Origin: Bispira polyomma
Lineage: Eukaryota
Assembly (NCBI GenBank): GCA_965649765.1
Contig: OZ287748.1
Coordinates: 71,982,001 to 72,046,000, forward strand
Direction: 5' to 3'
DNA length: 64,000 nucleotides
In this document: in pieces, positions 1 to 64,000 of the stretch
Position numbering within the stretch: position 1 is the first letter of the stretch
Layout of the letters: each line of letters opens with the position of its first letter
The notes under the pieces: generated by a model
What the model saw: only the letters and a program-made list of their open reading frames with translations
Told to the model about the DNA's origin: nothing
The model's database searches: none
Translations under genes and position numbers: made by a program

Positions 1-352
1 AGGCAAATAACTTCCAATATTGCTTCTAAGCCACCGAGAAATTGGATTGTGGGGGATGGTGTAACAATATGATTTCTCCCCGGACAAAAGAAAGCACAGG
101 CGCAGTTGATATCTTTATAAGCTGTCCACTGGGGTACCGGAAGGGAGAATACTAAATCCTGAATAGGTAGCTAATGAAGAAATCATTACACAGAAGCCTT
201 GGCAATAAGTCTTCGGGGAGAGGAAGGGCTTTTTGGAGCTTTTTCTGCATCTAGGCTTTTTCATGACCTAGTAGTGGCAGTTTACATCTCAGCAAGAGAA
301 AATAAATAATAAATTATACTGGTTCAGTACAGTGGAGTAGCCATAATATACC

Positions 353-1126
353 CCTGTTCCACTGTCAAGATAGATCGGGAGCAGCCCCGATTTTGGGCAT
401 CCCAGAATTCATCATGATGATCTAGGATTAATCTGGACAGCCAGGATCGTAATCCCTGTCATCTGGGGATCAAGTAATACTGAATAGGTTGAGAAAATGG
501 GCCGATTGGATATTTTATCCCCCTCTGCCCCTCGATAATCAGGAGTAACCCCGAGTAACCTTGATGCCACCCTGGATGATTTTGTTGTTACCCCGGGTGA
601 TTGCCGTGTATCCCAGTCCTCCCAAAACACCAAAATGCAATCCTCATTGACCCCAAACAATTGAGGTGGCTTCCTGTTTAATCATTGGGCCACTCTGATT
701 GATCACCGCAATCGTAATGAATAAACAGGGTGGCTTCCCCAATTGTTAGGATTAACCGGGATCGTTGTGTCCCTAAAGATCACCCGGGGTGACCACCGGA
801 TTATCGTGGGCATTTTCAAATATATTCAAGTAATTTCTGTCCTTGATCATAATTTCCCTATCACGCCAGGTGGTCCAGAAGATTTAGCAGGGTGCCACCA
901 GGATTCTTAAAATCGGGGCTGCTCCAGATCTATTTTGACAGATAAGCAGGGGCAAAATATTTTAAGATCACCCGGGCGTACCCCAGGATTATAAGGGGCA
1001 TTTTTAGTATTTTTACTCCTGGATCATAATCGGCAGATCATGGCAGGTCACTAATGGATTCAGCAGAGTGACACCAGGATCGTCAAAATCGGGGCTGCTC
1101 TAGATTGAGCTTGACAGTGGAACAGC
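353..1126. mobile_element. Non-autonomous DNA transposon (MITE) with ~45-bp TIRs, copy 1
   Basis: Left end ctgttccactgtcaagatagatcgggagcagccccgattttg is the inverted match of right end caaaatcggggctgctctagattgagcttgacagtggaacagc. The same ends recur at 12987-13472. No transposase ORF. Confidence 0.8.
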
Positions 1127-2513
1127 TAAAGGGAATGGTTTTTTTGTGATGTGAGTATCACTCTCTTAATTTGATTGTGATGTATGACATTGTATAGTGT
1201 GTAAACTAGGAGTAACTCTGTAAGCTCAATGCACAACCCTTTAGAATATTTAAGCTGTTTTTTGTATTTAACTGTAACATAAAGGTAAGCTTTGACTTAC
1301 ATAAACAGTTTTAATACATGTTTTTATATCAGCTCAAAGTCAGAAATATTTATACACTAACATATAAACACAACATGTGAATTGAAATGGCAAGTTTATT
1401 CAACTGACAAAAATGCGTACAAGGTTTTTACAATTTGATTACATCACACATTTTTAAAATATGTTTTGTCTTTCTTAAAAAGGTAAACAATACAATGAAA
1501 AACATATATAACCAGTGCCAACAAGTTAATTGTCTCGTTCCCACAAGATAATTAATGCAGAATACATGTTTTTTTAGAAAGATTTTCTTAGACTTTTGAA
1601 ATATATGACATCTCAAAAAAATTAATGCGACTTTCAAATACATTTTAAATACCTAAATATAGTATTGTTTACCGGAATAATCAAAACCATGATAACTAAA
1701 GAAATGAATGGCATCAAGAGCATCCATTTCCCTACAATTATCAGACATACATTAAGAATTAGACATTCTTGTTCAGCAATTTTCCGTGACATATGTCAAG
1801 CTAATGGGAAAAAGAAAATGACATAATGGTGGTAAATTGACACTAATGTGGCTCTGTGATTACCTTAAGGAGTTTCAAATGGATCTAGCTTTCAACTAAG
1901 CTGTATATTGTATATACAAAAAGAAACCTAGGGAAGTGACATAAGGGAGGGGGGTAACATATATTTACCCAGTAGACGTGTTTTACAAGATGGCGTTCAC
2001 CAACATTACCACACACTCTCACTTGTACATGTGCCATCTATTTGAATTTAGTCGAGAGTTTACATCACTTTAACCAACTCCGGTCATATCACTATTTTTG
2101 ATTTTCGATTAACGTTTTGGGTTTGTTGCGCCTTAGAATTTGTTGTACAAAGATTAAGCGCTATAAAAGTACGACTAGATTAGATTAGATTAGATCACAA
2201 AGTTTCCACAATGAAAGAGCGAACAGGATTCGAACCTACATTGGCGAGAGGCCAGTGATTGTGAAGCAGGCATTTCTAACCACTAGCCTCCCCCCCTCCC
2301 CCTCGGCCTCATGTGTTTCATTATCATATATGTATCCTTAAAAATGTTACCTTTTTTGTCTATTAGGCTTACTTTTAGTGAAAATTTAAATATTCTCCAG
2401 TGATAAGTGAATAGTGGCCGTAAATTCCAGATGAAATTCATCAGAATTACTAAATTTGTGAAATGTTCTTCCAGCTAAATTTTTTACCTCGTCAGTATCC
2501 TCTTTATTTCTTG

Positions 2514-2830
2514 ATGGCCTCTGTGGTCTAGTGGTTAGAGTGTTCAACTTTGGATCAGAGGGTCCCAGGTTTGATTCTCACTAGAGGCCTGGAGATTGTA
2601 CCCTTGGAGAAGGTGTTTTACACACAGTTGTCCCTCTCGACCCGGGAATATAACCTGACCGCTAATTGTTCTTTGTGCACTGTATGTGGCAGCATGAACA
2701 GTATGCTTTTTGAAGGAGCTGAGAATGAACAAAACAATTGGTTGACATGTAGAAGCATCCAGACTGGGGATGTAAATTGTAAAGTTGGACGATACATCAA
2801 AAGAGGTGATGTCAGACTATAAACCTATGC
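2514..2830 (+). mobile_element. tRNA-derived SINE, family A (Deu/Nin-domain-like core)
   Basis: Pol III A box (tggtctagtggttag) and B-box-like (ggtttgattct), then a cccttggagaagg...ctcgacccgggaatataa core. The 3' part (tgtggcagca...aacaattggttgaca.gtagaag..cccag) is shared with 23003-23275 and 42050-42310. Confidence 0.75.
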
Positions 2831-3467
2831 ACATTTTACATTTCTCAAGCTTCCTCCATATCCCTTTATGTTCTCCTCGTTAGCCCCCTTTAAGTCTCTC
2901 CTCCACCTTTGATGGCCCCCAAACTTTGGGGTATGATCCACTGGTCAGTGTTAGATTAGCATCCTCTGCCACATCCTTCACAAACAAGCGTCACATATAC
3001 TTCTTCAAACAAATCTTTTTGTGTGACCCAAATGTAATAACACCTTTTTTTCTATTTTCATATATTTTGCCTTTCTAGAGCCATTGTATCAAATACTGTA
3101 TCCATAATTTGGAAAAAAAGGACAAAGTATAATGACAGTGATTATTTTCAAACAGTTGGGAAAAACAAAACTTTAAAAAAACATTTTTTTATCGTTTAAA
3201 CCTGTTATAATTAGTTAATGTAACATCTAAGTTTATTAATTAACAAGCATAAACTTCAATTTGCTTCAATTTATAATCATTGTAAGGGAAAAAAATATTG
3301 TATAAAATGGCAAAGAGAGTGGGGGAAGATTTCCTGGTCAGGGGAGTATTTCCTAGAATATATGTTGTTGAAAGCAATGTCAAACTGGAAATAAATTCAG
3401 TCAATAGCAAAAAAGGGATCTTACTTTTACAATTATACAAAATAAATTCACAAACGAATGGACAACT

Positions 3468-3705
3468 GGGCTAGTATTCTCGAGTGTATATACTCAGCCC
3501 AAATTCATACTCTACTTAAATCTGTTCTCTTCAACTTTGGATAAATGTAAACATATCTAAAAATCTGTATTTGAATTCAGTGTTCAAAGCTCTATTAAAA
3601 TGAATGGTCACAAGTATAGGTTATTTCCGTTTACAAAATTCCTGCACAGCCTATATTTGAGTTAGATATAAAAGCATTAAGTTTATATTCAGAGAATACC
3701 AGCCC
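3468..3705. mobile_element. MITE with short TIRs; degenerate second copy at ~6200-6430
   Basis: Ends gggctagtattctc ... gagaataccagccc. The internal aaagctctattaaaat.aatggtcacaagtata is repeated at ~6313-6345. Confidence 0.6.
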
Positions 3706-4006
3706 TACATAAAGTACATACCAGTCTGTGATCATTGTATTAGTGGTATTTGTCTGGACAAATACCTGATCCAATTGAAGTTGTTTCTTGTTGTTTTCAC
3801 CAATAAACTTCTAAAAGCCTGGTCCACTTCTAAACCATTACAGAGATGAAATATTTAAAGGCAGAATTCCATGTCTAAAGTTATACTGCCAGTGAAGGTC
3901 ACAGTATTAGATATGCTCCTTGTTATTTGACAAGAAACAAAACAATGTAGATACTTCTCTTCGGAGCTCCTAAAGTGACAAAGTAAGGACGGAGAATCTT
4001 TTTATC

Positions 4007-4510
4007 TTGTTACCTAAAGGTAGTAAGTCATTACCTTAAGAAAGTATATTGTTACGTGAAGATAGAAAGTCGCTACCTCAAGATAATATATTGTTACCTC
4101 TAGATAAAAAGTTGTTACATCAAGATAATAAGTGCATACTCAAGATAATAAGTGGTTACCTGAAGATAGAAAGTTGTTACCTCAATTAGTATATTCTTAC
4201 CTCAAGATAGTATATTGTTACCTCAAGATAGAAAATTGTTATCTCAAGATAGTATTGTTACCTTAAGATGGAAAGTCATTCCCTCAAGTTAGAACGTTGT
4301 TACCTCAAGATAGTATATTGTCAGCTGAAGATAGGAACTTTTTACCTCAATTAGTATACTGTTACTTCAAGATAGTATATTGATACCTGAAGATAGGAAC
4401 TTGTTAAATTAGCATATTGTTACTTCAAGATAGTATATTGGTACCTGCAGATAGGAACTTGTTACCTCAATTAGTATATTGTTACCTCAAGATAGAAATT
4501 CATTACCTAG
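4007..4510. repeat. Minisatellite, ~20-21-bp unit (ttgttacctcaagatag[aaag/tatat]), roughly 24 copies
   Basis: Directly visible head-to-tail units with no unique spacers. Confidence 0.9.
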
Positions 4511-6734
4511 GGTTATTTTGCTCTACAAAATATTTGTAGAATTTGAAGAATATTGGTCATTTGCACAATTTTGCATAGAATTTAGTTTCTCAATCACTGA
4601 ACACTGTTCTTTTATTTTGTTTTCATCATTGTTTTAGTCTGTTTAAGAATATTCAAAACCTGAACAAGAAGGAGAAAGCTATCGTATATATATATTATCA
4701 GGCATACAAAAATACACAGAGCCCCAAAAATTAATGTATTTTAAGAGGTTCCCATTGATATATATGTGTCTAAATTATAAACTTCAAGCTGGGATGTTTA
4801 AGACAGAAACATATTAGCTCTAGACTCGCCCTTTTAGCCACATATCCGGTCATTAATTTGTCTGGGTGTAGATGAGAGAGACTATTTTAAGACAGCAAGC
4901 CTGACATAGATTCCACACAGTCAAACAAAAAGAGCTTTGTCTCCGTTAGAATGCGGCACATGAAGTTTAAAACCCAACTCTGCATATTTCAGTATGGCAT
5001 TCATCAAGGAACGTTTCAAATTAACTATGATAGCCTTGTCTAAGACTCACATTTTTTTATTTATTTCAGATTAGTTTCATTTATTGATCCATTCAAACAC
5101 ATGATGCATAGCTAACACAATATAAAAAATCATGAAAGTTAGAAGAATTACACAAGAGAAACATATTTGCAAACTGAAAGAGATAGAATTAATAGACAGT
5201 TTTAAATTAGATATAACTCCAAATATTTGATTTACATTATTTAATACAGAAGTAATCAAGCAAACAAATGAATTCTTCAACACTAATTGCAGAACCAGTT
5301 GCTCTGTGATACAAAAACATCCCTAATAATTAATCGCATATTAACATAAAGTATTTCAATAGCTACCTAGAGTAGTGGTGGCCTATTGGTTAGAAGTGTC
5401 TGGTTCATAATCACTGGGGGTACTTGGTCAAGGGTTTTGTGCACCGCGAACCACCGTCCAACGCCAAGTCCACTGCCAATGTTTCCAGATATATAAGCCA
5501 TGGCTGAGCACACATGAGATATAGTTAGTAGTTTGTGGGAAAAGAATGGAGGAATAAAAGTTCATTTCCGTTAGTAACCTTGTACATTCAACTGACCAGA
5601 AATGTTAAAAGTTCATAAATAACTAATTCCACAATATAACTTATTTTTTATGGAATGTCCATAGTTTTTGTGGAAAATTCAATAGTTTGTTTTAATATTT
5701 TGTGAATTATCCATGATTATGTGTCACAACTATTATACTGGGGAATAAATTTTACCTAATAAGCTTGAATTTTGTGGAAATAAATTTCCAGTGAAAAAAA
5801 GTAAAATAGCCAATAGTGAAACATCTATTATGTTTCTAAAAATCTTCTCTATTAAATCTGGCCTTTTTGAGATGACGTGAGCTGTTGAAAGTGATGTAAA
5901 TCCCAACTATTATTAAGATTGCTTCTGATACTGTCCACATGTATACACTATCTTAGAAACCACATGGAGATGTGATAGTCTAGTGGTTTTAAGTGTCTTG
6001 TTCACCATCACTGCCCTCTCAACAATGTGAGTCAGAAACCTGTTCACTTATTTATGTGGAAACGTTTGTCACAGGTTACTTCCACCTGTTAAATCTTGCC
6101 GTCTTGATGTGACCTAAGCTATTGAAAGTGACACATAAAATCCAATCAAATTTAAGTCTTAATAGAGCCTAGGACAAGGCTAAATCTCTAGGTGTCTGGA
6201 CTCGAATTCTCGGATATACTCAGCTCAAACTAATACTTAAATCTAGATTCTTTGTAACTCTAGATGCAGTAAACATATCTAAAATATGACTTTATATTTG
6301 AAGTCAGTATAGAAAGCTCTATTAAAATAAATGGTCACAAGTATAAGTTATTTCCATGTACAGGGATTTCCACTCATAGACTATACTTGACTTCAGTATT
6401 AGTTTGAGCATGAGTTTATTTGGCGAATGCCATTATTCTACTAGAAGTGTGAGCATTGGTTGTGTTTTTGTAAATATTTCAGGATCTTCATATATCTGGC
6501 TGCATCTTCAACACTGTCAAGGACGGCTCTGGTCACGTGTCATTGGATAAGAACCAATCAATCAACTGCCCTTTCACACCTTGACAAACAGTTGAAGGCG
6601 GTTTGAATTCGATCAACAGAACTGCAACAAAATAAGGAAAGACACCTCTGGTGATTTGAATCCCATACCAGATTGGAATCTGACCAGTAGTTCCATTTTT
6701 AGAGCTGTCATCAGTGATATTGAAAGGCTGACCG

Positions 6735-6810
6735 ATGTGTTCAAATATAATTGGTTGCCATGGAAACTCTTTGGCCTTGGAGATTTGTATCCTGGTCATC
6801 TTGATTTCAG
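6735..6810 (+). CDS. CUB-CUB-LDLa-TM (NETO-like) gene, coding exon 1 (signal peptide MCSNIIGCHGNSLALEICILVILIS)
   Basis: First ATG in an exon with acceptor tttcag at 6481-82. Hydrophobic stretch, then donor CAG|gtaagt in phase 1, which joins the phase-1 exon at 16814 in frame. Confidence 0.75.
6754..6767. promoter_or_regulatory. RFX X-box-like palindrome GTTGCCATGGAAAC
   Basis: Matches the GTTNCCATGGNAAC consensus. Function is not shown. Confidence 0.35.
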
Positions 6811-8753
6811 GTAAGTTGTTTTAAATCAAAAGTTCTTAAACATTATGGGTGATCTTAGAGAACTTTTTGAGCCTAAATCTTTGATGAGATTGGCTTTAAT
6901 AAATTTATATTTGTTTTAAAGATTTGTTTACACATTCCAAACATACTGCAACTTAGATCACTGACCTATTATTATGGATTATGTATTATGAATATCAAAC
7001 CTACATTTGATATGAACGATAAAATGAGCTTTTATCTCTTTGGAACTGAGTAATTATAATAATATATTGAAAGTATAACACCTGTAAATATAAACATAAT
7101 AGGTTACACAAATATTATAGGATTATAATATTAAATTGTTTTTTTTTTAATGAATCAAATAAACCTTATCAAGAGTTGACTTTTAAAATAAGCTATATGG
7201 GCACAGTGTGGATGGAATACGCTAACATTGATATGGCCACTATATTCGCTGTGTCTGATAACAATAAATCTGACATCCCCTTAGTTTGGCTGGTCGATTG
7301 CTTCCAACCAATCCACAAAGGGCTTACATAGCACCCTTTTCAGAATAAAAACAATATCAGGCAAGGCTTGATCAAAATACATTAAATCCGAGAATCATGT
7401 AGCAAACGCCATTTGCAGATAGCAGGCTTTCTCATTATAGTTGGTAAGCTTCTTGTGAATGCTCTGGGGGCCTTAGTGGTTTAGGGGTTAACACTCTAAC
7501 CTCAGCCTCTGTAGGTGTGAAAAAATGAGCACTTTACAATACAGAAATCTCTATTCGGTCTCTGTACCAGTGATTCATCGTGATGTACCCAACAAGAGGT
7601 TGAATGCGACATTACAGCTTAAGTACAATATTAAAAAATATGACCAACTCAATTTTATCAATCGTAATAAACCTTGGATTCTTGAATAAAGCCATAGAGT
7701 ACCTCGAACAACTTTGTCTATTTGTATTTTAATCAGCGAGAGTTTGGGCCACAATAATATCGTAACTGTAAATATTGTACTGTAATTGTGATGGCATTTG
7801 TAGGTAATCTTCGGTATTATTGACTTTTCGCAGACTAATCGACACGACTGGTTAAATAACTGCAATTTTTGGTTATTGTTGTTTTTTTTCTGGATATCTT
7901 CTTACAAACTTCTATTGATTTTGTGATAAGGGGTGTAACCTAAACCTAATTACATGAAAGGTCAATAACAGAAAATAACAATAGCATTACCAGGTATTGC
8001 AAATTTTATTAATTCTTCTTAGATTTCATGTATAATTAATGCTATTCTTTAAAATTCAACTCTTTTGGGCAGATTTTCTATGTATTACTGTTGTCATCTT
8101 GGTTTACCTTAGACTTGTTAGACTTCCCTGTCCCGCTACCCCTCCCTCCCCCCTCTACTTCAGTTGTCCCATCCCTGGAGCTGAAAGCCCATCAGCAGAT
8201 TGGTTATCAGCATGGCACATGAATAGTAGTATCACCTACACTAGGCCACCGCAATTTAGTCCACAGCTGCAAAAGGGAGTGATTGTTAAACACTTACAAT
8301 GCGGCCAAAATTTGACCCAGAAAAAAAGTGAATTATAAACATTGATATCCAACTGATTTTACTGTTATAATCATTCCCCAAATAAGAGTAATTTATTAGT
8401 AATCTTAACCAAAATATAAACATGTGTCCTTTCTTTGTGTGGTGTGTACAACTATGCAGATATTGCTGGTGAAACCCCCTTCTTTGCATATAAGTACAAA
8501 ATGTAAATTGTTTACATTGATCAAAAGACATCTGATTTTTTTGTTATGCATATATAACTGTGCAGATATAAGACTGGTATATCAATAGCAACATTGACAT
8601 GTTACTGAAATTTTTAAAAAAAATGGGAAGCTCCATTAATAAATCACCTCTGCTATAAAATATTGTAAAATAAGCCTAGATGTACTGCTATTTTTTGTAG
8701 CAAGATTGTTTCCATGAAACGTATTTCTATATCAACTTCTTTACGTTACTCGA

Positions 8754-8995
8754 GGTGGCCACGGTGGCCTAGTGGTTAGCAAGCGTTGAGCTTCACAATC
8801 ACTGGTCTCTCACCTCTGGGCGGCGTGACTTCGAATCCCGTCAATGCCTATGTGGGAAAGGTGGTAGTTCCTTACTGTGGGCCACTGGTTTCTCTCCAGA
8901 ACCTTGACCGACTGTATGCAGTGTTTCCTCCAGCGTTTCCAACTACCCGTCCCAATATAACCTACTAGAGTGGACGTTAAATATTCAAATTCAAA
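8754..8995 (+). mobile_element. tRNA-derived SINE, family B (Meta-domain-like), full length with 14-bp TSD
   Basis: A box (tggcctagtgg), B box (ttcgaatccc), ggtttctctcc...gtttcctcc core and (ttcaaa)n tail. TSD tttacgttactcga at 8740-8753 and 8996-9009. Degenerate relatives at ~5975-6150, 17327-17490, 18352-18580, 44330-44440, 57390-57560 (+) and ~2200-2290, 20760-20950, 27090-27300 (-). Confidence 0.85.
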
Positions 8996-10427
8996 TTTAC
9001 GTTACTCGAATAATTTTGATTTTCTCCATCAACAATTTTACTGCTGCTTTATAAGATGTACTAAAATATGTTCAGATCGATCGTGCTTTTTTATGGCAGG
9101 ATTAATTGCATAAAATGTAATCTATATACATACACTGAAGTCCCATATTTAAGCCCACACACACAAATACTTTTTATAAGATGTATGGTCCAGATACCTT
9201 ATAGTGATGAGCAGTGCACTCATTTTTTGTTGGGCAGTGTACCTCACACCCCCTGTAATGGATGTTCCCAACAGATTCCTCTTACACACAGTAACACACT
9301 TCACCTAATGAGTCACTGTGTGATTATGTCAAATCAAATTTATCTTTATTTGCACCCCTTCCTTCATGTGTTTAGAGTGTACCTTACTGTAACTAAAAAA
9401 AAGGAATATCTAATGGCCGAGTCCCACTTTCACGACCAAAACCAGCGATCTACAAACTCCACTTATCTGCATGGTACAGGCATGTTTTTTAGCAGTAACC
9501 AGCGTCCAAGCTGCTTCTGAACTCAAGTCCGTCTTTGTGTGATTAATGCAGCGATGGCGAGTCTGTGTTATGACTTCACCAAACTATCTTATTATTAATA
9601 ATGTTTTTTAATATATTTAAAGTCATTTTTGATGTTTGGGGCAGCCTTGAGAACGCATCCCTACCTATCTTTATATTTTCCAAGGGGATGAAATTAGGCA
9701 TGCAGTAGGCGAACTTTGTAAAAGGTCCTCTTGACGGTGGGAATCTTTATTCAATTACTATATGTTACTTGCGATGCTGATGTGTTGTCCACTGGACCTT
9801 TGCATTTCTCTAACATCCACCCCTGCTGTGAGCGATCTTTGTGGAATTCTGCCTGTTGAAACTCCTTCTAAACTCCTAAACTCTATCATGGAACATTTCT
9901 TTTACGGATCACAAAAGTGGGACAGTGGCATAAGTTTAGTCTGGCTTGGGGGAATAATGGATATTCAAAATTAAATGTCCTATCAGCTATATTGAAAACC
10001 ACTAATAATTAGTTCACAAAATCATTACACACACTCTATTTTGTGGAGTTGATTGAATTGTGATGTCCTAAGTTTATGGTACTTTCTATTGCCTTACTGT
10101 CACAAGGAATCATTAATAATTAAGTTTATGGTGATAAAACAACTACTTTGCTAATATCTCCACATAAGTTTGACAGTAAAAGGGGAAAAAAATGTCAGTA
10201 CATTGTTAATAAGAACTTGTAGATATACGGTCCTGGGGCCCGTATTCACAAAAGGTCAAGCCTAGTCTTAACTTAGACTTAAGTTGAAAACTTTGATATT
10301 TGATTTTGGCTGTGGAAAGCTTAAGATTTTGGTTTGATTTCCAGTGACATTAAGAAAACATCCTTTAGTTAGTGTAAACTTTACTCTTAAGCCTAAGATT
10401 AACAGTACTGTGGATTAACCTATTTAA

Positions 10428-11408
10428 GGTTGTTCGCGACCAATTTTTTTTTACACCACAGATTTAGAAAAAAAAATAAATTATGAAAAGTTTGATAAAT
10501 ATGTTAAACAAAAATATAAAAAAAAAAAATAATGTCACACCAGGCTCTTTCAAACCTACTGAGCTTTGAATAGGGTATGTATTTCCATTTATCTTTTTAG
10601 TGTATTAATAGAAAAGCCTGTTTTTGGGGGGAAATAATTCATAAAAAGGTATTTTAAAACAATTTCAACATACAGAATTTTCTTCTTTTTTTTTCTCCCC
10701 GGTTGTGGTAAATTACAAACTGTAACTAAATATAAGGGAAAAACAGTGGGTCACACGCTAAATTTTCGTCAATCTCAGTTTGTTTAAAATTTTTAAGGCC
10801 CAAAACCTTCAGTGGCTCATACTTGGATAGTTGTAATTTATGGTGTTGTGATGTAGTTTGAGATAGTCATAAATAAAGAGCCAGCAGTTGGGATATAATT
10901 TTAATAACTACTCTAAGTTATGTATAGATTGTAAAATTGTTAAAAGGTAAAATATATACAAAATAATAATAAGGCCACCTTATAGTTTAAGTTCACCATA
11001 AATTAAGTTAGTCAAAACTGACATTACGTTAACCTTAAATTAAGATAAGTTTTTGCGTTAACTGAGTTTAAGGTAACCTTACTTTTCAAGTTACGTTTTA
11101 GTTAAGATGATCATACATTAAGGTTACCGTAAATACAATTTTTTTGAAATTCAAGGTGGCCTTTAAATTTGAATAAATGTATAGCTTGTTATGTAAAATA
11201 TATATTGACACACAATGTTTCTATTAAAATAATAGGAAACATTTGGAATTTTTCTGAAGATAAACATTATATTTATAGCATAGTGGTCCATAACAGGGCA
11301 AATCGATGCATCATTCCCAATAGACGATTTAATAAAGCACATTTTCTGCAATTATCATAAAAATATATTGAAATTTATTTTTGGGGGAAAAAATGGTAGC
11401 GAACAACC
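10428..11408. mobile_element. Kolobok-like MITE with TTAA TSD, nested in the previous element
   Basis: TTAA(10424-27)|ggttgttcgcgacca ... tggtagcgaacaacc|TTAA(11409-12). Confidence 0.8.
10972..11162. mobile_element. Small MITE (aggccacctt / aaggtggcct TIRs), third nesting level
   Basis: 10-bp TIRs with a ttaag-rich interior. A similar element lies at ~46720-46976. Confidence 0.55.
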
Positions 11409-12986
11409 TTAATTGACATGAAAATGACTTATAATCATCTCCACCCTTCTAAAAAGTGAAAATAATAATATTAACAATGGCCTTTATGTTGTTGTATGTT
11501 GTCCTAGGTTTTTTAGTTTTTGTGCTGTATTATACCTTGTGCTTTGGCAAACGCTTTACTGTGTTTTGACTTTAATTTTGTAATATGTAACACAATGTGA
11601 ACATTTTGTATATTATGTAGTTAAATTTAAAAATATTTAATTTAAAAACAAGAATATTTGTAGACAGTCTTTATTTAGTGTTAACTTTGCTCTTATCCCT
11701 AGGATTATTAATTGTAGGCAGTCTTTATTTAGTGTTTACTTTGCTCTTATCCCTAGGATAATTCTAGGCAGTCTTTATTAACACCAGGATTATTAATTGT
11801 AGGCAGTCTTTATCATTTTAGATATAAATGTTCAGGCTTTAACACAAAGTAAAGACCTAGATCTTTTGTGAATACGGTCCCAGCTAAATAGTATGAGGGA
11901 AATATTAAGTTTTACCATACCAGCCATTAAGTTAACACAAATTCTTCATTGTTCTAAATGTATTTAGTATTTTGTATCGAAATTTATACTCATCGTATTT
12001 TTTTGCCTTTGTCTTTTCCAAAGTACTTACTGACCCTTTTTGACTGCAAATATGCATCCATTTAGCACGAGTAACTGCCATTCCCTTCACTGAAGACAAA
12101 GACTTTAGGCTAACTATTCATCAACTTTCACTTGTCGGTAGGGGGTGCCAAGACATAAGCCAAACAAATGGAATTTACAATCTAATCCGTTTCTCAAAAT
12201 CTGAGAATGTGACACACAGGAAAATATTTTTATCGGCTACATGAAAGCATAAATTGGCTGACATCTGACCAAAAAAAATTTTCCAATCAGCATATATAAA
12301 ATCAACTGACAGTTGATATAGTAATGTAGGCTACTGTACAGGTGTCACTGGCTATTTTTAATCACGAATACTGGCGAACCTAAAATTCTTCATGGTTTGG
12401 TAGCCAATTCCTCCCAATTCATCATCATTCTTACCTTTTTTCAGCTCTCGTGGTGGGGATATGAGAATACGTAGCCATTCACCATTTTTTTTGTCCACCA
12501 AAAATTTACCATGGTTGATAGGAGCTTCTTTGAAATGGCAGCTTCGTTGCAGCTTCCTAGTGCAGATATTCCCTGTATATTGCCATTCCTCATCTATCTT
12601 CTCCCTTTAATACTTTGGTCACACATACACCAATGTCGGCCAACCTAAAATTCTTTCTAGTTGGTAGTCAATTCCTCCTGATTCTTCGCCATTCTTCCCT
12701 ATTCTCCATCTCTCGCTTATCTGCATTAGGATCGTAATGTATTGGTGCATAGTCACTGACATAAAATAAAATAAATTTCCCGCCCTTTTCATGGCGGTCA
12801 ATTCAAAGAATCAAGAGAATTTTGAAGAATCAAAATTCTACATGATCCCCTAACATTCCGCATCATACACACAGCAACCTCTTCTATGTGAGACTTGGTC
12901 ATTTTGAGGGTAACCTGAAATTTACTCTGTACAACAGGAAATGAAAGATAGAGCATTGCTTGGGTAATGATAATACACATAAAGTA

Positions 12987-27796: not shown

Positions 27797-27989
27797 GTCA
27801 GTGACTATGTCCTATAGTGACAATATTGTTATATCTATTACGGTCTCTCGTGGCATAGTGGTTAGAGAATTGTTATGGTGAATAGAAGGTACATGGTTCT
27901 ACTCCCATTTGGGGGAGTTGGTCTGGTGATAGGAAGGTTCCTGGTTGGATAACATGTCTTGAATATCTGTCGTTCCTGCTACTGCAACA

Positions 27990-28700
27990 TCAGTGAATTT
28001 CGCAGGATTCGACGGCATTTAACTCAAGAAAATGCCATTGCAGTGGCAAATGCCCTGGTATCAAGTCGACTAGATTACTGCAACTCACTACTATATGGAA
28101 TTGCACAGGGCCAAATAGGCAAGATACAGAAATTTTAAAATAACCTGTGCAGAATAGTAAGCCATGCTAGCCCTTGCACTCACACAACTCCCCTGCTGAA
28201 ACAATAACATTGGCTACCTATTGAATTCTGTATTAAATTTAAGGTTAAATTGTCCTTATTTTTAAGACATGTATGTACATCATCCTGCCTACTTATCATC
28301 TATGTTGTCTCTCAGCAATCTTACCAGAGGTAATCGTCTCTCCAACTCTGGTTTCCTACCCAAAAAATTAGTTGGTTCAAAATCATTCTTAGTCGCAGAA
28401 CCTTTCAGCAAAAAGCTCAAAACACATCTGTATCAGCTCGCTTTCCCACCCTGGCATTCATCTGCTGGTCACGACTGAACTCTGATCACAAACCGTTTTC
28501 CATCTACCTGACTATCCTTTTCCACACTTATTAGGATATGTGCCACAGAGGATGTCTGGTTCATTAGGGAAGATAACATCTTGGGAAAAATGTGAACATG
28601 CCTTTGCCTGCTAAATATGACCCAGGCTATATCGTAGCACAATCGCTTTCAGAGAAGAACAAGTGCCTGAGATATATTAACAGGGCACTATACAAATACT
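27990..28700 (+). mobile_element. L2/CR1-group LINE 3' fragment
   Basis: Decayed frame ANALVSSRLDYCNSLLYG...HTTPLLKQ*HWLP, typical of L2 ORF2 C-termini. Same family as 46040-46610. Confidence 0.8.
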
Positions 28701-29299
28701 TCACATTTGTGAATTAATTTATGCAACTTTGAGGTTTGCCATGATCTAGTGGTAAGGGGGTTGACCTGCTGCCCTGGTGGTATATATCAACCCTATATAC
28801 ATGTATTGCCACAGGAATTGCTTTTGGGCTACATCCTTGGGTATGATATTAACATGCAGTTGCCTCTGCAATAACTCAGTGGTAATGGTTAGATCATTTG
28901 ATAAATACCAATGCTATGTTGTTGCATCTTAAACTAAGTATTAGAGTCATGTTTAAAGTCTATGAAGTATATCCTCTCTTTAAAAAGAGAACAAACACAA
29001 ACAAAATCTACCTTGGTCAAACACAAAATCTATCTTTGTTTATCTTAGCTTAAACAATTTGCTTCTGCCAGAGATGTTATGTTTTTTACCAGTGTGTGTG
29101 CCTGTCACTAGTATTACACAAAACTTCTAAACAATATACATGAATATGGGTAGGTAAGGTGGGTGGCGTATGGGCCCAGATGAACTCATAAATTTTAAAA
29201 ATGATCCGGGTGGATCCAGGTAATTGGAAGAATGGAAGACATTCTAGTTTATAATAAAGTTTGGTAATGAAATATTAGTAATGACCTCTACTAAATCTA

Positions 29300-29500
29300 A
29301 TCTACTCTATAACTTAAAGGCGCTGAATCTATGTACTAGCGGATTTTGAGGCACAACATCCAAAATCATTGTTCACTAGTGGTATTGTGGTGGACAGAGA
29401 AAGTGTCTCTGTCAGAGATACAGATAGGTCTTGAGCTTGCCTTTGAAGGTTGAAAGAGAAGGGCAATATGTAGTGGTAGATCATTCCATAACTAAGATTG
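29300..29500 (-). mobile_element. LINE 3' end fragment with (TAGAT)n-like tail
   Basis: Minus strand reads SFNLQRQAQDLSV.. then gttgtgcctcaaaatcc...agcgcct..tagattagat. A similar tail lies on + at ~2120-2194. Confidence 0.5.
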
Positions 29501-30769
29501 AAATGGATTTTTGATTTGTGTATGAGGCGATCAAAGGGACATAGAGGAACAATATAAAAAATCAACAATGTAAGAATATTTAAATGATAAAATATATCTG
29601 AAAAACTAAGTTTAAATGTATACTGTCCATTGGTATATATTTTATAGTTCCAAAAGAAAGCAGATGTTTTAGTATCCCGAGTATGAGACTTAAGCAAGGT
29701 TAGGTTAGATTAAACCAAAGTGTGAGTAATATTAACTCCGATGATAAACCACTTACATGAAAGATTATCCTAAATTGTAGCTAGCACTAGACTATTAACT
29801 TCTATCCCTTTCTTTTACATAAAGAAATATATTGTGGACATTCTGACATGGCTCAAACTAAACTGATGTGTCACACCCATGCGTCTTTAAAGCAATATTT
29901 TATAATGCAATTTGAAGTCTAGCTTTAGGTAATCAAAATACCCGATGAAAACAATATCAAAAGAAACTTCAAAGAGTAATGTTTTATTATCTTAAAGCGG
30001 ATAAAGAATGCCCCCCTCCATCTCTGGATTTAAAGCTGTTATTTTTATGGAAACCTATTTATCCAAGGCATGGACCATTACACTTATCAATTCCGACAGA
30101 AAATTTTACATCTCATTTCTTGCTGCAAGAAAGGAGATTACCATTGAATACCAAAGATATACAATGTGTGAGATAAATCTACAGGAGTGATTTTAAGAAA
30201 ACAACGTCATGTATTCACATCTTTCTTTAAAATGCATATTACATCTTGATTATTTACATCATGATGATTCCTTTAAGCTATATTTTCCTGTTGCAAATAT
30301 AGGAAACTGTTACCTCAGTCCAAAAAGTACAACCCACCTTAGTTTTTGCTACCCACCTTTACTTATTGCACTCCACTTTACTTCATACTTCATTGACTTC
30401 CAATCATATTATAGCTACCCCTTTAGCATAGCTGTACTTTGTAAATCTTCATCATATCATTGAATGACAAAAAGCAAGAAACAGCACAGAAATTGTACAT
30501 CTTTTTACTGTGTTACATCTTAACTAACTTTCTCTCAAGCCTTTTTTTATATAAATTTTTTTTATTTACACAAATAACATTACAATTACAGTTATACAAG
30601 ACAGTAAGACAGTGTACGAAACAATAATAAAGTTACAAATTACATACAAAGGACAATTTTTACCAGTCAGTACAATAATACATTGAAATAGAGGTTTTAC
30701 CATTTTTTTAAAGCTAATTACGTTCGTTTTCAGAAAGTTAAACCAGCTAGAGAGTAAGTTTAGGTAGAA

Positions 30770-31109
30770 AGTAGTCTTTTTTATATAAAGTTGAAATTCA
30801 GTTCTAGAAATTGACACCAAAACCATATTATTTAAGTATTTTAGTCAAAAAACACCATTTAACGGTATCAAAGGTATTTTCAAAGTCTGCTAGCAGGATA
30901 AAACATAAAATTTTATGACACTTACAATAGTCAATATGATCAGAAATTAGTCTAATGTTTTCGCCACAATACCTATTTTCTATATATCCTACCTGATCAG
31001 GACTAATAATTTCTGTCAATCTTATTTTCAGCCTGTTACTTAATACTTTACCGAGGATCTTATAATCTGTGTTTAAAATAGAGAGAGGACGCCAGGATTT
31101 CAAGTCAGT
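30770..31109 (-). pseudogene. LINE ORF2, RT domains 1-3 (part downstream of the YR insertion)
   Basis: TDLKSWRPLSILNTDYKILGKVLSNRLK...DQVGYIENR..GENIRLI...DFENTFDTVKW. The rest of RT is deleted. Confidence 0.9.
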
Positions 31110-31503
31110 ATTGTAGTCACTGCTCGCAACGCATGGCTAGTCAGTCATGAAGTTGTAATACCTTACTGTATTATTTATTTACTTAAGAATTGTTTACCTA
31201 GATATACCAATCCTAGACCAGAACCTCTCTTACCTCACTACAAATCAAATTCCTTAGGGTTAAGTCAATTTCCCGCCTTTTCTCATATTTGGTCATTATT
31301 AAGTTGCAAGTTAATGAAGCAACACCTTGAAATTACATTGGAATCGGCAAATAGAGCCGCCATATTGGAAATAAGTGATCGTGCAAATGGAAACAAGCAT
31401 ATTTTATACTTATTAGACATTATTTTACGTTTATGTTCGGTGATTTTAGTCAGTTTTAACTTCTGTCATCTTATAGTGTGCCTTTTGAATTGGATATCTC
31501 ATT

Positions 31504-32871
31504 ATGGGCCGAGGAAAGAAAAAACAGGTGACTGTAGCTTTGTGTTCATGCTGTAATTATTCACACCCTTGACCAGTGGGTAATAGGTGCTGTCAAGTCA
31601 TCGAAGATGAGTTATCAGAGGCAGAAGCCAGCAGAGTCTTTTCTACTGAAGTTCATGGAGCAGAAGGTGAAACTAGCACGCCCAACTCCGTCGCCGACTC
31701 GAGTCACATTTCCGAAGATCATGTGAGTTCTGGGCAGTTTTAAAAAGACATTTTCACAGAGCAGCAGTCTATGATGAAAACACTAGTTTTCACAGTAGCT
31801 AAATTACAGGAAGACGTATCCGACTTAAAGACGTCTCGTTCGTCTTCCCCTCAGGTCCCGTCAACACCTCAGATGATTAGGCCTCAGATGGCAGCTCCAC
31901 CTAAGCTTCCAACACCACTTACACAGAACATAGGTTCTTCTTTACCATTCACTCAGGACTTCTCTCAGTTCCAGAACCCTGCAGCGAATTACCCAGGAGT
32001 CAACGATTTTCGTCCCCACGTTTCTCATGATACGTACCCGACACGTTACAACACTCACTTCCCAGAGACACGACCAGACCTTTTGACAACTCAACGGGAG
32101 GGTTACACTCAGGACCACGCTCAGAGGTTGCTACAGGATGCAATCTTACCTACTCCGGATGTATTAAAGCAGTCCTCTATGATACAGAACGAGGTCTCAC
32201 AACGTTTAGCCCGTTATGAGGCATGGGCTGCTGACGAATCGCTTCAAGGTAAGCTCAGTACTAAACGCAAATCTGGTCGGTACAATGTATCTGAGGTGTG
32301 TGTTACCGACCCAATAAAACGTTGGTCAAATGAAGCATCTTTATCTGGCATTAACAAGAAACGAGTTTCTTATGATGAACTTACTGTGTCACAATTTGCT
32401 GCAGGTCAATTGCAGAACATTTTAGAAGTGAGAAACCCTACTATTTCTCGCGCCATGTTAATTTAGTTAGCAGATACTTTAAAAGATGCTTCTAACATCT
32501 CCTGGCAGGTAGCCAGAGGTTCTTATGCATGCAACATGCACGATGTGGAAGAGGGGCTCCTCAGCTGGGTAGATGAAACTAGGTGGATGATGAACCGACT
32601 GTCCTATTCGCAGGCCTTAATTTCAAACGGCTCGTCTTCAAATTCAACCTCCTCGAATTCCTCCTCGGCCACCGGAAAGCATGAGATGTCATGCAAGCAC
32701 TATCAGAAGAATACGTGTCAGCATTAAAAGGACCACGAGGGCAACAACGCCATTTTTAAACATATCTGTGCCAATTGTTTTTATTTGAATAAGAAGCAGA
32801 ACGCATACCCAGAATCCAAGTGTTTTAAACTCTACGGACGACCCGCAGTGCCTACCAACACACCCCAATAG
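31504..32871 (+). pseudogene. YR element gag-like ORF (~455 codons, 4 premature stops)
   Basis: One frame from ATG 31504 (MGRGKKK..CSCCNYSHP*PVGNRC) through ORFs 31771-32466 and 32536-32727 to a C-terminal Cys/His cluster (CKHYQKNTC.H..DH...HICANC...YPESKC). Stops at 31570, 31741, 32464 and 32725. Confidence 0.85.
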
Positions 32872-33619
32872 GGGTGCGGACTTTCGACAGTCACCACAGC
32901 CAGTAGTTATATACAGTGTGTTAAACCGGATGTCGAGAATGCAGAGCAGGAGCATTGTGAGAGCATGAACTTAAGACATGAGTATAATAAGCAAAATTTT
33001 GAATTAGTTAACCAAAGGAACATTTTTATGAACAGTATGAGCTTTAGGGATGGACAGTTCCTAAATGATTGTTCTCATGATGTAGTCACGACAGATGGAC
33101 AAAATAGCGTTTCGTGTAGTAGAGATTCAGCTTCATATCCTGTTGGTCACAAGTTGTGTCCAGCAAAAATTGATGTCAGTAATGGTTTTATTGCAACCTC
33201 TTTTTTGGTTGTCTAGTAATCACAGTTATTATGGCCTTAAAGGCCCAGTGTATTATATTGTTTGTAATGTTGACCCCAGTGTGTCAGGTGTATACACTTG
33301 GGTCTTCTTTCAAGGTCAATGGTCACTTCAGAAACATGATCTCTCTCTGATAAAAATGTGGCCAATCAGTTTTGTTCACACATTATCTGTACCTGTTTTA
33401 GTTAGAAAGACTGTTTCACATAGCAAGGTTCAACCTTTACCAAGACCTAAGAAGGTCACTCATACCCGTACAAAAATCAGTTCTTCTGATTATTATATTA
33501 ACATCATTGACAACATTTGTAGACAAACCACACAAACAACATACAACAAGCATATAAACACACATGTGAATGACAAGTTCCTTTCATGAAACCATACAAT
33601 AACTGAGGACACACATATA

Positions 33620-35455
33620 GTGACCAACCTTCCACAGGACGTTGTACTACAAAACGATTCCATACAGGACTCGTTCACAGTTGAAAAAATTTTGAATGAG
33701 GACATTTTACCTACGGACCAAAGAACTTATGGCTTCATCTCTCAAGGGAGAAACCAATTTTACTTCATAAGACCAGACAGACAACAGGTAGACTTGACTT
33801 CTTATGATAAGTTAATTGAAGTAGCTGACATCATAAAAACTACTAAGGTACCAAATTACAGACAAGCGCGTTTCTCCATCAAAAGTGATCTCAATGTTCT
33901 CAATTGGAAGAAATACTTAGTCGATTATCCGGATCAAATTGTTTTGCAGTATGTAGAATTCGGGTTTCCTATATCTCTGTATGAGAGGGACAGATTGAAG
34001 GTCATAAATGTCAAAAACCATTATTCGGCTATGACGTTTCCACAAGCCATTGAGAAGTATTTTGTTACAGAAGTAGCTAAGTGCACCATAGTGGGCCCTA
34101 TTTTAGAAAAACTTCACCCGGATATACATTGTTCACCTTTATTAACTGTACCCAAAGATACTGATCAGCGTTGTTTAGTCCTAAACCTTTCTCACCCCCT
34201 TGGACAATCTGTAAATGATTGTACAATTAAAAATAAATATGATAACGTCGAGTTTAACTTAAGGTTACCTACCATTGATCAAATTACTACCCGTATTGTT
34301 GAGTTAGGAGCTAAGGCCACCTTAGCGAAAGTGTACGTCGCTCACGCGTTTAGAAATTTAAGAATTGATTCTTTTGATTGTTTGAAGTTAGGTTACTTTT
34401 GGAAAAATAATTATTTCATTGATCTTAGTTTAACTTTTGGACTCACCCACGGCACGGCGGCCTTTATGATGGTTTCTGATTGTATTACTTATATTGTTAG
34501 ACAGAAAGGGTATATAGTCTACAATTATATAGATGATTTCATACTCATTGAGACTGAAGATAAGGCTGACTTAGCTTATACTACTTATACTATTCTAGCA
34601 GACCTAGGTCTCCCCATTAATGCGAAGAAACTAGTTCCCCCCAGTAAGCGTGTAACTTGCATGGGTATCACCATTGACATAGACCTTGAAACACTCAGTA
34701 TTGAACAAACTAAATTAGACTCCATATTTGATACCTGTGTAGAATGTAAATACTTGCATAAAGTACGTAAACAGAAGTACCAGTCACTGCTGGGAAAGTT
34801 ATTGTACATACAGCGCTGTGTAACGAATTCTCAGATATTTATGAACAGAATGTTAACTTTATTAAGGCAGTCCGCTAGTAGTAAAACAGTACTTTTGACA
34901 AGCGAATTTCATAAGGATTTACAATGGTTCTTAACTTTTCTCAGACAATTCAATGGTACAACTAAGTACCCATACTTGGATAGTTCACGTGACGTTCTAC
35001 TACAAGTCGACGCTTGTTTATCCAGAATCGGTGGGATTTCTGGTTTAGAGGTTTTCAAAGCCCCTCTACCATGCTTCCTTAAACAAACACTTTCCATTGT
35101 CCATTTTGAAATGGTCAGTATTCTCATAGCTTTCGAATTATGGGGTCACAAATGGAGTAATAAAAAGATCAAGATACAATCGGATAACATGGCTGTGGTG
35201 TCTGTTGTACAGTCATCCAGAACCAGAGACGACTACTCAGGCTTGTGTTTAAGGAATATCTGGCAGATCTGTGCCTTAAGGAATATTGACTTGACTATCA
35301 GACATATACCTGGCAAGGATAACATAATAGCAGACGCTCTATCTAGGTGGTTTGAACTAGACCATTATGATAGTACAATAAAACAAGAACTCGTAGACAA
35401 CTTCACCATGCATGACATACCTATTGAATTTTTTACCTTAGATACTTATGTGTAA
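33620..35455 (+). CDS. YR element reverse transcriptase-RNase H
   Basis: HCSPLLTVPK, LVLNLS, FGLTHG, YIDD. RNase H VDAC, E, SDN, NIIADALSR. The first RT Asp appears as Tyr (AKVYVAHAFR). The frame extends upstream to 33086 through a TGA at 33587. Confidence 0.93.
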   Translation: MTNLPQDVVLQNDSIQDSFTVEKILNEDILPTDQRTYGFISQGRNQFYFIRPDRQQVDLTSYDKLIEVADIIKTTKVPNYRQARFSIKSDLNVLNWKKYLVDYPDQIVLQYVEFGFPISLYERDRLKVINVKNHYSAMTFPQAIEKYFVTEVAKCTIVGPILEKLHPDIHCSPLLTVPKDTDQRCLVLNLSHPLGQSVNDCTIKNKYDNVEFNLRLPTIDQITTRIVELGAKATLAKVYVAHAFRNLRIDSFDCLKLGYFWKNNYFIDLSLTFGLTHGTAAFMMVSDCITYIVRQKGYIVYNYIDDFILIETEDKADLAYTTYTILADLGLPINAKKLVPPSKRVTCMGITIDIDLETLSIEQTKLDSIFDTCVECKYLHKVRKQKYQSLLGKLLYIQRCVTNSQIFMNRMLTLLRQSASSKTVLLTSEFHKDLQWFLTFLRQFNGTTKYPYLDSSRDVLLQVDACLSRIGGISGLEVFKAPLPCFLKQTLSIVHFEMVSILIAFELWGHKWSNKKIKIQSDNMAVVSVVQSSRTRDDYSGLCLRNIWQICALRNIDLTIRHIPGKDNIIADALSRWFELDHYDSTIKQELVDNFTMHDIPIEFFTLDTYV

Positions 35456-36452
35456 TGTCAGATACCTCTGACTCAGCCTCCTCACTGATCAAAGGAGCTT
35501 TGAGACGACTAGGACAAAGCCACAGACCTAGGACACAAAGACAATATGATAGCCAGTTCAGACTTTTCTTGAGCTTTACAGTTTACTTTGATTTGAGGCA
35601 AACCTTTAGCTTTAACAGCATTATAGCCTTTTTAGAATTTATGACACAAACAGGTGTCTCTTACAAAGTATTGAGTAATTACTTATCTGCCATTAGGCAC
35701 AACACAAAAATCCTTAACATTCAGCAAACAGATCTTTATGACCCTAGATTGCCATTATATTTGAGGTCATTAGAACTCACTTCGAAATACACACCTCGGG
35801 TCAAAGGGGTATTTGATTTGCACCAATTGCAACAAATTTCACAAGCTTGTAACCAGTTTAAATTTCCTGACTTATTCAGAACAGCTTTTTTGTTTGCTTA
35901 TTTTGGATTTTTACGCATTTCTAACCTGACCACCACATCAGATCTCCCCTGTGACCCTACCAGACACCCAACAAGGGCTGACGTGTTGCTCGCCCCCCCC
36001 CCCCCCCCCCCGGCATTCACCTCATATTACAATGGAGTAAGACTAACCAAACCAGAAAAAATCCAGATATTATACAACTACCAGAACTCTCAAACCCATG
36101 GCTCTGTCCTGTGAGGGCAGCCACTTCCCTATTTAACAAATACCCTCTGGCCCCTTCTTACCCATTACTAGCAAACCCACTAGATAAAGGCCAGTGCCTT
36201 TCAAACTCGAGCTTAATGCATACTCTTAGTACTATTTTAACGCAGTTGAATATCCCAAAAGAAGGGCATTCTTTCCATTGCTTCAGGCGTTCAGGAGCCT
36301 CCTTGGCATTCAATGCTAACGTCAAACTTCAGCATATCCAAAAGCATGGATGCTGGAAGTCAGATGCTGTTTCGTCTTACCTTCAATCTACCTCTCATGT
36401 TTCCATAATTATTCCAACCACTTTCGCATCCCTCGTCTCTTCTACTTTCTAA
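35455..36452 (+). pseudogene. YR element tyrosine recombinase, frameshifted at a C19 run (35993-36011)
   Basis: Joined frames give FGFLRISN, WSKT, LCPVRA, HSFHCFRRSGA, HGCWKSDAVSSY, i.e. the R-K-H-R-H/W-Y catalytic set. Confidence 0.93.
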
Positions 36453-36647
36453 TTTGGCTTTGGCATTTTAAATTTTTTAATCAAAAATTTATTGTACAGT
36501 TGTATATAGAGACGAGTAGCTAGAATAAAATTATCCCAAACAGCATCTGATTCCTCACTCTCAATAACTATGACCTTTAAAGGTCATTCCTTACACCTCA
36601 AGGTCAGAACAACATTGGTTCAATCTCTCACCACAACAAAAACGACT

Positions 36648-38225
36648 GAGGTGTTTATCCTTTTTAGGTATGAGATTAATTACCCCCCGGCCTCTGACTC
36701 TCTGACAGTTCACCATTCTCAAAGACATTTGAGAAACTTTTAAACACATGGTCACCTATTTCAGTCCAAAAGGTCATGTAAAATTCACAAGGTATTCCAT
36801 CGGGTCCTGGTGTTTTATTATTAGCCAGATAATTTACAGTTTTTTTAACTTCTTCAAATGTAATGGCTTCTTCACAAAGAGATTTACTTCTATCAGATAT
36901 GATGGGAATATTGACATTGCTTGGATATTTTTCCACATTAAGTTGTGATTTATCCATATTTGTATTCAATTCAGAGTATAGTTTTGAGAAATATGTAACT
37001 AGAATATCATCAGGCTTAGTAAACCTTTTGTCTTTGTGCATTGGATCACAAATGTGTTTAACATTATGATTGGCCTTTTCTAGATTTAGAAAGTATTTAG
37101 TGGGTTTCTCAAAATCCTCCAAAAACTTACATCTCGACCTTATGAATGAACTGTGTGCCCTTTCATCGTGTAAATCCTCTAATTGTTTTTTGATGAGATT
37201 GTACTCTTCAATACAACCTAATATTGGAGTACTACAGATATTTTCCTCCACTTTAATCAGTCGTTTTTTTTCTAAATTTCTAAATTCAATTTTTTTTCTT
37301 TTACTTTACTTAATGGAAAAAGTAATTGACTCAGTTCTTATCATACATTTTATGAAATCCCATGATTTAGAAATGTCTTACAAATTTTTCGAATCATTAA
37401 CTACATTCTTAATGACCGTTTTCATAAAGTCAACATATTCTTTATCTTTCAGTAGGCTTACATTTAACTTCCACAAGCCTCTCCCCTTTTTTGTTTATGA
37501 TCTAGAATTAATGAAATTTTGAGTAAGTTATGGTCAGACTTTATACTAGGTAGAATTTTGACTACTTTTGTATTGTATTCTAGGCCACATGATACAAGGA
37601 AAAAGTCAATTCTAGATTGTTGAAAGCCAGAACGTGTTTTTTCTCATCTTATATATCGAGTGGTATCAGAGTGTTTTATTCTTCAGATAACATCTAAAGG
37701 AATCATCAACTGTGACAAATGCTTTATATAACCTGGGTTTTTACACAAGATACTTGTATCATGGATGCTATATAGATTTATATTAAAATCACCCCCAATT
37801 ACAATGCTTCCACCAACATAGTTTAAAAGACTGTTTAATAAATATTTCCCAAAGATCTATTGTTCCGGTGTTTTGTCTATTATAGGAGCATACAAATTAA
37901 CAATTATGTATCTCTGGTCTGATATTGTACAATCTAGCAGTAGAAATCTACCAAAGTCATCATTTTTTATATCCAATATAACCATATCTATGCCAGGGGA
38001 AGTTAATATTGCAACTCCTCTACTATTTGAGGTACCATGAGAAAATTCAATTGTTCCATCCCATTGGTTTCTCCACAATTTTTCAGTGATACTTGATGAA
38101 TGAGATTCTTGTATTAGGAATAATGCAGGCCCCATCCCCTTAAACCAGGAGAAAATAGTTTGTCTTTTACATTTATCACCCAAGCCTCTTGTATTAAAGC
38201 AAAATATATTAAAAATATCACCCAT
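36648..38225 (-). pseudogene. LINE ORF2 N-terminal part (APE endonuclease and linker)
   Basis: ORFs 37857-38249 and 36676-37251 plus decayed intervening sequence (GGDFN, SRIDFFL, SDH, GLWKLN, EKPTKYFLNLEK). Confidence 0.9.
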
Positions 38226-39102
38226 TATATGCAAATATATAATCGTCATTAATTTTATCCACTGGCTTAGATACCTTTATCACCTCAAAATTGTTGGTCA
38301 TACTCCAAAAAGAAATAATGCCAAATACTGAAATGTTTTGTTACATCCTGTAGCCATGCCATTGTATTTACTATACTTAATAATATAATATACTGATCAT
38401 ATAATCACAATATATATAAGAATTAAAAAAAGCAAAAACAGACAAAAGACACAATAGTTTTACTACCTTGTCTTGCTAAAGTATTTAGAACAACAACAAA
38501 ACACATAAAAATAAACATGAAAGAACAATATACATACCATACTCTATAAACCGAACATGCCATGCTAAGTAATACATAAAAAGTGCCATATAAAAAGTGC
38601 CATCCAAATCTAACACTTTTTTTAATCCCTTGCAAAAGGCGGTCATTACTGTTAATTGATAGGTATTAAGTTAGCTTACAGTTAATATAAGTGAATCAAA
38701 GCCAAACATAGAAGAGGTGCAGTGTATCAGTATATCAATCTGAATTATTACACAATATTGTAACAACATGTATGCCACAATAATCACATGACACAATGTC
38801 AGACAGTTTGATGGCATATCATCAGCTAATAATTAATACAAGACTTGCTTGTTTTAGACAATATATTTATAACTCCCTTTATTAGACTTCTTTATGTGGA
38901 GTTATTACGTTTCAAAAATAGCATACCAATATGCCACTAAAAGAAAATGTGAGCATATTTTTAATTACTATCCTATGTGACACAGTGACAGATGTGACAC
39001 ACACATAAAACACACACAAAAAAACGCACACACTCACGTCATGTTAACTTCTTTCATCTAGGATTTTGATTTTGAGATTTACAGTAGAATTTGTGCTACC
39101 CC

Positions 39103-39300
39103 TTATATCAAAGTATCTCTGACTTTCATTAACAATGAGCCTAGTGCGGTTTTTCCTTTCCACTTTTCCGCCAACCAAACATTACGATTATTAAGAAACC
39201 AAGCACAAGACCAATAAGTGTCATTACCATTTGCCTCGATGATTTGTTTACCTTTTAAGTTCAACAAAAAGGCTCTAAGCTCTGGATTTTGAACAAATTT
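39103..39300 (-). pseudogene. C-terminal half of a NADAR (YbiA/COG3236) domain at the end of the LINE upstream ORF (ORF1), 5'-truncated
   Basis: Open frame KFVQNPELRAFLLNLKGKQIIEANGNDTYWSCAWFLNNRNVWLAEKWKGKTALGSLLMKVRDTLI* fits the NADAR pattern KFxQNxxLxxxLL...EA...DxxW...WxGxNxLGxxLMxVR. It lies inside the TSDs, on the same strand as ORF2. Confidence 0.85.
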
Positions 39301-40012
39301 TCTCTCAAGCTTACATCTTATGACCTTTAATGTGAACTTGAACTTATCTTAGTGGACTGCAAGTTAACATGCAGTATTAGTGAACATAAGTGGACTGGTT
39401 AAAATGTTGTATTTTGAAACCCTCCTCAATCTGCCCAAAATATTTAGAACTGTAGTATTCCACGTAGAATTTTTCCGCTTTTTAATTAAAATGTATATTT
39501 TTACTCCACTCTTTAGAAAACAAGTTAAGATATTGTATTTCTATAATGCATCTACTACATATATTCTGCACAGTACTTTTTATGGTAGTGCTTTTATAGT
39601 TAATCCAATATCCCTATCTGAATATCTTCATACATACTGTGTTCATTTTGTTGGAAGGAAACTAACACGTAATCGAACCAATAGCACATCAAACATTTAA
39701 TATTTAACGGGTGTTTAAGTATAGACTTAATATATTGTCTTTTCCAAGCACATCGTACAATACATGTCAGAAGAATATTCTTCATCTCATCTCCTATACT
39801 AAACATCTATTAACCGATATTTATTCCAATTTCATCAAAAAAATTTAGCAACCCTGTATAATTTATATTGGCACTATCTACAGTATGCAAGAAAATTATC
39901 TTGGCCGTTCGTGTATGTAGTTCCAGATTTTACCATCTATTCAAACTCATCGGAATTGATGACGACAGCTATAGATAGTCATGTTAGATCACTGTTGGTC
40001 ATATATTTGCAG

Positions 40013-40171
40013 AATCCCCCTGTCCATATTTTGAATGTGAAGGTGGGGAGTACTGCATAGACTCGGAGAAGCTGCTTTGTAATCCTTTACCCCAGTACTG
40101 TATACACAAGTCACTGCTCTGTAATGGCGTGGTCAACTGTGGAGCAAAGGACCATAGCGACGAGTTCGGAT
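40013..40171 (+). CDS. NETO-like gene, exon 7 (LDLa-like module: CPYFEC...YCIHKSLLCNGVVNCGAKDHSDEFG)
   Basis: LDLa signature CI...L.CNG..NC...D.SDE..C. Acceptor ttgcag, donor T|gtaagt. Phase 1 to 1. Confidence 0.93.
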
Positions 40172-40224
40172 GTAAGTATAGAAAAGACTGTACAACGATT
40201 AGCAGTTTCTTTCACTATACAAAA

Positions 40225-40570
40225 ATTTATGGTTTACTCTGTAAGATCAGCAAAAAGTATACACATAAACTGCAACTTCTACAGAACTCAGCAGCAAAAA
40301 AAAATACAATTTCAGGAGTTTCAAAAAGGGACCACATCACTGCCACCTGACAATTTTTCCACCGGCTTCTAATTGAGTCCAGGACTAGATATAAAAGTCT
40401 CAAGGGTTTAAATGATTATTGGCCAGACCTTCTCAAACAACATATACACCGTCTAGATCACTCTGAAGCCTACAAACTAATAAAATGGCTGTACCTCTGT
40501 GTAGATCTAGAATTGGACAATGTGCTTTCAGTTATATTGCTCCAGTTCTGTGGCACTCTCATCCTCATGA
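40225..40570 (+). mobile_element. L2-like LINE 3' fragment in intron 7
   Basis: KLQLLQNSAAK...KRDHIT and AFSYIAPVLWHSL remnants. Confidence 0.65.
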
Positions 40571-41142
40571 CATTCTATTAACTGGATCACGGTTTAGAAA
40601 ATGTAAGGAATCCTAGAAAATGTGTGTTTTTGGTAGAATTGTGGGCAATATTTGCTGAAATTTAGATTTTGACTATTTTGCCTTACATACTTATGTTCCA
40701 GTTATTTTTTCGCCAGTTATTATTGATTTGGCTTAAATTTTAGGGGTAGCCAATTTTAGATACAGTGGCGACTTTTAGCTTCCTTACTCTATATAAGAGA
40801 TACTAATAATAATTATCATAGTAAATTGTCTGCCATGTTTTTCTATTCTCTAAATAATTATCCTCACATGTAGAAAAGTAGTAAATTTCTGTCATTTTAC
40901 AATATATTTATAGCAATAAAGTTTGAATCACTACACAAACAGGAAAACAGTACAACTATTAAAAACGTCTGTGTATGTGCCACTTGGTGATATATTTCTG
41001 TTGCTTACCAGTTAGTGCTTACAACTTGTAAAGCTCATACATGCTTGTCTGAAGTACCAGTCACACGTGTAAAACACAGGGAGTTTTGTCTGCAACAAAT
41101 ATAAACAGCTTATCATAGATTATTTGTTGTTGTATTTCGCAG

Positions 41143-41843
41143 GCTGGACCTTAACCATTTCCCTAGTGTCCACCTTTGGAGGTATCGTTCTGGTGGCAGT
41201 CCTCACAGTATTGTACATACGTCACCGCAGAAGGCAGCAGGCCGAGTCCTTAACCAGAAACCAAGGCCCAAATGGGGTGTATTATCAGTCAGCAGACATG
41301 AAGAAAGCCGAGTACAACAAAGACCATATCAACGGCAAAAAAAGAACGGTCAGCTATTCTCCAGTAAAGAAACTCTCCTCCCCAGGCTACATAGCCGTCT
41401 ATTCCCCAGAGAAGAAAGGGTTCTCTGTCTTTGACGAGTATGACAGTGAAACATGTTGGAACAAAGGCATGGGGAATGACTACTACATTCCCGACGAAGA
41501 AAGAAAGGCCTTAGAGATGTATGTCAACCATTCTGCGCAGACGCAAAGACAGTCTTTCTCAGAGCAGAGCAAGACAGCAGACCAAAAGAGTAAAGAATCC
41601 CATACGTCAGCAATGACGTCACATAAAGCCAAGCCGATCAATAACAGTCACAGCATGACCTTAATCAGTAACAGAAAGTCACAGTACGCCGCTTGCCCTA
41701 CATTTCCGACGCCGCCTGAGAGTGACCCGGAAGTAGATCCTTTTGTAGGCCACACGTATGCCAATGTCAAGGACAGCCATCGGAGGAACGTGTATACGAC
41801 CATGCCAAGGATTAATCCCAATAGTGTTTCAGCTGTGGTGTAA
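41143..41843 (+). CDS. NETO-like gene, exon 8 (last LDLa Cys, TM helix, cytoplasmic tail, stop)
   Basis: Acceptor ttcgcag in phase 1 gives T+GC = Cys. TM LTISLVSTFGGIVLVAVLTVLYI is followed by RHRRR. Ends NSVSAVV*. Confidence 0.92.
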
Positions 41844-42049
41844 TGTTAAATGAATATTAATGTCCTGGTGGGACTTGTGAAGCTCTTACCAATATTTTAC
41901 AACTAATTTTACCATTATTTATTAAAAACAACTAATTTTATTAATGTTTATTATAAACAAATAATTTTAAAGTGTTTTAAGTGATATAAGTAATTTATAA
42001 GTGATTTATACATGATCAATTACAAGTGAGTTCATAACATACATCGATC

Positions 42050-42310
42050 CTCCCTGCTGGCCTGGTGATTGTACGCTTGGACAAGGTACTATACACAAAT
42101 GTTGCTCCACTCTACCCAGGTGTATAACTAGGTACCTGGCCGCCAATAGGTGTTAGTCTTTGCGCGCTATATGTGGCAGCACAGCTAGTATGCTTCTTAA
42201 GGCAGCTAAGACTGAACAATTAGTTGATAAGTGAAAGAACCCAGGTGGGGGTAATAATGTCAAAGCGCATATGATAACAGTGATGTTCATAACTGCACTA
42301 TTTCAAATGA
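42050..42310 (+). mobile_element. SINE family A copy just downstream of the stop codon (probable 3' UTR)
   Basis: cttggacaagg...cactctacccaggtgtataa..ggtacc Deu/Nin-like core and the shared 3' part. Confidence 0.7.
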
Positions 42311-43348
42311 TGAAATTATTATTGGTTATTTGGGGTTCATATTTTGCACATGCTAAAGTCAATTGTGTAAACTTTGGATTATTTTAGACTTTCTTCAGTA
42401 TTTAAATACATACATGAGTTTTTTTAAACCTAAGTTCTGTTACCTTTGGGGTCTTCTTTACTTTCCTAGTATTAACCTGTTACCTTAATAAATTATCTAA
42501 ATTATCTTGACTTGAACTCTGTTACAAAGTAGAGTGAAATATTAAATTTTCACCAGTACAGAAATATTTCCCTTTATATTTCAGATAAACAATGAAAGCC
42601 AAAATATAACCTTACTAAGGTTATTTTACAATAATTGACTGTATTGTATGTTAACAGATTATGTGTTTATTAAGTACTGTAAAATTCCATGATTTGGTGC
42701 TGTGCATTTTAAATAGGATAGGTAAATATTTTGCTATTTTTATATTATATAATTTTTTTTATTTTATTTCATTAAGACAGATTTGTATCAACTTTTCAAT
42801 TTGTACAACTATTATGGATGTATTATGTTGTGTGAATTTAGCTTATTATCTTTGTTAAATTATAAAGTTCTAAAGGTGATGAAAACAGGTGGGTACTTTA
42901 TAGAAAGAATGTCCACATGCAGTACACACTTTATCCATGCTTTACCTATAGTCTATATAACATATATGCAACTAAATTCTAGACCTCTACACATCTATAT
43001 TGAGAAAAATAAGGAATATAAGAAAAGCGGAAATTTATTCCTAAAAGTAATTAATGATTATATCACCACATATTATTGGTCGTATTAGTTTAAAGTGACT
43101 TATTAGCTCTCCAGTGGGCTGGGTATATTGTATCTGTTTTACATTTATTGTCTGTTGTTCGGGTTTATACACATGTCACTATAATAAATAAATTGAACTG
43201 AATTATATTGAATATAAAACAACTCCCCTTTTTAATATTTGATATTTCACAAATATATTACATTTTCTCTCAAATAATTTCGATACTTAATTTCTTTTGG
43301 CTGACCATATTTAAATATCTGACCCAAATACTTATGTTGATAACAATT

Positions 43349-43937
43349 AGGCTGTGCGACTGGTAGCGTTTCAGATACTTATCTGTGATTTCCGCTAACC
43401 TGCGCAGTAACAGAGATACTTAACTATTTTGCTACCAGTCGCACAGGAAAAATAAGCATCTGCAACCGAAGACAAACGGAAATTGACGAAGAAGAAACTC
43501 GAGGTATACCACGTGCATGATGGGCGATATAACAATATTTTACAATAAGAAAAATACTTTAAAGAATGCTAACATATTTGATCAATTAAGCGTCCATGTA
43601 ATTAATATATTTATTTAAGCAAATGTATGTTGTATGGTGTTATTTTGACCCATATATTATTTCGACGATTGAAGCTATATATTGCTAAAAGGTCACAGAC
43701 AGTTAACTATCCTTATATGGAAGTTATACTTCAGAGTTCTCTCTACTGAAACCTATCAAAACCTTATATTTGCTAGGCAGTCACGTGATTTATTTAGAAA
43801 GTTAACCAGCGAGATATGTGTATAACATTGGTACTTATCTTTTTTTTTAATATTGACCAGACGAACAGTGAGAGATACTTATCTTTCTTTCAGATTAATT
43901 AAGATAAGTATCTTTGCTACCAGTCGAACGTGCCTAA
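43349..43937. mobile_element. MITE with taggctgtgcgactggtagc / gctaccagtcgaacgtgccta ends
   Basis: Inverted termini, repeated agatacttatc subterminal motifs, and an extra internal TIR copy at ~43430-43447. Confidence 0.7.
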
Positions 43938-46039
43938 TGTCATGTGGGAAAATTTTCAAGCCAAGAGCCATTAGAATCTTTTATTTTAGCTTCAGTCATT
44001 ATGTGCTAGTGCACTGGTGCATAGATAAACACTGTACAGGATATATATATGTATATGTTGTAATAGTTGAAATTTTTACTAAGAATTAATTTGTAAAAAA
44101 AGAGTGAAAAATAATTTCAGTGAACTTCTCAAGAAGTTTTAAATTCATAACTAATTTTTTCTTCCCCCAAGATATCCACTTTTACAGTATACTTGTATAC
44201 ACTGGTCTGCAACTAATGCTAAATACCTGAATAACAACTGTGTCACTTCTTATATTCTCTGTCCCATGTCGACAATTAGGGCTATTTCTTGACCTGATTC
44301 ATTCTCCATTTCCTGCATTGAGTGGGGAACCTGGGTTGTGTGTTGATACCTCTCTCATTTTACACCTCTGCAGTCGTGGGTTCTGATCTCGGTCGAAACA
44401 TACAGGTGTGAAAAAGTCTTGCTGAAAATGAGTGGTTTATACGGCAGCCTATACAGGCCATACTTTAAAAAAAAAAAAAAAATCATCTAAACCGATTATC
44501 ACATGATACCACTTATATTTGTTCAACTAATTAACAAATTTCTTGCAGTCTACTACTACAGAAAAGCAATAAATATTTTCTGTAGTTTCTACTAATTAAA
44601 CTATGAACAATGGTTTGACATTGTTGAAATCCATTTATTGAGAATATAGCCAGGTTCAATTATTTACCAAATTTTATACTGCGTGACACATTGGGACCTG
44701 ACAGTTCATTTTCCACAGTTTGCTACCTTCACTCATTTTTTTAATAAATCATTCTTGTCCTTGTTTCTGTCTATCACGACCTAACCAATTAACTTTGAAC
44801 CAGTAACAAGCATTCCACACTTCAGCAACTTCATCCCACCTTTTCCTCAGTCCACTGCAAATTATGAAATTTTCTATTTCATTCCAACTCCAATCTATCT
44901 CTGTTAGTTAAAGAAATTTTCACCACTTCACACTAACAGATCAGTTTGAGACAAACAAATTTTTTGCCTGGTTTACTAGGCATGGCGACATGTATGATCC
45001 CTGATTGCTATGGATATGGAAAGTAGGATTAAGTCGATAATGTTACAATTAACTGTAATACTGCTTCATAACAATGTAAATTACAATGTTTCAATTGGCT
45101 TGACAAGCAGGACGGTGATCTGGCTATGAATGTATACTGTAATTAGTATGTCTAAGGCTGGTTTAATGTGTGTTTTTTTAGTTTAAGGTAATCCAGATAA
45201 ATTGTTTGTCCATGAGGCAAGACAATATTTTAACTTCAAATGCGATATATAGGCAACGTTATGATTTGGCATACACATTGATCCTTGACTGGACAAGTCC
45301 CATGATGTTATGTTATATTTTGTGATGTCAGTTTGTTAATGTAGATTGCTTTAAAGTTGTCTGCCAAATGTTACAATGTTAATCCTAATACTTTTCATAA
45401 GATCTACTGCGCTCTTGCATGATCTGACTATTGGGCTAGTCCCTCGTGTGTTACAAATAGGGATTCATTAAATTTTGTTTTAGTAAGTATCAATTTTAAT
45501 ATATTCTGTAAATAAATAACCTTTATACACTATTCCACTAATTTGTACAAAATAAAAGTCTAAAACCTATCTTGCACTCTGTTTTGGTTTTTGGTTGATC
45601 TTTCACTGTGATATGGTTGAAAGGCTCACCCTTATATTTGACCTTCGGATCTGACCTTCCTTCCCAATACTTAAACAGTTCTCCCCTTTACTAACTTAAT
45701 GTTACTTCTAGAGACCTTAACTAAATCAACTTCATTGGACCTTGAGGTCAGAATTTCGTTTCCATACTAAGAATGGCTATTGGTTTATTATTCCCTCTCC
45801 CATTGACTTCATGTTTAAGCAAAGAAACCTTCCTTTGACATTAAGGTCAAAATCCTACTCTTACGGGCGAAATGGCCTACAACTTAGTGCTGCCTATACC
45901 AGTATGTAAACCTTGCTTTGACTTTGGGGTCACAATTGTACCCTATAGTCAAGCTGGTAACGAAACTGATGGAACAGCCTTTTTTAGCATAAATGTTTGT
46001 TTAATCCTTTATGCTAATAGTTTTTCCTAAATATATCGT

Positions 46040-46610
46040 TTCATATGTGGCAAATGACCTTGTAAGTAGTCGCCTAGACTACTGCAACTCACTTTTGTTT
46101 GGAGTAAAAAGTCACAGATTAAAAAGCTCTAGTCTATTAAAAACTACCTATGCAGGGTGGTTTTTGCACCTGGGCAGTCGCACTAACGTGGCTCTTTACC
46201 TCAAAAAAAACACACTGGCTTCCCATTGACTAAATAATTTTGTCATTCAAGGCTAAGTCACTCAACAACCCTCCTACATTGGTTCTTTTCCATCTTTCAG
46301 TAACCTGGAGAGGCGACAGACTCTCTGTTTCTTCTGTTAGACCCACCAGGAAGGCTGGATCCAGAGCATTCTCCATTGCAGCTCCCTTGTTATGGAACAG
46401 TCTCCCCGTCAACCTTAGATCATTAGATATCTGTTTTAGGAAAAAGCTTAAAACCTATCTTTTTAACATTGCTTACCCACCGTAGTTCCCTCCTGTAGAC
46501 CCTACATCGTTCCTTGCTATGTCCCTGGACTACATGATTGGATCACTGATTATGCTGTTGTGCTGTAGAAGATGCCTAGCATCAATAAAGCGAGTTAAAA
46601 ATGCATAATA
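46040..46610 (+). mobile_element. L2-like LINE 3' fragment
   Basis: ANDLVSSRLDYCNSLLFG, GSRAFSIAAPLLWNSLP, FRKKLKTYLF. Confidence 0.85.
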
Positions 46611-49600
46611 ATATTTGACCTTGAAAAGACAAAGGTTTTATTCTGTTACTTCTACCAGTTATTTACAACTTGGAATAATATATAAAAACATTAATACATT
46701 TAGGAAACAGTAATAGTGAGGCTGCCTTTAACAAACTAAGGGAACCTTAATTTAAGTAGAAAGGAATTGTGAAAAGGGAGGAACCTGTTTTTAAACTAGG
46801 TTTAAAAATTGAGTTTAACTTGCCAGAAATTAGTAAAAGTTCCTGCCGTAAGGCAAGCATAAGGTAAGGTAACCTAAATATTTTAAATAATTTGTGAATT
46901 TGGTTAAGGTTACCTTGAGTTTAAGATTAACTATGTAAATTAATGTATAATAATTTGATTATATAAAGGTGGCCTTGGGGCTTTAAAATGGTTGGAAGTA
47001 AATTAGTAGTTGAGTAATTTGGATTTTGTGTTAAGAAGCCGCCTATCTGATTAACTATAGCCTCTGCAAGGCAATTGTATCAAATGCTTTTTCATAATCT
47101 AGGCTTTAACATTTTATCTGCGAGTATGTCTGTAAATTGCAATTGTGTAAGTTTATCGGTTGCAAATTATCACCAATAAATCTTTTTTTATGATATGTCG
47201 CTTGACTTTTGGATTTTACTTTAGCCATAGTTTCATTATCATACGTTGTAAGGCTTACTGCCTATAATTTTTTAATTGCTATTTTTATCTTTTTAGACAT
47301 CTTTGAAAAGGACACCGCCATCTTAAAAATTATATGTAAAGCCTTCATGGATTGGTTGGAAGCAATAAAGCAAAAGTTTGCGAAGCAGGCCAGAGTATAC
47401 AGTGGCCATATCAACGTCAGTGTATTTCACACTGTGCACTCCTGTCTTTTTGAAAAGACAACTCTTGTCCATACTTATCACATTTGAGGAGTTTCATTCA
47501 TAAGCCTTCTACGACTCTGTGACGGAGTGGCTGCTTAGAAAAGGTGAGATGTTATCAACATAAATCTTTGGGGCAATTAACTGTGAGGCCCGGCAAAAGA
47601 ACACTACTTTTTTTCCTGCACTGACTTACTACTACATCTCATTAGTAACAACATCACTTCATATATAAAAAATTATAAGACCAAAATAATTTGTACATTT
47701 AACAATATCATACACACAATTAGCAAAAGTATATTTGAATCATCCAAAATACATTATCTTTATCAAGCATACTTGTTGTATCCACAGATATATCCCTTTG
47801 AGATACCCCAAACAAAAACTAAAAAAAAAAACACGTGGTAAATTTTTATAGTGTTGTTCATTACTGCAAATTGGAGTCCCACACAACCCAGAAGCACTGA
47901 TTTCCTTCAGGCTTCATATATTTATTAGTAAGACTTCAAAGACCAGTGGAATTATAAGACAAGCACACGCCATCCTGTGATGATAATGTGGCGCATCACA
48001 AGTCAATGGCTACAACCCCTTGTGCACTTTCCCACTACATTCATTAGTGGTTGAATGCCAGCAGAACCAGAGCCAGAAGGAATTTAATAAGGGAAAAAAT
48101 AATAACCAGGAAAAAGGATCCATTATGCTATGGAGGACGATATAAATATAAACACTATCACACGAGAATGGGAGACCTGTTTTTCTGGATTCGTCTAATT
48201 TCTAGAGTCATTTATCTGTATTAATCCATGATGTTTTCATGTTTGGGTTTATTGGCTAATCTCTTTGGGCTAAATAGAAATATCAGGGTTAGTTTAGAAA
48301 CATCCCGAGGTAATTATTACAATGTTCCCTCATTCTATTTTTTATCAATTTACTGCAGTGTGATTAATGCAATTTTTACGACAACTGATCTTAGGGTTTG
48401 GCATTTTAGTTATTACACAATTTATATAGATTATGTACATAGGTATAAGTCTATAGAGTACAACTCATGATACTAACATAGAAAGTACTGTAGGTAAGGT
48501 AAGGTGAGTCTCACCAAAGACTCATCTGTTATGGTAAAGTAGTGAATTAATGCATCAATAATGGATGGATGTATATAGATATAGATATTTGATGTCAATA
48601 AATAACCCAAAGTGTACCAAATGTTTGCTTGTCTTAACTAACCTTATCTGATCTTAGCAGTTGGCTAGACTGTAACAAATGCTGTAACAAATGCTAAACT
48701 AAACATCAATCGATGCTGATAAACAAAGTACATGTACATCAAATAACTTTAAATCAAAAAGCGCTAATGTAACACACTTAAAATTGTATTTAATGCTGTG
48801 GCAATTATATTAATAGCCAAGTGAAGCTTTATTAAAAGAGCATGAGAAAGAATTGAAACAAACAAATCCTTGTTGTGAGTCAAATAAAACAAAGAGAAGT
48901 TGATAAATAGTTTCCCCAAGTAATGAACTTTTCTCCAAAATTAAATTGTTTTTAACTGTTGTGCATAAACTGCTAGTTAATTGTTTCAAACACCTTTTGA
49001 AAATCCAGACTCTAACAGTACATCTGGGGCTATGTATGTAAATTTCCTTTATTTGTCAGTTATCAGTTTCAAATTATCACTAATAAATCTTATTTTAATA
49101 TATGTTGTATAATGTTATGCTTTGCGTTATATATTACCTCTGTAATCTATCAGCCAAAATAAAATCTATAATTACTCAGTCCGGTAAAGATCCATCCCCT
49201 GCCTGAGACAAATTTAACTAGCTCTGCATATTGCTCATTGTTTGCTGTGTCAACTTCAGAATATAAAAACAACATGATGTCATATACCCCAGCATAACAG
49301 GCTCATCAGCAAATAGAACTACACATAAAAATTATTGACTGCATGACTAGTGGATATGTCATAAATATCATGTGCCATTGAGGTTAATAGATTCAAACAT
49401 CTGGCTAATAGATGCCTGGGATATTTTTTGCATTTTTTTACCAAATACATGATATTATCATTGTGGCTTGATGATATACAACCCGCAAGTCAAAGCTTAG
49501 AGTTGAACTTTTTGTATAGACATTTACACTAACTAGATGTTCAAAGGACTAATTAACCTATTATTGAATACACAAGTATAGGCCACTAGCACTGGTAACT

Positions 49601-49826
49601 GTGATTCCCCTAACTGAAGACAAAAGCTTGACGATGGCTATATATTAACAACCTCAATGTCTTGTAGCCTGCCACAGGTGATAAAACCTAATGTCAGAGG
49701 ACTGCCATGTTAAGTGGCCATTCAATACACTATGCATCTGCCTGTACCAGGGGGCCTTGAGCTGGGATCGAACCCAATTCCTGTGCATTCATAAGCAAGT
49801 GTGTTGCCCAATTGACCACAATGGTG

Positions 49827-49991
49827 CAGTATGACAACATTCTTACCCATGTTGAACTTAATAGTTAAACTTTGCCATTGTAAGTGGACTTTTTATCATA
49901 TCATAATTGTACAGTATGACTACATTCTTATCCATGTTGAACTTAACAGTTAAACTTTGCCATTGTAAGTAAGCATTTTATCATGTCATAA
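49827..49991. repeat. Tandem duplication, ~85 bp x2
   Basis: cagtatgac.acattctta.ccatgttgaactta.agttaaactttgccattgtaagt occurs twice. Confidence 0.85.
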
Positions 49992-50199
49992 ATATCCCAG
50001 TTTAATTTTACAAAGAATTTTAAAAGTCCCAACTAGGAACCATAAGTTAATAGCACAATAAAAATACAAAAGACTAGACAATAGTACAAAACAATATGAA
50101 AAGACTACATGATTACAATCTAAAAGTTACAATATCATTCATTATTTCGGTCATAATATAACCCAAGATGCTACATTTCTGAAACAAAGCTCAAAATAG

Positions 50200-53100
50200 A
50201 CCACCTTCAAAGGTCACAACATGTTATTGGACTAGCCATAAGCAAGGGATAGATAATCATATCCCATCAACACGTCTTAAAAAGGCAGTTTTCAATCAGC
50301 ATTTTGTGAACTAATTGTTCACAGTACAGCAGTACAGTGTTAGATAGCTATATAATATCTTGAGTCACACAAATGAAGTGTTCGTCTGATTATTACAATA
50401 ATTTCTGAATTCATCAGTATCACAGCAAAGAACAGGTCGGGATTGAAAACCATGGGCCTATGACACCTAATCGCCTAGCAGTGGACGAATTCCTCAAGGT
50501 CAGAAGGTGATACCTTACAAGTTCCAGATATTTGTTGGACACAAATAAAGATAGTTTGAGATGTTTATTATATACATATTAGTAAGGTATATCGGTATAA
50601 AAGTATCACAGAGGTACATGTAAGGGGTACTAAAGCAGCTTTATGGGTTGAATTTAGATATGTCCACACAGCCGAGGACCTCCACAGACAATGGGACATA
50701 ATATTCTAGAAAGAAACATTATTATTAAAAGCAAAGGTAGTCTCTGATCTGTGAAAAACTTAGAAGCTATGTCGTTGGAGTGGAATTCCCAAATGGGTTA
50801 ATACTTTTTTCAAAGCATTTCTGACATGTGGAGATGTCAATGCTGTGAACAGTGGGGAAGAAGAGTTAAGCCAGAACAATGACTATATTTACCATTTATA
50901 GGTGTACAATGGATAAATCTTGACCGTATATGTTGTAATATGGTGTTGCATATACTTGATCCGTCCGTATAACACCCATACCTGTTAAGCAAGCATCAAG
51001 ATAAATTGTGTGCTTTATGTTAGTTTCCAACGGTTTCATAAACACAACACTGTTAAATTTTAGAAAGAAATTTAGGAACCACTGGATGTCGCTGCAAATG
51101 CTGCCATTGATTTCAAACCGACTTGCTCCAGGATTATTTCTAAACTTCATTACAGGTCTATTTATGAAGACCCTGGCTGAACGCACACATTTGTGCAGAC
51201 AGAAATTTATCTCAAACAGATTGAAATTTGCTACGCAAAATCCATTTTTTATTTTTCTGTAATTTTTTCTTGTGTAATACTAATATTTTAAGTCATATAA
51301 ATCCGCAAATGCTGCGTCTGCCTTATCCATTGGCGATATGCAAATGTAATCATCTATGTAGCAATGGACAATATGTCCCTTTTGACGCATAACATCATCT
51401 ACTATATCTGAGCATTGCTGAAACGCAGCACTGCTATGAACCCAGCTAAACGTGACCGCTGCATACACATAGTATTCATCATCCCAGTGTATACCAAATT
51501 TGACTGCATCGGCTGGGTTTGCTTCAAATCACAAAATGCCCTGCTACGTCCAGTTTATATATCTGAGGGTCATCCGTATTATTAATCGTGCCTACTATTG
51601 TGGGAAATTTCAATGCGTATTCAAAACGCTGTCTGTCCACATTGTCGTTTACAGATTTGCCCTTTGGGTAAGATAAGTTCAGAATCACTCATCTCTTCGT
51701 AATATCTTTGGGGCAAGTTATAAGTGGTGAGCAGTGGTAGTGCTCATTGTTAATATGTCTTAGTGGGTTAAACATAGCACCCGATGCCTTTTCTTTTTCT
51801 AGATATTCACCTACTGTTGTTTTAAATTTGAGTGCAGAGTAAAATTTTGGAATAATGCTCTCATTCAAAACATCCGGATTATTAAGCGATAAGGGAAATC
51901 AAAATTTTAAGTATTGCAGAAGCAATTGATCCGGATGATCTTGAAGCAATTGCTCCCATTGAAATATATTTAGGTCCGACTGTATAGGAATGCATGCCCT
52001 TTTGTAATGCGCTACTCCAGTAGCTATGCTAACAATTTGTTCAACAGAAGTAATTTTCACAGAGTCCTTATCTGGGCCTAAGAATTTAAAATTTGTGTCA
52101 GACAGGGCTAAAAACCCATGTTTCTCATCAGGGTGATATCAATAAATCTGGTATTCCTTAGATCATACTTGCTGCTGTTCATCTTTTTGAAACATTTCAA
52201 ATTCCTGTTTGGCATTATGCATGTCTTTCCCCTGTGTATTCAGTTCCATTTGTGTCCGTAATGTGACTACTATTCTCAAATTGCTCAACATTAATGTCAA
52301 TATTTGGGACATCCACTGTTTTAATTGTGATAGTTTCTATCACACAAAGAGGTTGGCCAGGTTAGTCTATATGAGGTAACAAAATGCAACCATTGCTAAC
52401 GCTGTGAAATTTTTTTATGGGATTTTTAGCCCTCTTTTTTCTCACTAGGGTCAAAACAAAGTATCAGGCATTTGTGATACATTATCACCTGATTCATAGC
52501 TAAGCTGAAAAGGAAAACATTCAGTGGCTTTTCGTAATGCTCTGTGCACATTTTGCTGTTTTGAAAATTTGAAATATTCACCAGTATATTGCTGAGTATA
52601 ATTTTCAACAAATGTTTTACAGTTATTTTTGTCATCACAAACACCTGTGCCATTTCTGCTAGCTATCTTGTGACTAGCAGTATCATTTACATTATTCAGT
52701 TCATAAATGTTACTTCTATTAGTATTCCCAACATTAGAATGATAATTTTTCCTTCTAACATTACTATATTGTTCAGTCAAATGATCTGATAAATTGTGAC
52801 CAGTTTAACATTTATTGTCTAATATTTTATCATTCACTCTAGCACTGTTCAGTCCCTGGAATGTTCGATCAGTTGGTTGTCAAAAAACTACCAATGTACT
52901 ACCCTGGTTTTTCTGGACTTAAATACAATTTGCCTTATAACATTTGTACTGAGGGTGGGGACTATCTTTGTGAAGCGTTTGAGCACGATACCAGCAATTA
53001 TGTTTATACCGTCCATGGTGTGCCTTATAGAAACACCGACCAGAATTGAAAAGTTACATATTGGCTTACTGTCTTGACTGTCAGAACTACCTCTAGAATG

Positions 53101-53900
53101 TGAATTTTGACCACTTGCACCTTGTAAATTAACCATGGCTGTTTGGAAGGCACTTAATTTGTTGAGGGCCCACTGTGTGCTGTCCTTCCATTCCAATCTA
53201 TTTTGTTCGATTTCATGCATATTCACTTTCCAGGCGTTTTTAACTACAGACCATGGAAGTGAAGCTGTATCCTTCAGTGTTGCAATGACCTACCTGGTCA
53301 TTTTATCTTTGGTTATGGGATCAGTTACCTGCACAATATTACACAACTGACCAGCCGCTTATTATAGAATGTAAAGTTCGTCGAAACCGGGTATCCTCTT
53401 CTTTGAAGCAGCACCCCACCTACCCTCATTAGGCCATCTACGTGTAGGGTCAGCCTACGCAACGTAGGTACAGTTAAATCTCCCAGATTTTTGGCAAGCC
53501 GGTAGTTTACCTTGCAGTAGGTTTACTCTAGCAAGTGTCTCGTATTTAGTCAGTCGCCTCCTGACTTACTGTTGTACGTCAGGCATCGACTTCAGCACGT
53601 TCAGCGTCGGAACTATACTGTCCTGAGAAAACTCTTGCTGTGTAGGTCGGCCCTGCAGCATGAGTTTTGCAGTCATGGGTATATAGGTGTGTCACCTTCA
53701 ATTTTGGAATTTATTATGGAGAAATTATCAGGGACAATGGTTCAGTTGGGGTAGCATTGGTCTCGATACGGGTCTTGACAGAAGAATTCATCCGAATGTG
53801 CCTACACTATTAAGGTAGTAGTTAATTATAGTGAACTGATTGAAGGTGAAAGCAGATCCCGTGCTTATCAAATCCATAGCCATACTTTATCTGGGAGAAT
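50200..53900 (-). mobile_element. Second Ngaro-like YR retrotransposon, heavily decayed with internal deletions; ends approximate
   Basis: Minus-strand remnants colinear with element 1: gag (LQGKL...KSGRFN, MHEIEQNRLEWKD, Cys/His cluster), RT (CSPLITCPKD, HCYIDDY), RNase H (YLDACLTGMG) and YR C-terminus (HSF*VFHRS...SHCLWRSSAVWTYL, ~50600-50880). Confidence 0.9.
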
Positions 53901-54183
53901 AGACTACGGCTACGAAAAGGCTGTAGTTTTATTGGACAGAGATAGTTACAGTAAATTGGAAAATATCCTAATATTTGCTTTAAAATACACTATTACCAGT
54001 CTTTAAAACAAAAATAAAATCTTCAAGCTTGTACTTTGGGTAGACTTTTGGAATAATGTTCTGCCGCAAGGCGGTCCTTAAGTTTTATCGGTTTTTTCTC
54101 TGGTCCAATGAATATTTATTAAACTGTTTGATACATTCAATACTATCAGAGTTGTGCAGATTTGAAGCAGACACTTAGTAGTT

Positions 54184-54614
54184 CAGCGGCCGTATTCTCA
54201 AAAAAAATCTCAAACTCAAAGTTTTTGCTCAGTTGCTATGGTGACACACTCAGATTTGAGGTCAGATTAAATATCAGCTCACTTTGTATTCTCTAATAGT
54301 TTGAGTTGAGATTTTTGCATAACTCAAGCTCATAGTTGAGCAAGGCTGTATCTTGACTCAACTGTATGAAGAATTTCACTCAAATGTAATTTAAAAAATG
54401 ATCATGTGACCACAGGTCCAATATATAACAATAAGTTAAGATTGGCCTGTTTTTATTTTGGATGTGTGCCAAAATCTCTAGATTTTAGTCTGAGCTTGGA
54501 AAAAAATCTCAGCTGTGGTTGAGTGAAAATACCAAGAGAGAATACAAAATTGAGAAGAAACTCAGCCCATGAAGTTGAGTTTGAGCTTGAATTTTTTTCG
54601 AAATACTGCCGCTG
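54184..54614. mobile_element. MITE, CWG-flanked, cagcggccgtattc...aaatactgccgctg ends
   Basis: About 35-bp imperfect TIRs with ctca/tgag subrepeats. Confidence 0.7.
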
Positions 54615-55920
54615 ATTTTTAAAGTTCTTTAATCTGCCTTTTTTGTTTTGTTTTTTGCACTCTCTTGGTGTTTATTTTAGCATTTGTTTAGAGTAGTTTA
54701 TCGTAAACATTACATTAATCAATGTGTCCATTATATTCTACTATTGTCATTCATTGTCTTCTTACTTGTCCTTACAACCCCCTTTTCCCAACTACACTAG
54801 CTTTTGGCTCAATTGGTTTTCCATAAAGACAAATATTGACAGGGCAATTATGACACAATTGGTGAAATCCCCCCAGTAAATAGATATCAAATAGTCTCCT
54901 TTGTGGCTTCATATATATACTTAAAGCTCTTATCCTAAGGGCTGGCTGCATGGTTGAGGTAATTTTAAAAATATTTTAGGGTGTGTTCTTTATATAAATT
55001 CCTAAATATCATATTAAAATTTATTAGATTACACAATACAGGGTTCCATTCTAGGCCATACTTATAAGTTTGTTTTTACTATACCAAAGTGAACTTTTTA
55101 ACGGGAAGTGGGTATTATTATTTATCACATTTATTCCACGTGATCGGGTGTGAATGAAACAAGTATCATTTTAATTCTTTGCAAAATCATAAATTCATTT
55201 GTATTTATAATATAAAGTTTACACACGCCAGTTATTTTATCAGCATAAACAAATACATGATATATATGAACGTTTTTAAGATGTAAAAGCACTCAATTAA
55301 CCTGATACATTATATAGCTTGCAAAATAAAGCTTTGAATATGATTCATCATTCTTCTTTTTAACTGTAACAATTAAAAATTCAAATATATAGGTAATAAT
55401 TAACATGACACCTAACCCCCCCCCCCCACCCCCCACCCCCCCCAAAAAAAATAAATTTTTTTTAAATATTATAATGGTTTTAACTCTCACTATTACTCAT
55501 TACCGATATTGGTGTGGTATGGATTTAGCCATATTATCCCTGTGTTACTGAATCTATCTTTAAATTATAACCTCTAGATTATTTTAAGGGTACTGCAATC
55601 TATCTGTGTTTTATAAATTACAACTTATTGGTTGTAAAGTAAACAAAAAGACAAAAAGACTACATATTATTAGATTACCTATAATTTGTTTCCTATTTAG
55701 ATTGAAAATGGCTCAAATGAATGCAAAGAAAAAAAGAAATAGACTTAGTAGAAGTGGCCTCCCGATCAACTAAATTCTTTATAAACCAAAGCCTGAAGGA
55801 TAATGAACCTCTGGTTAATTAAAATCAACTCTCACAAAAGAAGGACAGTAGAAAACAAATGAAAAAGATGACCCCCCCCCCCCCCCCCCCCCCCCGAGAA
55901 TGAATCATGTACCTATCGCG

Positions 55921-55928
55921 TGACGTCA
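55921..55928. promoter_or_regulatory. Full CRE palindrome TGACGTCA ~740 bp upstream of the GPCR ATG
   Basis: Exact 8-mer in a locally CpG-retaining patch (atcgcgtgacgtcac). Function is not shown. Confidence 0.3.
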
Positions 55929-56660
55929 CAGATCTGTCTTCCCCTGGTGGTGAGTTTCACTTAGAGATGGTGCCTTGATAAATGCCAACAGCCGCATTAC
56001 TTTTATAAATGTGACAAAGTGTACAGACGAGGGGGAGACAATAACAGCTTACAGACAACATCTATGTTGGTTGTTTTTCTGGTTGTTTTTTTGTTTTTTT
56101 TTTGTTGTCGTTGTTGTTGTTTTTTTTTAACTTCACCGCTACAAGATATGCAAGTTGAGACAGGAAAGAGATAGTGTAACTATTCAGGATAAATAGCTGG
56201 GGAGATAAGTGATTAGATCTCCAATAATGAAAGGGTCTTATGTTCTAATATAGTTGAAGAAGCCAATAAAGAGGGGGTGTTGCTTGCTCAAGCTCTGTTA
56301 TGGGGAGATTTTTACTCTACAGATAAACATTGAACACTGACAATGTGGCCTTGAAAAGATATGACAAAAAAACAAACACATGATTTTTAGGATGTGATGA
56401 AAATACTTGTATTCAATGTAAATGTGCAACTATATTGCAATTTTTCATAAAAGGTGAGTAACAGAAAAGACATAGTCTATTCACAAACATAGAAGGAAAT
56501 TTGACGATTTGCTGATGACACAAACAAACTGTTGTAATTATAGAAATGATTGATCAACACTAGAAAAGTACACTTATTTTAAATTTTTGTACTTTTTGGG
56601 GGGCAATAGACTCCAACCTTTAAAAAACAAGAAGTAAAATATCACTGTTTAACAACAACA

Positions 56661-56921
56661 ATGACTTGGATATCTGCTTGTGGTCTGATCAATTTACCCA
56701 TTTACTACTGTTTGTTATACAGTATTCATGCACAATCTTACTGTCACTCAGAGTCTACAGAACCCTTAGACTTGCCCATTTTGGCTTTGTTCCCTAAGTC
56801 TGGCTGGTGGCCAGGAGGCGAAGCCTTACACGTGGCTGCCAAGATGGCAGTGGAAGATGTCAACTCCAGGGCAGATATCTTACCCGGATACAGCTTACAG
56901 ATGGAGTGGAACAATACAGAG
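56661..56921 (+). CDS. GABA-B-receptor-like class C GPCR, coding exon 1 (signal peptide and start of Venus flytrap domain)
   Basis: ILALFPKSGWWPGGEALHVAAKMAVEDVNSRADILPGYSLQM resembles GABA-B1 GWPGG..A..MALEDVNSR.DILP.Y.L. Donor GAG|gtgggt, phase 0. The exact 5' boundary is uncertain. Confidence 0.85.
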
Positions 56922-59900
56922 GTGGGTTGTTTTTTAAGGGATGTAACCCATGACAATCCACCAGGGATATAACAGAAGAATTTTACCATGATTAAAGGCT
57001 TAGGAATACGAAGGTGTAGCCTGAGTTTTTTTACAACTTTAAGAGTGGTGAAATGGCAGTATGTCCCTGGTTTGGAATGGGTTATAAAGCTTAAACATAA
57101 GCAAATTAAAATTGTTACATAAATCTAGCTATATCTGAAATATATCCATTCACTGTTGAGAACTGCTCAACTAGATTGAGGAAGAAAACGGTCTTGGCCA
57201 TTCCAATGTTACAGTGCTAGATTTTACTATACTTATGAGCTAATTAGAATCGGTGACACAAGCTGGTCATGTTAAAATAGATGTTTAAATTATTAATTTG
57301 TTTTGTTTCTTTAATTGCTTTATAATAGGAGGTGACAGTGATTGGGAGTCCATTGCATTTAGTTATTAAGTAAAAAAATTGCATGTGTTTGAGCAACCTT
57401 GCCTCCCACATCTGCAGTCATGGGTTCAAATCTCGGCCCTGGCATGTATGCAGGAAAATTAGCACTATGTTTGCTAAAGGATGGTGATTTACAGAACAGA
57501 AACCCTTGAACAATACCATGCTCTGAATTCATCCACTGTTGAAATTCTTGTCGCGATATCAGTCAAGTTTACCACAGTATTACTAGAGCCATGTAAACAA
57601 ATACTCTAGCAATAGTCTTTTTTCACCCAAATCAATGTGAGAAAGTTTTTAGTATCACTAATTTTATTCTTTTTAAAATTGGGGTTTGTAGAGTTTGATA
57701 GTGTTCAACTGGACCGATCTTACAAAGATATATATTTTGCCCACTTATCTGATATTTTCTTAAAATCCCATCATAAATCTGTGTGGTTACTTGTTATAAA
57801 AATATTACCAATTTAAACAGTTTTAATTTTATGAAGCTATCCTTGTGAATTGGTGAGTGCAAGGATATGGGTAAATTTATTTTCAATCTACACACGTGTG
57901 TTAGTAGACCCCGGTGACATGATACATTATAAGATTACAATTAGTATTAATAATATATAAGTATATAACTCTATGACCAAATTGTACTTTGCAACTATAA
58001 GCCACAACTCTGTTGCCATTGACATATTTTGAAGAATTGCAGATTTTTTCATCTTTGGTGCTAAAATGTTGTTTTTGTCTTACATACACTTTTTTGAGCA
58101 AGTTACCATAAGGTTAGTAGTTATAAGGCTAAAGTATCATTAAATTCATGTGCATAACAGCATTTTTTTGGCCTACCATTTTAATCATTATAATGGTTAT
58201 TTGTTAAAAATTATGTGGGTATTATGTATAATATCTGTATATATCAGACAAAATCAAACCTTCTTGAGAAGACTTCTTCATACTAAAAACAAGCCTTTCT
58301 AATGTGTATAGCTGTCCCCTATGTGTGTAAGGCATGCGACCTTTCCAAGAGTTTTAATTGCAAGTAAAGTAACTATAAACTGGTATTAACCTTGATAGTA
58401 AATGTCGTCTGGTTCTTGATGAATTAGTCCAAATAGGGCGAGGAACAAGGAAGAGAGAGATCTGATTAGGATCAAAGGATGCATGTTGAATACATTTACA
58501 TCTTAAGGTGAAAGTTACTCAGAATATGTCATAAAGATTACACATTGATAATATTAGTTACCCTTTTACAAGTGTCTTATTGGGATCAAAAATATTACGG
58601 GCAATACTTTGTTGACATATAATAGAATGTCATGTAACTGTAATATATCTCTGTCACTGTAATATTCAAACAAGAAGTATCTAATATCAACAAAAAGAAA
58701 GCTATGTCACAGGTGAAGATGCATTTTGTTACATATTTTATTCCCATTTTTCCTAGTTTTGGTCACCAAGTTTGAATATTTTACCAATTTAATTTATAAA
58801 TGTTAGATTTCAAAGGTGTCACATTTTACTGCAATCTGAATATTAGTTAACTTCATGAAACACAGTTGTACATATGCATTAGATTTGAATTAAATTTAGG
58901 TTTTACTCTGGTGATATTAGGATGTGACAGTGTCACCCATATAATAAATAATAAATAGCATATATGCAATTTTTATTTATTATTGAAGTATATATATAGC
59001 GCATTACTGATATTTCATCCTCTAAGGCACTCATTCTCCGAAAGAGATAGTCTTACAACATAGCCTGGGTCATCATCAGTAAGCAATGGCGTGTTTACAT
59101 CTTGGCCAAGGAAGTTATATCCTTGCTGAACCTAGCAGATTAAGCCTGAGTTGAACCGGGGACCTTCTGGTCACCAGACCAACTCTCTAACCACTAGGCC
59201 ATCTATATTTATGTGGGGCCATATTCACAAACATTCTTATTTCGAATACAATTTTTGAATTTTAAAATCTCGGTCAATCCTTTTTCTCTGAAACAATATT
59301 TTTTGCCTATTAAATTGGTTGAAACAAATATTTAAGCATAAATAATCTTTGTGAATGCTAGCCCTGGTTAGTTAATAGTTGCAACTAACTCTTATTACTG
59401 GTATAACTTTATGTAATTTTGGCTTGGTAAAATCTAGGGGGAGAAGGGGGTTTTTACTATAAAGCCTTTACAACTCTGCTCTGCAACACATTTTATATCT
59501 AACTTCTACTAGTGACACATACAAAACAGTTGTAGCAATGTCAAACATTTTCAACCCTCAATGTCCACATTTAAACCTATTGACACCTAATATACCTTAC
59601 ACAATCCCTGCTAGTCGTGTTAATAGGGACAGGTTAAACAACCTCCACTGAGCATCAAGTGTTTTCTTTCTTCTCAGAACAACATACACCATTTCTAGAG
59701 AGATGGTTCATTGTGGTAATTCCAATGCACAAAACCATTTGCCACCCACTGAGCGTTTTATTGCCTTTCCTTCGGGACCTACATTTGCCATGTTTACAAT
59801 TTTTAATTAAATTAAGACTACCTTAATTTGAAATGATGTAATATGTTCCACCATGTTAATGAATATCAACATATTTAAATGTATTTTTTATATATATATA

Positions 59901-61880
59901 TACATATTTTTAATACCATTACTCAAGCTCTCTCTCTACCTAAGATATCCATAACAGTTTCACCTAAATCTTAGGATATTACGACCCCCTAACTTGTGCC
60001 TTTCAGTTTTAAGACTGTCTTTACACCATTGTCCTTGCAAGCAAACACTCCTTCCAAGGTTAGCCTTGTAAATATGCGACAAATAATGTGACGACTGAAT
60101 AGCCTTCACTACCTTAAATTGCAAGTAATGTACATGTGAAGCAGTATGAAGCCGTATGATACATGGTCATAAATATCTCCAATAAAGGCCTTTCTTTACA
60201 CCAGTTTAAGAATCCCATCAAGTGATGCTTTCCATCTTATAGCTTTGTTCTGTTTATCAACACTTGAACTGTCCTGTACAACCTGTTGCGTGCATCAGGC
60301 CATTTAGAACTACAGGGGCATTATTTTATTAGAGGCGCAATTACAGCTGGCTACAACAGGGTCTCTATCGTTGCAACAAGTTCCCTTCTAATATAACAGA
60401 ACAACAGAACCTGAGAATTCTCTGTGTTTACAGTTGTTACAGGACAATTAGAATGTCATGTTTTCAAAAAAAAAATATATATATTAATGTTTGAGTTGGT
60501 AAGACCCTGTAATACAACAATCTGAAGAACACTAAAGTCAAAGATTGCACATAACATGTTTGAAAATTTAGTTTGTTAAAAATGCTTAGCCACATATAGA
60601 ATAGTTTGTTTATACATCAACCCATATCAACCCATTAGTCATTTTACACATCAAATGTGAGTTATAACACATTAGTCTATTTAACTATTTAAAATGCAGC
60701 CTTAGTATCTTTATTTATTACCAAATACCATTTACATGAAAGCTGTACAGCATGTTAATGTTTTTGATCAAAATCGGTCTAAAATTCGAAATCGTAGAAT
60801 ACCTGTTTTACACTTGCTACAGGACAATTTGAATGTAATATGTTTTAGTTGAATTCATATTTTTAAGTTTGAGTCAATAAAAAAAAACCTATAACAATAC
60901 TTTACACAAAAGTCTTCAAGTGAGTTTTTGTTTATTTATAAGGAATCTGAATTGTTTTAAAAACAATCCCAGTGAACATTTAAATTATCTGATACACTGT
61001 CAATACATCCTACAACTATGTGTAGTCGCAAAGCAACAGACATAAAGTCTGAAAGTTACTTGTTTTAACAACAAATGCTTACGGGTAAATCTTGGCATTG
61101 TTTACTCATGAGGTATTAACTCAGAGTATGTTTTAGTCCTACCCTAAGTAAATTTTAGCTTTGTTTAATTATGTGGTATTAAGAGTATGTTTTAGTCCTA
61201 CCCCAGCAGTGACATTTCCTACGAGTAGAGAAGTGGATTTGAAACGCTGGAAACACATATTGCAAACAAAAACAAAATAAATTTTGATATTTTCTGACAC
61301 ACACTGCATGCACACTTATCCTAATATGTTAGTTTCACCTTAAACCTACGACACTCCTAACCAGTATATTGACTTAAAGTAAGACCACTGGTAACTTTTA
61401 ACTTAAACTGACCATATATAGTTTATTACATTGCTCTATTAACATCTACACTAACTTACTAGTTACACATATGAGTATGTAATACACAAAATATGAGTGT
61501 ATAACTGGTATGTGGTAACTAACCACCTCTCCTACACCCTCTTCCCCAGCCAAACTGTAGCACAATGTTTTCATCTATATCCGACGGTAGCATTGCAGCA
61601 TCAATGTTGAGGTTTGCATCTGCTTCAAGACGTGTTGTGAGAAAAAAGAATCATACTATTGCTAAGTAAGCCCCCCCCCCCCCCCCACCCTCTCCCCCTC
61701 AAACTGTAGCCCCAAACAAAGTAGTTTTTATCATTTTTATCAGACAACAGCAGGCTGGATATTAAATGTTGAGGTTTGTCATCTTCTTTGAGATGTATTG
61801 TGAGACACAAGAATCACACTTCTGGTATATTTCCAGCAGAAAGTCTGATGACATATGTTATCGTTGCTGTTGCTTTACAG

Positions 61881-62018
61881 TGTATACCTAAGGTAGGAAC
61901 AAAGATACTACACCAGATGTTGGACACTGGTAAGCCCAAGGTAATGCTGCTTGGTCCGTCTACTTCAGACGTCAGTGAAGCTACAGCACAGGTGGCTTAT
62001 GTCTGGAATGTAGTACAG
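61881..62018 (+). CDS. GABA-B-like GPCR, exon 2 (CIPKVGTKILHQML...LLGPSTSDVSEATAQVAYVWNVVQ)
   Basis: ANF-receptor/VFT motifs. Acceptor ttacag, donor CAG|gtgagt. 46 codons, phase 0-0. Confidence 0.9.
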
Positions 62019-63287
62019 GTGAGTCCTACTGATCCCACTTACCATAGCCAATAAAATTGTCTTGTTTCAATCCTATGTTCAGGTAAAAAAGCATAAGTAT
62101 GTGGATTTTTAAGGTATTTGTAAATCATTCACTTAGACTGGTTAATATAGTGCTTCGGACAGTGAATGTGTAAGGCTCCTGACAAATATATGTTATGTAA
62201 TACATGTATATATATGGAGAACCACATATTCATGGTTTACATAGATTTGACATAGTCTAAACCATAATAGTTTAGAACAACTCCACAGAACTCTTCGATT
62301 GCATCAATGAATCTGATTCACTGAGAGAAAGAAATCTGACAAATTTAGTAACAGTAAATAACTTTCCTACGTTTGCAACTAAGAAGGGTTTTATACCGAC
62401 CTCGATGGTAGTTAACAACACAGATTTAAACATCTAAACTCCTGTAAGGATAAATGGAACTTTGAGTCATTTAAACAGAACTGGTTAATTCAACATTTGC
62501 ATGATGTTTGGAATTATCATTTGCAAGTTTCTTGGGTACGGGAAGTCATTACATTTTAAGTTGTTTTTGTAAGATTGTGTATGACCTTCAAAGTGTGTCT
62601 TTAAATGAGCTTAATGTAAACTTAGTGTGCTGTGCTCCGGACATAACATCTGTTTTCACAATAGTTTAAGTAGCACATAATACTTGCTCTGTTTTAATTA
62701 CTACTAAAATACTGCTTGTAGTTACATGGAAAACCAATGAATTTATATTAAGAAATACATATAGTTTAAGGTGGACAAAAACCGGAAATTGTATTTCTTC
62801 ATAGACTATTGAAAATCCCTGTTTATCTCTCTTATGTCCACACAAATATACAAATACTCTTTTTCTTATTATTTCTACATAAACCAGCTTTACATTATAC
62901 CTGTGCCCCTATCCCACTCTAATATCCATAAATTTAACTTTCAGTTTAACATTGCTCTCAATAACTAAGCATAATTTCACAAGAGGGTCAATGTTTTAAA
63001 CCCTGATTACACAGGTGTTACATAGGTGGAACCACTGCATGTTTTTTTGGTGAAAGGAAAACCAGAACAGAGGTGTTGGTACATGGTTTTCTACACTGAG
63101 AAGCAATTGTCTCAAGCTAGTCTACTGCTAACTTTTCCACATGTATGTTGTAAGCCCAGAATCAGTAAATCACATCTGTAGAGCTTACACACACCACATT
63201 ACTACACCATTCACCCCATAGATTTATCGAAATTCCTCTATATAATAGTAACCCTGCACACAGACTATTTTTATCTATATTCACCAG

Positions 63288-63458
63288 CTCTCCACAGTAG
63301 CAGTGTCTCCCACCCTCTCTAACAAAAACAAGTACCCCTGGTTCTTCCGGGTGAGTGGACCAGAGCTTAAACTGAATCCAGCCCGACTGGCCATGATGGC
63401 TGCCTTTGGTTGGGAGAAGGTGGCCATCTTGTACCAGTCTATAGAGTTCCTTATAGCT
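63288..63458 (+). CDS. GABA-B-like GPCR, exon 3 (LSTVAVSPTLSNKNKYPWFFRVSGPELKLNPARLAMMAAFGWEKVAILYQ...); gene continues beyond the window
   Basis: SP.LSN...YP.FFR and NPAR....F.W.KVA motifs. Acceptor caccag, donor GCT|gtaagt. 57 codons. Not in the ORF track. Confidence 0.9.
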
Positions 63459-64000
63459 GTAAGTATTACATTTTATTATTAAGGAATAAGCTATTTCAAA
63501 CCATGGATATAAATAAATTGGCCACAATAGGAGGCGTAGTAACACAAAAACGTGAAACGTGGTTAAAGTACCATATATTACTGATTTGCAGTCGTTTATT
63601 ACAACTCCAAACTGTCAAATTAAAGTAATCACCTGAATCCTAATTTAATAACTGTAATATTAGGTCACTGGAGGAAATCATTTTCATCTGGGCATAAAAA
63701 CACTATGACGAAATAGCAAATATGTATGTACTAAATTTTACTGAAGCTTCCGACTAATCAAAATTACAGACACAACTGTCTTATGTTAGAATATTACTTT
63801 ATACTCAATGTAGTATCTGCCAACATTCTAGGCTCAAAGTGCTAATTTAACTTTCTTTGGCTTTTAGGATGGCCATTTCGATATGCCCCTAAAAGCCTGG
63901 TCACACCTACACGTGCTGGAGCTATGTGTGCGTGACGTTTTCAATTGTTCTGAAAGTTAGTATAAACATAGTAGAAGGTAATGCAAAAGTGAGGATTCCT

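Follow-up and report, generated by a model that had tools for sequence, protein, structure and literature searches.

The window, a 64,000-nt stretch of Bispira polyomma DNA (contig OZ287748.1, positions 71,982,001 to 72,046,000), contains a decayed Ngaro-like tyrosine recombinase (YR) retrotransposon on the plus strand and a second, diverged element on the minus strand. The features are as follows.

31111-36648 (+): decayed Ngaro-like YR retrotransposon, the window copy
31111..31334 (+): split direct repeat A1, the 5' end of the element, a boundary common to sister copies
31504..32871 (+): gag open reading frame, 453 aa in intact copies, broken here by premature stops
31504..32248 (+): predicted coding exon 1, the N-terminal half of Gag, from the Gag alignment
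32246..32254 (+): predicted 5' splice site AAG/GTAAGC, phase 1, the conserved donor
32249..35461 (+): predicted 3213-nt intron, containing the Gag core, the zinc fingers and the entire pol
32866..32872 (+): CAA TAG G, the lone in-frame gag/pol stop and a candidate for readthrough
32872..35455 (+): pol, comprising a variable N-terminal part, RT and RNase H without a methyltransferase, disrupted 5' of 33590 in the window copy
35440..35441 (+): upstream AG, phase 2, without conservation across families
35448..35461 (+): predicted 3' splice site, TAATTTCAG up to the cut in the family, phase 1, weakened at -5 in the window copy
35453..35457 (+): TAATG, the pol stop and, at 35457, a G confined to the window copy and absent from the rest of the family
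35462..36452 (+): predicted exon 2, encoding the tyrosine recombinase (~325 aa where intact)
36461..36648 (+): split direct repeat B1, at which the window copy ends; A2, the spacer and B2 are absent
50604..53637 (-): second Ngaro-like element, diverged and decayed, with donor CAAG/GTAAAC at 53514-53505 and its acceptor region deleted

Judged by its gene order, its split direct repeats and its lack of a methyltransferase, the window element is Ngaro-like, a group within the order DIRS, following the definitions of Ngaro and DIRS in PMC9210276, PMC6681497, PMC3266345 and PMC7192593. RT/RNase H is followed by the tyrosine recombinase on the same strand, as that definition has it. In an intact copy (L056) the Pfam profile RVT_1 was matched at E 5.6e-9, above the Pfam cut-off, and Phage_integrase (PF00589) at E 2.9e-4, below the curated cut-off; the R-K-HxxR-H-Y catalytic motifs are present in the recombinase. 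No Pfam match to a methyltransferase, the domain whose absence sets Ngaro apart from PAT-like and DIRS-like elements, was obtained in two intact Pol proteins, the pol stop lies ~41 codons past the RNase H end motif, and one intact copy examined contained no SGNH-sized ORF between A2 and B2. The A1 repeat recurs directly 3' of B1 in 25 of 39 sister copies, and A2 together with B2 is found 3' of B1 in 24 of 39. Self-comparison of 14 representatives from several families revealed split direct repeats in six; all repeats met in these comparisons were direct, and DIRS-like inverted terminal repeats, which go with an internal complementary region, were not encountered. The window copy is dead, its gag carrying premature stops at 31570, 31741, 32464 and 32725 and its YR being frameshifted at a C run (35993-36011).

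The mid-gag donor described in an earlier, sequence-only reading, CAAG/GTAAGC with an intron from 32249, is present letter for letter and lies in phase 1 of the gag frame opened by ATG 31504 (745 nt, or 248 codons plus one). The counterpart reported for the second element, CAAG/GTAAAC at the homologous QGK codons, was likewise confirmed, its CAAG beginning at 53514 on the minus strand. The GT is kept in 32 of the 33 family copies that cover the site. Scoring covered the 36 nt that precede the S-G/KSKR motif of Gag, a window chosen after inspection of the data. Among 30 Gag families, 23 have a majority AG/GT donor in phase 1 immediately ahead of the Gag core, one has it in phase 0 and none in phase 2; the same donor pattern occurred in 4.7% of 360 control windows, and 7 of the 30 families lack a majority phase-1 donor. 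Donor positions that had not been selected for also fit the splice consensus (A at +3 in 24/24, G at +5 in 14/24), and the residues spanning the site vary (QGK, SGK, TGM, SGT, SGI, TGI, RGR, RGK and SGS). The AG/GTRAG consensus is thus conserved beyond coding need, as expected of a U2-type intron. Upstream of the donor, the N-terminal half of Gag contains a C-X2-C-X3-H-X6/7-C motif, a coiled coil, a low-complexity linker and a conserved helix. A structural model of a relative's Gag places the donor in a low-confidence linker between domains, before the helical core (pLDDT < 50 at 162-173); a fold search with this model returned coiled-coil matches only (best Z 5.2).

The AG at 35460-61, named earlier as the acceptor, is equally exact and is in phase 1 of the YR frame, and comparison across families places both it and the donor beyond chance. 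In an acceptor window (-75..-48) likewise chosen after the data had been inspected, 35 of 39 YR families have a majority phase-1 YAG acceptor at the start of YR, and a choice of acceptor blind to phase landed in phase 1 in 33 of 37 representatives, to be read against YR coding controls in which phase 1 is also the commonest phase for YAG (39% of windows vs 26-27%). The site has the T-rich tract and YAG of a U2-type intron in a phase that matches the donor, with T at -6 in 34 and at -5 in 33 of 37 family representatives. Stops in the YR frame come as close as 3-5 codons 5' of it. By eye, CTAAT or TTAAC lies at ~-23 to -27 in some families, at a position that is not shared.

The upstream AG at 35440-41, suggested earlier as an alternative acceptor, is indeed present in phase 2, and 39 of 39 family copies retain it within the pol codons TTA GAT. 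It was rejected as a conserved alternative since only 4 of 37 family representatives place an AG equally far upstream and the other upstream AGs in the vicinity are spread over all three phases; its product, Gag(N)-DTYV*, is not a conserved feature. The second element was rejected as a test of the acceptor because its pol end and the 5' two-thirds of its YR are deleted.

Taken together, 76 of 95 elements have donor and acceptor both in phase 1, enclosing introns of 2168-3647 nt, and these signals are also found in metagenome contigs from other hosts. Among the families, which were delimited by single linkage at 80% identity and by reason of this cut and of shared ancestry are not independent trials, median amino-acid identity is 28% (gag) and 26% (YR), and four-fold sites are saturated at 26% and 28% identity, respectively. 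Conservation thus goes beyond amino-acid need, the phase being matched at both ends across saturated families. In the other 19 of 95 elements one signal or both are missing or out of phase, mostly, by eye, because a decayed copy has a single change or a shift of 1-2 nt. The window element is a broken copy of a Ngaro-like family whose recombinase frame has no start codon; on comparative DNA evidence, the recombinase is probably made by splicing from the mid-gag donor to the YR acceptor.

The pairing of these two sites is inferred from phase, which is its sole basis. Alternatively, a genuine acceptor may be joined to another donor or to several (for instance in the 5' leader or in repeat A), with the mid-gag donor serving some other acceptor, and one element from another host (L191) does keep the acceptor while the donor is absent. 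Such pairing would require YR to start at a downstream or non-AUG codon, yet only 7 of 37 representatives have a Met in the stretch from the acceptor to RPxT, and the first one in the window family comes ~60 codons into the recombinase. An acceptor fed by a non-coding exon would also have no need for the fixed phase found in those 76 elements. This pairing is accordingly considered unlikely.

Similarly improbable is the synthesis of YR as Gag-Pol-YR or Pol-YR through a -1 slip of the ribosome where pol and YR briefly overlap, the mechanism proposed for Ngaro in a review (Poulter and Butler 2015, as quoted in section 3.4 of PMC13003380). In 25 of 33 window-family members YR does share 28 nt with pol in the -1 frame, -1 is the commonest pol/YR relation, A AAT TTA lies in the overlap of one family (5/8 members), and two decayed relatives have, by eye, T TTA AAC. 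However, the relation varies among families (-1, +1, 0 and non-overlapping); three multi-copy families are +1 throughout their evaluable members (3/3, 4/4 and 3/3), and the overlap is absent from six single-copy families as well as from 3 of 4 members of one other. The window family has no X XXY YYZ heptamer in the overlap. No unusual RNA fold follows the overlap (z 0.50, -0.88). A canonical slippery heptamer was found at pol/YR in 1 of 36 evaluable families, with 35 lacking it (one frameshifted member of one family aside), compared with 9 of 21 at gag/pol in the same scan. At the latter junction the 0 frame is open for 50 codons past the stop in 35 of 37 evaluable Gag-cluster members, and RNA structure at the gag stop is inconsistent (z -1.54, -2.91 and 0.94 in three copies). 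Finally, a -1 frameshift into YR would leave the donor unexplained.

The overlapping pol stop and YR start, TAATG at 35453-57, had been put forward as a site of coupled termination and reinitiation. The letters are present, but they appear to be due to chance: the other copies read TAA TTTCAG at this spot, with T at 35457 in 39 of 39, so the ATG is a private substitution in a dead copy, and in the family the YR frame lacks a start codon at this point. The same private G hits the T at -5 of the acceptor. Absence of the ATG from related copies was the refuting outcome that the sequence-only reading itself had named, and reinitiation at TAATG was rejected. Initiation at some other AUG near the pol stop fares little better. 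An ATGA overlap is present in one single-copy family (L173), and an in-frame Met lies close to the start of YR in 16 of 37 representatives, six of which share an ACTATG/GCTATG motif ~5 codons 5' of the acceptor in one clade; against this, an open in-frame ATG lies within -9..+11 of the pol stop in only 6 of 114 evaluable loci, and 21 of 37 representatives have no in-frame Met from the upstream stop to the RPxT motif. Termination-reinitiation or nearby AUG initiation is thus a very doubtful source of YR, and of the two routes originally suggested, splicing and/or reinitiation, the former is strongly supported on the DNA.

It is hardly credible that protein constraint and A+T-rich composition produced the motifs without any splicing, for although the donor Gly is nearly invariant across the Gag alignment and the DNA is 35% G+C, third positions are fixed despite saturated synonymous sites, all four codons are used for the S-G Gly that lies a few codons off, with A GGT in 0 of 17 (xxA GGT accounts for only 9 of 138 other Gly codons), and the amino acids spanning the acceptor are not constant (S, V, T, L, I, P), often truncated by stops just upstream.

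Searches for the spliced product itself were blank. The predicted joint was absent among the 15 of 22 joints listed for two runs of unrecorded kind from one study, with 30/30 bins covered. A degenerate junction pattern for intron-less genomic copies in the window clade gave 0 matches, and no YR start lay within 600 nt of the Gag-N helix at any of 130 helix hits; the 40 YR-start candidates scored of 130 are the same 40 copies that have pol upstream. These genomic blanks are neutral because spliced RNA may lack packaging signals. No fused Gag-YR protein was found among 3099 longer database candidates, and none of the best 150 of 4075 YR relatives matched the Gag profile at E < 0.05, a blank that is weak because the database entries look like unspliced ORF calls. 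By eye and uncounted, many database YR relatives start with a hydrophobic run followed by S/T/V/L-G/D/E; such starts match readthrough of a TTnYAG/G site.

With splicing from mid-gag to YR as the preferred reading, a single transcript from repeat A would be used either unspliced or spliced. The unspliced RNA would serve as genome and as the message for Gag and Gag-Pol, the latter by UAG readthrough in the window family and, in other families, by a -1 slip at A AAA AAC. In the spliced form, the host U2 spliceosome would remove the Gag core and pol to yield a Gag(N, ~248 aa)-YR fusion of ~570 aa. More speculatively, the zinc-binding motif, coiled coil and helix may allow the fusion to co-assemble with full-length Gag, which could carry the recombinase to the cDNA, and the amount of recombinase may be set by the efficiency of splicing. 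On balance, it seems probable that splicing of the Gag N-half to the recombinase is ancestral and general in animal Ngaro-like elements, with one promoter giving Gag, Gag-Pol (by interchangeable readthrough or frameshift) and a fixed Gag(N)-YR, and with the zinc motif and coiled coil loading the recombinase into the particle.

No description of spliced YR expression was found in the literature covered. Splicing and introns go unmentioned in PMC9210276, PMC3783388 and PMC3266345; according to PMC3783388, fungal Ngaro YR may be in frame or frameshifted, and splicing is not commented on. The route put forward in print for Ngaro, as quoted in PMC13003380, is a -1 frameshift, whereas the DNA of the window family suggests a spliced Gag(N)-YR.

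Expression of the recombinase of YR retrotransposons has so far rested on a frameshifting proposal. As two exact splice sites are now named, public RNA-seq from any animal with an active Ngaro can decide. If splicing is correct, the protein used in recombinase biochemistry and engineering needs correcting, the annotation of these abundant elements changes, and there exists a retroelement with the whole of pol inside an intron and a structural module fused to its integrating enzyme. If it is general, annotated YR ORFs would be second exons and the true enzyme 150-250 residues longer.

The window element resembles Ngaro-like elements in the order and strand of gag, RT/RNase H and YR, in the family's A1...B1 A2...B2 repeats and in having no methyltransferase. 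Coupled termination-reinitiation at UAAUG operates in SART1, influenza B BM2 and hypovirus CHV1; the pentanucleotide likewise occurs in the window copy, where, in contrast, it is a private mutation (0 of 39 sister copies). The closer parallel to the proposed splicing is with LTR retroelements, which likewise use one promoter and set protein ratios by means of unspliced genomic RNA and a spliced mRNA. Retroviral and gypsy env and foamy virus pol are expressed from spliced subgenomic mRNAs, in which the spliced gene is not known to be fused to half of Gag. Ty1/Copia (EVD) produces a spliced shGAG subgenomic mRNA that yields Gag alone, as described in PMC5580714, whereas the predicted window-family splice would fuse half of Gag to the integrating enzyme, and the predicted intron would contain all of pol.

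The Ngaro-like copy in the window belongs to a family of which this genome has 39 further copies, 88-95% identical; these sister copies were used to set the element boundaries. The full element, present in 24 of them, runs A1, gag, pol, YR (tyrosine recombinase), B1, A2, a spacer of ~570 nt and B2, where A1, B1, A2 and B2 are split direct repeats. One further sister copy has A2 only, and another is continued by a copy in tandem. The loss of A2, spacer and B2, seen in the window copy (at position 36648) and in the 13 sister copies (of 39, L031-L069) that likewise end at B1, is the pattern expected from B1 x B2 recombination. An intact copy, L056, has a Gag of 453 aa, a Pol frame of 863 aa with reverse transcriptase and RNase H, and a recombinase frame of 337 aa from stop to stop in which the R, K, HxxR, H and Y motifs are present; it is inserted within a tandem repeat array that flanks it at 558-918 and 7398-7478 of its locus. 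Two other copies stand head to tail, 5.2 kb apart (L061-L062). Because the direct repeats are split and a methyltransferase is absent, the element is filed as Ngaro-like under the definitions in the accessible text of PMC9210276, PMC6681497, PMC3266345 and PMC7192593.

Features of the window
31111-36648, plus strand: Ngaro-like element (window copy), 5.5 kb, ends set by 39 sister copies
32866-32872: gag stop CAA TAG G, a single in-frame TAG with pol open behind; candidate readthrough site
36676-38400, minus strand: fragment with a KTPGPDG motif, directly adjoining B1, presumably like non-LTR retrotransposon ORF2
41144-41843, plus strand: putative last exon of a host gene, with acceptor-like ttgtatttcgcag, a hydrophobic helix and a hydrophilic tail
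4000-4540: degenerate 21-nt tandem array
343-1128 and 12985-13474: two related blocks with inverted arms, resembling small DNA-transposon remnants

The element may sit, sense-oriented, in an intron of the putative host gene. The window copy is dead: gag has four premature stops, the earliest at codon 23, the 5' part of pol is disrupted and YR is frameshifted. Its signals are therefore inherited, and any test of them must be comparative. For this comparison, 100 further genome stretches, hand-picked for diversity from ranked lists scoring only the best candidates, and 31 metagenome contigs from other hosts were anchored by profile at three places: the core of Gag, the end of RNase H and the beginning of YR. 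The 131 Gag anchors form 30 clusters at 80% identity, and the 125 of 142 YR anchors that were kept (at least 85 aligned columns) form 39. Median amino-acid identity between representatives is 28% for the Gag core and 26% for YR, and four-fold site identity (26% and 28%, respectively) is saturated. The families are related by ancestry; the argument is one of conservation at saturated sites rather than of independent trials.

The sequence-only reading had proposed that YR is expressed from a spliced mRNA joining a phase-1 donor in mid-gag (intron from 32249) to a phase-1 acceptor at the YR start (35460-61), and all of its motifs were located in place. The donor is kept beyond amino-acid need. 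More specifically, within the 36 nt preceding the Gag S-G/KSKR motif, and with AGGT as the sole selected motif, a majority AG|GT in phase 1 is found in 23 of 30 Gag families versus 4.7% among 360 gag control windows; phase 0 occurs in one family (a frameshifted copy, by eye) and phase 2 in none. At positions that were not selected, A occupies +3 at all 24 sites and G occupies +5 at 14 of the 24. Ahead of the donor glycine stands Q, S, T or R, with a codon that always ends in A, and behind it K, M, T, I, R or S, with a codon that always begins with A; other glycine codons use all four forms, with xxA GGT in 9 of 138. No majority donor is found in six families. In one of them (10 members) phase-1 sites occur but their offsets are scattered, in a second (3 members) the sites are shifted, three more consist of one decayed copy each, and L191, an element of another host, has no site at all.

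The acceptor at the YR start is conserved as well. In a window set after inspection of the data, 48-75 nt ahead of the Thr of the RPxT motif, a majority phase-1 YAG is present in 35 of 39 YR families (phase 2 in 8, phase 0 in 4), and a phase-blind choice of YAG falls in phase 1 in 33 of 37 representatives; YR coding controls have a phase-1 YAG in 39% of windows and other phases in 26-27%. The tract carries T at -6 in 34 of 37 and at -5 in 33 of 37, and YR-frame stops can lie as few as 3-5 codons upstream. L191 has a phase-1 acceptor and lacks the donor at its usual place. The upstream AG (35440-41), put forward as an alternative acceptor, did not hold up, with an AG at that distance in just 4 of 37 representatives. 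Donor and acceptor are both phase 1 in 76 of the 95 elements holding both anchors, 2168-3647 nt apart; the window copy counts among the 19 others, since its private G at 35457 hits the acceptor's -5 T. Judged on phase alone, the two sites would form a pair.

In print, YR is proposed to arise by -1 frameshifting where pol and YR overlap (Poulter and Butler 2015, as quoted in PMC13003380, section 3.4). The window family does have a 28-nt overlap in the -1 frame, but without an X XXY YYZ heptamer; moreover, the pol/YR relation is +1 in every evaluable member of three multi-copy families, and overlap is absent in three of four members of one family and in six single-copy families. In one of 36 families the overlap contains A AAT TTA (five of its eight members), and inspection by eye shows T TTA AAC in two decayed relatives; in this clade a slip may coexist with splicing. 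The carriers (L159-L169, L155, L157) form a clade related to the window's second, diverged element. Fungal Ngaro YR may be either in frame or frameshifted according to the accessible text of PMC3783388, which fits a pol/YR frame free to vary. The scan is not blind, since at the gag end, where 81 of 131 anchors and 21 families were evaluable, it recovers a heptamer in nine of the families (A AAA AAC or A AAA AAT). In 35 of 37 members of the window's cluster, a single in-frame stop, mostly CAA TAG G, closes gag and pol stays open beyond it; the junction of several distant contigs carries an in-frame TGA C. From these sequences, the mode of gag/pol recoding appears to switch between lineages.

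An in-frame Met lies near the YR start in 16 of 37 representatives, and internal starts may thus be used in some clades. An ACTATG/GCTATG motif 15-20 nt 5' of the acceptor, common to the L254, L236, L256, L277, L271 and L240 families, supplies an in-frame ATG and could serve as a branch site or as a genuine start in that clade. Reinitiation at TAATG (35453-57), also suggested earlier, is refuted, because position 35457 is T in all 39 sister copies, which read TAA TTTCAG (intact in 38; the other carries a 4-nt deletion immediately 5' of it), so that TAATG hangs on one private base; the YR frame of the family opens without an ATG and has its first Met ~60 codons into the protein, and an open in-frame ATG within -9 to +11 of the pol stop occurs in only 6 of 114 evaluable loci (36 families). 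Set against its sister copies, TAATG is an artefact of decay.

Splicing in the window family would yield a Gag(N)-YR fusion of ~570 aa, without the Gag core and C-terminal zinc fingers. In most families the predicted exon 1 encodes a C-X2-C-X3-H-X6/7-C motif, a coiled coil and a conserved helix, with variable low-complexity linkers between. In a Gag model from a relative (26 sequences, mean pLDDT 68.5, pTM 0.37), donor Gly166 falls within a low-confidence linker (162-173) between the conserved helix and a well-predicted helical core. The fusion might co-assemble with Gag. A literature search, with subscription papers, Repbase and supplements outside its reach, found no paper on spliced YR expression. 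The predicted splicing is very probably a new expression variant within a known retrotransposon group. Splicing in Ty1/Copia, in the accessible text of PMC5580714, is known to give a Gag-only mRNA; in contrast, the splice predicted for this Ngaro-like element would give Gag(N)-YR.

What the first reader, a model, noticed from the sequence alone, without database searches (positions are those of the whole stretch)
39103..39300. A NADAR (ADP-ribosyl-guanine hydrolase / YbiA N-glycosidase family) domain carried by an L1/Tx1 retrotransposon
Seen: a stop-free 65-aa minus-strand frame (KFVQNPEL..FLL...IIEANGNDTYWSC...WKGKTALGSLLMKVRDTL*) lies inside the LINE's 12-bp TSDs, on the ORF2 strand, ends ~880 bp before the ORF2 ATG, and is cut exactly at the 5' truncation point. 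The ORF track misses it because it has no start codon. Established: this is the C-terminal motif set of NADAR proteins, which include the DarT1 antitoxins that remove ADP-ribose from guanine in nucleic acids and YbiA-type N-glycosidases; some large RNA viruses also carry NADAR. Typical L1 ORF1 is coiled coil-RRM-CTD. Inference: this LINE family has an ORF1-NADAR fusion that could erase host ADP-ribosylation of its RNA/cDNA, a counter-defence against nucleic-acid ADP-ribosyltransferases. I cannot confirm whether this has been described. Two positions deviate from consensus (GxN as GKT, WxxG as WSCA), possibly through decay.
Basis: partly seen in the sequence, partly recalled or inferred. Interest (0 to 1): 0.9.

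Follow-up and report, generated by a model that had tools for sequence, protein, structure and literature searches.

The report
Dead LINE copy with NADAR-tailed ORF1
This is the broken front end of a jumping gene (an L1-type LINE) whose RNA-binding ORF1 protein ends, across the family, in a conserved NADAR enzyme domain of the kind that removes ADP-ribose from DNA/RNA bases. The fusion is real and abundant in this genome, has been mentioned once before for oyster LINEs, and its function is untested.

Summary
Window 39300-39106 (-) encodes 65 aa that match Pfam NADAR above its curated cut-off (E 4.8e-13, profile positions 100-162 of 163).

The fragment is the 5' end of one LINE insertion, 39298-30541 (-). 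The insertion is bounded by a 12-bp target-site duplication, which two uninterrupted paralogous "empty sites" confirm.

The fragment is not a host exon and not a one-off capture:
- Decayed copies of the same lineage carry the rest of ORF1 upstream of it.
- Intact relatives in the genome encode ORF1 = coiled coil-RRM-CTD-NADAR, then a ~0.9-kb spacer, then a 1270-aa APE-RT ORF2 collinear with human L1 ORF2p.
- An AlphaFold model of one ORF1 matches both the NADAR structure 8BAU and human L1 ORF1p.

Family-wide evidence:
- The genome gave 2,147 first-look NADAR candidates. About 60 of the 150 that were scored lie in open frames of at least 400 aa.
- NADAR is the best-conserved ORF1 domain.
- The catalytic Glu/Lys/Glu equivalents are kept in 21-22 of 22 diverged ORF1s.

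The window copy itself is dead: it is 5'-truncated, its ORF2 is split by a nested Ngaro-like element and shortened, and two near-invariant NADAR positions are mutated.

NADAR in ORF1 of oyster Tx1 LINEs was noted in one sentence of PMC12477816. This scan also noted the fusion on eight other windows of this genome, and one follow-up reached the same verdict. The proposed counter-defence role is plausible but untested, and I found no base-directed ADP-ribosyltransferase in the genome.

The parts
39299..39310 (-). 5' target-site duplication GCTTGAGAGAAA. The junction with the LINE is ambiguous by 2-3 nt because of A-run microhomology.
   Evidence: D3. Empty-site alignments with L065 and L064.
39106..39300 (-). 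C-terminal 65 codons of the NADAR domain of the LINE's ORF1. This is the 5'-truncated end of the element. The stop codon is at 39105-39103.
   Evidence: tblastn with an intact relative's ORF1 covers aa 356-427. Same-lineage copies L054 and L055 match from 39305 and 39300.
38226..39102 (-). ORF1-ORF2 spacer of about 0.88 kb. Its proximal part, 38739-38299, is shared with other copies of the lineage.
   Evidence: The intact relative L056 has a 911-bp spacer.
36654..38225 (-). ORF2 5' part: APE endonuclease and the start of RT. ORF2 aa 5-243 lie at 38222-37500 and aa 248-536 at 37485-36679, with a frame break between them.
31111..36653 (+). Nested insertion of about 5.5 kb of a Ngaro/DIRS-like element that splits the LINE's ORF2. 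It is not part of the LINE.
   Evidence: The LINE copy L059 is contiguous across this point: 36654 aligns to L059 5502 and 31110 to L059 5496. ORFs. Weak RVT_3 hit. Scan note s1-611882.
30807..31110 (-). ORF2 RT fragment (aa 542-640). The remaining ~630 codons of ORF2 are missing from this copy.
30541..30806 (-). Rearranged 3' remainder ending in an A-rich tail (…TATATAAAAAAAG). The last ~170 bp recur elsewhere in the genome at 89-94% identity.
30529..30540 (-). 3' target-site duplication GCTTGAGAGAAA.

Best explanation
What it is (shown): window 39298-30541 (-) is an old, dead, 5'-truncated copy of an L1-group (L1/Tx1-like) non-LTR retrotransposon. Target-primed reverse transcription stopped inside ORF1, so only the last 65 codons of ORF1 were copied. 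Those codons are the C-terminal half of a YbiA-type NADAR domain. In intact members, ORF1p is a normal L1-type RNA-binding chaperone (coiled coil, RRM, CTD) with a complete NADAR domain added at its C-terminus. A long spacer and an APE-RT ORF2 follow.

How it most likely works (inferred, about 35-40%): ORF1p coats the element's own RNA in cis, which holds the NADAR hydrolase on the LINE ribonucleoprotein. There it removes ADP-ribose from guanine or cytosine bases of the LINE RNA, the nascent cDNA or the target DNA. This would keep the template readable by the RT and would undo an ADP-ribosylation-based block.

The window copy can do none of this. It lacks the half of the domain that carries the first catalytic Glu and the Lys.
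For: Shown:
- NADAR profile hit above the curated cut-off.
- TSD confirmed by two empty paralogous sites.
- Same-lineage copies link CTD and NADAR to the window-type spacer and to ORF2.
- Intact relative L056: ORF1 of 416/431 aa with NADAR at E 2e-43; ORF2 of 1270 aa with Exo_endo_phos, RVT_1 and zf-RVT. Its ORF2 is collinear with human L1 ORF2p 8UW3 (E 8e-89, residues 3-1198).
- AF2 model with pLDDT 88.7. Foldseek hits: 8BAU NADAR 7.5e-12, YbiA 2B3W 1.6e-8, human L1 ORF1p trimer 2YKO 2.1e-7.
- Copies 97.9-99.3% identical over ~6.7 kb, ending in poly(A).
- 2,147 first-look NADAR candidates. All 150 scored are over the cut-off, and about 60 lie in open frames of at least 400 aa.
- The same architecture occurs in another assembly. 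At least 150 distinct 50%-identity clusters of full-length ORF1-NADAR proteins exist in public data.

Constraint:
- NADAR is the most conserved ORF1 domain: mean pairwise identity 0.45 against 0.27-0.36 for the others.
- Equivalents of P. nicotianae E43, K50, K75, E125 and D130 are kept in 22/22, 21/22, 22/22, 21/21 and 20/21 sequences.
- Between lineages, synonymous sites are saturated (pS 0.84) while NADAR pN is 0.38.

For the mechanism (from the literature):
- Those residues are the ones needed for ADPr-guanine hydrolysis (PMC11543638).
- All tested YbiA-type NADARs hydrolyse ADPr-guanosine in DNA (PMC11125620).
- A sponge NADAR and YbiA-type NADARs also reverse ADPr-cytidine (PMC12945103).
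Against: - There is no biochemical or expression evidence. No RNA run holds the element.
- Six-frame searches of the genome found no Scabin/pierisin-like (PF22596), Enterotoxin_a (PF01375) or DarT (PF14487) transferase. These searches also rang in none of the control genomes, so the blank is weak evidence.
- Some ADPr-contacting residues of 8BAU are changed in L056: D86 to Q, R93 to M, W133 to F.
- YbiA itself is a riboflavin-intermediate N-glycosidase, so another substrate is possible.
- Within-family dN/dS is low (0.04-0.16). It rests on few changes, and the loci were picked by their NADAR score.
Confidence: 0.85

Rival explanations
1. The NADAR domain is a real, selected part of ORF1p, but its job is not reversal of base ADP-ribosylation. 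Alternatives are processing of NAD- or ADP-ribose-derived groups on RNA ends or caps, general 'RNA processing' of the transposition intermediate (as PMC12477816 suggests), or a metabolite N-glycosidase activity like E. coli YbiA.
For: - The family is YbiA-type, with Glu in the last strand, and YbiA has a metabolic N-glycosidase role.
- No base-directed ART was found in the genome.
- Several ADPr-contacting residues differ from 8BAU.
- PMC12477816 proposes RNA processing.
Against: - Every YbiA-type NADAR tested so far hydrolyses ADPr-guanosine (PMC11125620).
- The catalytic triad and the K75 equivalent are invariant.
- A metabolic role is hard to reconcile with fusion to an RNA chaperone that acts in cis.
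Confidence: 0.3
2. The fragment is a one-off: a 5' transduction or template switch of this single LINE copy onto a host NADAR mRNA.
For: A DNA search with the spacer and NADAR found few copies that cover the NADAR part. Most relatives matched only the part next to ORF2.
Against: - Same-lineage copies L054, L055 and L059 carry ORF1-NADAR in the same position.
- At least six deeply diverged lineages in the genome, and elements in another assembly, have the same fusion followed by ORF2.
Confidence: 0.02
3. The frame is the last exon of a host NADAR gene that merely lies next to a LINE.
For: An acceptor-like TTGCAG lies 60 bp upstream. The frame stays open to 39348, and Pfam extends its alignment slightly into that stretch.
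Against: - The upstream stretch is a dispersed repeat that continues, in uninterrupted copies, into the sequence on the far side of the LINE.
- The NADAR piece therefore lies inside the TSD-bounded insertion.
Confidence: 0.01

Closest known systems
Tx1 LINEs of Crassostrea gigas (Repbase) whose ORF1 proteins carry YbiA-family NADAR domains, as remarked in PMC12477816 (Genome Biol 2025)
   Same: A LINE ORF1 protein with a YbiA-type NADAR domain in an invertebrate genome. This is the same kind of element.
   Different: - That paper gives one sentence and a supplementary alignment, with no anatomy, copy numbers, structure or catalytic-site analysis.
- I could not compare sequences directly, because no Repbase references were at hand.
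- Assignment of the present elements to the Tx1 clade rather than L1 sensu stricto is untested.
- The organism of this genome is not known to me.
Canonical L1 ORF1p (human LINE-1 ORF1p, PDB 2YKO/2LDY)
   Same: - The predicted coiled coil-RRM-CTD architecture matches (Foldseek E 2e-7, TM 0.69 by target).
- Sequence motifs of the NNLRIxGIxE and RxHRLG type are present.
- ORF2 is collinear with L1 ORF2p.
   Different: - An extra ~160-aa enzymatic NADAR domain follows the CTD.
- There is no Pfam Transposase_22 hit.
- The ORF1-ORF2 spacer is 0.9 kb or more. By my recollection, not checked here, the human L1 spacer is a few tens of bases.
YbiA-family NADAR hydrolases (P. nicotianae NADAR 8BAU; E. 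coli YbiA 2B3W)
   Same: - Same fold (TM 0.77).
- Catalytic E43, K50 and E125 equivalents are present, with Glu in the last strand.
- Pfam score 148.9 bits.
   Different: - The domain is fused to a retrotransposon RNA chaperone rather than standing alone.
- D86, R93 and W133 equivalents are substituted in L056.
- Activity is untested.
DarT1-NADAR toxin-antitoxin systems and phage gp30.3 NADAR counter-defence
   Same: The proposed logic is the same: a mobile element carries a NADAR to undo base ADP-ribosylation of its nucleic acid.
   Different: - There is no linked transferase.
- The last-strand residue is Glu, not the Asp of the DarT1-linked BC4488 type or the His of phage NADARs.
- The host is a eukaryote.
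Gypsy LTR retrotransposons of Ectocarpus with an N-terminal NADAR in Pol (PMC12477816)
   Same: A retroelement that has acquired a YbiA-type NADAR.
   Different: A different element class, a different host protein (Pol rather than ORF1p), and probably an independent acquisition.

Membership tests
NADAR superfamily, YbiA type (PF08719) | Profile match above Pfam's gathering score | tested here: met
   - Window fragment: 50.1 bits against a cut-off of 35.1, covering only profile positions 100-162 of 163.
- Intact relative: 148.9 bits over positions 9-162.
NADAR superfamily, YbiA type (PF08719) | YbiA fold (helical core flanked by two small sheets) | tested here: met
   AF2 model of the relative's ORF1 against 8BAU: E 7.5e-12, TM 0.77. 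Against 2B3W: E 1.6e-8. The 65-aa window fragment was not modelled on its own.
NADAR superfamily, YbiA type (PF08719) | Catalytic Glu (E43), Lys (K50) and last-strand Glu (E125), in P. nicotianae numbering | tested here: met
   - Family: 22/22, 21/22 and 21/21 sequences keep them.
- Window copy: only the E125, D130 and W133 equivalents are present (IIEANGNDTYW). The E43/K50 half was never copied, so this copy cannot be active.
NADAR superfamily, YbiA type (PF08719) | ADP-ribosyl-base hydrolase or N-glycosidase activity | not testable with these tools
   Needs an enzyme assay.
L1-group non-LTR retrotransposon (L1/Tx1) | ORF2 with an N-terminal APE endonuclease, RT and a C-terminal zinc-binding region, collinear with L1 ORF2p | tested here: met
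   - Pfam Exo_endo_phos, RVT_1 and zf-RVT.
- 8UW3 E 8e-89 over residues 3-1198. R2 proteins match only in the RT, at E 7e-25 or weaker.
- The window copy holds ORF2 aa 5-640 only.
L1-group non-LTR retrotransposon (L1/Tx1) | ORF1p with coiled coil, RRM and CTD | tested here: met
   Foldseek 2YKO E 2.1e-7 and 2LDY E 6.6e-5. Helix 27-100 followed by a beta-alpha-beta region in the model. The sequence profile Transposase_22 did not hit.
L1-group non-LTR retrotransposon (L1/Tx1) | TPRT hallmarks: TSD, A-rich or poly(A) 3' end, 5' truncation | tested here: met
   - 12-bp TSD with empty sites.
- A-rich tail in the window copy and poly(A) in L056.
- Truncation within ORF1.
Tx1 clade specifically | RT phylogeny placing the element with Tx1 references; often site-specific insertion | not tested
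   No reference Tx1 or L1 sequences were available. No sign of site specificity: copies sit in different flanks.
DarT1-NADAR toxin-antitoxin | Adjacent DarT1 gene, and Asp (BC4488 type) in the last strand | tested here: not met
   The last-strand residue is Glu. DarT PF14487 gave no match in the genome. The neighbour is ORF2.

The most novel reading that the evidence does not exclude
ORF1p-tethered NADAR is a retrotransposon-encoded anti-restriction enzyme. It would erase guanine or cytosine ADP-ribosylation placed on LINE RNA, cDNA or the target site by a host or microbial transferase that has not been identified. That would reveal base ADP-ribosylation of nucleic acids as an animal genome-defence layer against retroelements.
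Probability: 0.25. Interest if true: 0.8.

Novelty: new member of a known kind. Interest (0 to 1): 0.45.

Why it matters
Few LINE ORF1 proteins are known to carry an enzyme. Here a catalytically intact NADAR has been kept on an L1-type ORF1p across many deeply diverged and recently active lineages.

NADARs are known erasers of ADP-ribose on guanine and cytosine in nucleic acids. Their roles in animals are stated in the literature to be unknown (PMC11125620).

If the domain protects LINE RNA or cDNA, it would be the eukaryotic transposon counterpart of two known systems. One is phage NADAR counter-defence. The other, from my general knowledge and not checked here, is the viral macrodomain. It would also point to an unrecognised host defence.

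The natural intact copies give ready material for a direct assay. The window fragment itself is only a dead witness of the family.

Tried and rejected
- **Upstream extension of the NADAR match.** Pfam extends the match to 39330 and the frame is open to 39348. I rejected this as real NADAR, because that stretch is the flanking repeat.
- **Host terminal exon with the TTGCAG acceptor.** Rejected for the same reason.
- **Site-specific (Tx1-style) insertion.** L063 proved to be an uninterrupted repeat copy, and L056 and L057 have unrelated flanks.
- **Sequence-profile recognition of the ORF1 N-terminal part.** No Transposase_22 hit at E up to 1, only coiled-coil noise. The structure search settled the question.
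- **Within-family dN/dS.** The values are low, but they rest on few substitutions and on loci chosen by NADAR score, so I treat them as weak. Between-lineage dS is saturated, so I report only pN against pS.
- **Expression.** No RNA run holds the element. Only three DNA-type runs from one study do.
- **Host transferases.** PF22596, PF01375 and PF14487 gave no hits, with controls silent.
- **Taxonomic range.** Cluster look-ups gave no names. The homologue searches gave none either, apart from one ORF2 relative filed under a MAG. The ESM Atlas gave only a weak 'Annelida' label.
- **Consensus.** Only natural copies were compared.

Full report
**1. The observation**

Scanned alone, these residues hit Pfam NADAR (PF08719) at E 4.8e-13. 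The score is 50.1 bits against a curated cut-off of 35.1, over profile positions 100-162 of 163. They also hit TIGR02464 (the YbiA-type N-glycosidase domain) at E 2.8e-10. So this is the C-terminal 40% of a NADAR domain, not a chance frame.

The frame stays open upstream to 39348, and Pfam stretches its alignment by nine more positions there. As shown in section 2, that stretch is flanking DNA and the extension is fortuitous.

**2. Is the fragment part of the LINE?**

The 12-mer GCTTGAGAGAAA occurs at 39310-39299 and at 30540-30529. Twelve-base repeats arise by chance in a 12-kb region, and one search lists several, so I looked for an independent test.

The DNA just outside the 5' copy (39362-39296) is itself a dispersed repeat. 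In two uninterrupted copies of that repeat elsewhere in the genome (L065 on C4, L064 on C8), the sequence matching window 39359-39299 runs directly into the sequence matching window 30540-30311. Only the 12-mer is shared between the two halves. These are paralogous empty sites.

Everything from 39298 down to 30541 is therefore one insertion flanked by a true target-site duplication, and the NADAR codons are its first bases. The 3' end is A-rich (…TATATAAAAAAAG) directly before the TSD.

**3. Anatomy of the window copy**

I used the proteins of an intact relative as probes and a same-lineage copy, L059, as a DNA guide. On the minus strand the element reads as follows:

- NADAR codons at 39300-39106, with the stop at 39105-39103.
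- A spacer of about 0.88 kb.
- An ORF2 start at 38225. This ATG aligns with the relatives' start; an earlier in-frame ATG lies at 38249.
- ORF2 aa 5-243 at 38222-37500.
- ORF2 aa 248-536 at 37485-36679, after a frame break.
- A 5.5-kb nested insertion at 31111-36653. It lies on the plus strand and is Ngaro/DIRS-like. L059 is contiguous across this point.
- ORF2 aa 542-640 at 31103-30807.
- About 270 bp of rearranged 3' sequence.

The last ~630 codons of ORF2 are missing. The copy is old and dead.

**4. Is NADAR a regular part of this LINE?**

In the window's own lineage:

- L054 and L055 are decayed copies. They match the window's NADAR DNA at 90% and 83% identity, starting exactly at 39305 and 39300, and they match its spacer.
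- Upstream of that point they continue, through many stops, into the rest of a NADAR domain and an ORF1 CTD.
- L059 matches the window's spacer and ORF2 at 83% and has an ORF1-NADAR remnant upstream.

Across the genome, NADAR is massively repeated:

- The Pfam profile gave 2,147 first-look candidates.
- All 150 that were scored exceed the cut-off (137-156 bits).
- About 60 of those lie in stop-free frames of at least 400 aa.

One such element, L056 on C7, is complete:

- ORF1 spans 786/831-2081 (431 aa from GTG, 416 aa from the first ATG).
- A 911-bp spacer follows.
- ORF2 spans 2992-6804 (1270 aa).
- It ends in a 3' UTR and poly(A), about 7.05 kb in all.

Other copies of it are 97.9-99.3% identical over their length, so the family was active recently.

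Domain evidence for L056:

- ORF2 carries Exo_endo_phos, RVT_1 and zf-RVT. It aligns end to end with human L1 ORF2p (8UW3, E 8e-89, residues 3-1198), whereas R2 proteins match only in the RT.
- ORF1 has NADAR at residues 267-412 (E 2e-43) but no sequence-profile hit in its first 250 residues.
- An AlphaFold model built on a 22-sequence alignment has mean pLDDT 88.7. It shows a 74-residue helix, an RRM-like beta-alpha-beta unit, a small alpha/beta CTD and then the NADAR fold.
- Foldseek returns P. nicotianae NADAR 8BAU (7.5e-12, TM 0.77), E. coli YbiA 2B3W (1.6e-8), and the human LINE-1 ORF1p trimer 2YKO (2.1e-7, TM 0.69) together with the RRM-CTD structure 2LDY.

ORF1p is thus a canonical L1-type chaperone with NADAR appended after the CTD.

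The fusion is widespread:

- At least six deeply diverged lineages in this genome share the architecture, at 30-36% ORF1 identity to L056.
- Elements in another public assembly have it too.
- A profile search of 1.84 billion representative proteins returned at least 150 distinct 50%-identity clusters matching over essentially the whole ORF1. The 150th still scores E 1e-88.

**5. Constraint and catalytic competence**

The residues that matter come from the P. nicotianae and E. coli C7 work. E43, K50 and the last-strand E125 are needed, K75 is implicated in substrate handling, and D130 and W133 contact the pyrophosphate (PMC11543638).

- I mapped the L056-8BAU alignment onto the 22-sequence alignment.
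- The equivalents are conserved in 22/22 (E), 21/22 (K), 22/22 (K75), 21/21 (E125) and 20/21 (D130) sequences.
- The Glu in the last strand marks the YbiA subfamily, not the DarT1-linked (Asp) or phage (His) types (PMC11125620).
- NADAR is the best-conserved part of ORF1. Mean pairwise identity is 0.45, against 0.27 for the coiled coil, 0.36 for the RRM and 0.34 for the CTD.
- Between lineages, synonymous sites are saturated (pS 0.84) while NADAR pN is 0.38, lower than 0.46 for the RRM-CTD.
- Within the young family, NADAR dN/dS is 0.04-0.16. This rests on few changes and on loci chosen by NADAR score, so I give it little weight.

The window fragment keeps the E125, D130 and W133 equivalents. 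It has T for the near-invariant N399 and SCA for the G-x-G motif, consistent with decay, and it lacks the E43/K50 half altogether.

**6. Mechanism**

These points are shown: the fusion exists, it has been retained over a long time, its catalytic residues are intact, and it is physically linked to an RNA-binding, cis-acting chaperone.

The function is inferred. All YbiA-type NADARs tested hydrolyse ADP-ribosyl-guanosine in DNA (PMC11125620), and animal (sponge) and YbiA-type NADARs reverse ADP-ribosyl-cytidine (PMC12945103). The most likely role is therefore removal of base-linked ADP-ribose from the LINE RNA, the cDNA or the target DNA. I put this at about 35-40%.

Against it:

- Six-frame searches of the genome found no Scabin/pierisin-like, Enterotoxin_a-like or DarT-like transferase. 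The control genomes were also silent, so the blank is weak.
- No RNA data were available.
- Three ligand-contacting residues differ from 8BAU.

The main rival (about 30%) is another NAD- or ADP-ribose-related or RNA-processing chemistry, as PMC12477816 suggests.

**7. What is known**

A full-text search found one relevant paper. PMC12477816 (Genome Biol 2025, Ectocarpus transposons) reports Gypsy elements with NADAR. [quoted passage not shown] The NADAR biochemistry papers list molluscs among NADAR-bearing animals and call the animal roles unknown, without mentioning transposons.

This scan has also noted the same fusion on eight other windows of this genome, and one follow-up reached the same verdict.

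The finding is therefore a further, well-documented member of a kind already mentioned in print, not a new kind.

**8. Verdict**

Interest is moderate: the biology is attractive and directly testable, but the association is already published in passing and the window copy is only a dead fragment.

Noticed in passing
window 31111-36653 (+): A ~5.5-kb Ngaro/DIRS-like retroelement is nested inside the LINE's ORF2. It has a 611-aa RT/RNase H-like ORF (33620-35455, weak RVT_3 hit) followed by two overlapping ORFs (35455-36114 and 36111-36452) with no Pfam hit. The scan has already noted it (s1-611882).
   Followed up: partly
window 39299-39362 and 30311-30540; L063, L064, L065, L066: The LINE landed in a dispersed repeat of unknown type that is present on at least four other chromosomes at 80-90% identity. 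Those copies served as empty sites.
   Followed up: partly
L068:7001-15161 (ENA ERZ22147071, another assembly): A NADAR-tailed ORF1 (393 aa) is followed on the same strand by a 229-aa GDSL-lipase/esterase ORF (Pfam E 4.4e-9) and then an RT ORF. This may be a three-ORF LINE with two accessory hydrolases, or a nested insertion.
   Followed up: no
L056:2082-2991; window 38226-39102; L060, L067: The ORF1-ORF2 spacers in these LINEs are long, from 0.9 to about 2 kb, and contain no ORF of 120 aa or more in L056. What drives ORF2 translation is unknown.
   Followed up: no
L051:5060-6530; L056:1-90 and 7278-7349: The intact element on C7 sits inside an array of a 39-bp satellite (unit AAATCTAAGGTGTCCCTATGTCTGGCTAGTGAGAAGATT).
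   Followed up: no
P0138: A 4,240-aa predicted protein in public data has seven NADAR stretches. It is probably a gene model fused across tandem LINE copies, but it could be a real multi-NADAR protein.
   Followed up: no
ESM Atlas clusters: Clusters of 415-489-aa proteins that are 100% NADAR carry the label Eukaryota, most often Annelida. This hints that the ORF1-NADAR architecture extends beyond molluscs. Only 1-3 members per cluster have a recorded phylum.
   Followed up: no
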